A DNA stretch of 64,000 nt, from NCBI GenBank assembly GCA_947253765.1, contig CAMYAK010000003.1:32371-96370 (forward strand), read 5' to 3'. Origin of the DNA: an uncultured Tissierellia bacterium. Lineage in GTDB: Bacteria; Bacillota; Clostridia; Tissierellales; Peptoniphilaceae. The notes under the pieces were generated by a model. That model had not been told where the DNA came from. It worked only from the letters and a program-made list of their open reading frames with translations, and did no database searches. A program made the translations under genes and the position numbers. Positions 1 to 64,000 of the stretch are shown piece by piece (position 1 is the first letter of the stretch; each line of letters starts with the position of its first letter).

Positions 1-145
1 TTTCACGCAACTGCATACCGTAGTCACTTAATTTACGACGCCTTTTCTGAGGATTGCGGCGAGATTTTTTGTTAATGCCGACAACTTGAGGTTCAATCTC
101 AAGGGCGCGGCAGCGTTTTAAAATCGCTCCATTGTATCTTGACAT
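1..145 (-). CDS. rpsD: 30S ribosomal protein S4, N-terminal part (gene continues beyond the left window edge)
   Basis: Minus-strand translation from the ATG at 143-145 reads MSRYNGAILKRCRALEIEPQVVGINKKSRRNPQKRRRKLSDYGMQLRE, matching the conserved S4 N-terminus. A GGAGGG RBS lies upstream. It follows rpsK as in the alpha operon. Confidence 0.7.
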   Translation of the reverse strand, partial: MSRYNGAILKRCRALEIEPQVVGINKKSRRNPQKRRRKLSDYGMQLRE

Positions 146-157
146 TATTTCCCTCCG

Positions 158-568
158 TTAAACTCTTCTTCTCTTGGGCGGACGGCATCCGTTATGCGGA
201 ATTGGTGTCACGTCCTTGATCATGGTAACCTGAAGTCCTGCAGCTTCCAAAGCCCTTATAGCCGATTCACGGCCTGAGCCCGGTCCCTTAACATAAACTT
301 CAACGGTCTTAAGTCCCTGTTCCATAGCCTTCTTTGCAGCTTCTTCTGCGCACTGCTGAGCAGCATACGGTGTTGACTTACGTGATCCTCTAAAGCCCAA
401 CTGGCCTGCTGAAGCCCATGAAACGGCATTGCCGTTCAGGTCGGTGATTGTCACCATTGAGTTGTTGAAGGTGGAAATGATATGGGCTTGACCGGCAACA
501 ATATTCTTTTTAACTTTGCGCTTGCCGCCCCGGCGACCTGCAGCCGCTTTTTTCTTAATTTGCGCCAT
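158..568 (-). CDS. rpsK: 30S ribosomal protein S11
   Basis: The ORF-track protein has a typical S11 sequence and length (136 aa) and sits in alpha-operon order. Confidence 0.9.
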
Positions 569-580
569 GCTTTTCCTCCC

Positions 581-925
581 TTACTTCTTTCTACCTTTGC
601 GGGTATGGGCGTTGTTTTTGGTGTTCTGTCCCCTTACCGGCAAATTCCTTTTGTGACGAATTCCGCGATAGCAGTTGATCTCACGAAGACGTTTGATATT
701 CAATGAAACGTCCCTTCTCAGATCTCCCTCCAAGTGATATTCGCCTATCACTTCACGGATACGCTGTACTTCTTCTTCCGTCAGGTCGCGAACACGGGTG
801 TCCGGATTGACCTGTGCATTTTGCAAAATTTCATTTGAACGTGAACGACCTATTCCGAATATATAGGTAAGTCCTATTTCAACTCTCTTATCTTTTGGTA
901 AATCAATACCTGCAATACGTGCCAA
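581..925 (-). CDS. rpsM: 30S ribosomal protein S13
   Basis: The track ORF is 581..931. The second in-frame TTG at 923-925 gives the canonical [10 protein letters not shown] start, preceded by GGGGGTG. Confidence 0.85.
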
Positions 926-940
926 ATTCAATCACCCCCG

Positions 941-1054
941 TTATCCCTGACGCTGTTTATGCTTCGGATTTTCACAGATCACCATTACTTTGCCTTTTCT
1001 TTTGATGACCTTGCATTTATCACACATCTTTTTCACAGATGGTCTGACTTTCAT
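941..1054 (-). CDS. rpmJ: 50S ribosomal protein L36
   Basis: Not in the ORF track (under 60 aa). Manual minus-strand translation gives [37 protein letters not shown], a textbook L36. Confidence 0.85.
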
Positions 1055-1063
1055 GACTGCCTC

Positions 1064-1282
1064 CTATTTCTTTCTCCAAGTGATTCTTCCTTTACTTAAG
1101 TCATATGGAGATAGCTCCACCGTGACCCTATCACCCTCCAGGATGCGAATAAAATTCATCCGCAATTTTCCTGAGATATGGGCCATAACGTCATGGCCGT
1201 TTTCCAACTCCACGATGAAAATCGCGTTAGGAAGGCGTTCTTTTACAACACCCTCTACTTCGATGACATCTTTGGATGACAT
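1064..1282 (-). CDS. infA: translation initiation factor IF-1
   Basis: 72 aa with a conserved IF-1 S1-like sequence (…[25 protein letters not shown]…). Confidence 0.9.
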
Positions 1283-1584
1283 TCGCTTCCCTCCTTTATC
1301 TGATAGGGCTCCAATTCTTTTCTGATTTTTGCGTTTTTGACTCCAAGGTCATTTTCTTTTTCAAAATCCATGCTTATAAATTTATTGAATTTCTGTAGGT
1401 GGAGAACCCTCTTCTTTTTGGGCTTTTGAAGCTTTCTCAGTTCGCCGTCCACTATGAGAACATGCTTTCCGTCAAGCACTTCCCAAACCGTGAAGACTTG
1501 TCCCTTGTCTCTTCCGGCCTTGGACCGAACTATTTGCCCTTTTTTGAGTCCGCAATCGAACTCCAATCCTCTCTCCTGTGTCAT
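1255..1584 (-). CDS. KOW-domain RNA-binding protein (occupies the position usually held by map)
   Basis: 109 aa carrying a [22 protein letters not shown]-like motif. It overlaps infA and adk by a few nt, consistent with an operon. Confidence 0.55.
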
Positions 1585-2231
1585 ATAAGCTTATCCAGGG
1601 CTTCTTTAATATCCTTAGCAACCGAGTCAACGCATTGGTCTCCTGCTATATCAATCAACTTGCCCTGATCCTTATAATATTTTATAAGCGGTGCTGTCAG
1701 CTCATCGTAGACTTTAAGTCTCTCGGCAACAGCCTTCTCGGAATCGTCCTTGCGCTGGATTAATTGGCCTCCACACTCATCGCAAACCCCCTCTTTTTTC
1801 GGAGGTGCATTTAAAACGTGGTAACCGGCCCCACAATCGGTGCAAATTCTACGCCCTGCAAGGCGTCCAACCAAGACATCACTAGGTACATTTATGCAGA
1901 CTGCAGCGTCCAGACTGATTCCGGTCTCCACCATCTTCTCATCAAATGCCTTGGCCTGAACCAAAGTTCTTGGGAAGCCGTCCAGGAGGTAGCCGTCTTT
2001 GGCATCATCCTGTCCAAGTCTGTCCCAAACCATTTCAATGGTCAGCTCGTCCGGAACAAGTCTTCCTGAATCCAGATAATCCTTGACCTTTTTTCCCAAC
2101 TCTGTCTCGTTTTTAATGTTGAATCTGAAAATATCACCGGTTGATATGTGGACCAGGCCATATTCTTTCACTAAGCGAACTGCCTGGGTTCCCTTTCCGG
2201 CCCCCGGCGGCCCCAGTAAAACCAAACGCAT
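1581..2231 (-). CDS. adk: adenylate kinase with zinc-binding LID
   Basis: GPPGAGKGTQ P-loop and CTDC…CDEC zinc-knuckle motifs; 216 aa. Confidence 0.9.
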   Translation of the reverse strand: MRLVLLGPPGAGKGTQAVRLVKEYGLVHISTGDIFRFNIKNETELGKKVKDYLDSGRLVPDELTIEMVWDRLGQDDAKDGYLLDGFPRTLVQAKAFDEKMVETGISLDAAVCINVPSDVLVGRLAGRRICTDCGAGYHVLNAPPKKEGVCDECGGQLIQRKDDSEKAVAERLKVYDELTAPLIKYYKDQGKLIDIAGDQCVDSVAKDIKEALDKLI

Positions 2232-2248
2232 AAAGACTCCTTTCCGCC

Positions 2249-3526
2249 TTAACGATTCAAGAATCCCTTATAATGACGCATCTGAAGCTTAGCTTCCAAT
2301 GTTCTTACAATTTCAAGCACAACTCCTACAACGATGATTATAGAAGTTCCTCCAAAGCCCAAGCTTACTCCGAATATTCTCTGTACGATCTGGGGGATGA
2401 TTGAAAGTATGGCCAATATTATGGCGCCGATCAAAGTAATTCTCCCGACAATCTTCTGCAAATATTCAGTGGTGGGTTTTCCGGGTCTGATTCCCGGGAT
2501 GAATCCGCCTGACTGCTGCAGGTTCCTTGAATACTCATAGGCATTGAAAGTAATCGAATTGTAAAAATAGGCAAAGAAGATTATCAGTACAACTTGTAAA
2601 ATCCCCTGGAAGATGGTTCCGGTCCAGCCGGTCGGTGTAAGGAACTTCTGAACGAAATTAGCAACTCCGCCGCCGAAGATCAGAGCCAGTGTCTGAGGCA
2701 GGGCTAAAAGAGCTGAGGCGAAGATTACCGGCAAAACTCCGGCCATATTAACCTTAATTGGAATATGGGTGGCCTGACCACCATACATCTTCCTTCCGAC
2801 AACTCTCTTGGCATACTGTACAGGTATCTTTCTTTCACCTTCATTCAAATATACAACAACTACCGTGATAGCCAGGAATACAATAACCATCAGTATTGGC
2901 AGCAGGACTGAAATACGTCCTGCAGCTGAGAGCTGGATCATACGGCTTAGAGTTCCGGGCATTCCGGCAACAATACCCATAAAGATTATGAAGGATACAC
3001 CGTTACCTATACCTTTTTCTGTGATAAGGTCACCAACCCAAACGACGAACTGGGCTCCAGCGACCATTACCAAAACAGCTATGGTTTTCTCTAAAAAGCC
3101 GCCGCTTGCGAAAGCTCTTCCGAAAATTCCCTGAACCAGGGCGAAAGCTTGCAATAATGCTAAAACCACTCCCAAATACTTGGTTATCTGTCCTATTTTC
3201 TTTCTTCCTTCTTCACCCTGCTTGGAGATTTCTTCCAAGGCCGGGATGGCGAAGGTCAAAAGCTGAATAACTATCGATGATGTAATATATGGTCCGACGC
3301 CAAGTGCGAAAACGCTTAGATTGGCAAGACCGCCGCCGCTGATCATGTTCAGGATTCCCAAGAGACTTCCCTGGGCTGAATCATAAATCATGCGGATCAG
3401 TTTAGTATTGGCAAAAGGGATTGGCAGGGTATGGCCCATCCTCAGTACGATGACCATAAGGATGGTAAAAATTATCCCTTTTTTGGTTTCATCAACCTTC
3501 CAGGCATTCTTGAGTGTGGTTAACAT
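2249..3526 (-). CDS. secY: preprotein translocase subunit SecY
   Basis: 425 aa multi-pass membrane protein with conserved SecY motifs, placed between rplO and adk. Confidence 0.9.
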   Translation of the reverse strand: MLTTLKNAWKVDETKKGIIFTILMVIVLRMGHTLPIPFANTKLIRMIYDSAQGSLLGILNMISGGGLANLSVFALGVGPYITSSIVIQLLTFAIPALEEISKQGEEGRKKIGQITKYLGVVLALLQAFALVQGIFGRAFASGGFLEKTIAVLVMVAGAQFVVWVGDLITEKGIGNGVSFIIFMGIVAGMPGTLSRMIQLSAAGRISVLLPILMVIVFLAITVVVVYLNEGERKIPVQYAKRVVGRKMYGGQATHIPIKVNMAGVLPVIFASALLALPQTLALIFGGGVANFVQKFLTPTGWTGTIFQGILQVVLIIFFAYFYNSITFNAYEYSRNLQQSGGFIPGIRPGKPTTEYLQKIVGRITLIGAIILAILSIIPQIVQRIFGVSLGFGGTSIIIVVGVVLEIVRTLEAKLQMRHYKGFLNR

Positions 3527-4029
3527 TAGACCACCTCAGCCTTTCCTCCTGCCTGCTCGATTTTTTCCTGAGCAGATTTGGTGAATTTTTCGGCCTTTAC
3601 AGTCAATTTCTTTTCCAATTCACCATTGCCCAAAATTTTTAAGCCGTCAATGAGTTCGCTCTTTTTGATCAGGCCTGCTTCTATCAAAACCTGAGCATCA
3701 ATGGTTGTTCCTTCCTCAAAAAGATTCAGGTCCATTACATTTACAGTGGCAAACTTCTTGGCAAAATTATTGGTAAAGCCGTGCTTTGGCAACCTGCGGA
3801 AAAGGGGCAGCTGACCACCCTCGAATCCGGGTCTTACGCCCCCGCCTGAACGGGAGTTCTGTCCGTCACGGCCTCTGCCGGCAAACTTTCCCCAGCCTGA
3901 TGAATGACCGCGTCCAACTCTCTTGGACTTTTTAACGGCACCGCCCTCGGCCGGTCTCAATTCATGAAGTTTCATGGACAACCTCCTATTCCACTTCTGA
4001 AAAGTCGAGCATAAAGTCAATCTTTGCAA
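3526..4029 (-). CDS. rplO: 50S ribosomal protein L15
   Basis: Gly/Arg-rich L15 sequence and operon position. Confidence 0.9.
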
Positions 4030-4171
4030 TTGAGCCTCTTATGGCACTATTATCTTCATGCACAACTGTCTGTCCTATTTTGTTAAGGCCCAAAGCTTTA
4101 GCGATTTTGATTTGCTTATCCGTTTTTCCGGCGAAGCTCTTCTTTAAAGTAATTTGTAATTTTCCCATCAA
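3986..4171 (-). CDS. rpmD: 50S ribosomal protein L30
   Basis: About 60 aa with L30-like sequence. The true start is probably the second Met. Confidence 0.8.
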
Positions 4172-4181
4172 AGAACCTCCT

Positions 4182-4685
4182 TTAGTTCAAAATCTCTTCT
4201 ACGCTTTTACCACGCAGCTTGGCCAGCTGTTCTGCCGTTTTCATCTTAGTCAGTCCGGCAAGAGTTGCATTTACAATGCTTCCTGCATTTGAGGATCCTA
4301 AAGACTTGGCACGAATATCGGTAATTCCGGCAAGCTCGCAGACGGCACGAACGGGGCCGCCGGCAATTATTCCGGTACCTTCTTTTGCAGGCATGAGAAG
4401 GACCCTTCCGGCTCCGTCCCTTCCTACAATTTCATGAGGAATGGTTGTTCCGACTACAGGAACTTTTACCATGTTCTTCTTAGCCTTGTCCGATCCTTTT
4501 CTTATAGCCTCAGGAATTTCCAAAGACTTTCCGGATCCAACTCCTACATTTCCCTTGCCGTCACCCACAACAACCAGGGCTGTGAAACGACCGGTACGAC
4601 CGCCCTTCGCTGTCTTGGAGACACGGTTGATGTAAACGACTTTTTCCTCAAGCTCTGATTTCTGCTTGCGGTTATCTCTTTTCAT
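4182..4685 (-). CDS. rpsE: 30S ribosomal protein S5
   Basis: Conserved S5 sequence and position. Confidence 0.9.
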
Positions 4686-4702
4686 TATGCACTCCTCCCC
4701 AA

Positions 4703-5059
4703 TTACAGCTTCAAGCCTTCTTCACGGGCTGCATCGGCCAAAGCCTTTACCTTGCCGTGATAAATATAGCCTGAACGGTCAAAAACAACATTATCAATGC
4801 CCTTGGCCAAAGCTCTTTTAGCGACCAAGGCTCCTACAGCCTTGGCAGCCTCAACATTTGAGCCCTGAGCATTGCATTCTTTATCCAAAGTCGAAGCGGA
4901 AGCCAGTGTCTTGCCCTCAACATCGTCAATGATCTGAGCATATATGTTCATATTGCTCTTATATACATTGAGACGGGGCCTCTCAGGCGTTCCGGCAATT
5001 TTCCTGCGAACGCGCGCATGACGAATCTTGCGACTCCGGTTCTTATCAAATATAGCCAT
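4703..5059 (-). CDS. rplR: 50S ribosomal protein L18
   Basis: Conserved L18 sequence and position. Confidence 0.9.
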
Positions 5060-5070
5060 TAACGCCCTCC

Positions 5071-5610
5071 TTACTTACCTGTCTTACCTTCTTTGCGACG
5101 GATATGTTCATCTTCATAACGTACACCCTTTCCTTTATAAGGCTCGGGGAGACGGGTCTTACGAATATTCGCCGCAACGCTTCCAACCTTTTGTTTATCT
5201 ATACCGCTTACAATAATAGTGAGGTTATCCGGAACTTCGATGCCTATTCCGTCTACCTCAGGTATTGTAATCTGGTGAGAATATCCCAGGTTCAAAACAA
5301 GATTTTTACCCTGTTTCTGAGCCCTGTATCCTGAACCGGTGATCAGAAGCTTTTTGCTGTATCCGTTTGAGACACCCTCTACCATATTTGATATCAATGT
5401 ACGGTAGAGACCGTGAAGAGACCTGACCTCTTTTGTCTCATCGGGTCTAACAAGAGTCAAGACGCCGTCTTCGACCTTTATAGTGAAGCGCTTGTCAATC
5501 TGCTGTTCAAGCTCTCCCTTAGGTCCTTTGGCCTTGACCAGATTGTCTTTTCCGACTGAAATCTCTACGTTTGATGGGATTTCAATCGGTTTTTTACCAA
5601 CTCTCGACAT
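5071..5610 (-). CDS. rplF: 50S ribosomal protein L6
   Basis: Conserved L6 sequence and position. Confidence 0.9.
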
Positions 5611-5623
5611 TATTCCCTCCTTA

Positions 5624-6016
5624 TTACCAAACGTAGCAAATTACTTCGCCGCCAACATTCTCTTTTGCAGCTTCTTTGCCTGTCATGATTCCTTTCGAAG
5701 TGGACATGATAGCTGTTCCCAATCCGCCGAGAACGCGGGGAATTTCATTGGCACGAACATAAACTCTGCGGCCCGGTTTGGAAATTCTTCTCAATCCTGA
5801 GATTGTCCTCTCCTCATCCACATATTTAAGTTCTATGTTGATCATTCCCTGTTTATTATCATCTATAACTTCGAAACTCTTTATATAGCCCTCATCCAAT
5901 AAAATTTGAGCGAGGCTTTTCTTCATCTGTGAAGCAGGAACCTGAACAGATTCATGCTTTTTCATATTGCCGTTGCGAATGCGTGTAAGCATATCCGCGA
6001 TCGGATCTGTCATCAT
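5624..6016 (-). CDS. rpsH: 30S ribosomal protein S8
   Basis: Conserved S8 sequence and position. Confidence 0.9.
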
Positions 6017-6036
6017 ATCGCTTCCTCCTCCTCAAA

Positions 6037-6222
6037 TTACCAACTGGCCTTTTTTACGCCCGGGATTTGGCCCTTATAAGCCAATTCACGGAAGCAAATC
6101 CTGCAAACGCCATACTTACGAAGGACTGAATGAGGACGACCGCAAATGCTGCAACGTGTATATTCACGCGTTGAGAACTTGGCTTTTCTGGCCTGTTTAG
6201 CTCTCATTGATTTTTTAGCCAT
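6037..6222 (-). CDS. rpsZ: 30S ribosomal protein S14, type Z (zinc-binding short form)
   Basis: 61 aa with a CxxC…CxxC zinc ribbon, between rplE and rpsH. Confidence 0.85.
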
Positions 6223-6777
6223 TTAGTCCTCCTGTCTCTTTTTGAAAGGCATTCCCATATGTTCCAAAAACGCCTTAGCTTCTTCATCGGTTTCCGCACT
6301 GGTTACTATTATGATGTCCATTCCCCTGATCTCATCAACATCGTCGTAGTTGATCTCAGGGAAGATGAGCTGTTCCTTGATTCCCATAGAATAGTTTCCA
6401 CGTCCATCAAAAGATGTGTCGGAAACTCCTCTGAAGTCACGGACCCTGGGAAGGGCTATATTAACCAGCTTATCAAAGAAATAGTACATGCGATCGTGGC
6501 GAAGGGTGACCTTTGTTGCTATTGGCATACCCTCACGAAGCTTGAAGTTGGCGACTGACTTTTTAGCCTTTATAGTTACCGGCTTCTGACCGGCAATTAT
6601 TGTCAACTCTCTTATAGCATCTTCGAGGAGCTTGGGATTTTCCTTTGCCCCGCCTACCGCAATATTAATTACTATTTTTTCGAGTTTAGGAACCTGCATT
6701 ATGTTGTCATAATTGAATTCCTTCATAAGAGCAGGCACTACCTCGTTTTTGTATCTCTCAACATATCTTGAAGCCAT
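6223..6777 (-). CDS. rplE: 50S ribosomal protein L5
   Basis: Conserved L5 sequence and position. Confidence 0.9.
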
Positions 6778-6788
6778 TGCTTGCCCCC

Positions 6789-7100
6789 TTACTTATCAAA
6801 GACGGTGTCTGACTTGGTGGAGACTCTGACTTTTTTGCCATTCTTGATCTCCATCCTTGTACGAACACCCTTCTTTACTTTTTCATCATAGAGAAGGACA
6901 TTGGAAGCATTTATCCTGCCTTCACTCTCAACAATGCCTCCCGGCTCATTAGCTCCCCTCGGTTTCTTGTGGTGCTTCTGAACGTTGACTTTCTCAACGA
7001 TTACGCGATTTTCCTTGGGGAAGGCCTGGAGGATTTTGCCAATTTTTCCTTTGTCTTTACCAGTCATCACCTGGACGGTGTCTCCGGTTTTTACGTGCAT
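6789..7100 (-). CDS. rplX: 50S ribosomal protein L24
   Basis: KOW-containing L24 sequence and position. Confidence 0.9.
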
Positions 7101-7110
7101 AGCGTCCTCC

Positions 7111-7479
7111 TTATAAAACTTCAGGAGCCAGAGATATTATCTTCATATATCCTTTTGCCCTGAGTTCCCTTGTTACCGGCCCGAAAATACGTGTTCCCAC
7201 CGGGTTCTTATCTTCTTTTACAATAACAGCCGCATTGTCATCGAATGAAATCTTGCTTCCGTCTTCTCTTGCCAAGGGAGCAACTGTTCTTACAATAACA
7301 GCCGTAACAACATCACCTTTTTTTACGTTTCCACCCGGTATTGCCTGCTTGACTGAGCAGCGAACCGTGTCTGCAATTCCTGCATATTTACGTCTGGTAG
7401 ATCCGCTGACATGGATGACCAGGAGTTCACGTGCTCCTGAGTTGTCAGCGACCTTCAAACGACTTTCTTTCTGAATCAT
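7111..7479 (-). CDS. rplN: 50S ribosomal protein L14
   Basis: Conserved L14 sequence and position. Confidence 0.9.
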
Positions 7480-7496
7480 AGCATCCTCCCTTTAAA

Positions 7497-7754
7497 TTAC
7501 ATCGCATGTTCAAGGATGGTGACCAAGCGATATCTCTTATCTTTCGAGAGAGGTCTGGTTTCCATTAAGCGTACTCGATCGCCCGGCTTGGCTTCATTGT
7601 TCTCATCATGAGCCTTGACCCGAATGCTCTTTTTAAGCATCTTCTTATATACCGGATGCTTGACCATTCTGGAAACTTCAACAACGATGGTCTTGTCCAT
7701 CTTGTCCGAGACCACGACTCCGCTTACCGTTCTGCGATTTGTAGTTCTCTCCAT
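7497..7754 (-). CDS. rpsQ: 30S ribosomal protein S17
   Basis: Conserved S17 sequence and position. Confidence 0.9.
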
Positions 7755-7758
7755 TTGG

Positions 7759-7965
7759 TTAAGCTTCCTTTCTCATTTTTAACTGGCGTTCACGCTGTAC
7801 AGTGCGAACCCTTGCTATATCCTGCTTTACCGTACCGATTGAGTTAAAATTCTCCAGCTGACCGGTTGCATCCTGAAAGCGAAGATTGAAGAGCTCTTCT
7901 TTGAGATCATTCAGTTTTTTAACCAGGTCTTGATCGGTCATATTACGAATCTCTGTCGCTTTCAT
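7759..7965 (-). CDS. rpmC: 50S ribosomal protein L29
   Basis: 68 aa helical L29-like protein at the expected position. Confidence 0.85.
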
Positions 7966-8396
7966 TACGATTCACCTTCCTGTTCCACAATATCCGACAT
8001 CACAACTTTCGTTTTGATGGGAAGTTTAGCTGCCGCAAGCCTCATAGCTCTGCGGGCTACATCCGGCGCTACGCCTGACATTTCAAATAGGATTCTTCCG
8101 GGTTTTACGACTGCTACCCAATACTCGGGAGCACCTTTACCGGAACCCATACGTACTTCTGCCGGCTTCTTTGATACCGGCTTGTCCGGAAATACTTTTA
8201 TCCAAACATTACCGCCACGCTTGATATAACGTGTCATGGCACGACGGGCAGCTTCTATCTGGTTTGCTGTCATCCAGCAGGGTTCCAGAGCCTGCAGACC
8301 GTAATCACCATATGACAAAGTGTTACCGCGATGGGCCATGCCCTTCATTCTACCGCGGTGGACACGACGGCGTTTTACTCTTTTTGGCATTAACAT
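7965..8396 (-). CDS. rplP: 50S ribosomal protein L16
   Basis: Conserved L16 sequence and position. Confidence 0.9.
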
Positions 8397-8417
8397 TTCA
8401 TATCCTCCTTCCGCGGC

Positions 8418-9185
8418 TTAGCGACCGTCCCTATTCGGACGGTCGTCGCGATTGCTGCGGCGTGGGTTCGTTTTTCCGTCAGCCCTCCTGTTGCGGTTCT
8501 GGCGACGATTTGGACGACGCTGCGGCTGTGGCTTGGGCATTTCTGCTTCCTTCATTCCCGGAAGAACTTCTCCCAAGTAGATCCAAACCTTGACTCCGAT
8601 TGCTCCGTATGTTGTATCGGCAGTTGCAACGCCATATCTTATATCGGCACGCAGGGTCTGCAGCGGGATAGTTCCCTCTGAGTAGTGCTCGGTACGGGCC
8701 ATATCTGCTCCGCCCAAACGTCCTGCGCATGAGGTTTTAATTCCCTTCGCGCCTGCACGCAGGGTTCTCTGAATAGCCTGCTTCATAGCGCGGCGGAAGG
8801 AAACCCTGTTCTCAAGATCTTCGGCAATTTTTTCTGCAACCAACTGGGCATCAATGTCCGGATTCTTGATCTCTTCAACATTTATAAGCACGGTTTTTCC
8901 GTACTTCTTTTCCATATCTTTTCTGAGCTGGTCAACTGCTGTGCCACCCTTGCCGATAACAACGCCCGGCTTGGCTGTTTTAACAGTGACTCTTACTCTT
9001 CCCATTGTTCTTTCGATATCAATGTCGGAGATAGCCGCTTCATTCAATTTTTTCTTTAAATCCAAGCGGATTTCATTATCTTCTTTAAGCAAAGAGGCGA
9101 AATCAGCTTTGTCGGCAAACCAATTGGAATCCCAGTCTTTGATGACGCCGACGCGCAGCCCCTTCGGATTAACCTTTTGACCCAT
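8418..9185 (-). CDS. rpsC: 30S ribosomal protein S3 with Arg/Asn/Asp-rich C-terminal tail
   Basis: The track ORF runs to 9284, but the conserved start [13 protein letters not shown] begins at 9185, overlapping the rplV stop by 1 nt. The C-terminal ~45 aa form a low-complexity basic extension. Confidence 0.85.
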
Positions 9186-9535
9186 TAGCGATCTTCCTCC
9201 TCTTCCTTCTCTGCAATAACTACACCTATATGTGATGTCCGCTTCAAAATCGGATAGGCGGCACCTTTTGCTTTGGGGTGCCAACGTTTCATGGTCGGGC
9301 CGTCATTTGCCCAGGCCCTCGTCACAAACAACTCCTGGCGGTCAAGGCTGAGATTGTTCTCTGCATTGGCAATGGCCGATTTTAAAACGTCGGCTAAAAG
9401 CTCAGCGCCTTTTTTAGGAGTAAAGCGAAGGAAAGTTAATGCTTCATCAACCTGTTTCCCACGAATCTCTTTACAAATATAGTTAACCTTGCGAGGAGAG
9501 ATACGAACATATTTTGCTTCTGCTCTTGCTTCCAT
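9185..9535 (-). CDS. rplV: 50S ribosomal protein L22
   Basis: Conserved L22 sequence and position. Confidence 0.9.
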
Positions 9536-9546
9536 TATCTTCCTCC

Positions 9547-9834
9547 TTACCTTCCGGCCTTGGCACCGGCATCGTTCTTCTTTGCGTGACCCCTAAATGT
9601 ACGGGTCGGCACGAACTCTCCCAGCTTATGGCCTACCATGTCCTCAGTAACATAGATTGGGACATGTTTACGTCCATCATGAACAGCTAGTGTGTGGCCC
9701 ACAAATTCAGGAAAGATAGTCGAACGGCGGGACCAGGTTTTAATAACTTGCTTTTTATTGCTCTTGTTGAGTTCATCAACTTTTTTCATCAGATGGTCAT
9801 CAACAAAGGGCCCTTTTTTCAGCGATCTGCTCAT
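9547..9834 (-). CDS. rpsS: 30S ribosomal protein S19
   Basis: Conserved S19 sequence and position. Confidence 0.9.
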
Positions 9835-9847
9835 TTCACCCTCCTAA

Positions 9848-10678
9848 CTATTTCTTTCTCCTGCGAACTATGAACTTGTTCGAGGCCTTCTTGCGACTTC
9901 TAGTCTTAACACCGCGGCTCTTCTTGCCCCAAGGTGTCATTGGCTGCGGACGTCCTACCGGAGCCCTGCCCTCACCACCACCGTGCGGATGGTCTACCGG
10001 GTTCATGGCTGAACCGCGTACATGTGGCTTTCTGCCAAGGTAGCGCTTCTTACCGGCCTTACCAAGCCTGGTCAAGCTGTTGTCCATATTTCCTACCTGG
10101 CCAATTGTAGCCTTGCATTCCAGCGGCACTAAGCGGTGCTCGCCTGAAGGAAGGCGGATCTGAGCATATTTTCCTTCTTTTGCCATCAGCTGGGCCAATG
10201 AGCCTGCTGAACGGACCATCTGGCCGCCTTTTCCGGGATGGAGCTCAATATTATGAATATTGGTTCCTACGGGGATGGCACTTAATGGAAGGCAGTTGCC
10301 CACCTGAATATCTACATGATCGCCCGACTCGATGTGGTCTCCGACTTTCAAGTCTCTCGGAGCGATGATGTAGCGTTTTTCTCCGTCGACATAATAGAGA
10401 AGGGCTATGTTTGCAGACCTGTTAGGATCATACTCAATGGAGGCTACCTTTGCGGGTATGCCTTCCTTGCCCCTCTTGAAGTCTATAATGCGGTAATGGC
10501 GTTTGTTTCCGCCGCCGCGAAATCTCAAAGTAATCCTACCGCCATTGTTACGGCCGCCGGTGCTCTTTAAAGGAGCTATCAATGACTTTTCCGGAGTTGA
10601 TTTGCTGATCTCCTCGAAAGTTGATACTCTTTTTACTCTCTGACCGGCTGTGGTCGGTTTATATTTTCTGATACCCAT
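9848..10678 (-). CDS. rplB: 50S ribosomal protein L2
   Basis: 276 aa conserved L2 sequence. Confidence 0.9.
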
Positions 10679-10696
10679 GACTACCTCTCGTTTCCA

Positions 10697-10990
10697 TTAC
10701 ATTCCATCGAAGAACTCTATGGTCTTCGAATCAGCTGTTAGGGTAACAATGGCCTTTTTCCAGTCCGGGTCTTTTTTATACATGTAACCGGCTCTTCTCA
10801 TCTTTCCCTTCATGTTGATGGTATTGACTGAAGCAACCTTTACTCCCTCAAATGCTGTTTCAACAGCCTTGCGGATCTCGGACTTGTTGGCTCTCTTGTC
10901 TACACGGAAAGTGTATTTATGTTGGCTCAAATCGCTCATTGATTTTTCCGTTATTACCGGAGCGATTATGATATCGTATGGAGATTTCAT
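10697..10990 (-). CDS. rplW: 50S ribosomal protein L23
   Basis: Conserved L23 sequence and position. Confidence 0.9.
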
Positions 10991-11619
10991 ACCAGGAACA
11001 CCTCCTCAGCTCTTTTTACCGCTTCTTCCGTCATGATCAAGCTGTCAAAGCGAAGCAGATCATACACGTTCATGTTTTCTATCGGGCTTGTGTGTGCGTC
11101 TTCCAAGTTCTTGAATGAGCGATAAACTTTTTCGTCTACCTTGTCAAGAACCAGAAGAGCCTTTTTATCAGCGTTTACGGCCTTCAAAACTTCTTTTGCA
11201 GCCTTTGTGCTGAATGAGTCAAGCTCAAGCTTATCAAGCACGATAATCTTGCCATCCCTGGCTTTTGAAGTAAGTACCGACTTCATGGCCAAGCGACGTA
11301 TTCTCTTCGGGGTTGTGTATGAATAGTCTCTGGGTTTAACGGCAAAAACCTGTCCGCCGCCTCTCCACTGTGGAGCTGTTCTTGATCCCTGACGGGCACG
11401 GCCTGTTCCCTTTTGTCTGTAGGGCTTTCTTCCGCCCCCTCTTACTTCGCCGCGTGTCTTGGCTGATTGGGTACCCTGACGATGGTTGGCACGGATGTTT
11501 TTTACAACTGTATATACAGCATGTTCATTAACTTCTGCATCAAACAGGTCATTTGATAATTCCAGCTCGCCGACAACTTGGCCGCTTTGATTCAATATAT
11601 TAATCTTTGGCATTGTCAT
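10987..11619 (-). CDS. rplD: 50S ribosomal protein L4
   Basis: Conserved L4 sequence and position. Confidence 0.9.
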
Positions 11620-11624
11620 CCTCC

Positions 11625-12260
11625 TTACTTATTGCAAGCCTTGGCAGCCTGTTTAATAACAACTAGGCCCCCCTTTGGTCCCGGAATTGCTCCTTTGACC
11701 AGGATCACGCCTGCCTCTTCATCTACGCGGACAACAGTCAAATTTTGAACCGTAACTCTCTCATTTCCCATCTTTCCTGAGCCCTTGGTTCCCGGGAAAA
11801 CTCTGGCGGGGAATGAAGCTGCAGCTCTGGCTCCGGCAACCCTATGTGATTTTGAGCCATGGCCCATGGGTCCTCTTCCGTAGTTCCAGCGTTTAATCGC
11901 ACCCTGAGTTCCCTTACCTTTAGAGGTTCCGACTACGTCGACAATTTCTCCCTGTTCGAATATGGAGACCTTGATTTCCCCTCCGAGTTCATAGCTTTCA
12001 GGGTCATCTACGCGAATTTCGCGAACAAATTGCTTAACAGCAACATTAGCCTTGTTGAAATGACCTTTTTCCGGCTTGTTGGTATTCTTTTCTTTCTTGT
12101 CGAGATAACCGACCTGTACTGCGTCATAGCCATCTCTTTCTTTGGTCTTAATCTGAGTTACTACGTTTGGTCCGGCTTGAATAACCGTAACCGGCGTAAC
12201 AACTCCGGCTTCATCAAAAACTTGAGTCATACCAAGTTTTTTACCGAATATTTTTTTCAC
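11625..12260 (-). CDS. rplC: 50S ribosomal protein L3
   Basis: Conserved L3 sequence and position. Confidence 0.9.
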   Translation of the reverse strand: MKKIFGKKLGMTQVFDEAGVVTPVTVIQAGPNVVTQIKTKERDGYDAVQVGYLDKKEKNTNKPEKGHFNKANVAVKQFVREIRVDDPESYELGGEIKVSIFEQGEIVDVVGTSKGKGTQGAIKRWNYGRGPMGHGSKSHRVAGARAAASFPARVFPGTKGSGKMGNERVTVQNLTVVRVDEEAGVILVKGAIPGPKGGLVVIKQAAKACNK

Positions 12261-12311
12261 CTTTACCTCCTTGATTACAGCGGATCACCTTGTGATCATC
12301 CTAACTTGGGG

Positions 12312-12620
12312 TTAGAGCTTAATCTCAATGTCCACGCCTGCGGGCAGATTCAGCTTCTTCAAAGCTTCCAATGTCTTTGCATTGGGGCGAACTATGTCGA
12401 TCAGCCTCTTATGTGTGCGCTGTTCGAACTGTTCACGTGAATCCTTGTGCTTGTGGGGGGATCTCAGAATTGTGATGATCTCCTTGTCCGTCGGCAGTGG
12501 GATGGGGCCTGATACATCTGCGCCTGAGCGTTTGCATGCTTCCACAATCTTCTGTGCTGAAGCATCTATAACCTCATGGTCGTATGCTCTTAGCCGAATC
12601 CTGATTTTCTGATTAGCCAT
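12312..12620 (-). CDS. rpsJ: 30S ribosomal protein S10
   Basis: 102 aa S10 sequence. It is the first gene of the S10 operon and is preceded by an AAGGAGGAAAGG RBS. Confidence 0.9.
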
Positions 12621-12895
12621 CTTACCTTTCCTCCTTAAACATTTTTACAAGCTCTCAGCCCTTCTATAATATAGAGCCCTATGAACTTGCTTCGTACGGC
12701 GATACACTGAGCCGGGCGTGTCCGTTCCCGACCTTTAAAAAAGAAATACCGCCATGCGACCGCTCGAATTTTCTTCGAACTGCTCAACAGGAATTACCCC
12801 GGCTTACACCAACTCTAGTACGCTGATGTTCAGCGCCTTTAGAGCCCTCGGTGTCCGAGCAACCTCCTGTTTCATCGCTTAGTATTTCAAGACAC
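12621..12895 (-). promoter_or_regulatory. long (about 275 nt) GC-rich, hairpin-rich 5' leader of the S10 ribosomal operon
   Basis: The segment is markedly GC-richer than its flanks and holds several local inverted repeats (e.g. gcgctgaacatcagcg). It lies between the predicted promoter and the rpsJ RBS. Confidence 0.4.
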
Positions 12896-12902
12896 TCTTA
12901 TT

Positions 12903-12930
12903 AGTATAAGGTTTTTTGTGATTTTTGCAA
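12903..12930 (-). promoter_or_regulatory. candidate sigma-A promoter of the S10 operon
   Basis: On the minus strand: TTGCAA, a 16-nt spacer, then TATACT. Confidence 0.35.
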
Positions 12931-12957
12931 GAGTTTTTTAATAAAAAATATAGAAAA

Positions 12958-13004
12958 GAAAAAATGTTCGCCTAGCCCCTTGGTGCCAGGCGAACATTTG
13001 TTTA
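12958..13004. terminator. bidirectional rho-independent terminator (ends the lipoprotein gene and insulates the S10 promoter)
   Basis: A 10-bp perfect stem atgttcgcct / aggcgaacat, flanked by an A-run on one side and a T-run on the other. Confidence 0.55.
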
Positions 13005-13060
13005 ATACTTGTCAACATTACCCATCAATAAACACCATTCGACAATATATCTAACTTTAT

Positions 13061-13660
13061 TTAGATGTTTTTCTTTAAAAAATAATTTACCGTCCAAAAT
13101 AGACTACCATGCGGATCGTACATATAGATAATAAAATATGGCTCCTTGTCTTCTATAAGCGTTCTTTTTTCTTCTGTACTTAAATATTTTGTACTTTCAT
13201 CAATTGATATTTCATATTCTTTTGGAAACATTCCATCTTCCAGTTTTAGTATGTGCGTATCCTCTCCCGGTTTACCGGTATCAATTTTTTCTACCGGTGT
13301 TACGGCTAATCCACCTCCACTTTCAAAGCTTGGATTTAAACTAAACTTTAAATATATCTTTTCTCCATCTTTCCAGAAAGTTGCCCCTTCCTGTTTTTCA
13401 TCAGTCCTTCTTTTAAAATTCAGTTTTATATTAAATTTATCTCCATTAACTTTAACTTTAGGTGATCCAAAATCTATTGGGCTATCGATTTCTTTGGTTT
13501 TTACATTACTCTCATCACTTGATTTGTTTTTCGATGAATCGGAAGAAATATCTAAATCACTGCTGACATCTCTACTTACATTGTTCGTTTTGCATGAAGG
13601 TAGTAAAAAAACTATTAGTATAAAGACAATAAACTTTGTCATTAATTTTTTGTTTTTCAT
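13061..13660 (-). CDS. hypothetical lipoprotein (AT-rich islet)
   Basis: Signal peptide ending LLPSC (lipobox), then a Ser/Asp/Lys-rich linker and a beta-rich domain. I recognise no homolog. Confidence 0.55.
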   Translation of the reverse strand: MKNKKLMTKFIVFILIVFLLPSCKTNNVSRDVSSDLDISSDSSKNKSSDESNVKTKEIDSPIDFGSPKVKVNGDKFNIKLNFKRRTDEKQEGATFWKDGEKIYLKFSLNPSFESGGGLAVTPVEKIDTGKPGEDTHILKLEDGMFPKEYEISIDESTKYLSTEEKRTLIEDKEPYFIIYMYDPHGSLFWTVNYFLKKNI

Positions 13661-13679
13661 AGCACGCTCCTATAAATTG

Positions 13680-14195
13680 CTATTTAAGTTTATTTGCTAC
13701 TTGATAAGTTGCAACAGTTCCCTTCATAGACGCATTCCTTAAGTTAGTCACATTACAATACTCATCTTTTCTTCTAATATATCCTTCCGTGTCAACAATC
13801 TCTGATCCGAAAATTAATTCATACCTTGTATTAGGCTTCAGATCGGTCCATGTCACTCTTTTTGTTACGCTTTGACTCCCCAGTGTTGATCTTAAGTATT
13901 TTACCCCTGCTCCAAAAATCATTAAGTTTACATCGCCCTCAAATCCTCTTTCTACAGTAAGTGAAACGGTATATGTGGTTTCTACAGAAAACTCGGATTT
14001 TGTGCTGCTTTTTTCAACGTAGTGTACATATTCCGGTATTTTACTTCTGTAATTCCGAATCTTATAATAGTAAGTATCAGGTACGCATCTTATTGAACAT
14101 GGTTCCTCATTATTAGATCCCAAGGCAAAGCTTTCTCCTACATTCATAATAAGGATAATAGATAAAATCAATATAAATATAGCCTTTTTCTTCAT
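13680..14195 (-). CDS. hypothetical secreted protein (AT-rich islet)
   Basis: N-terminal signal peptide MKKKAIFILILSIILIMNVGESFA, then Cys-containing and beta-rich sequence. No recognisable family. Confidence 0.5.
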   Translation of the reverse strand: MKKKAIFILILSIILIMNVGESFALGSNNEEPCSIRCVPDTYYYKIRNYRSKIPEYVHYVEKSSTKSEFSVETTYTVSLTVERGFEGDVNLMIFGAGVKYLRSTLGSQSVTKRVTWTDLKPNTRYELIFGSEIVDTEGYIRRKDEYCNVTNLRNASMKGTVATYQVANKLK

Positions 14196-14336
14196 AAGAC
14201 ACCTCCTTTTAGTAATAAATATGATGTGGTAACGTTTGCATTTATTATATCTAATTTTTTATATTACATCAAATATTTATATAGTAAACAGCGTTTAGGT
14301 ATCCTATAATATGAATTTTAGCATTATATCGAAATA

Positions 14337-15371
14337 TTAGGCTCCCATCATTATTTGAGAACAGGCATTGATAAGGGCGTCAACTCCCTCTTCACTGCTT
14401 GACCAAGTGGTGACGAAGCGAACCGAATATAGCCCGTCGCCCTCATAGGCCCAATCCTCAAAAGCAAAGTCTTTTCTCAGCTTTTCAATCTGTTTGCGGT
14501 TAAAGATTGGGAAAATCTGGTTTGATTGGGGTTCCTGTATGAAATTGACCCCAAGATCTTTCAAACCGGCCGCCAATTTATTAGCCAGGTAATTTGCCTT
14601 CTCCGCCAGCCTGTAATAAAGACCGTCCTCAAAAAGGGTCTCGAATTGGATGCCCATGATAAAGCTCTTGGCCAGGATTCCGCCCTTTTGTTTCATGATA
14701 TACCTGAAATCCTCTTTTAGACCTTCATTTACAATTACAAGGGCTTCGCCGAGAAGGGCCCCGTTTTTTGTTCCCCCGATATAAAAGGCATCCGTGTATT
14801 TTACAAAATCCTTCATTATCAGGTCCGAATGGTCTGATGTTAAGGCAGAGCCCATTCTGGCCCCGTCGACAAACAAAAGGAGGTCCTTGGCCCGGCAAAA
14901 ATCGTGAAGGTCTTTCATTTCTTTTTTGTTATAGACAGTTCCAACTTCAGTTGAGTCGGAAATATACACCATGCGGATCTTTACCTGGTTGTCGTGGTTA
15001 TGGCTTTCAAGGACCGGGGCCAAATCGTCCGGCCTAAGCTTCCCATCAACTGTCGGTACTGTAACCACCTTGTGGCCGCAGGCCTCGATTGACCCGGCTT
15101 CATGCTCGTTAATGTGGGCAGTCGTGGCACCCAGTACGGCATGGTGGGGTCTTAGAAAAGCAGCTATCGCTATAAGGTTAGTTCCGGTGCCTCCGGGTAT
15201 GAAATGTATGTCAACCTTGTCGGTTCCCAGTTCCTTGTAAAGCAATTCTTTAGCTCTTGCGCAATGCCGGTCAAGTCCGTAGCCCGGCTGCTTTTCAAGA
15301 GCCAGGGCTTCCATCCTCTTCAAAATTTCAGGATGGGCCAGGCAATTATAGTCATTAACAAAATTATGCAT
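14337..15371 (-). CDS. ltaE: low-specificity threonine aldolase / beta-eliminating lyase family PLP enzyme
   Basis: 344 aa with an N-terminal DYN…HPEIL motif and a fold-type-I PLP enzyme signature resembling threonine aldolases. Confidence 0.55.
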   Translation of the reverse strand: MHNFVNDYNCLAHPEILKRMEALALEKQPGYGLDRHCARAKELLYKELGTDKVDIHFIPGGTGTNLIAIAAFLRPHHAVLGATTAHINEHEAGSIEACGHKVVTVPTVDGKLRPDDLAPVLESHNHDNQVKIRMVYISDSTEVGTVYNKKEMKDLHDFCRAKDLLLFVDGARMGSALTSDHSDLIMKDFVKYTDAFYIGGTKNGALLGEALVIVNEGLKEDFRYIMKQKGGILAKSFIMGIQFETLFEDGLYYRLAEKANYLANKLAAGLKDLGVNFIQEPQSNQIFPIFNRKQIEKLRKDFAFEDWAYEGDGLYSVRFVTTWSSSEEGVDALINACSQIMMGA

Positions 15372-15394
15372 CTGTTATCCTCCACAATGCTTTT

Positions 15395-16165
15395 CTATAA
15401 AGCAAAGTCTTTCAAAAAGTCCTTTAATGAATCTGTCTTCGGATTGTTAAATATCTCTTCCGGGCTGCCCTGCTCGGCCACTCTGCCTTGGGCCAGGTAT
15501 AGAATCCTGTCCGAAACACGCTGAGCAAAGGACATCTCGTGGGTTACAACGAGCATGGTCATGCCCTCTTTAGCAAGCTCCTGCATTACCCTCAGAACCT
15601 CGCCTACATTTTTGGGGTCCAGGGCCGATGTCGGCTCATCGAATAGCAGGATGTCCGGGTCCATACAAAGGGCCCTGGCAATGCCGACTCTCTGCTTTTG
15701 GCCGCCTGATATTTGGTTGGGTCGGGCCTCGATATATTCCTCCATATCCACCTTCTTCAAGGTCTCAATAGCCTTTTCTTTGGCCTCTCTATCGGACCTC
15801 TTCAAAACCGATTTCTGTCCAATTGTGCAGTTGTCAAGAATGGTCATATTGGCAAAGAGGTTAAATGATTGGAACACCATGCCCACCTTGGCCCGGTAGG
15901 CCCTCCTGTTAAAGTTCTTTTTCAAGATACTTTGATCTTTAAAAATAATGTCACCGCCCGTCGGTTCCTCAAGCAGGTTAATGCAGCGGAGCAGGGTTGA
16001 TTTTCCCGTTCCCGAAGCCCCTATAAAACTCATAACTTCATTTTCTTTGACTTCGAAATCTATGTCTTTTAAAACTTGGTTGTCCCCATATGACTTGGCT
16101 AAGTGGCTGACCTTTAATATAGTTTTTTCTCCCCTATGCATGTCTGTCCTCCTAATTAGTTCCAC
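15395..16165 (-). CDS. amino-acid ABC transporter ATP-binding protein
   Basis: Walker [13 protein letters not shown] signature LSGGQKQR and Walker [13 protein letters not shown]. It resembles the GlnQ/polar amino-acid ATPases. Confidence 0.85.
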
Positions 16166-17714
16166 TTGTAAGATTAAACGGCTTTTCCGGGTTTATCCTC
16201 ATGGATATCTTCTTCAAGATAAAGCCCAGAACCAGGGTAAGGAAGAGATAAATACAGGCGGCTATAAAATAAGCCTGGAAGGTTTTTAGAGTAGATCCCG
16301 CAACACCCTTAGTCACGAAAAATAGCTCGGTTACCGAGATTACATTGAGGACTGAGGTGTCCTTAACATTGACAATAAGCTCATTTCCTATTGATGGGAA
16401 AATCGCTGTAAGGGCCTGGGGCATTACAATTTTGAACATTGTCTGGGCATGGGTCAGACCTATTGCCTTGGCAGCCTCTATCTGGCCTTCATCAACGGAC
16501 TCAATGCCTCCCCTTATTGTCTCGGATAGGTATGCCCCTGTATTGATTGACACTATGAGCAGGGCAGCGAAAATAGCATTCATATCTATATTGAAGAACA
16601 TCTTGGATCCATAATATATGATCATGGCCTGGACCATCATCGGAGTCCCCCTGAATACTTCAACATATATTTTTAAAATCGCCTTAATTATGTTTAAGAA
16701 GAAATCTTTCGGACTTTCAAAAATTTTCCCTGAAGGAATGGTTCTGAGGAGCTGGACTACCAGACCTATTATTAAGCCGAAGGCTGTGGCGAATGCTGAT
16801 ATAAACAGAGTTATCAAGGTTCCTCTAAAGAACATGGGTCCGTATTCCGACCAGATCTTTTGAACATCCTGCATAAAGCCTGCTTGGTTCTCTTCATCCT
16901 TGGCCGTAAGCAGGACCATCCTCTGCATGGCATCCTGTCTCTCTTCTTCGCCAATCTCCGCCATGGCCTTGTTGATCTCGTCTTTGATCGGATCGCCCTT
17001 CCTGACTCCGACAGCTATTGATGTGTCTTCCTCAGACGCCTTAAATCCCTTTCCCTCGTCAAAAACCACAAATGCAAGATCGGGGTTTGCGGCAACAGCA
17101 GACATGGCCCCCGGCCTTTCTGAAACATAGCCATCTATCTTCCCTGTGGTCAGGGCCGTTATCATGGTTGGGAAGTTGTCCAGGGCGGTCTGCTTATCCA
17201 CACCCTTGATTTGATCTATCACATCGTAGTGGAAGGTGTTAAGCTGACCGGTTATCTTGGCTCCTGAAAAATCCTCAAGGCTCTTTGCGCCTGCATACTT
17301 TCCGTCTTTTTTCACAACCATAACCAAGTCAGAAGTATAGTAGGAGTCTGTGAAATCAATGGTCTTCTTTCTCTCCTCTGTAGGACTCATGCCCGCTATT
17401 ATGGCGTCGATCTTTCCTGAAACCAGAGCCGGCGGAAGACCGTCCCAGTCAATCTTTACGATTTCCAGTTCCCTGCCTGTTTTCTTTGCCAGCTGTTCTG
17501 CCATCCAAACATCGTAGCCGTTAGCATACTCACCCTTGCTGTTTGATACGGGGACCGCTCCGTTATCTACAGAAGGCTGAGACCAGTTGAATGGGGAGTA
17601 ATTGACCTCCATCCCTATCCTCAATTTTCCCTGGGCCTGTACATCTTCTCCAAAGATTGACAGAAGTAGGAGGATTCCCAATGCAAGTCCAAATAATTTA
17701 AATATTCTTTTCAT
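16152..17714 (-). CDS. fused amino-acid ABC transporter substrate-binding protein and permease
   Basis: 520 aa: signal peptide, family-3 SBP domain, then a permease domain with an EAA-like loop. It overlaps the ATPase gene. Confidence 0.8.
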
Positions 17715-17809
17715 GCTTTTTCTCCAAGTCTTCTTCTATTATCTGACAATTCTAAAATAAAAAATCTGATCCTAATATTATATTATCTTAACCCAAAATT
17801 AGGAGCTGA

Positions 17810-17818
17810 TGATATAAT
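17810..17818 (+). promoter_or_regulatory. extended -10 element (TGaTATAAT) upstream of fbp
   Basis: TGnTATAAT lies about 50 nt upstream of the AAAGGAG RBS of fbp. Confidence 0.3.
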
Positions 17819-17868
17819 TATCTGAGAAATCTTTTTCCCAATGCATATTACAGATAAAGGAGTTTACA

Positions 17869-19827
17869 ATGTCCCAATCTCTAACTTTGGAATTGCTGTC
17901 AAAAAAGTTTCCCAATAAGAAAGCTGCAGCCGGCGAGATAATCCGGCTTAAAACCATTATGGCCATGCCAAAGGGGACCGAGTATTTTTTCTCCGATATA
18001 CATGGCGAGGACAAGGCCTTTCTCCATATGCTGAGGTCGGCTTCAGGAAATATTCGCAGGAAGGTCCGAGATGTCTATAAGACCCGTTTATCTGAGGACA
18101 GGCAGAACGAGCTTGCCTCCATCATCTATGATCCCCAATACCAGCTTGAAAAGATGAAGCCCTTCCTGGAAGATGAGCGCTGGGTCAAATCCACAATACT
18201 TTCTTTAGTAGAAATCGCCCGTTTTATCGCATCAAAATATACTAGGGAGGACGTCAGGAGCAAGATGCCGGAACGATATTCCGACTCCCTTTCAGAACTC
18301 TTCTACACAAATGACGGTGAAATTGACCGCCGTCTATATTACTATGCAATCATAGAGGGGATTTTGCAGGAAAAGGCTCAGAGGGACTTCATAGAAGAGC
18401 TTTGCTACATGATCCAAAAGATCTGCGTAAACCACATACATATAATAGGCGACATATTTGATAGGGGGCCTGCTGCCCATAAAATCATGGAAGAACTGAT
18501 AAAGTTCGGCAAACAGGTCGATATCCAATGGGGCAACCACGATGTTGTTTGGATGGGGGCCGCCCTTGGCAACGAGGTGTGCATGATGTCGGTCCTGAGA
18601 AACGCCATCCGATACAACACCTTTGACTGCCTTGAAGATGGCTACGGTATCCACCTCAGGGCCTTGAATAATTTTGCAATGGAGGTTTATGGAGATGACC
18701 CCTGTGACCTCTTTATGCCCAAGATTTATGATGAAAATATCTATGATGTTGTCGATGTCGGTCAAGCCGCAAAAATGCATAAAGCATGTGCTGTCCTTGA
18801 ATTCAAGCTCGAAGGACAGCTATATGAGCGTCACCCGGAATATGGCCTGGATGATAGGATTGTCCTCAAAAATGTCGATTGGAAGACAATGGAATACATT
18901 GCCGACGGCAAGAGGTATCCTCTAAAAGACAAAAACTTCCCCACTATAGATCCCGATGACCCGCTTAAGCTGTCGGACCAGGAAGAAGAGCTCCTGCGTG
19001 GAATTAAGGCTTCATTCACCCATTCGGAAAGGCTCCAAAGGCACAACACCTTCCTGTTTACTAACGGAAATTCCTACCTGACCTACAACGGCAACCTCCT
19101 TTTCCACGGCTGCCTGCCATTAAAAGAGGACGGATCTTTCGAAGGAATCAACTTTAACGGCCGACTTATGGTAGGAAAAGAGCTGATGGATTATCTGGAT
19201 TATACGGTAACCCAGGCCTACTATGCTCCCAAAGGCAGCATGAAGAAAAAAGAGGCCGTCGACTTTCTCTGGTACCTATGGTGCGGTCCAAAGAGTCCTA
19301 TGTTCGGCAAGGACAAGATGGCAACTTTTGAAAGATATTTTGTGGATGACAAGGACCTTAAAAAAGAAAATCAAAACCCCTATTTCAAGCTTTCAAGGGA
19401 AGAAGAAGTTTGTAACAAGATTCTCGAGGAGTTCGGCTTGAGCACCCACCACGGCCACATAATTAACGGCCATATGCCCGTGAGTTTGAAGAAGGGCGAT
19501 AAACCGGTCAGGGCCAACGGCAAGCTGTTTGTTATTGATGGAGGCATTGCCAAGCCCTATCAGGAAAAGACCGGGATAGCCGGATATACCCTGATTTTCA
19601 ACTCCCACCACCTGGCCTTGGCCATGCATACAGACTACAATGCCCTGTCTAATGACTTGGAGACCTATACTCCACAGGTTGAGACCGTTGACCGCTATGG
19701 CAAGAGGGTTTTAATAGCCGATACTGACCTGGGAAAGAAATTCAAAGACAAGATAACTGTCCTTCACACACTAATGGATGCCTATACCGACGGCATAATC
19801 AAGGAAACAATCGTAACTGAAATGTAG
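17869..19827 (+). CDS. fbp: fructose-1,6-bisphosphatase, class 3
   Basis: 652 aa, the size and metallophosphatase-like motifs (GDIFDRGP, GNHD) of Firmicute class-3 FBPase. Confidence 0.8.
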   Translation: MSQSLTLELLSKKFPNKKAAAGEIIRLKTIMAMPKGTEYFFSDIHGEDKAFLHMLRSASGNIRRKVRDVYKTRLSEDRQNELASIIYDPQYQLEKMKPFLEDERWVKSTILSLVEIARFIASKYTREDVRSKMPERYSDSLSELFYTNDGEIDRRLYYYAIIEGILQEKAQRDFIEELCYMIQKICVNHIHIIGDIFDRGPAAHKIMEELIKFGKQVDIQWGNHDVVWMGAALGNEVCMMSVLRNAIRYNTFDCLEDGYGIHLRALNNFAMEVYGDDPCDLFMPKIYDENIYDVVDVGQAAKMHKACAVLEFKLEGQLYERHPEYGLDDRIVLKNVDWKTMEYIADGKRYPLKDKNFPTIDPDDPLKLSDQEEELLRGIKASFTHSERLQRHNTFLFTNGNSYLTYNGNLLFHGCLPLKEDGSFEGINFNGRLMVGKELMDYLDYTVTQAYYAPKGSMKKKEAVDFLWYLWCGPKSPMFGKDKMATFERYFVDDKDLKKENQNPYFKLSREEEVCNKILEEFGLSTHHGHIINGHMPVSLKKGDKPVRANGKLFVIDGGIAKPYQEKTGIAGYTLIFNSHHLALAMHTDYNALSNDLETYTPQVETVDRYGKRVLIADTDLGKKFKDKITVLHTLMDAYTDGIIKETIVTEM

Positions 19828-19843
19828 AAAAAAGCAGGAGAAG

Positions 19844-20425
19844 TTAACTTCTCCTGCTTTTAAAAAACTCTTTTAACATTTTTGCCGCCTCTTCAGACCT
19901 GACCCCGCCCATAACCGGGAAATGGTGGATTTTTTTCGGATCAGATGTCAGGTCAAAGGCCGAGCCGCAAGCCCCTCTTTCCGGATCGGGTGCGGCAAAT
20001 ACAAGCCGGCCTATTCTTGCGTTTATCAGGGCCCCTGCGCACATGCAGCAGGGTTCCAGGCTCACATACATAGTAAAGTCGTTTAAATACCTTCCCTGAT
20101 CCTTTGAGGCTTTTTCCAAAGCCAGGATCTCAGCGTGGGCAAGTCCGTTTTTCAACTCTTCAACCCGGTTTCCTGAAGCATAAAGCTCAACCCCCTTTTT
20201 TACCATGACACATCCCACAGGAACTTCTCCCCTTTCGCCTGCCTTGACAGCCTCTTCCAAGGCTCTTTTCATATAGAAAGAGTCGATTATTGACCTATTG
20301 ACATATTGGCAAGGTCTCAGTTTCTTTTTGCCTTTTGGTCCCCATTCCATTTTTTTAATAAGGAAGTCTGAATTCAGCTTTTTAAATTTTTCAATTTTAT
20401 TAAATATTCCTAGATTGAATCCCAT
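19844..20425 (-). CDS. tadA: tRNA adenosine(34) deaminase
   Basis: HAEILAL and PCCMCAGAL zinc-binding motifs of the CDA fold. The first ~50 aa of the track ORF may be a start-site overcall. Confidence 0.8.
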   Translation of the reverse strand: MGFNLGIFNKIEKFKKLNSDFLIKKMEWGPKGKKKLRPCQYVNRSIIDSFYMKRALEEAVKAGERGEVPVGCVMVKKGVELYASGNRVEELKNGLAHAEILALEKASKDQGRYLNDFTMYVSLEPCCMCAGALINARIGRLVFAAPDPERGACGSAFDLTSDPKKIHHFPVMGGVRSEEAAKMLKEFFKSRRS

Positions 20426-20428
20426 GGC

Positions 20429-21703
20429 TTATATACTTTCGCCCGTTCCTTCTCTGCCCGGTGTTGTGTCCGCTTTTTTCAAGAAAACATAACCCAGGAT
20501 GAAAAATAGGGACAGGGCTGCAACAGCCAAGTTTATTGAACCGCCCGCATACTTGATTACGGCTATCAATAAGGATCCGAAGAAGGAGGCTCCCTTGGCA
20601 AAAATATCATAAAGACCGAAGTACTGGCCTGAGCTTTCCGCCGGGATTATCCTGCTGTAGTATGACCTTGACAGGGCTTGGATGGCGCCCTGGAACATCC
20701 CGACGCCAAATGCCATTATTCCGAACTGCCATAAGGTTGTCAGGGTAAAGGCGTAAAGGCATACGGCAAGATAACCGAAAATGCAGATGTATAAGAGTTT
20801 TACGGTTTCAACTGTCTTTGAGAGTTTTGAGAATATAAGTGAAAAGGCGAAGGCCACAACCTGGGTTCCAAGTAAGAAAACCACCTGGCCTATTACGTCC
20901 AGACCCAAGTCAGTTCCTATATTAATGGCATTGTTTATTATCGTGCCCACTCCGTCTATGTATAGGAAAAATGAGACCAGAAAGAGGAAGACCTTCTTGT
21001 CTTTCTTGGCAATATGCTTAAGCGTATCCCAGAGCCTTAAAAGGCTTCCCTTTACCGTGTCCCCGCCATCCTCTTCGTAATATATTTGCTTATAATTTTT
21101 CAGCAGCGGGATGCTCACCGCAAACCACCATATCGCCGTGACCGAGCAACCTATAATCCTTGCGGTCCTGCTGTCTATTATGTGCCACATATAGTCGGCA
21201 GCATAGGCAACAAGTGCGATCAAAAAAGGCAGGCAGGATCCTATGTAGCCCCAGGCATAGCCGTGTGATGAAACCGTGTCGCTTCTTTCCGGAGTGGTTA
21301 CATCGGTAAGCATGGAGTCGTAGAAAACAAGCGATGCCGAATATGCAAGCCTTGCCACCATGGCTATTACCAGGAAAACCATAGCGTTTTCTGAAAAACC
21401 TGTCAATATGCAGCCTATTGCGCCTATAGCAAGCGATGTTGTGAAAATCGGCTTCTTCCAGCCCTTGTTGTCGGTCATGGAGCCTAAAATCGGGCCCATT
21501 ATTGCACTTATCAATGTTGCAATGGCAACCGCCATAGCCCAGCTGCCTGTGGCCTTGTCCATTGACATGGCTGAACTTCCGTTAATGGCTAAATCCTTAA
21601 ACCAAATTGGTATCAGGGATACAGTTATCATGGTGAAGGCTGAATTTGCCACGTCATAGAGGACCCATGATTTTTCAAGCTTGTTCATAGAATTCTGCTT
21701 CAT
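20429..21703 (-). CDS. MFS transporter
   Basis: 424 aa with about 12 predicted TM helices. Confidence 0.7.
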   Translation of the reverse strand: MKQNSMNKLEKSWVLYDVANSAFTMITVSLIPIWFKDLAINGSSAMSMDKATGSWAMAVAIATLISAIMGPILGSMTDNKGWKKPIFTTSLAIGAIGCILTGFSENAMVFLVIAMVARLAYSASLVFYDSMLTDVTTPERSDTVSSHGYAWGYIGSCLPFLIALVAYAADYMWHIIDSRTARIIGCSVTAIWWFAVSIPLLKNYKQIYYEEDGGDTVKGSLLRLWDTLKHIAKKDKKVFLFLVSFFLYIDGVGTIINNAINIGTDLGLDVIGQVVFLLGTQVVAFAFSLIFSKLSKTVETVKLLYICIFGYLAVCLYAFTLTTLWQFGIMAFGVGMFQGAIQALSRSYYSRIIPAESSGQYFGLYDIFAKGASFFGSLLIAVIKYAGGSINLAVAALSLFFILGYVFLKKADTTPGREGTGESI

Positions 21704-22571
21704 AAAGATCTCCTTCCGGCTTGCACTCCATCTCCTCAGCTAAACTTAATACCGGTATTTCCCTGTAGTTTGGCCACTTATCCATACAATTGTCAAAATA
21801 TGGGACCAGGTCAAGGCCTTTTGATAAGTAAAGTTTGAAATTTTTATATAAATCCTGATAACAGCTCAGTGCAATCTTCCTGATCTTATCCAGCCTCAAA
21901 TTTGAATCCTTGGCCCCATCCAACTCTTCATCATCACAGAGCAGGTCATTGTAATGAACACTCGGCTTATACTTTCTTAAAATGTCGGTTAATATTTTTC
22001 TCTTCCAGGGGCTTTCTATGGAAAATAGGTTCAGGGCAGTCCTCTGGCCCTTCATGCACTTGTATATTGTTTTGGCCGGGAGTTTGTAAAACATAGATAT
22101 TATTCTTGCATCTATTTTATCAGGCTCCATGAGATAGGCCCGGGGATATATTGAGGGCCGGTCCACTCCATTCCGCCTCATCAAGTGGGCATCATACTGG
22201 CTTTCAATGAGGTTGTGGGAAATATCGGACACCTCTTTTTTCCTCTCTATGTAACTATGGCATGATGAGTCCAAAGTGTAATGGCTTAAAAATCCGAGAA
22301 CATAGGCCAGGAATTCTTCGTTATTGGCCTGACCGGCAAGCATGGTGGTCTTTACATCGCTGAAAATTTCTTTTCCCGGAATGGTGTGCATTCCCATGCC
22401 CTTCTTAAAAACCTTACCTCCTCCTCTAAAAAAACTGTAAAACAGGAGGTCCGGTCCTTGGACCCCATAGTTATATAAATTTTTATGCTTTTTTACAATC
22501 CTGTAATCCTCGCCGTCCAGGCATTTTAAGCACTCCTGTCCGAACTGGAAATGGGCATATGCGGCAGGCAT
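21675..22571 (-). CDS. hypothetical protein, possibly a zinc-dependent phospholipase C-like fold
   Basis: 298 aa with several conserved His/Asp positions. The family assignment is tentative. Confidence 0.4.
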   Translation of the reverse strand: MPAAYAHFQFGQECLKCLDGEDYRIVKKHKNLYNYGVQGPDLLFYSFFRGGGKVFKKGMGMHTIPGKEIFSDVKTTMLAGQANNEEFLAYVLGFLSHYTLDSSCHSYIERKKEVSDISHNLIESQYDAHLMRRNGVDRPSIYPRAYLMEPDKIDARIISMFYKLPAKTIYKCMKGQRTALNLFSIESPWKRKILTDILRKYKPSVHYNDLLCDDEELDGAKDSNLRLDKIRKIALSCYQDLYKNFKLYLSKGLDLVPYFDNCMDKWPNYREIPVLSLAEEMECKPEGDLYEAEFYEQA

Positions 22572-22575
22572 AAAT

Positions 22576-23607
22576 TCACCTCGCTTCTTTCTTGGGAGTC
22601 CTGGTCATTAGGCCCGTCACAGCCTCCCTGACCGAGCTCCTACCTTTTATAACCTCTTGAACAATGTCTACAATGGGCATGTCAACCCCATATTTTTCCT
22701 TCAGCTTCATGGCTGCCGGCAAAGCGTTTATCCCCTCAACAACCTGGCCAACCTCAGTTAGGGCCTCCTTAGTGCTTTTCCCTTGCCCCAGAAGATATCC
22801 GGCCTTGTGATTTCTTGATAATGTGGATGTGGCAGTCACTATGAGGTCTCCAATTCCGGCCAGGCCGTAAAAGCTTGATTCCGGACAACCCATTGCCAGG
22901 CCAAGGCGCTTGATCTCTGCCATACCCCTTGTTATCAATGTGGCCCTGGCATTGTCACCCAGGCCCAGGCCGTCACTGGCTCCGGCGGCTAAGGCCATGA
23001 TGTTTTTCATGGCTCCGCAAAGCTCCACTCCAAGAGGGTCATCACTTGTATATATTCTCATGCTCGGGCCCATTAATTCCTTTTGGACCAGGTCGCAGGC
23101 CTTCCTGTCTTTTGAAGCTGCCACCATGCCGCATGGGAGGCCCATAGCCACCTCCTCTGCATGGGTAGGCCCTGACAAGGCGACATATGAATATTTTTTT
23201 CCGGATTTTTTCAGCTCATCCCGGATCAGATCGGTCATGACCATTAGGCTGTCTTTTTCTATGCCTTTTGCCACCGAAACAATTACGGGCCTGTCCTGTT
23301 TTCCGGAAACATCAGGATCTTTATCAAAGGCAAACCTGACCTTCTCGGCAGTCTCCCTTATGGTGATCGAAGGTACTGCAAATATAATGATGTCCTTTTT
23401 GCTTATTGCTTTTGAAATATCGGGTTGAAATTCAATCCCCGAAGGAAAGAGTACGGCCGATAAATTTTTGTGGCAGCCTCTTTTCTCGATTTCCTCAAGA
23501 CCCTCTTTTCTATGGGACCAGAGGCAAACATGATTTCCTTGACGCCTGAAGAGAATGGCTAGGGCACTTCCCCATGTTCCCGCTCCCAATATAGCTAAAG
23601 ATGACAT
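22576..23607 (-). CDS. gpsA: NAD(P)H-dependent glycerol-3-phosphate dehydrogenase
   Basis: N-terminal GAGTWGSALA Rossmann motif and GpsA-like length (343 aa). Confidence 0.85.
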   Translation of the reverse strand: MSSLAILGAGTWGSALAILFRRQGNHVCLWSHRKEGLEEIEKRGCHKNLSAVLFPSGIEFQPDISKAISKKDIIIFAVPSITIRETAEKVRFAFDKDPDVSGKQDRPVIVSVAKGIEKDSLMVMTDLIRDELKKSGKKYSYVALSGPTHAEEVAMGLPCGMVAASKDRKACDLVQKELMGPSMRIYTSDDPLGVELCGAMKNIMALAAGASDGLGLGDNARATLITRGMAEIKRLGLAMGCPESSFYGLAGIGDLIVTATSTLSRNHKAGYLLGQGKSTKEALTEVGQVVEGINALPAAMKLKEKYGVDMPIVDIVQEVIKGRSSVREAVTGLMTRTPKKEAR

Positions 23608-23616
23608 AATACCCTC

Positions 23617-26457
23617 CTAGACTTTATCCCTATCCAGTATCGGCTTCAAAAATTGTCCTGTATAGGAGCCCTTGACCTTGCAAACTTCTTCAGGCCTGCC
23701 CGTTGCAACTATATTTCCGCCCTTATCTCCACCTTCCGGCCCAAGGTCGATTATATGGTCGGCACACTTTATGACATCCAGATTATGCTCAATGACGACT
23801 ATTGTATTTCCCTGGTCCACAAGGCGATCGAAGACCTTTACCAACTTTTCTATATCATGGACATGGAGACCTGTTGTTGGCTCATCCAAGATATATATGG
23901 TTTTTCCTGTGGAGACCTTTCCAAGTTCTGCGGCCAGCTTAACTCTCTGTGCCTCTCCTCCTGATAACTCAGGCGAAGGTTGGCCGATCTTTAAGTATCC
24001 GAGACCGACATCAACCAGGGTTTCAAGTCTCCTACTTATTCCGGGATGATTTTTGAAAAAATCAAGTCCCTCTTCAATGGTCATATCGAGAACATCAGAG
24101 ATGGTCTTATCTTTATATCGAACCTGGAGGGTCTCCCTGTTGTACCTCTTTCCTCCGCAAACCTCACATGGTACATAGACGTCCGGCAGAAAGTGCATCT
24201 CCACCTTGATAGTCCCGTCCCCCTTGCAATTCTCACACCGGCCCCCCTTAACATTGAAAGAGAAACGGCCCTTATCGTAGCCCCTCATTTTAGCATCGTT
24301 GGTCGTGGCAAAGACATCCCTTATCAAGTCAAAGACCTTGGTGTAGGTTGCCGGGTTGGATCTTGGAGTCCTGCCTATGGGTGACTGGTCTATGAGTATG
24401 ACCTTGTCCAAAAGTTCAGTCCCGCTTATCCCCTTATATTTTCCGGGTCTAAGGTGGGCCTTGTTCAGGCGGTTAGCCAGGGCTCTATATAAGATCCCGT
24501 TCACAAATGATGACTTGCCTGATCCCGAAACTCCTGTTACACAGGTGAAAACACCTATGGGAACTTCAATATCTATTCCTTTCAGGTTGTTTTCCTTACA
24601 AGCCTTAACCAGGAGCTTGCCCTTGGCCTTCCTTCTTTTTTTCGGCACGGGAATAAAGCGGCGATGGGCAAGGTAATCTCCTGTTATAGACTTCTTGTTT
24701 TCCATAACCTCTTCCGGACTTCCAATAGCTACAACCTTGCCACCGTGGATTCCGGCTCCGGGTCCAAAGTCAACTAAAATATCGGCCGCTTTCATTGTAT
24801 CTTCGTCATGCTCAACTATTATCAGGGTGTTCCCCATGTCGGTCAGGTTTCTTAATGCTGCAAGAAGCCTGTTGTTGTCCCTCTGATGCAGACCTATGGA
24901 TGGCTCATCAAGAACATAGATTACCCCGACAAGCCCGGCTCCTATCTGTGTGGCAAGCCTTATTCTCTGACTCTCTCCTCCGGATAGGGTTGCAGCATAA
25001 CGGTCAAGTGTCAAGTAGTCCAGACCCACATCTATTAAAAACTTAAGCCTTGCCCTAACCTCTTTTAAAATAGGCCTGGCTATCATATCTTCCGATTCTG
25101 AAAACTTGAGCTTGCCGGACCAATCATAGGCTTCTTTTATTGACATCCTGTTGAATTGGGCAATATTTTTATCTCCTATGTGGACAGAAAGGGCCTCCGG
25201 CTTAAGCCTGTCTCCATGACAGGTTTCGCATATGTTTTCAGCCATAAATGGCCTGATCCTCTTCTGAGTTCCTTCTCCGCCGCTTTGAAACCTTCGGCTC
25301 AGGTTTGGTATTATTCCCTCCCAATAGTCATGATAGGTTTTAAGACCTGAAAAATGCGAGTCAAATTCAAAGGTAAGCTTTTCCTTGCTTCCGTGGAGGA
25401 GTTGGTCAATCATCTCATCCGGTGCCTCACCTATTGGCCTGTCTGTTGGAAAGTTGAATTTCTCAGCCAAGGCATGGACCATCTGGTAGTAGTAGGTCCC
25501 CTTACCCGATGTTGCATATGGGGCTATTGCTCCCTCATCAATTGAAAGGTCGGGATTGGGTATGCAGAGCTGGTCATCAACCCTGGCATGAAATCCCAGG
25601 CCGCCGCAATCCGGACAGGCCCCCATGGGCGAGTTGAATGATAAAAGTCTGGGTTCTATCTCCTCAAGGCTCATGTGGCCGTTGGGGCAGGCAAGCTTTG
25701 AAGAATAAGCGTGGGTCTCCCGAACTTTCCCGTCACGGTCGACTATATATATAAAGACACTGCCGTCAGCCTCTTCAAGGGCTGTTTCTAAGGACCCGCT
25801 CAGCCTTGAACCTATGCCATCTCTGACAATAAGCCTGTCAACAACGACAAAAATATCGTGTTTTTTATTCTTGTCCAATTCTATTTCTTGGGACAGGTCC
25901 AGAGTTTCACCGTCAACCATGGCCCTGGAATAGCCCTGCCTCTGCAGGTTGACCAAGGCCTTCTTGTGTGTCCCCTTCTTTCCCCTTATCATGGGGGATA
26001 GGACCAGGATCCTGCTTCCTTCCGGAAATTTTAAAACCTCGTCTGTAATCTGATCTATGGACATTGACCTTATGGGTTCCCCGCAAACGGGGCAAAAAGC
26101 ATGTCCCGCCTTTGCGTATAACAGCCTTAGATAGTCGTTGATCTCAGTCACTGTTGAAACCGTGGACCTGGGGTTCCTGTTTGTGGTCTTCTGGTCTATT
26201 GAAATCGACGGTGACAGACCCTCAACCATGTCCACATCCGGCTTGTCCATCTGGCCCAGGAACATCCTTGCATAGGAAGAAAGGGACTCGACATAGCGTC
26301 TCTGCCCCTCCGCATATATGGTGTCATAGGCCATTGAAGACTTGCCCGATCCCGATAAGCCCGTCATCACTATCATTTTATTTCTGGGCAGGGTCAAATC
26401 AACATCCTTAAGATTATTGACCCTCGCCCCTTTTATTACAATGTTCTCAAGACTCAT
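23617..26457 (-). CDS. uvrA: excinuclease ABC subunit A
   Basis: Two ABC ATPase modules and zinc-finger Cys clusters. The conserved N-terminus starts at MSLENIVIKGARVNNLKD; the track ORF runs to 26496. Confidence 0.9.
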   Translation of the reverse strand: MSLENIVIKGARVNNLKDVDLTLPRNKMIVMTGLSGSGKSSMAYDTIYAEGQRRYVESLSSYARMFLGQMDKPDVDMVEGLSPSISIDQKTTNRNPRSTVSTVTEINDYLRLLYAKAGHAFCPVCGEPIRSMSIDQITDEVLKFPEGSRILVLSPMIRGKKGTHKKALVNLQRQGYSRAMVDGETLDLSQEIELDKNKKHDIFVVVDRLIVRDGIGSRLSGSLETALEEADGSVFIYIVDRDGKVRETHAYSSKLACPNGHMSLEEIEPRLLSFNSPMGACPDCGGLGFHARVDDQLCIPNPDLSIDEGAIAPYATSGKGTYYYQMVHALAEKFNFPTDRPIGEAPDEMIDQLLHGSKEKLTFEFDSHFSGLKTYHDYWEGIIPNLSRRFQSGGEGTQKRIRPFMAENICETCHGDRLKPEALSVHIGDKNIAQFNRMSIKEAYDWSGKLKFSESEDMIARPILKEVRARLKFLIDVGLDYLTLDRYAATLSGGESQRIRLATQIGAGLVGVIYVLDEPSIGLHQRDNNRLLAALRNLTDMGNTLIIVEHDEDTMKAADILVDFGPGAGIHGGKVVAIGSPEEVMENKKSITGDYLAHRRFIPVPKKRRKAKGKLLVKACKENNLKGIDIEVPIGVFTCVTGVSGSGKSSFVNGILYRALANRLNKAHLRPGKYKGISGTELLDKVILIDQSPIGRTPRSNPATYTKVFDLIRDVFATTNDAKMRGYDKGRFSFNVKGGRCENCKGDGTIKVEMHFLPDVYVPCEVCGGKRYNRETLQVRYKDKTISDVLDMTIEEGLDFFKNHPGISRRLETLVDVGLGYLKIGQPSPELSGGEAQRVKLAAELGKVSTGKTIYILDEPTTGLHVHDIEKLVKVFDRLVDQGNTIVVIEHNLDVIKCADHIIDLGPEGGDKGGNIVATGRPEEVCKVKGSYTGQFLKPILDRDKV

Positions 26458-26502
26458 TATTCCAGGTCCTCTCATCCATATCTGTTTAAATCGCAATACT
26501 TG

Positions 26503-28503
26503 TCAGTCTATTTTATAATCTCTCTTCATATCCCTGATACTGTCTCTTATTGTAGCGGCCCTCTCGAAGTCCAACTCCTCCGCCGCCTTTCTCATCTCTA
26601 TCTCCATATTGAGGATCAACTCCTCTATATCCTTCCTGCTGAAGGTTTCTTTTTCCTGCAGGCCCTTCAATCCCTCAGTTTTATATTTTTCAAGGTCTTC
26701 GGCAGCAACAGCTGTGGTCAGAAGGTCGTGGACCCCCTTTTCAATAGACCTGGGCTTAATATTATGTTTATCATTGAAGGCCTTCTGGATTTTCCTACGC
26801 CTGTCGGTCTCTTTTATAGCCATTTCCATTGACCCGGTTACCGTATCGCCATAGAGGATAACCCGACCATCGACATTTCGTGCCGCCCTCCCTATGGTCT
26901 GGACCAGGGATGTTTCCGACCTCAAAAATCCTTCTTTTTCTGCATCCAAAATAGCTATAAAGGAAACCTCGGGTATATCAAGTCCTTCACGTAGGAGGTT
27001 GATACCCACAAGAACATCGTATTTGCCTAACCTCAAGTCTCTGACGATTTCCATCCTCTCCATTGTGCCTATGTCTGAATGCATATAGGTTACCTTGACT
27101 CCCGCTTCTTCAAGATAGTCGGTCAGGTCTTCCGCCATCTTTTTAGTCAGGGTTGTGACCAGTGTCCTGTTCCCGCTTTCCGTTACCTTGGCTATTTCAT
27201 TCATAAGGTCATCAATCTGGTTCTTTGTAGGCCTTATTTCGACTATCGGATCAAGCAGACCTGTGGGCCTTATGACCTGCTCAACCATCTGTGTCGAGTG
27301 GTCTTTTTCATAGGGGCCGGGTGTAGCCGACATGAAAATGGCTTGTGGTATAAGGCTATCAAATTCTTCAAATGTGAGAGGTCTGTTATCCAGGGCGGAC
27401 GGCAGGCGAAATCCATAGTCTATCAGGTTCTGCTTCCTTGCCCGGTCTCCGTTAAACATGCCCCTAACCTGGGGAAGTGTTGCGTGGGACTCATCCACAA
27501 AAAGGAGAAAGTCCTTTGGGAAATAGTCTATAAGCGTATAGGGCCTGGATCCCGGCTTCCTGCCTGAAGTGTGCCTGGAGTAGTTTTCTATTCCGGAACA
27601 GTAGCCTATCTCCCTCATCATCTCGAGGTCGTATAGGGTTCTCTGTTCCAGCCTTTGTGCCTCGACCAATTTGTTTTCTTTATATAAAACATCCAGTCTC
27701 TCTTTGAGTTCCTCTTCAATTGAGGATATGGCCTTTTCCATCTTGGCCTTTGTAGTGGCAAAGTGGGAGGCCGGGTAAATCATTACGTAATTTCTTCCCT
27801 GAATTATTTCACCAGTCAGGTGGTCAAATTCTATAATTCTGTCAATTTCATCTCCGAAAAACTCGACTCTTATGGCATTTTCCTCTGATGAAGCGGGCAA
27901 AATATCTACAGTATCCCCCTTAACCCTAAAAGTCCCCCTCTGGAAATTCATGTCATTCCTCATGTACTGGATTTCAACAAGCCTTGTCAGGACGCTGTCC
28001 CTGTCAATGACTTGCCCGGTTCTGAGAGAAAGGGTCAGACTCAGGTAGTCCTCAGGGTCTCCCAAGCCATATATGCATGAAACTGAGGCAACTACTATGA
28101 CATCCCTTCTCTCAAATAGCTGGGTTGTTGCCGAGTGCCTGAGTTTATCTATTTCGTCGTTTATAGAAGCATCCTTGGCTATGTAGGTATCAGTTGCCGC
28201 AACATAGGCTTCAGGCTGGTAATAGTCGTAATAGGAAACAAAAAATTCAACGGCATTTTCCGGAAAGAATTCTTTCAGCTCGGCCGCCAATTGGGAAGCC
28301 AGGGTTTTATTGTGGGCAATTACCAGGGTGGGCCTTTTAGCCCTTTCTATAATATTGGCCATAGTAAAAGTCTTGCCGGACCCGGTAACTCCCTGTAAAG
28401 TTTGATACCGGTCTCCCCTTTCCAAGCCCTTAACCAAAGAATCAATGGCCTCAGGCTGGTCCCCTGTCGGTTTGAATTTGGAGTGAATCTTAAATTCTTT
28501 CAA
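26503..28503 (-). CDS. uvrB: excinuclease ABC subunit B
   Basis: 666 aa helicase-fold protein with a C-terminal UVR domain. Confidence 0.9.
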
Positions 28504-28513
28504 TGCTTCCCTC

Positions 28514-29731
28514 TTATTTCTTTATCTCGGCTTCCAATTCGGTTATGGCCTTTTTAAGCTGGTTATCCCCGGCCATGTTTTGAGGCCCGATGGCCTTGGT
28601 TCCCTTTGTAAGCTCAATTTTTATATCAGGTTCAATGCCTTTTTTGTGTATACTCTTTCCGCTCGGTGTTAGGTATTCAGCCATTGTCAGCTTAAATCCT
28701 CCGTCCTCTCCGTTAGGTCCCAATGGGTAAAGCCTCTGGACTATTCCCTTGCCAAAGGTTTTTTTACCGATAAACTTAGCCCTCTTGTTGTCTTTTAAGG
28801 CCCCGATCAGTATCTCCGAGGCTGAAGCGGATCCTCCGTTCCCCAGCACTGTCATTGGCAAGTTATTGGCCTTGGCGTCCGATTCACTAACCTCTTTATT
28901 ACCTTCTTTATCAACTGTCGTGACTATCTTATATTTTCCGAGAAGTTGGTCGGCTATTTTTATACATGAGTCAAGGAGGCCACCGGGATTGTTCCTTAAA
29001 TCCAGGACCAGGCCCCTGGCTCCTTCTTTTGTGAGCTTATCGAGTTCTTTAATGAAGTCCTCATCCGTATTCTCATCAAAGGATGTTATGGATATATATC
29101 CTATTTTATTGTCCAGCATCTTAGAGCTGACGGAATCGACGCTTATCATATCCCTGATGAGTTTTATACTTTTGCTTTTGTTCTTGCCGTCTTCAAGGGT
29201 CCTTACGGTGAGCTCTACCTCGGTTTTCACCTCGCCTCTCATGGCCGCTACAGCTTCAGAAAGATCGCTTCCCATATATGTTATGCCGTCTACTGCGATG
29301 ATCTTATCACCTGTTTTTATTCCGGCCTTTGCCGCAGGAGTGCCATCAATCGGGGAAACAACCGTAATCAGGTCGTCTTCTCCGGCAGTTACCACAAGGC
29401 CTACTCCGGCAAATTTACCACTTGTGTCCTCCAGGAGCCTCTTAAACTCCTCAGGCGTGTAGTATTCCGAATATGGATCCTTTAATCCTGCAAACAGGCC
29501 CTTATATATGCCATATTCCAGGTCCTTATCCTTGTAATCAAAGATAAAATTCTTTTTTATGACACTTTCATAATTCCTTATATTTTCAACTATCCTATCC
29601 ATATGGGCGTTTTCTTGGTCCTGTCCATTTATGGTGCCTTGGCCGTTCATATTTAGGCCTATTAAGAATCCTCCCCCTGCAAAACTCAAAAGCAGTATAA
29701 GGAGGGCAAATGATTTTCCTAATTTCTTCAT
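28514..29731 (-). CDS. ctpA: S41 family carboxyl-terminal processing protease
   Basis: PDZ plus S41 peptidase motifs. The start is probably MKKLGKS at 29731 with an AAGGAGAA RBS; the track ORF runs to 29773. Confidence 0.8.
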
Positions 29732-29829
29732 CCCGTTCTCCTTGTGTACAAATTTAAATCCAACAGCATACAAAAAAACGCTCTTGGAACTCTTTTATTA
29801 TACCATGGAGAACAAGTTGATTTTTTTCA

Positions 29830-29838
29830 TGCTATAAT
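29830..29838 (+). promoter_or_regulatory. extended -10 promoter element (TGcTATAAT) for tdk
   Basis: TGnTATAAT lies about 35 nt upstream of the AAAGGAGG RBS. Confidence 0.35.
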
Positions 29839-29873
29839 TTAATTTACATTCTCTGAGTAAAAAAGGAGGAAAA

Positions 29874-30473
29874 ATGGCTAAACTATACTTTCGCTACGGG
29901 CCTATGAATTCAGGAAAATCTACGCTCCTCATGCAAGTTGCTCACAACTACGAGGAGAGGGGGATGGAAGTTATTGTTATGAAACCCTCAATTGATAAAA
30001 CAGGCGACAATGAAATTGTTTCAAGGCTTGGAGTTAGGCGAAAGGTTGATCAGCTTATCCATCCTGAAGCCAATGTGTTTGACCTGGTTCATGAAGCTAT
30101 GAAAAAAAAAAGACCCTCCTGCATACTTGTGGATGAGGCCCAGTTTCTGAGTCCGATTCAGGTTGACCAACTTTTTTTGCTTGTACTCACTGATGACATA
30201 CCTGTTATCTGCTATGGGCTCAGGACAGATTTTTTGGCCCGAGGCTTTGCCGGGTCTAAGCGCCTGCTTGAATTGGCTCACTCACTTGAGGAACTGAAAA
30301 CCATATGCCGCTGTGGAAGGAAGGCCATATTGAATATGAGAAAGATCAATGGCAAGCCTGTTTTCCATGGTGACCAAGTCGCTATTGACGGTGAAGATAG
30401 GGTTGAATACGAGTCGGTTTGCGGAAAGTGCTATATTGAAGAAATGAAAAAGTCCAAAACTAAGATTTTTTGA
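29874..30473 (+). CDS. tdk: thymidine kinase
   Basis: P-loop GPMNSGKST and C-terminal CxxC…CxxC zinc ribbon typical of type II thymidine kinases. Confidence 0.9.
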   Translation: MAKLYFRYGPMNSGKSTLLMQVAHNYEERGMEVIVMKPSIDKTGDNEIVSRLGVRRKVDQLIHPEANVFDLVHEAMKKKRPSCILVDEAQFLSPIQVDQLFLLVLTDDIPVICYGLRTDFLARGFAGSKRLLELAHSLEELKTICRCGRKAILNMRKINGKPVFHGDQVAIDGEDRVEYESVCGKCYIEEMKKSKTKIF

Positions 30474-30488
30474 TTTTAAAAGTTTATA

Positions 30489-30534
30489 GGGTCTGTATCA
30501 AACGATTACTCGCTCTGATACAGACCCCTTTTTT
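30489..30534 (+). terminator. rho-independent terminator of tdk
   Basis: A 12-bp stem gggtctgtatca / tgatacagaccc followed by TTTTTT. Confidence 0.65.
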
Positions 30535-30548
30535 AAGTACATTATTAG

Positions 30549-31376
30549 GAGCTCTTTGAAATTGATAATCCTGAAAAGGAAGAATGGTACTTTAGTATTG
30601 TTGATATTGTTGGGGTTCTTACTGAAAGCAAGAATCCAAGAAGATATTGGAGCGACTTAAAAAGAAAGATGAGGGATGAGGTCTTCGAGATGGCCCAACA
30701 TGAGATGGAACGCCGAGAAAAAACGAAGATTAACGGTTCTTCTAAGAACTTCTTTTCCGGACGGATCATCTGTGGGTGCTGCGGAGAACCTTATACCAGA
30801 AAGGTTTGGCACTCAACCACGAAATACCGCCGCTACATCTGGCAATGTGGCAAAAAGTATGAAGGTGAAGAACCCTGCTCCACTCCCCATTTTACCGAGT
30901 ATGAAATAATTGATGCTTTTGAAAGAATGGCTAAAGAGCTTGTTGCAAGCAAAAAAGATATCATCACTCTCTGCAGAGAAACGCTAATCAAAGTTCTCAA
31001 TACCTGTAAAGATAAAGAAAAATCCCGGCAACTTGAGTTTGAGCTGGATCAAGATTATATGGAGCTAGGGCAAGAGCTCAGGGTCATCGGAAAGATAGAG
31101 CATGGTAAAAATGAATCCTATGACAATGCCCTCGCAGCCTACGAGACTAAAAATCAACTCCTGCAAGAGCTGAAAGCACGAATCGCTGACAAGGATAAAC
31201 GCTGCTTTGATGCCGTGCAGTTTGCTGATAGGCTTGAAGACATCACGGACATCAAGTTCAGTGAAGAGCTGTGGTGCAGCCTGATTGATCACGTCAGCGT
31301 TCCCACAGGTGGTAAAAAATCACTCATTTTCCATCTGCGAAACGGTGGTGCGATAGATATCGTGTTGGATCAATAA
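30549..31376 (+). pseudogene. mobile-element remnant: a Bro-N-like fragment fused in frame to the C-terminal half (zinc ribbon, coiled-coil, C-terminal beta region) of a large serine recombinase. No N-terminal catalytic domain and no start codon at the frame opening.
   Basis: The frame opens directly after a TAG at 30546-48. Its first part, EEWYFSIVDIVGVLTESKNPRRYWSDLKRK, matches the Bro-N/KilA-N style motif. It then continues as …FFSGRIICGCCGEPYTRKVWH…LWCSLIDHVSVPTGGKKSLIFHLRNGGAIDIVLDQ, typical of the zinc beta-ribbon and C-terminus of large serine recombinases. The first Met is only at 30669. Confidence 0.55.
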
Positions 31377-31407
31377 TAAAGCTTCATACCCCTCGCTTTT
31401 TTCTCCC

Positions 31408-31857
31408 CTAATGATCAGGGGATTTTTTTCTATTTACAATCTTCGTAAATAGAAAATACATAACAGAAAAGATTACAACACCCGTCAATAAGAAGTACCC
31501 AAAAACCTTCAAGTAATCCAACGGATTGTTTAACTCAAACCACCCGCCAACGAGTAGACATGGTAATACAGTTATCAGCATGATTAGAAAATGAACGACT
31601 GTCTGCTTTCTTATCGACCACTTGTCATTTTCATATATGACAGATGCCGCAGCCACAACGGTGATAATCAATCCGACTATGAAAGTACTTCTCACTTGAA
31701 AGGCATCAATGCCCTGATAATTCATGATTATTGATAGAGTCGTCATGATGACGAAGGGAATAACCCCCCGTATGAACGATTTCTTTAGCAACATATGTTT
31801 AAAATCTAATCCTCCAAATGGCATATTGAAATAATCGTAAAAGAACGATTGTTCCAC
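31408..31857 (-). CDS. small integral membrane protein (4 predicted TM helices), possibly DUF3021-like
   Basis: 149 aa, hydrophobic. A -10-like TAGTATAAT lies just upstream on the minus strand, next to the direct-repeat array. Confidence 0.45.
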   Translation of the reverse strand: MEQSFFYDYFNMPFGGLDFKHMLLKKSFIRGVIPFVIMTTLSIIMNYQGIDAFQVRSTFIVGLIITVVAAASVIYENDKWSIRKQTVVHFLIMLITVLPCLLVGGWFELNNPLDYLKVFGYFLLTGVVIFSVMYFLFTKIVNRKKSPDH

Positions 31858-31900
31858 AAACTATTTTACCTAGAATAATAATATTATACTAGACTTCGAC

Positions 31901-32067
31901 ACCAGCTACGAGTTATTCATACCTGCCACGAGAAAGTGAACCATACCACGCAAAACTCATACCAGATACACGAAACTTTTTATTTTGAGTGGACCGTCTA
32001 CACGAAAGCCATACTAGCGACACGAAAGTAAACAAGCGATATGAAAATCGAAGTTTCGTGTAGCTGG
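31901..32067. repeat. array of six direct and one inverted copy of a roughly 9-10 bp ACACGAAA(G/C) motif at about 20-22 bp periodicity
   Basis: Copies at 31906-12, 31926-36, 31946-56, 31967-76, 31999-32008 and 32019-28, plus an inverted copy at 32053-62. The outermost copies share ccagctac flanks in inverted orientation. Confidence 0.5.
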
Positions 32068-32075
32068 TTTCACAA

Positions 32076-32147
32076 GCAAATAAAAGGGTGCAATAAACAG
32101 GGCAACTATCGAGAACTTAGGCAATTTTGCACCCTTTCGTTTATTTG
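32076..32147. repeat. long imperfect inverted repeat (about 17-bp arms, about 35-nt loop)
   Basis: gcaaataaaagggtgcaa pairs with ttgcaccctttcgtttatttg. Confidence 0.4.
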
Positions 32148-32247
32148 GCGATTTTCTAAAATCCTTGCTATATCAGCCTTTCAGGCATAAAAAAAGGGCT
32201 CTAAAATAAATGGTGTTGGTTGCGGTTGATCAGAAAAATGATCAGCG

Positions 32248-32340
32248 GTCCACCAACACCATTTGACAAAAAGCCATTTAATCATGCGAAATGTCCACCA
32301 AGGCCATTTGACAAAGAGCCTAAACAATTTGACATTAAAG
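32248..32340. repeat. two 28-bp direct repeats (25/28 identical) plus a third partial copy, each containing CCATTTGACA. The third overlaps the pyk stop codon.
   Basis: gtccaccaacaccatttgacaaaaagcc (32248-75), gtccaccaaggccatttgacaaagagcc (32293-320) and caatttgacattaaag (32325-40). A 13-bp inverted repeat at 32208-20 / 32252-64 precedes them. Confidence 0.5.
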
Positions 32341-34095
32341 GACCTTGGCAACTCCCTCATAGACAATGCCTGTTGTGGAGTCCACAGTTATAATTGACCC
32401 GTCTTTAATTACCTTGCTGGCCCTCATTGTATCTACTACTGTCGGAATGTTGTACTGCATGCCGAATATGGCTGCCAGGCCGGTAAGGCCGCCCTCTTCA
32501 ACTATTATGGCCCCGGCTTTCTGCATAAAGGGTAAGAGGTCGGGGCTGGCAAATTTAGCCACCAATACATCTCCATCCTCAAAGCGTCCTTCAAGTTCTT
32601 TTGCTGTTGAACCCAGAACAGCCTTGCCCACAACAGTCTTTCCGACAAGGCCCTGGCCGGTGACCAATATGTCTCCAACTGTATGTACTTTGATCATATT
32701 TGTCGCCGAACCGTAACCTGAAGGAATTCCTGCCGTTAAAACGATCTGGTCCCCTTCGTGGACTAATTTACTTTTAAGGGCTGCCAATATCGAGCTTTCA
32801 ACCAACTGGTCGGTCTCGGTGAAAACTTCGGCTTTCATAGGAGTTACACCCCACACTATTGAAAGCTGGTTATAGACTATTTCTTCCGGAGTGACAGCAA
32901 TAATTGGAACATAGGGCCTATATTTTGAAATCTGCCTGGCCGTAAATCCTGATGATGTAGCAGCCACAATGGCGTCCGCCTTTATCTGGCTGGCGATAAG
33001 GCAGGTTGATCTTGAAATAGAAGAAGACACATCAACTGTGGCCCAGCGCTCCTTCATAATTACCCCTCTCTTAAAATCAGGAGATGCCTCCGTGGTTTCA
33101 GCTATGTCGCTCATTGTCAAAACAGCTTCTCTGGGATACCTGCCTGCAGCCGTCTCACCTGAAAGCATGATGGCATCCGAACCGTCCAGAATAGCATTGG
33201 CAACATCGTTAACCTCAGCCCTTGTGGGCCTGGGATTCCTTTGCATGGAGTCCAACATTTGAGTGGCAGTGATAACAGGCTTACCGGCCATATTTGCTTT
33301 TCTTATTATTTGTTTTTGTACCAGCGGGACCTCCTGGGTCGGGATTTCCACACCCAAGTCTCCTCTTGCAACCATGATTCCGTCAGCAGCATCAAGGATT
33401 TCATCAATGTTCTGAACTCCCTGGTGGTTTTCAATCTTAGCAAATATCTGGACCTTGGACCCACCATTTTCCTCAATGACGTGGCGAATCTCGAGAAGAT
33501 CGGCTGCAGACCTTACAAATGAGGCAAAAACCATATCGACCCCGGCCTCGATGCCGAACATTATATCGGCCCTATCCTGTTCGGTTATAGCCGGAAGCTT
33601 TATTATGGTTCCCGGAACATTAACCCCTTTGCGATCTGATATACGGCCGTAATTTAAAGCCCGACAATAAATTTCCGTATTATCTTTTACCTGTTCAACT
33701 TCCAGTTCCACCAGGCCGTCATCAACCAATATCTTTGTTCCAACTGAAACATCAGCAGCCAGACCCGCATATGAAACGTGGACCCTTTCCGCATTACCCT
33801 CGCATGGCTTGGTGGTGAGGATAATCTTATCTCCCTGCTTCAGGTCTACAGGCTTATGGTCAACAAAGGTTCCAAGGCGAATCTCAGGTCCTTTCGTGTC
33901 CATAGCTATGGCAACAGGTATATCTAATTCTTCCCTTATCTTCCTTAAATTCTTGATTCTGGAAGCGTGTTCAGCGTGACTGCCATGTGAAAAGTTCAAT
34001 CTTGCAACGTTCATGCCGGCCTTGATAAGCTCTCTAAGCATTTTTTGATCTTCTGAGGCGGGGCCTATGGTACAAACTATTTTTGTCCTTTTCAT
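32335..34095 (-). CDS. pyk: pyruvate kinase with C-terminal PEP-utilising (swivel) domain
   Basis: 586 aa with a conserved PK barrel and a C-terminal PEP-utilizer-like extension, as in Firmicute Pyk. Confidence 0.9.
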   Translation of the reverse strand: MKRTKIVCTIGPASEDQKMLRELIKAGMNVARLNFSHGSHAEHASRIKNLRKIREELDIPVAIAMDTKGPEIRLGTFVDHKPVDLKQGDKIILTTKPCEGNAERVHVSYAGLAADVSVGTKILVDDGLVELEVEQVKDNTEIYCRALNYGRISDRKGVNVPGTIIKLPAITEQDRADIMFGIEAGVDMVFASFVRSAADLLEIRHVIEENGGSKVQIFAKIENHQGVQNIDEILDAADGIMVARGDLGVEIPTQEVPLVQKQIIRKANMAGKPVITATQMLDSMQRNPRPTRAEVNDVANAILDGSDAIMLSGETAAGRYPREAVLTMSDIAETTEASPDFKRGVIMKERWATVDVSSSISRSTCLIASQIKADAIVAATSSGFTARQISKYRPYVPIIAVTPEEIVYNQLSIVWGVTPMKAEVFTETDQLVESSILAALKSKLVHEGDQIVLTAGIPSGYGSATNMIKVHTVGDILVTGQGLVGKTVVGKAVLGSTAKELEGRFEDGDVLVAKFASPDLLPFMQKAGAIIVEEGGLTGLAAIFGMQYNIPTVVDTMRASKVIKDGSIITVDSTTGIVYEGVAKVL

Positions 34096-34116
34096 ATCTC
34101 CTCCTTATTAGGAAGC

Positions 34117-35103
34117 TTACATTGACAGAATTCCTGCCAATTCATAAATATCTTCATTGAATTCGCCCTTTGCATTGACTGCCTCTTCAATCGGCATTTT
34201 AAAATACTCAAGTCCCCTATTCCCAATTGAAATGGATGACTCTCCCATTGCCAGAGCTTCAACTGCCATGCTGCCCATTATGCAGCCCATCTTGGCATCT
34301 GTAAATGAAGGTGGACCGCCCCTTTGGACGTGACCAAGTATTGTTATCCTGGTATCAACCCCGGTTTCTTTCTGGATTTCCTGGGCCAGGCTGTAAGGAT
34401 CTCCCACACCTTCTGCTTCAACAATTATATGGTGGCGCTTGCCCCTTAAAATTCCTCTTTTTATGCGGTCTATGATTTCCCGAGCGTCATAGCCGTGCTC
34501 AGGCACAACTATAGATTCCGCTCCCCCTGCCAAGCCGGCGAAGAGGGCCAAGTCTCCACATCGCCTGCCCATAACCTGGACTATGTTGGCCCTGGCGTGG
34601 GATGCCGAGGTGTCCCTCAGTCGGCCTATGGATTCAATTACTGTTTCACAGGCAGTATGGAATCCAATGGTATAGTCCGTATAGCCCATGTCATTATCGA
34701 TTGTGCAGGGTATGCAGACGGTCTTGATTCCCAGTTTATCCAGCTCATAGGCACCCATCATAGACCCGTCTCCGCCCATGACAACCAAGCCGTCAATGCC
34801 GAAACGTTTCAATATTGTTAAAGCCCTGTTACGGCCTTCAGGTTTTCTGAACTCCTCTGACCTGGCAGACCCTAATATTGTCCCGCCTTTTTGGATTATA
34901 TCGGCAACACTTGAAACATTCATCTCATAAATATCACCGTTCATAAGCCCGTCATAGCCGAAACGAATGCCTTTGACCCTGAGTCCTTTGCTGAAAGCCG
35001 TCCTGGCAATCGCCCTTATACAGGCATTCATTCCGGGTGCATCACCGCCCGAAGTCAGCATAGCTATTGTCTTCATTAGTTCCTCCTTATTGCAAGATAA
35101 CAT
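34117..35103 (-). CDS. pfkA: ATP-dependent 6-phosphofructokinase
   Basis: GGDGS motif, 328 aa, immediately upstream of pyk. Confidence 0.9.
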   Translation of the reverse strand: MLSCNKEELMKTIAMLTSGGDAPGMNACIRAIARTAFSKGLRVKGIRFGYDGLMNGDIYEMNVSSVADIIQKGGTILGSARSEEFRKPEGRNRALTILKRFGIDGLVVMGGDGSMMGAYELDKLGIKTVCIPCTIDNDMGYTDYTIGFHTACETVIESIGRLRDTSASHARANIVQVMGRRCGDLALFAGLAGGAESIVVPEHGYDAREIIDRIKRGILRGKRHHIIVEAEGVGDPYSLAQEIQKETGVDTRITILGHVQRGGPPSFTDAKMGCIMGSMAVEALAMGESSISIGNRGLEYFKMPIEEAVNAKGEFNEDIYELAGILSM

Positions 35104-38100
35104 CTTCGGAACCGAGAACTTCTTTTAATTTCCTAATAAGAGAAGCCCCGGGATTTACCTGGAAATTCCTGTCCATTTTACAAGCTTTTTTCTTGTCCTG
35201 AAAATATATATATACGGGGGTTTCTCCCCTTTCGCTTTTTAATATTTCCTTAATAGTATTATAACTTGATTTGTCTTGAGAATTCATCCTCAAAAAAAGC
35301 CTCTTGGCCGGGAGCTCGTCCGGGCCCATCACGCTGTCAACAATGATCTGGATCTTGTTATTTTGGTCCTGGAGCCTTCCCGCAAAAAGCAGGGGCTTGT
35401 CAACTTCCAAGAGCTGCTTATATTCATTGAATACTCTTGGGAAAACAACACCCTCCATCATACCAAAAGTGTCCTCAAATTGTACAAAACACATCTTATC
35501 CTGTTTTTTTGTCAAGAGGTCTCTTCTGTCCCTCAAAAGTCCTGCCATCCTGACCTTCTTTCCGTCCAATTGGCCGGGATTGTCCTCGTTCAAAAGCATA
35601 TCCATTGAAAAATTTACATAGGGAGAAAAAGTGTCCTCGTATGGGGAAAATGGATGGTCGGTCAGGTAGACCCCGAGAAACTCCTTTTCGTAAGCAAGTA
35701 ATTGGGGCTTTCTGTATTCGGCCATCTGGTCCTTGATTGTATCAGCCAATTCAAAAGTGTCAAACATATTTACCTGGCCTGAAATGTTGACCCGCTTATC
35801 TTTTTGAACCGAGTCTATTTCAGCCTCCATGTCAAACATGAGCTGGCTCCTGTGGATCTTGAAATCATCCATGGCCCCCGCTTTAATAAGACCCTCTATA
35901 GATTTTTTATTTATAGCCCCCCTGTCAATTTCCACCAGCCTCTTAAGGTAGTCATTCAGGTCCTTAAAATCTCCACCCGATTCTCGAGCTTTGACCGTTG
36001 CTTCTACTGTAGCACTTCCGACACCCTTGATTGCCGTTAGTCCGAACCTTATGGAATCCCCCTCAACGGTGAATTTTCCCAGGCTCCTGTTAATGTTGGG
36101 CCCAAGTATTTTGGTCCCCATGTTTTCAGCATCCCTGAGATATATGGCGACCTTGTCGCTGTTGCCGGTGATAGAGGTCAAAAGGGCTGCAAAATATTCT
36201 TTGGGGTGGTAAAACTTCAGATAGGCGGTTTGCATGGCCACATAGGCATAGGCAACCGAATGGGACTTGTTAAAAGCGTATTTGGCAAATTCAATCATCT
36301 GATTATATATTATATTGGCAGCCTCTATGTCTATTCCGTTTCTTACACAGCCCTTGATAAGAATCTTGCCGTCCTCATCATCTTTGCCGTTAACAAAAAT
36401 ATTTCTATTCTCCTCCATGACCGACATCTTTTTCTTGGACATGGCCCTTCTTAAATTATCAGCCCCGCCCAAGGAGTAGCCGGCCAGCTGCTGGACAATC
36501 TGCATGACCTGTTCCTGGTAGACTATGACCCCGTAAGTATCCTTTAATATGGGCTCAAGCTTGGGGTGGGTATACCTGACCTGGCCCGGATCGTGCCTGG
36601 CCTTTACATATGTTGGAATCTGCTCCATTGGACCCGGCCTAAAAAGAGCATTGGCTGCTACAAGGTCTTCAAATCGGTCCGGTCTCAGTTCCTTTAAAAA
36701 GGCCCTCATACCGTTTGATTCAAACTGGAAAACTCCAATGGTCTCTGCACGGCTGAAGTGGTCAAGGATCATCTTATCCTGCAAATCAATCCTGTCAATG
36801 TCTATGCTCTCTCCGCTATTCTCCTTCACCATTTCTATAGCATCTTGGATTACGGTGAGGTTCCTCAGGCCCAAAAAATCCATCTTCAATAGGCCCAACT
36901 CCTCCAGCTGGGTCATGTTGTATTGGGTTGTTACCTGGTCCTTGGATTTTGATAGGGGGACAAGGTTATATACAGGTTCTGAGGCTATGAGAACTCCTGC
37001 AGCATGGGTTGAGGTATGTCTGGGCATTCCTTCGACTTCCCTTGCCAGGTCAATGAGCCTTGTGTTTTCCGGGCTCTCTTTGTATATATTTTTAAAGTCA
37101 CCATCCTCTTCAAGAGCTCTGTCAATGGTCATTTTCAAGGCATCAGGAACGGCCTTGGCAATCCTGTCGACTTTAGACAGAGGTATGTCTAAAACCCTTC
37201 CTACATCCCTGATGGCGTTTTTTGCCGCCATGGTTCCGAAGGTAACAATCTGGGCGACCCTATCTTCCCCATATTTTCTCTTGACATATTCTATGACCTC
37301 ATCCCGTCTTTCGTATCCGAAATCTATATCAATATCGGGCATGGATACTCTTTCAGGATTGAGAAACCTCTCAAAAAGGAGGTTGTATTTTAAAGGCTCT
37401 ATATCTGTTATTGAAAGGGCATAGGAAACTATAGATCCTGCTGCCGACCCCCTTCCGGGCCCAACAGGGATCCCCTGAGACTTGGCGTAATTGACAAAAT
37501 CCTGGACTATGAGGAAATAATCTACATAGCCCAGCTTTGAAATCATTTCAACTTCGTAAGAGGCCCTGTCCCTGACAGCTTGAGCCTCTTCAGGCTTATT
37601 TTTGAATAAGTCTTCGTATCTTCTTTCCACCCCCTCTTCGACCAGCCTCTTAAAATATTGAACATTGGTCTCACCGGTCGGGATATCGAAATGTGGAAGG
37701 TGGAGCTTGTGAAACTCTATTTCAAGATTGCACCGGTCTGCAACCTTACGTGTATTTTCAATAGCCCCGTCATAGGCTGAAAACAGGGCCCGCATCTCCT
37801 CTTGGCTCTTCATATAATAGTCATCTGAAGAAAAGCGCATGCGATTCTCATCCTTAAGGGTTTTTCCGGTCTGGATGCAGAGCAGGACGTCATGGGCTTT
37901 AGCATCTTCTCTGCGTAAGTAGTGGCAATCATTGGTGGCTATTAGACCTATCCCCAAATCCTGATGGACTCTTAAAAAAGCCCGGGCAACCTTTTTCTCA
38001 TCAAGTATGCCATGATCCTGGATCTCCAGGAAAAATGAGTCCTGACCGAATATTGAAACATATTCTTTCACTGTTTCCAAAAGGACCTCATAGTCTGAAT

Positions 38101-38536
38101 CCAGGGCCCTCCTGGCACATTCGCCGGCCAGGCAGGCTGAAAGGGCTATTATGCCTTCGCTGTACTTTCTCAGGACCTTCTTATCAACGTGGGGCTTACC
38201 ATGGTGGTAACCTGAAATAAAGCCGGATGAAACTATCTTCATCAAATTATGGTAGCCTAGGTCATTCTCGGCTAAAAGAATAAGATGGTAGCGAAGCCTG
38301 CTTGTAAAGTCCTCCTGATTTTCAGCCACATAAATTTCACAGCCTATAATGGGCTTTATCCCCCTGGCCTTGGCCTCTTTATAAAACTCGACGGCTCCGA
38401 ACATGTTCCCATGGTCGGTAATAGCTACTGCATCCATGCCCTCTTCCAGACAAAGATCCAGCATCTTATCGATCTTACAAAAGCCGTCAAGCAAGCTGTA
38501 TGGGCTGTGGTTATGTAGATGGATAAAGTTACTCAA
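35087..38536 (-). CDS. dnaE: DNA polymerase III alpha subunit (DnaE type)
   Basis: 1149 aa: PHP domain, polymerase core and OB fold. Confidence 0.9.
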   Translation of the reverse strand: MSNFIHLHNHSPYSLLDGFCKIDKMLDLCLEEGMDAVAITDHGNMFGAVEFYKEAKARGIKPIIGCEIYVAENQEDFTSRLRYHLILLAENDLGYHNLMKIVSSGFISGYHHGKPHVDKKVLRKYSEGIIALSACLAGECARRALDSDYEVLLETVKEYVSIFGQDSFFLEIQDHGILDEKKVARAFLRVHQDLGIGLIATNDCHYLRREDAKAHDVLLCIQTGKTLKDENRMRFSSDDYYMKSQEEMRALFSAYDGAIENTRKVADRCNLEIEFHKLHLPHFDIPTGETNVQYFKRLVEEGVERRYEDLFKNKPEEAQAVRDRASYEVEMISKLGYVDYFLIVQDFVNYAKSQGIPVGPGRGSAAGSIVSYALSITDIEPLKYNLLFERFLNPERVSMPDIDIDFGYERRDEVIEYVKRKYGEDRVAQIVTFGTMAAKNAIRDVGRVLDIPLSKVDRIAKAVPDALKMTIDRALEEDGDFKNIYKESPENTRLIDLAREVEGMPRHTSTHAAGVLIASEPVYNLVPLSKSKDQVTTQYNMTQLEELGLLKMDFLGLRNLTVIQDAIEMVKENSGESIDIDRIDLQDKMILDHFSRAETIGVFQFESNGMRAFLKELRPDRFEDLVAANALFRPGPMEQIPTYVKARHDPGQVRYTHPKLEPILKDTYGVIVYQEQVMQIVQQLAGYSLGGADNLRRAMSKKKMSVMEENRNIFVNGKDDEDGKILIKGCVRNGIDIEAANIIYNQMIEFAKYAFNKSHSVAYAYVAMQTAYLKFYHPKEYFAALLTSITGNSDKVAIYLRDAENMGTKILGPNINRSLGKFTVEGDSIRFGLTAIKGVGSATVEATVKARESGGDFKDLNDYLKRLVEIDRGAINKKSIEGLIKAGAMDDFKIHRSQLMFDMEAEIDSVQKDKRVNISGQVNMFDTFELADTIKDQMAEYRKPQLLAYEKEFLGVYLTDHPFSPYEDTFSPYVNFSMDMLLNEDNPGQLDGKKVRMAGLLRDRRDLLTKKQDKMCFVQFEDTFGMMEGVVFPRVFNEYKQLLEVDKPLLFAGRLQDQNNKIQIIVDSVMGPDELPAKRLFLRMNSQDKSSYNTIKEILKSERGETPVYIYFQDKKKACKMDRNFQVNPGASLIRKLKEVLGSEDVILQ

Positions 38537-38557
38537 AAAATCACCCCGTATCCTTTT

Positions 38558-38956
38558 TCAAGTTCTTTTCTTCATGGTGTGTTTACAATGGGGACAGCGA
38601 ACTACAATTTTCCCTTTATTCTTAGGAACCCTAAGTTCCTTGCCGCATTGTTCGCAGGCAAAGTACCTATAACCCTTTTCTCCAAAAATCCTTCTCTTCC
38701 ATTTTATGAAAAAATTCCTTATAACTGCGGTGGTTCTCAAGTATTTGGCATTTTCCCTGGACCTCCTGTCTATGTCTTTTGACAGGGTCCTGTAAAGTGA
38801 GTAGCCGGCAAGGGCCATGCCCAACATAGGCATAACTCCCCTGCTTTTTGTAAATAAATTAATTACAACAGCAATTACCGCGCATATAGATAAAAATCTA
38901 CCATACTGATCAGCGCCATACCTGCCATACATCCATTGTGCAATTTTATCTCTCAA
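38558..38956 (-). CDS. hypothetical membrane protein with C-terminal zinc ribbon
   Basis: 132 aa with two TM helices and CEQC…CPHC motifs. Confidence 0.45.
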   Translation of the reverse strand: MRDKIAQWMYGRYGADQYGRFLSICAVIAVVINLFTKSRGVMPMLGMALAGYSLYRTLSKDIDRRSRENAKYLRTTAVIRNFFIKWKRRIFGEKGYRYFACEQCGKELRVPKNKGKIVVRCPHCKHTMKKRT

Positions 38957-38994
38957 AATTTCTCCTTAATCCAATACAAATTCAAATATGGATA

Positions 38995-39732
38995 CTATTT
39001 GCCAAGATCAGGCAAAATCTTTGAAATGTCCCCGTGTAATACGTAGTCGGCCCGGCTGTCGGCACCCGTCTCTTCCATATTGATAAGTATAAGTTCATTT
39101 CCTCTATAGTAATTTAATAGCCCGGCCGCAGGATATACAACTAGGGATGATCCTCCAACTATAAGGGTTTTGCAGGCCATTATTGCCTCGATCGCCTTTG
39201 AAAAAGCCCTATCAGGTAACATCTCTCCGTATAAGGTAACAGCTGCCCTCATGTTATGGCCGCATTTGGGGCAAGGAAACCTCCCCTTTCCCTCCATGAA
39301 GACTTCCGTTTCCACTGTATTTCCGCAATGGGAACAGTATATATCATGCATATTGCCATGGACCTCATAAACATTGTGGCTTCCCGCCCTCTGGTGAAGG
39401 CCGTCAATATTCTGGGTGACAACAGCCCTGAGCTTTCCTTCTTTTTCCCATTTTGCCAGCTGTATATGGGCTCCTGAGGGCTTGACCTGATAAGATCTCC
39501 AACACTCCCTGGTAAAATCGGCAAAACCGTCCGGATCGTTTACACAAAATTCATGACTGAAATAGTATTCAGGAGGATAGGGACGGTCACTTTTTTGGTG
39601 GTATAAGCCGTTAGGTGACCTGAAATCCGGTATGCCTGAAGCTGTTGAAACACCGGCCCCACCGAAAAATACGATATTGTCACTATTTTCTATGATCTTC
39701 TTAACCTCATTGAAATCAGAATCTTTTCTCAT
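38995..39732 (-). CDS. cobB: NAD-dependent protein deacylase (Sir2 family)
   Basis: GAGVSTASGIPDFRS motif and Zn-binding CxxC…CxxC. Confidence 0.8.
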   Translation of the reverse strand: MRKDSDFNEVKKIIENSDNIVFFGGAGVSTASGIPDFRSPNGLYHQKSDRPYPPEYYFSHEFCVNDPDGFADFTRECWRSYQVKPSGAHIQLAKWEKEGKLRAVVTQNIDGLHQRAGSHNVYEVHGNMHDIYCSHCGNTVETEVFMEGKGRFPCPKCGHNMRAAVTLYGEMLPDRAFSKAIEAIMACKTLIVGGSSLVVYPAAGLLNYYRGNELILINMEETGADSRADYVLHGDISKILPDLGK

Positions 39733-39763
39733 GACCGGGTCCCTCCCTTTTTCAATATTCTTT

Positions 39764-40420
39764 TTATCCTTCTACTATTTTAATTCCGCTCGATGCCCCA
39801 ATCCTGTTTGCTCCCGCTTCAATCATTTCCAGGGCTTCTTCCCTGCTATGTATGCCGCCCGAGGCCTTGACTCCGGCCCTGTCTTTTACGGCTTCCCTCA
39901 TCAATCTTACATCGGTTGCCTTGGCCCCGGCCTTTGAAAAACCGGTTGACGTCTTGACAAAATCAGCTCCCGCATTTATCGAAAGATCACATGCCCTGAC
40001 CTTTTCCCGGTCTGTCAAAAGGCAGGTTTCTATAATAACTTTAAGAACCCTCTTTGGACCGCAAGCTTCCTTTAATGATCTTATTTCCTCTTCCACATAT
40101 TTATCGTCACCGTCTTTAAGCCTGCCGATGTTTATAACCATATCTATCTCGTCCGCCCCGTCTTTAATTGCCTCAAGACATTCCGCAAGCTTGGCCCGGC
40201 TTGACATGGCTCCCAGGGGAAATCCCACTACAGCGCAGGTTTTTACCCCGCTGTCTTTCAACTCGTCATGAACAAGGCTTGTCCATGACGAATTCGTGCA
40301 TACCGAGCAGAAGGAGTATTCTTTGGCTTCTTTGCAAATCCTTAAAATGTCTTCCTTTACTGCCTCAGGGCTTAAGATTGTGTGGTCAATGTATGAATTC
40401 AGTTCAATGTCTTTTTTCAT
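39764..40420 (-). CDS. deoC: deoxyribose-phosphate aldolase
   Basis: 218 aa DeoC-like TIM barrel carrying the conserved Schiff-base Lys context. Confidence 0.85.
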
Positions 40421-40490
40421 TTTTGTTCCTAAGTATTTTTATGTGCCTTTAAAAGAAAACAGGGCGGTTACTCCACCCTGTTCTGTATTA

Positions 40491-41765
40491 TTAATAACCG
40501 GGTTTCCCCAAAAGTTTGTACATATTTGATTTATAGAACTCGACTCCCGGCTGGTTGAATGGGTTGACTCCCAGCATATATCCTGAAACTCCGACTGCAA
40601 CTTCATAGAAGTATATCAGCCTTCCCAACTCCTCGGGATCCAGTTTATCCATGGTTATTACAATATTTGGAACCTGGCCGTCCACATGGGCTGACAGGGT
40701 CCCCTTCATGGCATTATAGTTAACCTCGTGAAGGCCCTTGCCGGCCAAGTAGTTTAGATTATCGGCATTTTCTTCATCAAAGGGGATTTTCACGTCATTT
40801 TTGCTTTCCTTGACCCAGAGGACTGTTTCAAAGTGGTTTTTAGGCCCCTGTTGGATCCACTGTCCAAGCGAATGGAGGTCTGTTGTATTCTTTACGGAAG
40901 CCGGGAAAAGTCCCTTGCCGTCCTTGCCCTCACTCTCACCATAGAGCTGTTTCCACCACTCCTGGAAATATGAAAGCTTGGGCTCATAGGTAACCATTAT
41001 CTCCATGGCATTGCCGGCATCATAAAGCGCTTTTCTGATGGCTGCATATTGAATGGCCGGGTTATTGTCGAAATCCCTTTTCAAGTAATCTTGTCGGGCT
41101 TCTTCAGCCCCCTTCATCAATGAGTCTATATCAACTCCTGATACGGCAATAGGGAGGAGTCCTACGGCTGTGAGAACCGTAAAGCGTCCGCCAATATCGT
41201 CAGGCACTACAAACTCCTCATATTCCTCACGATCAGCCAAGCCTTTTAAAGCACCTCTTGCCTTGTCCGTGGTTACATAAATTCTTGATTTAGCCTCTTC
41301 CTTGCCAAGTTTTTCTTCGAGCAGGTTCTTAAAAATCCTGAATGCTACTGCGGGTTCTGTTGTGGTCCCGGACTTTGAGATTACGTTGATTGAGAACTTT
41401 TTATCCTGTAAATATTCTATTAATTCGTGGCTTTCAAGGGCGGAAAGTTGGTTTCCGGCAAAAATTATTTCCGGTTCCGGCTTTTTGAAGGAATGGCTGA
41501 AGGCTTCTATTACCGCCCTGGCTCCAAGATATGAACCGCCAATTCCAATAACCAGGAGGACTTCCGAATCTTCCCTTATTTTTTTAGCGGCCTTCTTTAT
41601 CCTTGCATATTCGTCCTTGTCATAGGCAACAGGAAGTTCTATCCAACCCAAAAAATCATTTCCCGGTCCATTTTTACCAACCAGGGTATCAAATGCTTGT
41701 AAGGCCTTATCTTTTTGCTTGTCCAATTCTTTTACATGAGCTGAAAACTGCAAATCGAGTTTCAT
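40491..41765 (-). CDS. pgi: glucose-6-phosphate isomerase
   Basis: 424 aa Firmicute-type PGI sequence. Confidence 0.85.
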
Positions 41766-41807
41766 AAATCCTCCTTATAAAACTTAATAAAATTTCCTGA
41801 ACATTTC

Positions 41808-42953
41808 CTATTTACAATCCACCATGAGAAGCGCTATGTCATCTTGCTGGGGGCCGTATCTGAATTCTTCCATATCCTTTGCCATCAGGTCCAGGAGTCC
41901 TTTTGAATTTTCCTTCATTCTCCTGATAATGGCATCCTTGCCGAAAGATTTTCCGGCTTCATTTCTTGCTTCAACGGCTCCATCCGTGTAGAACAGGATC
42001 TTGTCGCCTTTGCTATATTCAAATTTGTGTTCTATATACTTGTAATCCTTAAATATTGGCGATATTACCTTGCCCCTGGCCTCCAATTCAAAAACTCCAT
42101 TTTCCCCGGAAACTATTGGAAGGCTGTTGTGACCGGCATTTGCGTAGGTCATTAAGGATGCGTCGCTGTCAAAAAGAGCATAAAAAATTGTGAAGTACTG
42201 CCTGTCTCCAGTTGAAATTTCGTTGAATTTTCCCTTTAGTGATTGCAAGACCTTGGCCGGTTGGCAAATCTTCTCATCATTTAAAATGGACCTCATGGTC
42301 TGCCTGACGAACATGGTCAAGATTGACGCTGATATGCCGTGTCCAACAACGTCTGAAATATATAGGGCCAGCTTTCCACCTCCCAGGGGCACCAGGTCAA
42401 AAAAGTCTCCCGACAATCTTTCAGACGGCATATACCTATATTCGAATCCCAGCTTGCCGTATTCCTTTAACATAGGCAGCATGCCCTTTTGTATGGATTG
42501 GGCGAATTCCATGTCCTCGACCATCTTCTTATTGTCGCCATATATCTCGTGGGTAAAGCGACTTTTAAGGCTTATGTCCCTGAAAACTTGAATTAGGGCT
42601 TTTTTAGACTCATGATACTTTATGGGCGAGCTTATGACTGAAAAAACCATATTCGCTATGCAAAACTCGGTCTCGCTTGATTTTCCAACCCTAAAGCTGT
42701 CCCGGGCCTGGTCTTTGGGAAAGATCTCAAGTGACTTAATATCAAGGTCTTTCTCAAATTTAAGCATTGCCCTATTTTTAAAGAGGACCCTGCCGTCAGA
42801 ATCTATGATCCTAACCATATCTTCCATGGAATCAAAAATATCGGAAGGCCTGTCAAAGCCTAAAAATTTTTCTGTTTTTTTCAATTCCCTTACCATGGGT
42901 CCCTCCTGATTTAACATCCTAATTTTACCATAAATCGCCGGCTGATTTTTCAA
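41808..42953 (-). CDS. PAS-domain PP2C (SpoIIE/RsbU-type) serine phosphatase
   Basis: N-terminal PAS-like region and a C-terminal PP2C fold with conserved Asp residues. There are no adjacent partner-switching genes. Confidence 0.65.
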   Translation of the reverse strand: MKNQPAIYGKIRMLNQEGPMVRELKKTEKFLGFDRPSDIFDSMEDMVRIIDSDGRVLFKNRAMLKFEKDLDIKSLEIFPKDQARDSFRVGKSSETEFCIANMVFSVISSPIKYHESKKALIQVFRDISLKSRFTHEIYGDNKKMVEDMEFAQSIQKGMLPMLKEYGKLGFEYRYMPSERLSGDFFDLVPLGGGKLALYISDVVGHGISASILTMFVRQTMRSILNDEKICQPAKVLQSLKGKFNEISTGDRQYFTIFYALFDSDASLMTYANAGHNSLPIVSGENGVFELEARGKVISPIFKDYKYIEHKFEYSKGDKILFYTDGAVEARNEAGKSFGKDAIIRRMKENSKGLLDLMAKDMEEFRYGPQQDDIALLMVDCK

Positions 42954-44089
42954 AGAAAAGCTGCGGGATTGGGGCCGTAAAACTGGTAGTATGTCGTTTC
43001 CAATCCCCCATTAAACAGTTTCCTTCTCTTATCAGCCTTTTTCATCATGTATTTTTCCAAGTTCTTTGTCGGGCTTATGACATATGTCGACCAGGTCCTT
43101 AGCCTTGAAAAATGTTCGGCGAAATCCTTCAAAAGTCCCTCAGCCTCGTCGACTTCCCCCAACCTCTTCCCATATGGAGGGTTTGTTATTATGACCCCGA
43201 AATTCTCCTTCAAATTGCACTCCCTCATATCTTTCGGGACGAAAATTATGTCATCGGCAACACCGGCTTCATGAGCATTGGCAACCGCCGTTTTTATAAT
43301 CCCGGGATCTATATCGAAACCCATAATTTCAAGCTTGTCCTTAAAATCGATCCTCTCCATCCTTTGTCGGCGAATTTTTTTGAATTCTTTAAGATCAACT
43401 TGGGGCCAGGCCATAAAAGTGAAATTCCTATCCAAGCCCGGATCAATATTTCTGGCTTTTCTTGCCGCTTCTATAAGTATAGTTCCTGAGCCGCAAAAGG
43501 GGTCCAGCAGTGGCCTGTCCTTATTCCAAAAAGACAGGTCAACCAGGCCGGAAGCCAAGGTTTCTTTTATTGGAGCCCCACCCTTTTCTTCCCTATATCC
43601 CCTCTTGAAAAGTCCCTCGCCTGTCGTATCCAGAAGGACCTGACAATGGTCATTATTCAGCCTGAGCCTTATGGGATAAGTCGGTCCGGATTCTTGAAAA
43701 TAGGTGAGCTTAAACCGGTCTCTCAGCCTGTCGACTATAGCCTTCTTTGCGACGGACTGAAGGTCTCTGACTGACTTGAGTTTTGAGGAAACTGTTCCCG
43801 CATTTACAGGAAAGGCCCCCATCTCTCCAATTATATACGGCCAATCTATATTTCTGACACCCCGGTATATGTCCTCGTATTCACCGGCTTCAAATGAGGC
43901 CAATTCAAGCTCTACCCTGTCCGCTACCCGCAGGGCAAGGTTGGCAAGGGCAACGTCCTTCATATCCCCATTGAATACCAGGTGGCCCCTGTCCGTCTTT
44001 ATATCCTTGAAGCCCAGCGCTTCCAATTCCCGCCTGACACTTGATTCCAATCCGAATGCGGCACTCGCATGTATTTTTCCTGAAAACAT
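42950..44089 (-). CDS. THUMP-domain class I SAM-dependent RNA methyltransferase (RlmL/YpsC-like)
   Basis: THUMP N-terminus, FCGSGT SAM motif I and NPPYG catalytic motif. Confidence 0.75.
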   Translation of the reverse strand: MFSGKIHASAAFGLESSVRRELEALGFKDIKTDRGHLVFNGDMKDVALANLALRVADRVELELASFEAGEYEDIYRGVRNIDWPYIIGEMGAFPVNAGTVSSKLKSVRDLQSVAKKAIVDRLRDRFKLTYFQESGPTYPIRLRLNNDHCQVLLDTTGEGLFKRGYREEKGGAPIKETLASGLVDLSFWNKDRPLLDPFCGSGTILIEAARKARNIDPGLDRNFTFMAWPQVDLKEFKKIRRQRMERIDFKDKLEIMGFDIDPGIIKTAVANAHEAGVADDIIFVPKDMRECNLKENFGVIITNPPYGKRLGEVDEAEGLLKDFAEHFSRLRTWSTYVISPTKNLEKYMMKKADKRRKLFNGGLETTYYQFYGPNPAAFL

Positions 44090-44168
44090 TTATACTCCTT
44101 GGCTTTTATTAACAAGCACCTATAATATATAATTACACTAACATAAGCCATAGAAAAAGGGGATGTGA

Positions 44169-44597
44169 ATGATAGATTTTTTAAAAAAACTTTTGGATAA
44201 AAGCGAAGTGAGATTTATAATTGTAGGCCTTATAAATACTGCTGTGGGAACGGCCATCATGTTCCTTGCCTATAACGCCTTCCACCTCTCTTATTGGCTT
44301 TCCAGCTCCCTAAACTATATTTTAGCCAGCGTACTCAGCTATTTTCTTAATAAATATTTCACCTTCAAGTCCGAAGGCAAGTCCTGTATAGAGGTTTTGA
44401 AGTTTGCCCTCAATATCGCCATATGCTACTTGCTTGCCTATAGTGCCGCCCAGCCGCTTGTAAAGCAGATTTTGAGCGGATCTTCCCGGTCCATAATTGA
44501 CAATATCTCTATGTTGGTGGGCATGGTCCTGTTTGTCGTCTTGAATTATCTGGGCCAGAGATTTTTCGTTTTTAAAGGATCCGACAAGACTAATTAA
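44169..44597 (+). CDS. GtrA family membrane protein
   Basis: 142 aa with 4 TM helices. The N-terminal RFIIVGLINTAVG motif is typical of GtrA. Confidence 0.65.
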   Translation: MIDFLKKLLDKSEVRFIIVGLINTAVGTAIMFLAYNAFHLSYWLSSSLNYILASVLSYFLNKYFTFKSEGKSCIEVLKFALNIAICYLLAYSAAQPLVKQILSGSSRSIIDNISMLVGMVLFVVLNYLGQRFFVFKGSDKTN

Positions 44598-44619
44598 AAC
44601 ATCTTAAAATTCGCAAACT

Positions 44620-44660
44620 AAAAGGCCCGCCCGGCTTAGGCGAGCCTCTTATTTTATTAT
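44620..44660. terminator. bidirectional terminator between the convergent GtrA gene and etfA
   Basis: GC-rich imperfect hairpin ggcccgcc…ggcgagcc followed by a T-rich run. Confidence 0.4.
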
Positions 44661-44687
44661 TGAGAGTCTGTCAAACAAGTAGCTTTA

Positions 44688-45707
44688 TCAGCTTGCGCTC
44701 TTGTCAGCCTTGATCTTATTGATTTCCTCAGTAAGCTTGGGAACAACCTTTAAAAGATCTCCCACAATACCCACATCGGCTACGTTGAAGATAGGAGCAT
44801 TGGGATCCTTGTTGATGGCAATGATATAGTCGGACTCTTCCATACCTGCCAGGTGCTGGATGGCTCCTGAAATACCGCAAGCTATATATAATCCCGGTCT
44901 TACGGTTTTTCCGGTCTGACCGACCTGGACATCCTTGGGCTGCCAGCCTGAGTCTACTGCAGCACGTGAAGCTGATACTTCTCCGCCCATGGCGTCTGCA
45001 AGTTCCTTCAAAATCTTGAAGTTCTCTTCGTTTGCTACCCCACGACCACCTGAAACCAAGACTTTGGCCTGCTGAATATCGACCTTGTTCTTCATTTCAT
45101 GAACAACATCCTCGATTTTTACATAGCAGTTGTTCTTCTCAAGCTTATAATCAAGCTCAATGATCTGGCCCTTTCGGCCCTCTTCGCGGATCTTTCTTAC
45201 CATAACTCCCGGACGAACAGTTGCCATCTGAGGTCTGAACTCGTCACAAAGGATGGTTGCCATCAGGTTGCCGCCGAATGCCGGACGGGTCATGCGGAAG
45301 TCTTTTGTTTCCGGATCTATTTCCAGCTTTGTTGTGTCGGCTGTGAGTCCTGTGTGGACACGACCTGCCAATCTCGGTCCCAAATCACGGCCTATTGCTG
45401 TTGCACCGATCATCATGATTTCCGGTTTATATTCTTCTACAATATAGGCCAAAGCCTGTGTATATGGCTCGGTCATATAGTATTTTAAGGCCGGATCGTC
45501 CAATAAGATGACCCTGTCCGCACCAAACTCAATAAGTTCCTGAGCAAGGCCCTTAATATTCTCGCCCAAAAGTACAGCTGTTACTTCTTCATTCAATTCT
45601 TCCGCCAAGTCACAGGCCTTTCCTATCAGTTCCAAGGAAACCGGAGTGAGCTTCCCCTCAACCTGCTCGGCAAAAGTAAATACTCCTTTATAATCTTTTA
45701 AATCCAT
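44688..45707 (-). CDS. etfA: electron transfer flavoprotein alpha subunit
   Basis: EtfA sequence with a C-terminal FAD-binding region; last gene of the bcd cluster. Confidence 0.85.
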   Translation of the reverse strand: MDLKDYKGVFTFAEQVEGKLTPVSLELIGKACDLAEELNEEVTAVLLGENIKGLAQELIEFGADRVILLDDPALKYYMTEPYTQALAYIVEEYKPEIMMIGATAIGRDLGPRLAGRVHTGLTADTTKLEIDPETKDFRMTRPAFGGNLMATILCDEFRPQMATVRPGVMVRKIREEGRKGQIIELDYKLEKNNCYVKIEDVVHEMKNKVDIQQAKVLVSGGRGVANEENFKILKELADAMGGEVSASRAAVDSGWQPKDVQVGQTGKTVRPGLYIACGISGAIQHLAGMEESDYIIAINKDPNAPIFNVADVGIVGDLLKVVPKLTEEINKIKADKSAS

Positions 45708-45718
45708 AGGTCTCCCCC

Positions 45719-46537
45719 TTATATCAGGTACTTATCTTGCAGGCGGTCTAAAATAAACTGGACTGATTCATCTGTGTCTTTTTCAATCTTCATCCCCGGC
45801 TCTTTAACCGATTTGGGGAATGACTTGGCTACTCTTGTAGGTGAGCCCTTAAGACCGATGTTTGAATCATCCACAGGAACGTCTGCTCTCTGGAGCCATT
45901 TTATTTCGCGTTCATCAAAGGCTTCGAAAATTCCGCCCGGTGTCATATAACGCGGTTTGACCTCTTCAGCAAGGGCCGTGATCAGGCATGGCATCTTAGC
46001 TCTTACAATATGGTAACCGTCGTCATAAATACGTTTTGCAACTATTTCATCGCCTTCAACTTTTAATTCAGCTGTGTATGAGATGTTAGCGATTCCCATG
46101 TGCTCAGCCATTTCAGGTCCGACCTGAGCTGTGTCGCCGTCGATAGCCTGACGACCGCATATTACCAGGTCATAATCCAAGGTCTGCACTGCAGCTGCAA
46201 TTGTAGAAGAAGTTGCCCAAGTATCAGCACCGCCGAAGGCCCTGTCAGTTATAAGATAGGCATCATCGGCACCCATGGCCATGGCTTCATGAAGAACGTC
46301 CTCAGCCTGTGGGGGGCCCATTGATACTACTGTGACCTTTGCATCTTTGTTTTCATCTTTTATTCTAAGAGCAAACTCTAGAGCTGCCTTATCGTCCGGA
46401 TTCATGATTGAAGGAACACCTTCACGGATCAAGGTTCCCTTAACAGGATCAATTCTTACCTCATTTGTGTCCGGTACCTGTTTTATACAAACAATAATTT
46501 TCATCCCTGCCCCCTTACTTAATGACGCTTCCGGCAA
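45719..46537 (-). CDS. etfB: electron transfer flavoprotein beta subunit
   Basis: EtfB sequence; it overlaps the bcd stop. Confidence 0.85.
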   Translation of the reverse strand: MPEASLSKGAGMKIIVCIKQVPDTNEVRIDPVKGTLIREGVPSIMNPDDKAALEFALRIKDENKDAKVTVVSMGPPQAEDVLHEAMAMGADDAYLITDRAFGGADTWATSSTIAAAVQTLDYDLVICGRQAIDGDTAQVGPEMAEHMGIANISYTAELKVEGDEIVAKRIYDDGYHIVRAKMPCLITALAEEVKPRYMTPGGIFEAFDEREIKWLQRADVPVDDSNIGLKGSPTRVAKSFPKSVKEPGMKIEKDTDESVQFILDRLQDKYLI

Positions 46538-47654
46538 TTACCATTTCCATAACCTCTGAGGTGCCCTCATAGATTTCGGTTATCTTGGCATCACGGAAGA
46601 AACGCTCAACTTCATAGTCGGTCATATATCCATAGCCGCCCATGAGCTGTATGCATTCAGTTGTAACGGACATGGCTGTTCTTGCTGCGAAAAGCTTGGC
46701 CATAGCAGCCTCAGTTGAGAACCTCTTCTGAGTGTCGTGAGCTATAGCGGCCTTGTATACTAAGTTACGGGCGGCTTCAATTTGTGTTGCCATATCTGCT
46801 ACCTTGAACTGGGTGTTCTGGAATTTTGACAGAGGACGTCCGAACTGTTTACGTTCCTGGATATACTCTACGCAACGGCTCAGTGCGCCTTCGGCAATTC
46901 CTAAGGCCTGGGCTGAAATTCCTATACGGCCGCTGTCCAATGTCTGCATGGCAGCCTGGAATCCCTTATTTTCGCGTCCCAGCATGTTCTCTTTCGGTAC
47001 TCTGCAGTCTGTGAAGATAAGCTCACGTGTTGATGATGCGTGTATTCCCAATTTCTTCTCTGCGGGTCCGAATTCAAATCCCGGTGTTCCCTTTTCAACA
47101 ATAAATGCTGTCAAGCCTCTTTGTCCCAAGCTTATATCTGTCATTGCGATAACGCAGTAGATGTCGGCAGGTCCTGCATTGGTGATAAAGATTTTGCTGC
47201 CGTTGATTACATATTCGTCTCCGTCAAGCATAGCTGTGGTCTTTACTCCACCTGCATCTGTTCCTGCTCCGGGTTCAGTCAAGGCAAAGGCGCCAAGCTT
47301 CTCTCCGCTTGCCAAGGGGCGTAAATATTTTTCTTTTTGTTCCGGTGTTCCGAATTGGTTAATCATACCTGCGCCAAGTGACGTGTGGGCTGAAACTACA
47401 ACTGAGGTTGATCCGCAGTGTTTTGCCAACTCCTCAACGCAAAGTGCATATGTAAGATAGTCACACCCTTGTCCGCCATATTCTTTTGCAAATGGGATTC
47501 CCATGAAGCCGTACTTTTGCATTTTTTTTACGGTTTCTACCGGGAATTCATGGCTTTCGTCAATTTCCTGTGCGATGGGCTTTACTTCATTTTCAGCAAA
47601 ATCCTGAAAAAGCTGTCGAGCCATCCCATGTTTCTTATCTAAAACAAAATCCAT
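46515..47654 (-). CDS. bcd: butyryl-CoA dehydrogenase (short-chain acyl-CoA dehydrogenase)
   Basis: 379 aa ACAD sequence lying between hbd and etfB. Confidence 0.85.
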   Translation of the reverse strand: MDFVLDKKHGMARQLFQDFAENEVKPIAQEIDESHEFPVETVKKMQKYGFMGIPFAKEYGGQGCDYLTYALCVEELAKHCGSTSVVVSAHTSLGAGMINQFGTPEQKEKYLRPLASGEKLGAFALTEPGAGTDAGGVKTTAMLDGDEYVINGSKIFITNAGPADIYCVIAMTDISLGQRGLTAFIVEKGTPGFEFGPAEKKLGIHASSTRELIFTDCRVPKENMLGRENKGFQAAMQTLDSGRIGISAQALGIAEGALSRCVEYIQERKQFGRPLSKFQNTQFKVADMATQIEAARNLVYKAAIAHDTQKRFSTEAAMAKLFAARTAMSVTTECIQLMGGYGYMTDYEVERFFRDAKITEIYEGTSEVMEMVIAGSVIK

Positions 47655-47764
47655 AAGCTACTCCTATTTTTAATCATCCTGATCATAAAGATACTTGATT
47701 TACTGCTGTGAGATCATATTTGAAACGGGGGCCCGGTTAAAGGCCCCCATGACCTCAAAATATT

Positions 47765-48601
47765 TTATTTGCTGTAGTCGTAGAAGCCGAGTCCGGTCTT
47801 TCTTCCCAATCTTCCGCCACGAACCATTTTTTTCAGGAGAGGGGCCGGACGATACTTGGGATCGCCGAATTCGCTATAAAGAACTTCCATGATAGCCAAA
47901 ACAACATCCAAGCCGATCAGGTCTCCAAGCTCCAAGGGTCCCATTGGGTGGTTGCAGCCGAGCTTCATAGCTGTATCAATGTCCTCGGCATTTGCCAGGC
48001 CGTCTGCAAAGATGCAAATTCCTTCGTTGATATAAGGAATCAAGATTCTGTTAACAACAAATCCCGGTCCCTCTTTAACCAAAACCGGAGTCTTGCCGAT
48101 TTCTTCTGAGAGCTTCATTATGGTGTCTATAGTCTCCTGTGGAGTATTGAGTCCCGGAATTACTTCAACAAGCTTCATAACCGGAGCCGGGTTGAAGAAG
48201 TGCATTCCGATAAGGGGTCTGCTAAGTCCCTGACCGATCTCGGTTACTGACAGAGATGATGTGTTGCTTGCAAAGATGGTTTCTTTTTTGCAAGTTTCAT
48301 CAAGCTTCTTGAATGTTTCTTTTTTGATTGCCATATTTTCTATGGCGGCCTCAATGATCAGGTCGCAATCTGTCAAGCTGTCATTAAGGCATGGAGTGAT
48401 GCGGTTGAGTATGGCATCGGCATCAGCCTGGTCCATCTTTCCCTTTGCAACTCTCTTATCAAAGCCCTTTTTAATCTTGTTCTTTCCACCCTCAGAAAAT
48501 TCCATTTTAATATCTGAGAGCATTACCTCGTGTCCTTTTTGTGCAAAAGCCTGGCAAATTCCGCTTCCCATTGTGCCGGCACCGACTACACCTATTTTCA
48601 T
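47765..48601 (-). CDS. hbd: 3-hydroxybutyryl-CoA dehydrogenase
   Basis: N-terminal [12 protein letters not shown]-binding motif; 278 aa. Confidence 0.85.
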
Positions 48602-48684
48602 GGATACTCCTTTCTCAAATCAGGGCCTATGTTCATCCATAGGCCCTTGATAAAAGCAATTTAGATATGCTACTTCTATTAAGA

Positions 48685-49464
48685 CTAGCGATTCTTAAAG
48701 TTTTTGTCTTTTCTCTTCTCAAGAAAAGCTGTCATTCCTTCTTTTTGGTCCTCAGTTTCAAAACATGCTGAGAAATATCTCGCCTCAATCTCCGCACCTT
48801 CCGCCATAGGCTTGTCAAAGCCCTCATTGACAGCAGCTTTTGTATATGCAACTGCGATTGGAGCATTGGCAGCTATTCTCTTAGCCGTCTTCATGGCCAC
48901 ATCCATCAGCTCTTCCCGGGGCACAACCTTGCTTACCAGGCCGATTGCAAGAGCTTCATCCGCCTTGATGTTTGTAGCTGCTAATAGGATTTCCTTAGCC
49001 TTGGACTGGGAGCCTATAACCTTTGCCAAACGCTGACTTCCGCCAAATCCCGGGGTGATACCCAAGCTGACTTCAGGTTGTCCGAAAACTGCATTTTCTG
49101 AACAATAACGTATGTCACAGGACATGGCAAGCTCGTTGCCGCCACCGAGTGCAAATCCGTTAATTGCCGCAATAACAGGTCTCGGGAAGGTTTCTATTTT
49201 GCGGAAAACCCTGTTTCCCAATTCACAGAAATACCTGCCCCCTCTTCCGTTAAGGTCTTTCATTTCTGCAATATCCGCACCGGCTATAAATGACTTATCG
49301 CCGCTTCCGGTTATGATAACAGCTCTGACCTCATCTAAATCAATAGAATCAAAGCACTCTTCTATTTCACCTAAAACCGTTGAATTCAGGGCATTCAATG
49401 CCTTGGGTCTATCAATGGTGACAATAGCTATGGAGTCTTCGACTTTATATTTTATATTTTCCAT
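48685..49464 (-). CDS. crt: short-chain enoyl-CoA hydratase (crotonase)
   Basis: 259 aa crotonase-fold sequence. Confidence 0.85.
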   Translation of the reverse strand: MENIKYKVEDSIAIVTIDRPKALNALNSTVLGEIEECFDSIDLDEVRAVIITGSGDKSFIAGADIAEMKDLNGRGGRYFCELGNRVFRKIETFPRPVIAAINGFALGGGNELAMSCDIRYCSENAVFGQPEVSLGITPGFGGSQRLAKVIGSQSKAKEILLAATNIKADEALAIGLVSKVVPREELMDVAMKTAKRIAANAPIAVAYTKAAVNEGFDKPMAEGAEIEARYFSACFETEDQKEGMTAFLEKRKDKNFKNR

Positions 49465-49487
49465 AAATCACCTAACTTTAATTTCAC

Positions 49488-50678
49488 TTAGGCCTTCTCG
49501 ACCAGCGTAGCGCAGCCCATTCCGCCGCCTATGCAGAGTGTTGCCAAGCCTTTCTTGGCATCTTCACGCTTAAGCATTTCATGGATCAGGGTAACAAGGA
49601 TTCTGCAGCCTGATGCTCCGACCGGATGGCCCAGTGCAATTGCGCCACCGTTTACGTTTACCTTGTTAACATCAAGTCCCAAGTCCTTAACTACTGCTAC
49701 CGACTGTGTTGCAAAGGCTTCGTTTGCTTCGATAAGATCCAGGTCCTCAACCTTGAAGTCCAGCATTCCCATGAGTTTTCTGGTTGCTGCAACCGGGCCG
49801 ATTCCCATGATCTCAGGTCTTACACCTGCCAAGGTGCCGCCCTGCCATACTACCTGACCTTTAACGCCAAGTTCTTTAGCCTTCTTTTCACTGATAAGGA
49901 CTACGCAAGCAGCGCCGTCGTTAATTCCTGAAGAGTTTGCCGCTGTTACGATTCCGTCTTTGATAAATGCCGGCCTTAATTTTGCCAAAGCTTCTGCTGT
50001 CTGTCCGTAACGGACACCTTCGTCCTGGTCAAATACTTCAACCTGGCCTTTTTTCTTCGGAACTTCCACAGGAACAATCTCGTCCTTGAAACGCCCGCTC
50101 TTCTGAGCCTCTTCAGCTCTGTTCTGGCTCTGAGCAGCGAATTCATCCAATTCTTCACGAGTAAGATTATATTCTTTTGCAACGTTTTCAGCTGTAACAC
50201 CCATGTGATAGTCGCCAAATACATCCCAAAGAGCATCATTGACCATGCAGTCAACTAATTCTCCATTGTTCATGCGGTATCCGTAACGGGCCTTTTTCAA
50301 AGCATAGGGAGCCAATGACATGTTTTCGGTTCCGCCGGCAACAACTACGTCAGCTTCCCCGCGTTCAATCAAGCGAGCTCCGGTATTTACGGCCTCAAGT
50401 CCTGATCCGCAAACTACATTCAATGTAAGGGCCGGTGTTGTGTAAGGAATGCCCGCATTCATAGATGCCTGACGAGCAACGTTCTGTCCCTGACCTGCCT
50501 GGATTACGCAGCCCATGTAGACCATATCAACTTCTTCTGCCGGTACTCCGCTCCTCTTAAGAGCTTCACGAATAACGATTTCACCCAGTTTTGCAGCCGG
50601 TACTGTGCTTAAAGCGCCGCCCATTTTTCCAACAGCTGTCCTGGTTGCTCCGGCTATAAGTACCTTGTTTTCTACCAT
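49488..50678 (-). CDS. thl: acetyl-CoA acetyltransferase (thiolase)
   Basis: 396 aa thiolase with conserved Cys active sites; first gene of the cluster. Confidence 0.85.
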
Positions 50679-50823
50679 TTGATCCTCCTGTTTCGATACA
50701 TTACTATCCGCCCGTTAAACCGCTTCAAGAAATACGATGAAGCGAATAACTTCAAATTGCACTGGTTAATCAGTGTTTTTTCCGTCCCGATTGATTGTTA
50801 AATAATTAGCAATTACATATCTA

Positions 50824-50851
50824 ATTATACCTTTTATGCTTTTTCTGTCAA
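50824..50851 (-). promoter_or_regulatory. near-consensus sigma-A promoter of the butyryl-CoA operon
   Basis: On the minus strand: TTGACA, a 16-nt spacer, then TATAAT. It lies about 140 nt upstream of the AGGAGGA RBS of thl. Confidence 0.55.
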
Positions 50852-50971
50852 TACGTTTGCCCACGAAAAAAAGCTCTAATGGGCTAATTTCTCATGTTTT
50901 GCATGGTCGGGCTATGTTGACTAAATATCGATCTGTTGTTGAGGTTTTTGATATAGTTTATTACAAGCAAT

Positions 50972-51008
50972 AAAAAAGAGAGGGATTACTCCCCCTCTTT
51001 TATTTTAT
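50972..51008. terminator. rho-independent (bidirectional) terminator of cassette copy A
   Basis: Stem agagaggg / ccctctct with T-runs on both sides; it overlaps the stop codon of the 64-aa gene. Confidence 0.6.
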
Positions 51009-51180
51009 CCTCTTTTTCTGCTATTAGTTCTTTTAGCTCTTTTAGATCCTCACTAGTAGCCCAATTGCGAATGAATGTTTTCGCCGTGCTTTTATAGTTT
51101 GTATATCTGGTTTTTTCAGGATTGTTTTTTCTCCACTTGTTTGTTGCCTGTTTTTGTGCCTTACTTGTTTTATTTTCCAT
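50986..51180 (-). CDS. 64-aa highly charged predicted-helical protein, cassette copy A
   Basis: MENKTSKAQKQATNKWRKNNPEKTRYTNYKSTAKTFIRNWATSEDLKELKELIAEKEDKIKEGE. It is the paralog of 51397..51591. Its ATG lies 4 nt after the stop of the upstream peptide ORF, with no RBS of its own. Confidence 0.5.
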   Translation of the reverse strand: MENKTSKAQKQATNKWRKNNPEKTRYTNYKSTAKTFIRNWATSEDLKELKELIAEKEDKIKEGE

Positions 51181-51184
51181 TTTG

Positions 51185-51289
51185 TTACCTCAAAAGCAGA
51201 AAAAGTAATAATATGGCTATGGCCCATCCAATACCGGCAATAATCTTTTCTTTTTTTGTTGTTTTTTCAACGCTCCATTTAAACTTCAT
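51185..51289 (-). CDS. 34-aa tail-anchored hydrophobic peptide, cassette copy A
   Basis: Manual translation gives MKFKWSVEKTTKKEKIIAGIGWAIAILLLFLLLR, preceded by GGAGGG. It is below the ORF-track cutoff. Its paralog is at 51595..51699. Confidence 0.4.
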   Translation of the reverse strand: MKFKWSVEKTTKKEKIIAGIGWAIAILLLFLLLR

Positions 51290-51382
51290 AATCCCTCCAT
51301 AAATGGAGAATCGGGGATTACAATATGTGGCTTAACCATGTACTTTATGCATTCGTTGATAACATTTTGATAACATTTGCTT

Positions 51383-51420
51383 AAAAGAGAGGGATATTAC
51401 TCCCCCTCTTTTATTTTTTT
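51383..51420. terminator. rho-independent (bidirectional) terminator of cassette copy B
   Basis: Nearly identical hairpin aagagaggga…tccccctctt followed by a T-run; it overlaps the stop of the 64-aa gene. Confidence 0.6.
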
Positions 51421-51591
51421 ACGTCTCTCATTTATAAGTGTTTCAAGCTCCGATAAATCCTCTTCAGTAGCCCTATTTCTAATAAAAGACCTAGCAGAAG
51501 ATTTTGTCGAATTATAACGTCTTCTCTCCGGATTTTTTTCATTCCACCTTTTACTGGCTTCTATTTGTGCTGCACTCGTCTTGTTTTCCAC
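51397..51591 (-). CDS. 64-aa highly charged predicted-helical protein, cassette copy B (GTG start)
   Basis: (M/V)ENKTSAAQIEASKRWNEKNPERRRYNSTKSSARSFIRNRATEEDLSELETLINERRKKIKEGE. Its GTG lies 3 nt after the stop of the peptide ORF. Confidence 0.5.
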   Translation of the reverse strand: MENKTSAAQIEASKRWNEKNPERRRYNSTKSSARSFIRNRATEEDLSELETLINERRKKIKEGE

Positions 51592-51594
51592 GGC

Positions 51595-51699
51595 TTACCT
51601 CGCAATCAGAAAAAGTATCAATATAGCTATAGCCCATCCTATAACCCCAATAACCTTTTCTTTTTTTGTTGTCTTTTCAATATTCCATTTTATTTTCAT
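51595..51699 (-). CDS. 34-aa tail-anchored hydrophobic peptide, cassette copy B
   Basis: Manual translation gives MKIKWNIEKTTKKEKVIGVIGWAIAILILFLIAR. Confidence 0.4.
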   Translation of the reverse strand: MKIKWNIEKTTKKEKVIGVIGWAIAILILFLIAR

Positions 51700-51857
51700 G
51701 TCTTATCTGATAGAATGGTTTGAGAAAGGGGTTAAACCCCTCTCTCAAATTTGATGCTGAGCTTGAAGATTATAAGATTAATTTCAACGGTTACTTCTTT
51801 TAACTTCAAGCTCTTTTTTATTATCACCATCTATCTTAACCTCCTTTCTATAATAAT

Positions 51858-51886
51858 ATTATAAACCACGGTTTATATATTGTCAA
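51858..51886 (-). promoter_or_regulatory. perfect-consensus sigma-A promoter driving cassette copy B, with a leader of about 150 nt
   Basis: On the minus strand: TTGACA, a 17-nt spacer, then TATAAT. The leader contains a strong hairpin at 51722-51746. Confidence 0.55.
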
Positions 51887-51958
51887 GCCTTTTTTAACAA
51901 AAATACCAAAAACTCCCCCTATCACTTCCCTATTTTTGGGATTGTAAGCACCAAAAAA

Positions 51959-51981
51959 GGCCGCCCCATATAGAGACGGCC
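51959..51981 (-). terminator. terminator after the holin gene
   Basis: ggccg…cggcc hairpin followed by a U-run on the minus strand. Confidence 0.4.
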
Positions 51982-51988
51982 CGTGTCA

Positions 51989-52228
51989 TTAATTAAAGTG
52001 ATCCTCTTCCTCAATTGGTACTGTAATGTGTTCTTTCTGATGAGCAATTGATGATGACATAAAGATTGCCCCCAAGAATGTAGCCAAGGCCACCAATACA
52101 AAGGAAACATCATCCGCCCATACTAGGCCGAAATGCGGCCCTATTGCATCAAAAAAGGTCGCTGTTGCCGGGAGTACTAATGTTATAACCCACTTCAAAA
52201 TGTCATAAATCTTATCAGGTAATTTCAT
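51989..52228 (-). CDS. phage holin
   Basis: 79 aa with two TM helices and a charged C-terminus, immediately downstream of the lysis genes. Confidence 0.6.
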   Translation of the reverse strand: MKLPDKIYDILKWVITLVLPATATFFDAIGPHFGLVWADDVSFVLVALATFLGAIFMSSSIAHQKEHITVPIEEEDHFN

Positions 52229-52229
52229 C

Positions 52230-52694
52230 TTATTGTCCTTTCTTACTGTTATCAGTCTTCCAAATGTAAGTCTCGATCTCTTTTATGTTGTCCGTCGTCG
52301 TGTGATTGATCCCCTTTTGCTCAAGAGACCTCAACACCGCAAGTAAAGCCTTTAAGATCATACGCATTTCTAGATCCTGCTTCTTGATGTGTTCTCGGTC
52401 TTCTACTATGAGTTTTGAGTGCTCTTCAAGTGTTCTTTCGTGACACTTCAAGATCTCAAAGTCTTTGGCCAATTTTTCATCCTGCTTTTCTGTCCTCTCA
52501 AGAAATTCAGGGATCCCAAGGATGTCTGCCTTATGCTTTGCTATCTCTTCAAGATCTCTTGCCTTGATGTACTCTTCACCTATCGTGTTCCTTGCTTCTT
52601 TTAATTCTCGATTTAGCTTGTTAAAACCTGCTAGTATTGCAATCGCTAGTGACACGAAACCGCCCACGATTGCCATAATTTGTCCGCTCGGCAT
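52230..52694 (-). CDS. phage membrane-anchored coiled-coil protein in the lysis cassette (function unknown)
   Basis: 154 aa: an N-terminal TM helix, then a long charged coiled-coil. It lies between the endolysin and the holin. Confidence 0.4.
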   Translation of the reverse strand: MPSGQIMAIVGGFVSLAIAILAGFNKLNRELKEARNTIGEEYIKARDLEEIAKHKADILGIPEFLERTEKQDEKLAKDFEILKCHERTLEEHSKLIVEDREHIKKQDLEMRMILKALLAVLRSLEQKGINHTTTDNIKEIETYIWKTDNSKKGQ

Positions 52695-52724
52695 GCTGCC
52701 CCCTGTCTATCCCTTATGAGGCCT

Positions 52725-53582
52725 CTATTTTTTATCCCTGCAATATTCGGCTATTGATAGCAAGGTTCCGACCCTGTTTTCTCCAGAAAGCCATATATCC
52801 GACCAGTCTTTTTTGGATCCCCCTATCTGAATTACCTTGTAGCCCTCGCCTTTTTCAACAGGGCCCTTTGTCAGGACCGCCCCAGATCCCAAAACATTTA
52901 AAAGTGCCTGTGCATTTGCAAGATCTCCGTCTAACTCATAAGTGATCACGTATTTTTTGTTTTTCATGAAATTTGCCCTTTCCTTTTTCTTCTCGATAAT
53001 TTTTTCAGTAGGTTTGTTTTCTGTCTTTGTTCCGACTATTCCATAAGCTATTGCACGTGCTATTTTTTCAAAGTATTTGTCAAAGAGGAAATTATCCTTT
53101 TCGCTTGTGACAAAGCCGACTTCTACAAGGCTAGACATGCAATGGGTCTGCCGATTGACCGCATAGTCATACTTCATACTTCCACGGTAGCCGTATTTTA
53201 AGCCTCGGTTCTTAAAGCCGACCCCTACAAGGTTGTCATTTATCCTTTTAGCAACCTGGACAGCCCCTGCTTTAGGCTTGTCGGCGTAAGCATGATATAG
53301 CCATACTTCAACACCGTTAGCTGATGGGGTAGCTGAATTTCTGTGAATTGAACAGAAATAATCCGCTTTCCACCGATTGGCATCGTTCGTTCTCTCGGTA
53401 AGTCCTACGTGAATATCCGCTCGCCTACTCATCATGACTTCGTGGCCTAAACTCTTTAGAATCTTTCCAACTAAAAAGGCAAGCCGTAATGTATCGTCTT
53501 TTTCGGCCCTGTTTTTTGGTCCATAAGCACCACCATCCCGACCGCCGTGACCCGGATCAAGAAATATTTTCAAAATTGCCAC
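52725..53582 (-). CDS. phage endolysin: N-acetylmuramoyl-L-alanine amidase with a C-terminal SH3-like binding domain
   Basis: N-terminal IFLDPGHGGRDGGA motif (Amidase_3), and the C-terminal region resembles a cell-wall-binding domain. Confidence 0.8.
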   Translation of the reverse strand: MAILKIFLDPGHGGRDGGAYGPKNRAEKDDTLRLAFLVGKILKSLGHEVMMSRRADIHVGLTERTNDANRWKADYFCSIHRNSATPSANGVEVWLYHAYADKPKAGAVQVAKRINDNLVGVGFKNRGLKYGYRGSMKYDYAVNRQTHCMSSLVEVGFVTSEKDNFLFDKYFEKIARAIAYGIVGTKTENKPTEKIIEKKKERANFMKNKKYVITYELDGDLANAQALLNVLGSGAVLTKGPVEKGEGYKVIQIGGSKKDWSDIWLSGENRVGTLLSIAEYCRDKK

Positions 53583-53737
53583 TCCTTTCTAATTTTTCTT
53601 AAAAATGTTAAAAAGCACGAAAAAACGGCCTCTTCAGACCGTTTTTAAGGCTTTTAATTTTCATCATTGGTATGATTATACCTTTAAGCCCTTAAAATCG
53701 CTTATTCAAGGGCTAATTAATCCTGACAGGATTTTAA

Positions 53738-54409
53738 TTACAAAGGCTTGTTGTCAAGTAGATCCCAAGTGGGGTATCCGACCTCTGGGCCGTTATTTGT
53801 GTCTACGCAAGCGTAATAGTCGACCCCCATATAGTTTTTGACGGTATTTTTGGGATATTTGTATCCAGGTACGGGCTTCGGGTCTTCCTGCTTAATCGCT
53901 CCACCTTTCCAGTAGTCTTTTGCCGCCTGACTTTCGGGTGAATTATCTTTGCTTGTCACGTGACCACGAATTGCCATGTAAAGCACATCGCCTATCCTGT
54001 AAGCGTCTCCAGCATCCACCGATAAGCCCTCCTGCCACTCGGCATATTGCCTGATCATCTCGGTGCTAAAGGCTTTATCAGGGTCCCCTGTTAAGAGGGC
54101 TGCAATCTTCTTTGTCGCTTCTTCCAGATCTAGCCTGACCCTCGCTGTTTCCTCTTTCGCTTTTTCTGCTTCGTCACGTGCAAAGAGGGCTTCTTTGTCT
54201 GCCGCTTCCTTAGCTTCCTTAACCTGATCTAATTCCCTCTGCTCAACTGTCCTTAGTGTGGACAATTTTACGGCTAAAGTGTTGAGATCTTCTTTCGGCA
54301 CATCAGCATCATCTACCTGCCTTAGTGCCGTGCTATCTTTCCACTTCAAGATAAAGCGGTTCGATGAGGGGTAATACTGAATGAAGTCTATATTTTTTAG
54401 AGTGTCCAT
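53738..54409 (-). CDS. phage hypothetical protein
   Basis: 223 aa with a coiled-coil middle. Its position after the tail fiber suggests a fiber-associated or accessory protein. Confidence 0.35.
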   Translation of the reverse strand: MDTLKNIDFIQYYPSSNRFILKWKDSTALRQVDDADVPKEDLNTLAVKLSTLRTVEQRELDQVKEAKEAADKEALFARDEAEKAKEETARVRLDLEEATKKIAALLTGDPDKAFSTEMIRQYAEWQEGLSVDAGDAYRIGDVLYMAIRGHVTSKDNSPESQAAKDYWKGGAIKQEDPKPVPGYKYPKNTVKNYMGVDYYACVDTNNGPEVGYPTWDLLDNKPL

Positions 54410-54422
54410 TTTTAAGTCCTTT

Positions 54423-56981
54423 CTATTCTTTGAGGAAGTCGTAATATATAGCTACTACGTTTCCTTTGTAACCATAGCTTTTATCTGCTTCCATATATCC
54501 ACTAATAGCAATCGGATCTCTTTTATTTTTTAGTAGCCATTCACTTATAGTTGCACATCGGATAATCTGATAGGGACCTTGCTGATCATCATTTTTAGTT
54601 GTAAAAGTGCGAAATTCAATCCTCTTTGCATACTCTTTTGTGGCAAGAGGCACTATCTTTGCTGGCGGTTCACCATACCCACCAACAGTAATACCGGTTT
54701 CCGCGGTAACGGCGTATCTGCTAGTTCCCAATATCTCTAAAGCCCTGCTATTTTCCGCCAATGCTTCTACGGCACAAGGCTGCATGCATAGGTTATATAC
54801 AATGCTTTTTTCATCTTTTATCTTTTCCATAAATTGGTCGCATTTAATTGCGGCTGAAACACCCGACTTGCTTCGGCTTAGCTCCGATATTGCCAACATA
54901 GACTTTGCAAGGGCCTCTATAGCCCGATTGTCTTTTATAATATCTTCAATCCGCTCATACTTCCTCAAAGCCTCAAGGTCTGCTGCACTTGCCGTTGTGT
55001 CCGTTGCCGCAAGCATATATAAGTATCCTACGCTTCCCACTTTTTTAAGGTCCTCCTTTGTCGCATAAACCGTGCTAGCGGTATCCTGCCTCAAATACGT
55101 GCTTGATAGGCCCGATGTTGTCCGCTCCACCGCACTGACCCTGCTTTTTAAGACCGTGTCATCATAGACGGTATCTTTATCAGGTTTTATTTCAAGGGCC
55201 GTTACTCGGCTTTTAAGACCGCTGTCGTCATATTCTTTTATGGTCACATCGCCTGTCATGCCGTTGACACTCTTAACTTTTCCTGCTGCTTGCAAGGCCT
55301 GATCCAGACCCACGATCTCTGTGGTCTGATGGGTATGGATCTTTTCTGCCTTTCCCGATAGCTTCTTATCGATCTCGGTCTCGGTGTAGTAGCGATCATC
55401 ATGATCATGACCTTGGTCGGCTTTAGCTGCTAGGACGCCCTGGACCCGGTAAAGAGTTTGATTGCAAGTCTCTATTTCGCTTCGAACTGTATACATATCT
55501 GTCGCATGCTGAGTTTTAATAGGGTCTAAACTTGTGGAAATTAACTGCCCGACAGAATTACTATATCCTTCAAGCCCTTGATTGAATGCTGACAATGACA
55601 CGGCCGTATAAGGAGCTGTTTCATCTTGGCCGTGATGAATTTTTACAACTCCTGCCGCTTCTTCTGTGGCATTCGGGATAACTCCCTGCATGGTCTTATC
55701 CCATCCTGCAAAGGTCGCCTTTCTGGATCTCTCGGCTTCTACCCTTTGAGTTTCCTGACTGATCCTAACGTCTTCGTTACTTTTACGAGCCTTTTCGGCT
55801 GCCTGTCTTTGTGCTTCCTGATCCTGCCTTGTGGTCTCTTGACTTTTTCTACTAGCTTCTTCCCTCTGCCTTGCCGCTTCTTTAGAAACCCTGTCATCTT
55901 CCGCTGTCTTTCGGGCCTTTTCCTCACTTAGCCTTGAGGTTTCAGCCCTTAGGCGTTCGCTCTCTTTGGTCTGCCTCTCGCTTTCCTGACTGACCCTGTC
56001 GGATTCGGCCTGTAGCCTCTCGGCTTCCTTGAATTGCCTTTCGCCCTCTTTTGTAGCCCTTTGACCCTCTGCACTCGCCCTTAAAGTCTCGGCCGATGTC
56101 CTCTTTTCCTCGCTTGATACTCGGGCTTGTTCTTGGCTTTTTCTTGTTTCCTCGGCCTGGATCCTCTCGGTTTCCTTGGCCTGTCTTTCGGTTTCTTTGG
56201 ATTTCCGCTCATTCTCGGCCTTTGTCCTTAGATCCTCGCTGCTGGTCCTCGTGCTTTCGGCTTCAACTCGGGCTGTCTCTCGGGAAATTCTGCCGCCCTC
56301 TTGGGCTTCCCTTGCCCTTTCGGCATCTGCCCTTGCACTCTCCGCACTAGCCCTTAGATCTTCGGCGGTCTTCCTTAATTTCTCGGCTTCCGACCTTGCA
56401 CTTTCGCTCTCGGCTCTTAATTTCTCGGCCTCTTGTCTATTGCTCTCGTTCTCTTCAAGCCTTGCAAGGGCCGCCTCTGCTTTTTGCGCCCTCTTATCAG
56501 CATCAGCCGCCTGTCTTTTAACCTCATCAAGGGCCGCTGCCGCTCCCTCGGCTTGCTCATGCAATTTCTGGTAGTCCATGAGGATTCCTGAACCCTCTGT
56601 GCTTGCCCCATCAGCTCCCAAGAATTCCTGTGCCTCGACGGTTGCCCAGTCCGTGATTATAAGGGCCTGATCCCCATCTTTAAGGGCTAGCTGAACCTGC
56701 ACGATGCCTGCATCTATAAAGGCCTTATTCGGAACTTCCACTTCCCAGTAGTCCGCAACTTTTACACCCTCAAGGTAGTAGGATTTTTTCGTGCTTAAAT
56801 TCTTGGCATAGCAGGTCACGGTCTGACCCTCTGCTGGCGTAATAACTTCCCCAGTTGCCGATATGAACCGCACCTGATAGCCCCTTGTTCCGATCTCCCC
56901 TGAATGCAAGGATATTTCAGGCAAGATTGGCCGCTCCCAATAGATGGTTATGGGAAGATATCCTGAACCTTTTACACTCAT
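54423..56981 (-). CDS. phage tail fiber / host-specificity protein with BppU-like N-terminus and a long coiled-coil repeat
   Basis: 852 aa. The N-terminal ~120 aa resemble a baseplate-upper-protein N-domain. A degenerate E/R/K/A-rich heptad or 11-mer repeat follows for about 280 aa, then a C-terminal globular region. Confidence 0.6.
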   Translation of the reverse strand: MSVKGSGYLPITIYWERPILPEISLHSGEIGTRGYQVRFISATGEVITPAEGQTVTCYAKNLSTKKSYYLEGVKVADYWEVEVPNKAFIDAGIVQVQLALKDGDQALIITDWATVEAQEFLGADGASTEGSGILMDYQKLHEQAEGAAAALDEVKRQAADADKRAQKAEAALARLEENESNRQEAEKLRAESESARSEAEKLRKTAEDLRASAESARADAERAREAQEGGRISRETARVEAESTRTSSEDLRTKAENERKSKETERQAKETERIQAEETRKSQEQARVSSEEKRTSAETLRASAEGQRATKEGERQFKEAERLQAESDRVSQESERQTKESERLRAETSRLSEEKARKTAEDDRVSKEAARQREEASRKSQETTRQDQEAQRQAAEKARKSNEDVRISQETQRVEAERSRKATFAGWDKTMQGVIPNATEEAAGVVKIHHGQDETAPYTAVSLSAFNQGLEGYSNSVGQLISTSLDPIKTQHATDMYTVRSEIETCNQTLYRVQGVLAAKADQGHDHDDRYYTETEIDKKLSGKAEKIHTHQTTEIVGLDQALQAAGKVKSVNGMTGDVTIKEYDDSGLKSRVTALEIKPDKDTVYDDTVLKSRVSAVERTTSGLSSTYLRQDTASTVYATKEDLKKVGSVGYLYMLAATDTTASAADLEALRKYERIEDIIKDNRAIEALAKSMLAISELSRSKSGVSAAIKCDQFMEKIKDEKSIVYNLCMQPCAVEALAENSRALEILGTSRYAVTAETGITVGGYGEPPAKIVPLATKEYAKRIEFRTFTTKNDDQQGPYQIIRCATISEWLLKNKRDPIAISGYMEADKSYGYKGNVVAIYYDFLKE
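55715..56565 (-). repeat. degenerate coiled-coil coding repeat inside the tail-fiber gene
   Basis: Visible at the DNA level as recurring ctcggc/cttcggc/ctttc units, and at the protein level as ERx..E..R repeats. Confidence 0.6.
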
Positions 56982-57016
56982 ATACGCCTCCCTTTAAATG
57001 AAAAAGCGGTTAAGGC

Positions 57017-57151
57017 CTAAGCCTCTTCCGCTCTAATCTCCTCAACTCTTTTTTTAACTTTGTCATGCAAACCGAAATTATTGCCAACATCTTCAAGCTT
57101 AATCTGACCTTTGATTACGGCTTCTGCTAAAAGCTTAACGATCACGCTCAT
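57017..57151 (-). CDS. 44-aa small phage protein (XkdX-like position)
   Basis: Manual translation gives MSVIVKLLAEAVIKGQIKLEDVGNNFGLHDKVKKRVEEIRAEEA. Its ATG overlaps the TGA of the upstream gene (ATGA). Confidence 0.3.
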   Translation of the reverse strand: MSVIVKLLAEAVIKGQIKLEDVGNNFGLHDKVKKRVEEIRAEEA

Positions 57152-57489
57152 ACTGCACCTCCATTTGATAGCATAATAGCAAGTTCAAGGTTTTGCTTCT
57201 CAAGGTTTTCTACTTTTCTTTTGACAGATGTTACGTCAAAGGAATCCACGTCGACCTTATCAACCTCAAGATGCTCCCTTATAAGCTCTTCACAGAGATC
57301 TCTTACGGTCTTACCTTTTTCTCTATCCTTTACAAAGGCTGAGAACCGCTCTCCCTGAACTATAAAAGAACCACGAACTACGCTCCTATCCTGTGACCTG
57401 CTTTCAAACCTTACTTCCATACCTGAGAAGATAGGTTTGTCAGTGGTTGTATCTTGTATATACTGCTGCTCCACAATATCTAACTTCAT
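57148..57489 (-). CDS. phage hypothetical protein
   Basis: 113 aa, located between Tal and the tail fiber. Confidence 0.4.
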   Translation of the reverse strand: MKLDIVEQQYIQDTTTDKPIFSGMEVRFESRSQDRSVVRGSFIVQGERFSAFVKDREKGKTVRDLCEELIREHLEVDKVDVDSFDVTSVKRKVENLEKQNLELAIMLSNGGAV

Positions 57490-57498
57490 CTAATCCTC

Positions 57499-59577
57499 CT
57501 AGCCAGTAATTCTTTTCCCATCTACATATAAGGCGGACACCCTCAAAGTTGAGCTCAAGACAACATCTGCCCCTTGCGTATAAAACCTAATTACGCCGCT
57601 CCAGGGCTTTATTTCAAAGTAATCAGACCCACTTTGACAAAATAACCCACTCGTATCAAAGCCATACCTGCCCCCGGGCGGATTGGCTGCAAGTCGGCCG
57701 TTAATCTCAAAAGTGTTGGTTCCATAGTTAAAAACAAAGGCACTGCTCCCTGTGTTTAGGTTCGTTCCATAACCTGATAAGCTTGCTGAACCGCTCTCAG
57801 GCAAAGTACAAGAACCATTATCTACCCCACGGCCTAAAACACCGCTCGTAATGTTATTGGCGTTCAGGTTTTCAACATCAATGTAATTGGCATTTATTTT
57901 CCCGAATAGAGCATCGCCTGAGACCTTAAAGCTTCCCATGACCTCGGTTGACCCATTTAAGGTTATGCGATCACCTGCGATGTTAATCCCCTCACGGCTG
58001 GCGTTGATTTCTGAAATGATTTTGCTTTTATCAGCCTTTTCCGTTATCGCTGTGTCAACGTCTTTTCTGAGGTCGTCAACCACTTTAATCTTGAATCCAT
58101 CTGTATTGTTGTAGCTTAAAGCTCCGCCACCTATAGAGATCGATCCCGAATTCATATCCCAGTAGTTTTCGCCTTTTGTATCTGACAATACCCCTGCTTT
58201 TATAAGATCAGCTATTATTGTGCCTGATCTTATCAGGTCAGCCGTAAAGCCCTCACCTGTGCCGAATGTTCTCCATTTCCAGCTACCGTCACTATTCTTG
58301 CCGTCTGCTATTCTAAAACCCATTGACCCAATGTTTATGGCCCATCTTGCCAGCTTATGATCCGGATTGTCCGTGAATATCAGCCCCTGTTCTTTATTAA
58401 AAGACATATAAGACTGGGCATTTTTAAAGCCATCATTAAGTCCCGAAATAACTCGATCAATAAATGATTCATGATCTGCTAAGTCATCAAGCAGGGCCTC
58501 TTTAGCGGTTATACGATCAAGCGTTGAAGTGACTGAATTTAAAAACTTGCTGATAGTCGGCCTTATATAGCCCAGTGATATCTTGGTTTCCTCTTCCTCG
58601 TCAAGATCGACTACAAGCTCACTTACACGACCTTTTAATGTAAGATCGAGCACCTTATCCCTCAGTACTACAACATCACCAACATCAACTCCCTTAAAGT
58701 CGTATCCGTAAGACTTCAAGTCAATTACTGAAGCCCCATAGGTAATGGTCGGCTTTGATAGCTGCTTTAAGTCCTCTCTTGCTATCTCAAGAAGCTTCCC
58801 CGGATCGTCGACGTCATCATAGATTTTAGTTCCGGAATAGGGCCTGTTCTCATAACCGTACTGCTTTTGTGCTTCCAAGTTGTCTATATAGAATTTTCCA
58901 CCGTTAACACTCTCTATGCCTATTCTTCTACCGTAACCGCCTCCGGTCTGCTCACCCTTTCCAAAGGGGTATAGCCTTGTAATAACAGGTTCTTCCCCAA
59001 CCTTACGGCTTACCTTTGTCATGTCCTTTTTATAGGTGAACCTTTTGCCGTTGTCTGATCCTATCTGTTTTTTAAGATATATTTTTCTTTCAATCTTGTA
59101 TCCGGGCTTAACTTCAATTCTCGTCTCAAACTCAACTCCCGGGAAGGCTTTAAGAGCCACTCCCAAGGCTTCGTAAGCACTGATCCGATAGAAGTTGAAG
59201 GTCCCTAATCCTATGTCCTCGCTGAAGCCCTGCCAGTGTGTACCATCCGTGACCTTCTCCATAGCAACAGATCCACTTACATTAACTCCACGTCTGTCTC
59301 CTATGAAGGTCCCGTCAAGATCGATCACGGAATTTTCAGCGTATATGCTATAAGAGACTCCGGACTCGTCATGGTCTTCATCGATTGCCGTAACAACAAA
59401 CTCATACCATTTTTTAGTTAGCTTGTCCTGGTATAGAAGTCTATAACCTTTTTTAACATTAAGCTCTACTGCATCGATTTCAATCGAATCAAGCTTTCCA
59501 AGCGGCTTTTTATGTGCAGCCTTTCCTTTTTGATTTTTTGCTCTTTCCCCCTGCAAGTTCAGCACTATAAACTTCAT
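57499..59577 (-). CDS. phage tail-associated lysin / tail tip protein (Tal-like)
   Basis: 692 aa immediately after the Dit-like gene. The call rests on gene order and size typical of Tal. Confidence 0.5.
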   Translation of the reverse strand: MKFIVLNLQGERAKNQKGKAAHKKPLGKLDSIEIDAVELNVKKGYRLLYQDKLTKKWYEFVVTAIDEDHDESGVSYSIYAENSVIDLDGTFIGDRRGVNVSGSVAMEKVTDGTHWQGFSEDIGLGTFNFYRISAYEALGVALKAFPGVEFETRIEVKPGYKIERKIYLKKQIGSDNGKRFTYKKDMTKVSRKVGEEPVITRLYPFGKGEQTGGGYGRRIGIESVNGGKFYIDNLEAQKQYGYENRPYSGTKIYDDVDDPGKLLEIAREDLKQLSKPTITYGASVIDLKSYGYDFKGVDVGDVVVLRDKVLDLTLKGRVSELVVDLDEEEETKISLGYIRPTISKFLNSVTSTLDRITAKEALLDDLADHESFIDRVISGLNDGFKNAQSYMSFNKEQGLIFTDNPDHKLARWAINIGSMGFRIADGKNSDGSWKWRTFGTGEGFTADLIRSGTIIADLIKAGVLSDTKGENYWDMNSGSISIGGGALSYNNTDGFKIKVVDDLRKDVDTAITEKADKSKIISEINASREGINIAGDRITLNGSTEVMGSFKVSGDALFGKINANYIDVENLNANNITSGVLGRGVDNGSCTLPESGSASLSGYGTNLNTGSSAFVFNYGTNTFEINGRLAANPPGGRYGFDTSGLFCQSGSDYFEIKPWSGVIRFYTQGADVVLSSTLRVSALYVDGKRITG

Positions 59578-60371
59578 AGATACCTCCCTTGGAATATCAG
59601 GCTTGTGTTCTTTAATCCTGATATCTTTAACTTATTATGCTTTGGGAAAAGATCCGGAAAATCTGACTCAGGAAAAACCGCCGTCATAGAAAGAACATCA
59701 TTTTCAAGATACGTTTCAAGGTCTGTATCGATCTTGATTTTTCCTCGAAAACCACTATTAATTTTTAAGATCTCTTTTGTTGTTGAGTTCTCTATAACAA
59801 TCGTGTCTTCCGTCTTTTCGCCGCTTATAATCATTGGCACCTTGACGGCCCCTGTGTAGAAGATATCTGCTTCTGCTGCAAGATCGATCTTATTATCCGC
59901 CAGATCATATGAAAAGCCCCCCGGACATGAGAACGTTAAGTCCAAGAGGGCCGAATTCTTGCCATATGTGACATTACTGGCTTTAAGTATGGCCATGTCA
60001 TACCTTGTGGGCTGATCAGACAGATATAACTTTTTAGGTTTATCCTTTATCAGATAAGGCTTAAGCTCATCAACTCTTTTTCTTATCCTGACTTTGTTAT
60101 CCGAGAGAGTCGGGAACCTTTCTTCTACAAGCCTTATCTTTACATTGATTTCTTTCTCTCCAAGCCTTGATCTTCTAAAGTATGAGCCGTTCTCTCCCGG
60201 CTTTGGTGTTGTCAAAATGGATATTTCAGGATTTGTTGGTCTGATAATGTCTTCTACAACACAATCAACAGGAAGAGGCACGCCATCATATGTCATGCTG
60301 AAAGTTTTCGTCAGTCCTTTATACATACCTCCTCCTTTCTCTTCTCCATAGCCTCTCAAGCTCTTGAGCAA
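59574..60371 (-). CDS. phage distal tail protein (Dit-like)
   Basis: 265 aa directly downstream of, and overlapping, the tape-measure gene. Confidence 0.5.
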   Translation of the reverse strand: MLKSLRGYGEEKGGGMYKGLTKTFSMTYDGVPLPVDCVVEDIIRPTNPEISILTTPKPGENGSYFRRSRLGEKEINVKIRLVEERFPTLSDNKVRIRKRVDELKPYLIKDKPKKLYLSDQPTRYDMAILKASNVTYGKNSALLDLTFSCPGGFSYDLADNKIDLAAEADIFYTGAVKVPMIISGEKTEDTIVIENSTTKEILKINSGFRGKIKIDTDLETYLENDVLSMTAVFPESDFPDLFPKHNKLKISGLKNTSLIFQGRYL

Positions 60372-63264
60372 CCTTGGTTATGTCTTCATCATCTCTTACT
60401 ATCATCTTTTCAACGTTAATTATGAAAGGCGGTTGCGCTCCCTCGTTGTTCTTAGCTCCTACACGCTTAAGAGCCTCATCAAAAAAGGCATCGAGTTTAT
60501 GTGTAGGCACGACCGCTTCAGATCCTGCTTCACCGACACCGATTACTGAGGGCTTATCAAAGATACCACCTTGTTTGTACCATTTAAGGCCGATCTTTGG
60601 AGGGAAATCCCCTGAAAACGGGTTTATTGAACCGCTGAACGAAAAGTGGGGAAGTGGTATTTTAGGCCAGGTGAATTTGAAATTGAAAAAGCCCTTTATT
60701 TTATCTATGGCCTTCTTCACTAAGTCCCTTGCAGCCTCAATTGGCTTGGATATTGCTTCCTTTATCCCATTCCAAATAGTGGTAACGGTAGTTTTGATAC
60801 CGTTGAAAACATTACTTACTTTGGTTTTTACTGCTTCTACTGCACCACCAACACCGGTCTTAATGCCGTTCCAAACGCCATCAATCACCGTCTTAATGCC
60901 GTTCCATATATTGGTAACTATTGTTTTAATTACATTAAAAACAGTTTCTATAACTGTTTTAACGGCATTTATATAGGTGGTGACTCCGATTTTAATTGCA
61001 TTCCAGACTACATCAATAACTGCCTTTATGCCATTCCAAACAGTGGAGACTATTGTTTTCACTATATTAAAATAAGTTTCTATAATTGTTTTAACAGCAT
61101 TTATATAGATGGTAATTCCTGTTTTAATCGCATTCCAGACCACGGATATTACAGTTTTGATCCCGTTCCATACTGTCCCGGTTACTGTTTTAATCTTCTG
61201 CCAAGCCCCTGATATAGCTGAACCAATGGCGCCTATGATTGGGGAAATGAACGACAAGATCCCGTTCCAAACCTCAACGATCTTATCCCAAACTTGCTGA
61301 GCTACGGCTTTGACAGTATCCCAGTGGGTTATAAGAAGCGCTACAGCTGCAACAATAGCCGCAATTATTAGAACAATCGGGTTGGCTGAAACAAAGGCGG
61401 TAATGCCACCGATAGATGTTTTTAGCGCCGTAAAAATCCCTGTAATATTGGTGATTAATGGGCCTAAAAGACCAATGGCCGTTTGAACAGTTGCTATTAC
61501 AGCGACTACGGCTAAAAATCCTGCAGCAAGCCCGGCAATAACAACTATTGCGGTTTTAACCCCGGGACTTAATGATGTAAACCCGGCACTTAGTTTTTGT
61601 AAAAAACTAACTAATGCATTTATAGCAGGTGCTGCCGCTTCTTGAATTGTAGATCCTATATCTCCTAGTACGATATCAAGATTGTGCTGAGCAACTGTAA
61701 CATTATCTACCGGGTCAAGCATTGCATCGTATGTACTCTCAATTGTCCCTCCGGCATCAGCAACAGATTCTTTAAGCTTGCTGAAATTTAAATGGCCCTC
61801 TTTAGCGGCGTCAAACATCCTCCTTGCGCCCTTGCTCCCAAAAAGCTCAGCCGCCATATTAAGCTTCTTTTGTTCATCAGTTGAAGTGTTGACCACCTTG
61901 TTAAATTCATCCAAAACTTGATTCAAAGTCTTGTGTTTGTCAGATGCTACTATCTCCGCTTTTGTTAAATAGCTCAAGGCCTGCGATCCGTTAATCCCGG
62001 ATTGTTCGAATTGACTCATTGCGACCACTGACTCATTAAAGCTTAGCCCAAGGCTTCGCAATGTGGGTGCCCCTTGCGCCACGGAATCTAAAAGCTTTTC
62101 TGTGGCAACTCCTGTGTCTTGGCCCGCTTTAGTAACTACATCTAAAACACTCCCGAGATCATTTGCGGATAACCCGAATTGCTCCATTGCCCCCTTGGCT
62201 GATTGGGTAGCTGTAGTAACATCGCTCCCGTTAATCTCCGCATATTGGAGTAGCTTTCTTGTTGCTGATTCAAGTTCATCACCTTGTAAACCGAACTGTG
62301 TATTAAGTTCACCTATGGCATCACCCACAGCCTTGGATTCTGAGGGCATAGAAGAATAGACATTCGTAAAAGTCTTTCCCATTTTCTCAGCCGCTTCACC
62401 CGTTGCCCCGGTCTTGGCAATGATCGTGTCTTGGCCCTCGTCAAGCTTTTCCCAGGCATCCATAATTGTGCTTATCGCATCGCCTATAGTATCTTTTAGT
62501 TTTCCGAAAAGATCAATTGCCGCATCAAGGCCTGAAATTTGTACAGCATTATTTTTTATTCCTTCAATTGCTTGATCCGCTTCATCTGCAGACTTGCCCA
62601 GCTCCCCAAACTGCGCTCCAGAGGCTCTGGCTGCTTGCTGGAGGGTTTCAAAAGATACTCCCTCTCCAAGTCTTGCCAGATCTTCGCTTAATTTTTCGCT
62701 GTCTCCCCCTGTTCCCAGAAGTTCATCGCCTAACTTCTGAAGAGCTATTTCCATCTGTTCTGATGAACCTTCGCCTTTTTTAAAGGCTTCAACAGTATCT
62801 TCCCCAAGTATATCCACAAAGTTATCAATTGTTGTTCCGGATGCTTCAAAAATTGTGGATAATTTTTGTGTGGCAGTTTCAAGCTTTTCTTGCTCACTTT
62901 GAGAAGAGGCTAAGCGCTTTTCATAATTCTGTAGCTGTCCTTCGGTGGATATTATCTCCCTTTGAAAAGCTTCGTATTGGTCAACTGAAATTTTTCCCTC
63001 GTTGAGCTGCTGTTTCATCTGACCATCAGCTTCTCTAAGAACTTTTAATTTTTCCTTGGTGGCATTAATAGCTTCTCCAAGGTTTCGCTGTTGCTGCTCA
63101 ACAAGTTTGGTATTCCCCGGATTAAATTTCAGATTCTTTTCAATTTCTTTCAAGGCCCTTGCTGATGTCTGTGCGGCCTTTTCGGAAGATGATAACGCCT
63201 TATTAAGTTTTGTTACATCACCGTTGAGTTCTATGGTGATTCCTTTAATTCTTCCATTGGCCAT
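60319..63264 (-). CDS. phage tail tape-measure protein
   Basis: 981 aa: N-terminal coiled-coil, central TM segments, tandem 11-aa WNGIKT-type repeats, and a C-terminal region. Confidence 0.8.
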   Translation of the reverse strand: MANGRIKGITIELNGDVTKLNKALSSSEKAAQTSARALKEIEKNLKFNPGNTKLVEQQQRNLGEAINATKEKLKVLREADGQMKQQLNEGKISVDQYEAFQREIISTEGQLQNYEKRLASSQSEQEKLETATQKLSTIFEASGTTIDNFVDILGEDTVEAFKKGEGSSEQMEIALQKLGDELLGTGGDSEKLSEDLARLGEGVSFETLQQAARASGAQFGELGKSADEADQAIEGIKNNAVQISGLDAAIDLFGKLKDTIGDAISTIMDAWEKLDEGQDTIIAKTGATGEAAEKMGKTFTNVYSSMPSESKAVGDAIGELNTQFGLQGDELESATRKLLQYAEINGSDVTTATQSAKGAMEQFGLSANDLGSVLDVVTKAGQDTGVATEKLLDSVAQGAPTLRSLGLSFNESVVAMSQFEQSGINGSQALSYLTKAEIVASDKHKTLNQVLDEFNKVVNTSTDEQKKLNMAAELFGSKGARRMFDAAKEGHLNFSKLKESVADAGGTIESTYDAMLDPVDNVTVAQHNLDIVLGDIGSTIQEAAAPAINALVSFLQKLSAGFTSLSPGVKTAIVVIAGLAAGFLAVVAVIATVQTAIGLLGPLITNITGIFTALKTSIGGITAFVSANPIVLIIAAIVAAVALLITHWDTVKAVAQQVWDKIVEVWNGILSFISPIIGAIGSAISGAWQKIKTVTGTVWNGIKTVISVVWNAIKTGITIYINAVKTIIETYFNIVKTIVSTVWNGIKAVIDVVWNAIKIGVTTYINAVKTVIETVFNVIKTIVTNIWNGIKTVIDGVWNGIKTGVGGAVEAVKTKVSNVFNGIKTTVTTIWNGIKEAISKPIEAARDLVKKAIDKIKGFFNFKFTWPKIPLPHFSFSGSINPFSGDFPPKIGLKWYKQGGIFDKPSVIGVGEAGSEAVVPTHKLDAFFDEALKRVGAKNNEGAQPPFIINVEKMIVRDDEDITKVAQELERLWRRERRRYV
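60745..61215 (-). repeat. 33-bp (11-aa) tandem repeats in the tape-measure gene, including a roughly 132-bp duplicated block
   Basis: About 14 copies of the (V/I)WN(G/A)IKTxxxxx repeat. The blocks at about 60900-61020 and 61035-61150 are about 85% identical. Confidence 0.7.
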
Positions 63265-63330
63265 CTCTTTACCTCCAATAAAAAAGCACCCTAGCCATCT
63301 AGGATGCTTTAATCTCTATTGTTGTATTTT

Positions 63331-63648
63331 TTAGAAAAGGTTTAAAAACGCCTCTTTCAATGTCTTTCTATGCTGTTTCTTAATCGCTTTAACAATTATT
63401 TTTCTTCTTTTCATTTCTTTTTTATAAATAAAATCAACTTTCGCTCCTATCGCAGCTAAAACCGTTGTTTGTGCAACAAAATCTTTGGGTATCTCAGTTT
63501 TTCCTTGAATCTTATTCCAAATTACGTTTCTGTTTGGAACAGGATAAGCTTTATAGGGGTTGTATCTCGCCCACTCAAAATAAGCTTTTCTGAATGTCTC
63601 CCACCTAATTTCAAAAGGTGCTTTTTCTAATGTTTTATTGTTTTCCAT
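63331..63648 (-). CDS. phage protein between the chaperone and tape-measure genes (possible second tail assembly chaperone)
   Basis: 105 aa with its own strong RBS, GGGAGGTG. The call is from position only. Confidence 0.35.
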   Translation of the reverse strand: MENNKTLEKAPFEIRWETFRKAYFEWARYNPYKAYPVPNRNVIWNKIQGKTEIPKDFVAQTTVLAAIGAKVDFIYKKEMKRRKIIVKAIKKQHRKTLKEAFLNLF

Positions 63649-63692
63649 AATGCACCTCCCGTTTTTCTTATTTATATTATACCCAATTTAAA

Positions 63693-63902
63693 TCAAAACT
63701 TGTCAAAATCCAATTGTGTCGCTTCTCTTACTCCACCACTGTCATGTTTTCCAGGTGAAATTGTCTCGTTATATTCTATGCAGTAGTCGACTATTTGCCC
63801 CGGATTAAGGAGCTCGAAAGTTGAAACATCAAGCCCCCTAAGCTGGGCCCCTACCATCATCGATTCCAGTGTTACTTCTTTATCGTTATGGTCTTTTTTT
63901 TT
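63693..63902 (-). CDS. -1 frame extension of the tail assembly chaperone (gpGT-like product)
   Basis: The -1 frame is closed by a TGA immediately 5' of the A AAA AAA AAG run. It then stays open for about 68 codons (KKKDHNDKEVTLESMMVGAQLRGLDVSTFELLNPGQIVDYCIEYNE…DFDKF*). Confidence 0.45.
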   Translation of the reverse strand, partial: KKKDHNDKEVTLESMMVGAQLRGLDVSTFELLNPGQIVDYCIEYNETISPGKHDSGGVREATQLDFDKF

Positions 63903-64000
63903 GAGTCAGGTTCAATCGTTTTGGACGTTTTAAAGGCTGCAGCTAACATATCTTTTAAGTCCATTAAAATCATGAAAACAGGGAATTCGTCAAAGCTATC
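63872..64000 (-). CDS. tail assembly chaperone (gpG-like), C-terminal part. The N-terminus lies beyond the window.
   Basis: The frame reads …DSFDEFPVFMILMDLKDMLAAAFKTSKTIEPDSKKKTITIKK* and stops 8 codons after the A9 slippery run. Confidence 0.45.
   Translation of the reverse strand, partial: DSFDEFPVFMILMDLKDMLAAAFKTSKTIEPDSKKKTITIKK

What the first reader, a model, noticed from the sequence alone, without database searches (positions are those of the whole stretch)
50972..51886. Tandemly duplicated peptide-plus-small-protein micro-operon at the prophage/host junction: a candidate toxin-antitoxin or phage-exclusion moron
Each of two adjacent minus-strand units carries its own promoter and its own stem-loop terminator, and encodes (i) a 34-aa peptide with a Lys-rich N-terminus and a C-terminal TM helix ending in Arg (MKFKWSVEKTTKKEKIIAGIGWAIAILLLFLLLR and MKIKWNIEKTTKKEKVIGVIGWAIAILILFLIAR) and (ii) a 64-aa charged helical protein (MENKTS…NPEKTRY…FIRNWATSEDLKELKELI…KIKEGE) whose start sits only 3-4 nt after the peptide stop, with no RBS of its own, implying translational coupling. 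Copy B has a textbook TTGACA-N17-TATAAT promoter and a 150-nt leader with a strong hairpin. The two copies are clearly paralogous but diverged (about 60-70% aa identity, ATG versus GTG start), which suggests duplication followed by diversification. The location, between the holin and the attachment-site side of the prophage, is the classic moron/defense hotspot. A tail-anchored 34-aa peptide is the architecture of membrane-depolarising small toxins (type I toxins, holin-like peptides). I recognise no described family for either protein.
Basis: partly seen in the sequence, partly recalled or inferred. Interest (0 to 1): 0.7.

Follow-up and report, generated by a model that had tools for sequence, protein, structure and literature searches.

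The report
Aca13 repressor cassettes carrying membrane peptides
At the end of a prophage, two tandem mini-cassettes pair a tiny membrane peptide with a 64-residue protein of the known Aca13 family of anti-CRISPR-associated repressors; the same layout recurs in dozens of Firmicutes prophages, so the peptides look like uncharacterised cargo of a known genetic switch, not a toxin-antitoxin pair.

Summary
The ORFs are real and paralogous. The peptide copies are 74-76% identical, the 64-aa copies 59%, and dN/dS is about 0.2. The interpretation needs revision.

The 64-aa proteins belong to a described family. A profile hits the C-terminal Aca13 domain of AcrIIA32 (PDB 8YE6) at E 1e-20, with 58% identity. 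Aca13 is an experimentally shown non-HTH repressor that binds an inverted repeat between -35 and -10 of acr promoters.

Copy B has exactly that design: TTGACA-N17-TATAAT with a perfect 18-bp palindrome, TATAAACCgtGGTTTATA, overlapping the -10.

Its stop lies in a hairpin loop. Both 64-aa genes do have an RBS (GAGGT). Copy A has no recognisable promoter, ORF1 or operator.

Among 125 distinct Aca13 homologues, 42% are preceded by a small TM ORF (background about 1%). 36% show the full layout: operator-promoter, ORF1, hairpin, SD-less TM ORF2, Aca13.

Best reading: an Aca13-autorepressed prophage moron whose cargo is two tiny, probably membrane-acting peptides of unknown function. Toxin-antitoxin is not supported. 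It is a new variant of a known kind.

The parts
51958..51982 (-). Intrinsic terminator of the Dp-1-type holin gene (52228..51989). It marks the end of the late lysis operon, so the cassette is a separate transcription unit.
   Evidence: 10-bp stem, 7 GC, T-run; dG -18.6; holin Pfam PF16938 E 2.3e-14.
51858..51886 (-). Promoter of cassette B: TTGACA (51886..51881), 17-nt spacer, TATAAT (51863..51858).
   Evidence: 12/12 consensus match. The same design is found in relatives L067, L071 and L082.
51860..51877 (.). Candidate Aca13 operator: a perfect 18-bp palindrome, TATAAACC-gt-GGTTTATA, lying in the spacer and overlapping the -10.
   Evidence: It is the only exact match in the window. The arms are identical in L067, L068 and L071 while the central 2 nt differ. 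43% of Aca13 promoters carry a palindrome with arms of at least 8 nt, against 1.9% of shuffles. The design matches the Aca13 IR2 described in PMC12282945.
51732..51830 (-). ORF1, 32 aa (MVIIKKSLKLKEVTVEINLIIFKLSIKFERGV), with a strong SD AAAGGAGG at 51847..51840.
   Evidence: Called as a gene in L004, L071 and L072. Homologues occupy the same position in L067, L114, L154, L026 and phiadh. dN/dS 0.18 vs L067.
51719..51749 (-). Stable hairpin (12-13 bp) with the ORF1 stop codon TAA in its loop. It has no U-run. Its position is conserved between ORF1 and ORF2.
   Evidence: I17; dG -18.7. 42/43 loci have a hairpin of dG <= -10 here, against 5/86 shuffles. The sequences differ between loci while pairing is kept.
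51595..51699 (-). ORF2-B, 34-aa peptide MKIKWNIEKTTKKEKVIGVIGWAIAILILFLIAR: Lys-rich N-terminus and a C-terminal TM segment. It has no SD.
   Evidence: Family alignment. dN/dS 0.19-0.25.
51397..51591 (-). Aca13-B, 64 aa, GTG start, own SD GAGGT at 51601..51597. Aca13-family repressor.
   Evidence: phrog_2277 E 1.9e-22. Profile vs 8ye6_B E 9.7e-21. 58% identity to an AcrIIA32-like protein. W16, R24 and S28 correspond to the essential W99, R107 and S111. AF2 gives three helices, pLDDT 90.
51382..51413 (-). Terminator-like hairpin B, which contains the last codons (KEGE*) of Aca13-B.
   Evidence: dG -19.3.
51356..51377 (-). Tandem direct repeat AATGTTATCAA x2 between the two cassettes. Role unknown.
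   Evidence: D15. Present only in same-species loci.
51295..51308 (-). Small hairpin CTCCATTTATGGAG, which holds the SD (GGAGG 51298..51294) of ORF2-A.
   Evidence: ORF2-A is one of only 7/52 ORF2s with an SD.
51185..51289 (-). ORF2-A, 34-aa peptide MKFKWSVEKTTKKEKIIAGIGWAIAILLLFLLLR.
50986..51180 (-). Aca13-A, 64 aa, ATG start, SD GAGGT at 51191..51187. A diverged paralogue with T24 and N28 at two of the DNA-contact positions. No cognate promoter or operator was found.
   Evidence: phrog_2277 E 3.4e-19.. A-like relatives elsewhere have their own operator TATATACAATTGTATATA.
50974..51001 (-). Terminator A (12 pairs plus a T-run), which contains the last codons of Aca13-A.
   Evidence: dG -19.2.
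50960..50978 (-). Vestige of a second copy of the holin-terminator tail (15/19 identical to 51959..51941). It marks the distal edge of the inserted module.
   Evidence: D6. In L071 the full duplicate of about 55 nt is present.

Best explanation
The locus is an Aca13-controlled prophage moron present as one complete and one truncated cassette.

Cassette B is a three-gene operon. A consensus sigma-A promoter has an 18-bp palindrome overlapping its -10. It drives ORF1 (32 aa, strong SD), then a stable hairpin containing the ORF1 stop, then ORF2 (34-aa single-TM peptide, no SD), then aca13 (64 aa, own SD), then a terminator.

The 64-aa protein is a dimeric all-helical repressor of the Aca13 family. 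By binding the palindrome it occludes the -10 and shuts off its own operon. Expression therefore comes as a burst when the DNA enters a cell without repressor, and is then held at a low set level in the lysogen.

The two tiny peptides are the payload. The hairpin and the missing SD set a steep gradient, with ORF1 made far more than ORF2. Their most likely role is a membrane-level function in phage-host or phage-phage conflict, such as superinfection exclusion or counter-defence.

Cassette A (ORF2 plus aca13 only) is an older duplicate. It lost promoter, ORF1 and hairpin, gained its own SD, and diverged at DNA-contact residues.

Shown here: homology, operator and promoter design, operon anatomy, purifying selection, recurrence across loci.
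Shown by others for homologues: DNA binding and repression.
Inferred: repression at this operator, burst kinetics, the expression gradient, and the peptide function.
For: Family membership:
- The profile of the family hits the AcrIIA32 C-terminal (Aca13) domain at E 9.7e-21.
- BLASTP gives 58% identity over 48 aa.
- phrog_2277 scores E 1e-19 to 1e-22.
- In copy B, W16, R24 and S28 correspond to W99, R107 and S111, which are essential for repression.
- AF2 predicts a three-helix, non-HTH protein with pLDDT 90, as described for Aca13.

Operator:
- The perfect palindrome sits between -35 and -10.
- Its arms are conserved in L067, L068, L071 and L082 while the centre varies.
- Palindromes with arms of at least 8 nt occur in 43% of Aca13 promoters against 1.9% of shuffles.
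- Half-sites co-vary with the Aca13 clade.

Same switch, other cargo:
- S. thermophilus phage CHPC642 has the same operator-promoter driving soluble proteins followed by Aca13.
- Published acr-aca13 operons have this layout.

Anatomy across 125 unique homologues:
- 52 have a TM ORF2 abutting Aca13. Background is 1.0-1.5%.
- 45 have ORF1 plus ORF2.
- 42/43 have the hairpin, against 5/86 shuffles.
- 45/52 ORF2s have no SD.

The peptides are translated genes: dN/dS is 0.18-0.25, and ORF1 and ORF2 form families across genera.

Moron character: the cassette has its own promoter after the holin terminator, it lies next to attP or the prophage end in phages, and in L071 it is flanked by duplicated holin terminators.
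Against: - No experiment was done on this protein or this operator.
- The contact residue K92 is Q9 in both copies.
- Copy A lacks R107 and S111 equivalents and has no operator in the window.
- The cargo is unlike any known Acr, which are soluble proteins. No cas genes lie in the window, so an anti-CRISPR role has no direct support.
- Translation of an SD-less ORF2 in a Firmicute is unexplained.
- No family or function exists for ORF1 or ORF2.
- The hairpin has no U-run, so attenuation is only one possible role.
Confidence: 0.7

Rival explanations
1. Toxin-antitoxin module. The TM peptide is a membrane-depolarising toxin, and the 64-aa protein is its antitoxin as well as the operon autorepressor, as in type II systems. 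It would stabilise the prophage or abort infection.
For: - ORF2 has a small, tail-anchored hydrophobic architecture.
- Many ORF1s elsewhere resemble Fst/TxpA-style peptides, with a TM segment followed by a basic tail such as ..LRKKDKNKDK. This resemblance is from memory; no model hit supports it.
- Tight gene adjacency and an autoregulatory DNA-binding partner are typical of type II TA operons.
- Very weak translation signals on ORF2 would fit a toxic product.
Against: - The 64-aa family works as a pure repressor with soluble Acr cargo in Streptococcus.
- It also occurs without any TM ORF in 58% of loci.
- There is no hit to any TA or defence model (PADLOC, NCBIfam, Pfam).
- No antisense promoter exceeds chance and no RNA family matches.
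- A cytosolic three-helix DNA binder neutralising a TM helix has no precedent that I know of.
Confidence: 0.1
2. The Aca13 genes are the only functional products. ORF1 and ORF2 are regulatory upstream ORFs (leader peptides) whose translation, together with the hairpin, tunes Aca13 synthesis. The real targets of the repressors lie elsewhere in the prophage.
For: - The ORF1 stop lies inside a conserved hairpin and ORF2 abuts the aca13 SD, an arrangement reminiscent of attenuators.
- Aca13 is known to regulate promoters both upstream and downstream of itself.
- Copy A has no operator nearby.
Against: - dN/dS of about 0.2 and conserved peptide families across genera point to selection on the protein sequences themselves.
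- The consistent TM character of ORF2 across unalignable sequences is not required of a leader peptide.
- Aca13 has its own SD.
Confidence: 0.1
3. Lysis accessory genes: small membrane proteins that modulate the neighbouring Dp-1-type holin (antiholin or lysis-timing factors).
For: - The cassette lies immediately downstream of endolysin and holin, on the same strand.
- The proteins are small, with a single TM segment.
Against: - The cassette is separated from the holin by a strong terminator and has its own repressible promoter.
- In Listeria phage B025 the cassette is on the opposite strand to ply.
- The cassette occurs with unrelated lysis genes: Amidase_3, GH25, Amidase_2, holin_4_1.
Confidence: 0.05
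4. The structured 5' region of cassette B is an RNA anti-CRISPR (a solitary repeat, or a viral sgRNA or scaRNA), as recently found next to Acr and Aca genes.
For: - The leader folds far better than shuffles (z -5.8).
- vsgRNAs are reported mostly near Acrs or Acas.
Against: - The region is a protein-coding ORF under purifying selection.
- There is no Rfam hit, CRISPR-DR and tracrRNA families included, at E <= 10.
- The first hairpin is not kept by compensatory change in L067.
- The host CRISPR repeat is unknown.
Confidence: 0.02

Closest known systems
Aca13 (anti-CRISPR-associated protein 13), which is also the C-terminal domain of AcrIIA32 (PDB 8YE6); Song et al. NAR 2022 and 2025 (PMC8934645, PMC12282945)
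   Same: - Clear sequence homology (E 1e-20; 58% identity).
- About 60 aa, all-helical and non-HTH.
- It is the last gene of a small operon.
- The promoter carries an inverted repeat of about 18 bp between -35 and -10.
- The location is the region after the lysin in Firmicutes (pro)phages.
   Different: - The host is a Peptoniphilaceae-like anaerobe, not Streptococcus.
- The operator sequence differs (TATAAACC half-site).
- One of the four contact residues differs in copy B, and three of four differ in copy A.
- The upstream cargo is two tiny peptides (ORF1, and ORF2 with one predicted TM segment) instead of soluble Acr proteins.
- There is an internal hairpin and an SD-less second gene.
- The cassette is tandemly duplicated.
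Generic acr-aca operons (for example Aca1 and Aca2, and the AcrIIA1 autorepressor of Listeria phages)
   Same: The logic is the same (named from established knowledge): a strong early promoter is shut down by a small repressor encoded at the operon's 3' end. These genes also occupy the moron position after the lysis genes.
   Different: Those Aca proteins are HTH proteins and their cargo is a proven CRISPR-Cas inhibitor. Here no anti-CRISPR activity can be inferred.
Type I toxins of Firmicutes prophages (Fst/Ldr, TxpA/BsrH, BsrG, BsrE, YonT)
   Same: They are hydrophobic single-TM peptides of about 30-50 aa, encoded on prophages or prophage remnants, with translation kept low.
   Different: - Control there is by an antisense RNA; none is evident here.
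- In the window's ORF2 the charged part is N-terminal and the TM segment C-terminal, the reverse of Fst and TxpA.
- No model hit was found (YonT E 0.59 for one ORF1 elsewhere).
- Here a protein repressor acts at the promoter.
Prophage superinfection-exclusion morons encoding small membrane proteins (for example HK97 gp15, T4 Imm, lactococcal Sie2009, S. thermophilus Ltp)
   Same: They are small membrane proteins expressed from an autonomous promoter-terminator unit in a lysogen, often near a prophage end.
   Different: There is no sequence relationship, and the peptides here are much smaller (32-34 aa). Those systems are not known to carry a dedicated Aca-type repressor.

Membership tests
Aca13 family (phrog_2277) | Significant sequence similarity to the Aca13 domain (AcrIIA32 residues about 90-141) | tested here: met
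   - hmmsearch of profile A1 vs PDB: 8ye6_B residues 90-139, E 9.7e-21.
- BLASTP: 58% identity, E 1e-15.
- phrog_2277: E 1.9e-22 (copy B) and 3.4e-19 (copy A).
Aca13 family (phrog_2277) | Residues shown to be essential for repression (K92, W99, R107, S111 of AcrIIA32) | tested here: inconclusive
   - Copy B has Q9, W16, R24, S28 (3 of 4 kept).
- Copy A has Q9, W16, T24, N28 (1 of 4 kept).
- W is invariant in the 17-sequence alignment.
- Changes at these positions may reflect different operator specificity.
Aca13 family (phrog_2277) | Cognate inverted repeat between -35 and -10 of the operon promoter | tested here: met
   - Copy B: perfect 18-bp palindrome at 51877..51860 inside TTGACA-N17-TATAAT.
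- The palindrome is conserved in relatives.
- Palindromes are enriched over shuffles, 43% vs 1.9%.
- Copy A does not meet this feature: no promoter and no operator.
Aca13 family (phrog_2277) | All-helical, non-HTH fold that acts as a dimer on DNA | tested here: inconclusive
   - The AF2 monomer has three helices (7-19, 21-40, 43-61), pLDDT 90.3.
- Foldseek finds no PDB match.
- Dimerisation and the DNA complex cannot be modelled with these tools.
Aca13 family (phrog_2277) | Binds its IR and represses transcription | not testable with these tools
   This needs EMSA or a reporter assay. It was shown for the AcrIIA32 CTD and for Streptococcus homologues only.
acr-aca operon (anti-CRISPR locus) | Upstream gene(s) encode an inhibitor of a CRISPR-Cas system present in the host range | not tested
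   - ORF1 and ORF2 match no known Acr or any other family.
- No cas genes lie in the 64-kb window.
- The rest of the host genome is not available.
Type I toxin-antitoxin | Cis-encoded antisense or overlapping RNA antitoxin controlling a small hydrophobic toxin mRNA | tested here: not met
   - Only one weak plus-strand promoter-like site (9/12) was found, and the total number of sites is below the shuffle expectation (3 vs 5.0).
- No Rfam family matches.
Type II toxin-antitoxin | Toxin of a recognised fold neutralised by direct binding of a labile DNA-binding antitoxin | tested here: not met
   - No TA or defence model hits either product (PADLOC, NCBIfam, Pfam).
- The 64-aa family occurs in 58% of loci without a TM ORF, and also with soluble cargo.
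- Binding itself is not testable here.
Moron (autonomous promoter-gene-terminator insertion in a prophage) | Own promoter and terminator; inserted between conserved phage modules; present or absent, or flanked by repeats, in relatives | tested here: met
   - The promoter follows the holin terminator, and the cassette has its own terminators.
- In L071 it is flanked by a duplicated holin 3' end plus terminator.
- It is associated with different lysis modules.

The most novel reading that the evidence does not exclude
ORF1 plus ORF2 could be a previously unrecognised, widespread class of Aca-controlled effectors. They would be a pair of 25-55-aa peptides, ORF2 with one predicted TM segment and ORF1 either TM-like or amphipathic. 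They would be made in a repressor-limited burst from a conserved operator-promoter / ORF1 / stop-in-hairpin / SD-less ORF2 / aca13 module (at least 45 distinct loci in Clostridium, Listeria, Lactobacillaceae, Streptococcus, Bacillaceae and Peptoniphilaceae phages). They would act at the membrane to block superinfection or to disarm membrane-bound defence effectors. ORF2 translation would depend on an unconventional, SD-independent reinitiation after ORF1.
Probability: 0.3. Interest if true: 0.75.

Novelty: new variant of a known kind. Interest (0 to 1): 0.55.

Why it matters
Aca genes are the main 'guilt-by-association' markers used to find anti-defence genes. This locus shows three things.

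- Aca13 is not confined to Streptococcus Cas9 inhibitors. It is a general switch of Firmicutes prophage morons: 744 clusters at 50% identity, and 297 IMG/VR contigs.
- In more than a third of cases it controls a stereotyped pair of tiny peptides that gene callers mostly miss.
- That module has conserved but unexplained RNA-level and translation-level features: a stop codon inside a hairpin, and a second gene with no SD.

If the peptides act in superinfection exclusion or counter-defence, they would be a new effector class with a ready-made marker for finding more. The operator and repressor pairs, with co-varying half-sites, are also a set of small orthogonal repressors that could be useful as tools.

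Tried and rejected
- Pfam, NCBIfam, PADLOC and PHROGs on ORF1 and ORF2 from the window and from other loci gave nothing usable.
- tblastn of the window's ORF1 and ORF2 against 50,697 phage records gave nothing.
- Rfam at E <= 10 on 50600..52300 returned only chance-level hits, so the riboswitch, known-sRNA and CRISPR-repeat readings of the leader were dropped.
- Foldseek of the Aca13 model against PDB found no match.
- A search for a copy A promoter found 8/12 at best.
- A search for an A-type operator in the window found none.
- The idea that copy A is the remnant of an older prophage at the same att site was dropped. No att-like repeat lies between the copies, and the two copies travel together in all same-species loci, with flanking repeats outside both.
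- The large ORFs of the window were checked for cas genes. They are DnaE, UvrA, UvrB, pyruvate kinase and similar.
- My first alignment of the flanking repeats used wrong L071 coordinates. It was redone.
- The first hairpin control used only even stem-loop lengths. It was redone properly.
- Literature searches for TM cargo of Aca operons found nothing relevant. The supplementary tables of PMC12282945 are not held.
Full report
**1. What is in the sequence**

- peptide B, 51699..51595, then a 64-aa GTG ORF, 51591..51397;
- peptide A, 51289..51185, then a 64-aa ATG ORF, 51180..50986.

The duplicated unit is about 410 nt. The peptide ORFs are 82% identical in nt, the 64-aa region 71%. The proteins are 74-76% and 59% identical. 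A 12/12 consensus promoter lies at 51886..51858, and terminator-like hairpins contain the last codons of both 64-aa ORFs. Host genes (a thiolase/crotonase/HBD operon with its own consensus promoter) start right after. The same two-copy module sits at the same chromosomal site in several independent assemblies (L004, L071-L073).

**2. Corrections to the observation**

- *The leader is coding.* The '150-nt leader' of copy B contains a third gene, ORF1 (51830..51732, 32 aa), behind a strong AAAGGAGG SD. Gene callers call it. It has homologues at the same position in other genera. Its dN/dS against the closest relative is 0.18.
- *The 64-aa genes have an RBS.* Both starts are preceded at 5-6 nt by GAGGT, built from the last peptide codon AGG plus the TAA stop.
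- *Copy A has no good promoter.* The best candidate is 8/12. Copy A also has no ORF1 and no hairpin. Instead its peptide has its own GGAGG inside a small hairpin.

**3. Identity of the 64-aa protein**

Pfam, NCBIfam and PADLOC are silent. PHROGs places both copies in phrog_2277, of unknown function (E 1e-19 to 1e-22).

A profile of 17 relatives hits one solved structure, 8ye6_B 'A32', residues 90-139, at E 9.7e-21. This is AcrIIA32. Song et al. (PMC12282945) showed that its C-terminal domain is Aca13:
- a non-HTH, helical, dimeric repressor;
- it binds an 18-bp inverted repeat (IR2) between the -35 and -10 of acr promoters;
- K92, W99, R107 and S111 are essential.

Copy B is 58% identical to that domain. 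It keeps W16, R24 and S28 and has Q9 for K92. Copy A keeps only W16, with T24 and N28. AF2 predicts three helices at pLDDT 90. Foldseek finds no PDB relative.

The family is large: 744 clusters at 50% identity with E <= 1e-3, some fused to other domains. 81 phage records (Streptococcus, Listeria, Lactobacillus, Clostridium) encode a relative; in the four records inspected the gene lies after the lysis genes, next to attP in the two where attP is annotated. 297 IMG/VR contigs also encode a relative; of the 80 fetched, most carry it near a contig end.

**4. Operator**

The copy B promoter reads TTGACA-ata-TATAAACC-gt-GGTTTATA-AT. This is a perfect 18-bp palindrome whose right arm runs into the -10, and it is unique in the window.
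- The closest relative (L067/L068, Aca13 75% identical) has TATAAACC-ac-GGTTTATA.
- L071 has the same arms with centre 'at'.
- L082 has TATAAACT-at-GGTTTATA.

Across 76 recognisable promoters of Aca13 operons, 43% carry a palindrome with arms of at least 8 nt in the spacer or -10, against 1.9% of shuffles. Half-sites track the Aca13 clade:
- TATACTAC in Clostridium;
- TATAATAC in Listeria B025;
- TATAACG in another clade;
- TATATACAA for copy-A-like proteins.

The virulent S. thermophilus phage CHPC642 has the same design driving soluble proteins of 183, 83 and 62 aa followed by Aca13. From memory, unverified, the 183-aa size is that of AcrIIA6.

I therefore infer that Aca13-B represses its own promoter. 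This step is not shown for this protein.

**5. A conserved module**

I fetched 58 genome loci and 80 viral loci and analysed them with one script. Of 125 distinct Aca13 homologues with enough upstream sequence:
- 52 (42%) are directly preceded by a 26-67-aa ORF with a strongly hydrophobic segment. Background is 1.0% of long ORFs and 1.5% of random positions.
- 45 (36%) also have an ORF1 with a strong SD.
- 42 of 43 have a stable hairpin at or just after the ORF1 stop, with median dG -14.5. Shuffles give 5 of 86.
- 45 of 52 ORF2s have no SD-like motif at all. A crude background for SD-less starts is 37%.

The hairpin sequences differ completely between loci while the pairing is kept.

The window's ORF1 (..T[IV]EIN[LF]..F..[IL].[IF]E[WR]) and ORF2 (K.K[WV].[IV]EKTT.K.EK followed by a TM segment) form families that reach Lactobacillus phage phiadh, Companilactobacillus and IMG/VR contigs. 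dN/dS is 0.18-0.25 for ORF1 and ORF2, so both are translated genes.

Other Aca13 operons carry a soluble 38-52-aa protein instead, or nothing recognisable. Double cassettes recur: L114, L030, L015 and L050.

**6. Mechanism proposed**

- *Shown:* the anatomy, the homology, selection on the ORFs and the recurrence across loci.
- *Shown for homologues by others:* operator binding and repression.
- *Inferred:* Aca13-B dimers occlude the -10. This would give a burst of ORF1/ORF2 synthesis on entry into a naive cell and a low set-point in the lysogen.
- *Inferred:* the hairpin, acting in attenuation, processing or reinitiation, together with the missing SD, makes ORF2 much rarer than ORF1.
- *Inferred:* the peptides are the payload and ORF2 at least acts in the membrane. 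The window's ORF1 is not strongly hydrophobic (KD15 1.39).

I favour a role in superinfection exclusion or counter-defence, for two reasons. This is what Aca-controlled and lysin-proximal morons do in known cases. The cassette is also autonomous from the lysis operon, and in B025 it is even on the opposite strand. That functional assignment is weak.

**7. Rivals**

- *Toxin-antitoxin (0.1).* The peptide architecture fits. But the partner family is a repressor that also serves soluble cargo or none, no TA model hits, and there is no sign of an antisense RNA.
- *Leader-peptide-only (0.1).* Selection on the protein sequences argues against it.
- *Lysis accessory (0.05).* The holin terminator, the cassette's own promoter and the variable lysis partners argue against it.
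- *RNA anti-CRISPR in the leader (0.02).* The region is coding, and Rfam is negative.

**8. Copy A**

Relatives of copy A elsewhere (L074, L076) have complete operons with their own operator, TATATACAATTGTATATA. The window has no such site.

Copy A is therefore a truncated second cassette that probably depends on read-through of terminator B or on a weak promoter. Its target is unknown. The changed contact residues suggest a changed specificity.

In L071 the whole two-cassette module is bracketed by two copies of the holin 3' end plus terminator (about 46/55 nt identical). The window keeps only a 19-nt vestige. That is the signature of a moron insertion.

**9. Verdict**

The regulator is a known family (Aca13) and works in a known way.

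What I could not find described is the stereotyped cargo module with its hairpin and SD-less ORF2, and the spread of this module across Firmicutes prophages. I rate it a new variant of a known kind, with moderate interest.

Noticed in passing
L033:1-1100 (MAG Bacillota SUG1768, start of contig JAQYDN010000010.1): A CRISPR array of at least 15 repeats with period 61 (repeat of about 29 nt, AAGCTACCCGCACCCGCGGGGGTGATCC, plus spacers of about 32 nt) ends about 160 nt upstream of an Aca13 homologue starting at 1089. An Aca13-bearing element therefore sits right beside a host CRISPR array.
   Followed up: partly
L071:2687-2760 and 3681-3750; window 50960-50978 vs 51941-51959: In a sister prophage the two-cassette module is flanked by two copies of the holin 3' end plus terminator (about 46/55 nt identical). 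The C-terminus of its copy A (..EDHVNE*) derives from the duplicated holin end (..EDHFN*). The window keeps only a 19-nt vestige.
   Followed up: yes
window 51356-51377 (minus strand): An exact tandem direct repeat, AATGTTATCAA x2, lies between terminator B and peptide A. It is found only in same-species loci, and its function is unknown.
   Followed up: partly
L001 (Listeria phage B025, DQ003639.1) 2358-2710: The deposited annotation (gp29, gp30) is on the strand opposite to the Aca13 homologue (69 aa) and its preceding 45-aa two-TM ORF. The conserved operon (promoter, palindrome, 33-aa ORF1, hairpin, ORF2, Aca13) is unannotated.
   Followed up: yes
L002 (Lactobacillus phage phiadh, AJ131519.1) about 2190-2300: The ORF1-like frame is split into MKKKGIRKNQE* and MHFKINLWFLVYEISIEWS*. 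This is either a frameshift or sequencing error in the 1999 record, or a decayed ORF1.
   Followed up: no
window 52230-52694 (minus strand): A 154-aa ORF with an N-terminal TM segment and a long charged coiled-coil region lies between the endolysin and the Dp-1 holin. It has no family hit, and a 154-aa gene is called at the same position in L071/L072, where the lysin is different. It may be a second holin or a lysis regulator.
   Followed up: no
L009, L030 (3442), L039, L013, L014, L059, L061: A second flavour of Aca13 operon: palindromic promoter (CATAGTnnnnnACTATG), a soluble 38-52-aa helical protein (MxGMTNEQFKxVL..EEAIKKIEALL), a hairpin, then Aca13, with no TM ORF. These small soluble proteins are unstudied anti-defence candidates.
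   Followed up: partly
All ORF1-ORF2 intergenic regions (for example window 51718-51700): A recurrent motif, TATA[AT][TC]A[CT], lies 10-35 nt upstream of the SD-less ORF2 start, just after the hairpin. It resembles both a -10 box and an operator half-site. Its role is unknown.
   Followed up: partly
L063/L064 (Ndongobacter massiliensis LT635480.1 and a metagenome contig): The operator here is a hybrid, TATAAACC-a-TTGTATATA. Its left half is B-type and its right half is A-type, which hints at flexible or heterodimeric recognition. In L069/L070 the same cassette has a decayed ORF2 (start lost, stops) and a changed upstream region, but an intact Aca13.
   Followed up: no
window 50824-50851 (minus strand): A second 12/12 consensus promoter (TTGACA-N16-TATAAT) drives the host thiolase/crotonase/3-hydroxybutyryl-CoA dehydrogenase/acyl-CoA dehydrogenase/ETF operon immediately beyond the prophage edge.
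   Followed up: no
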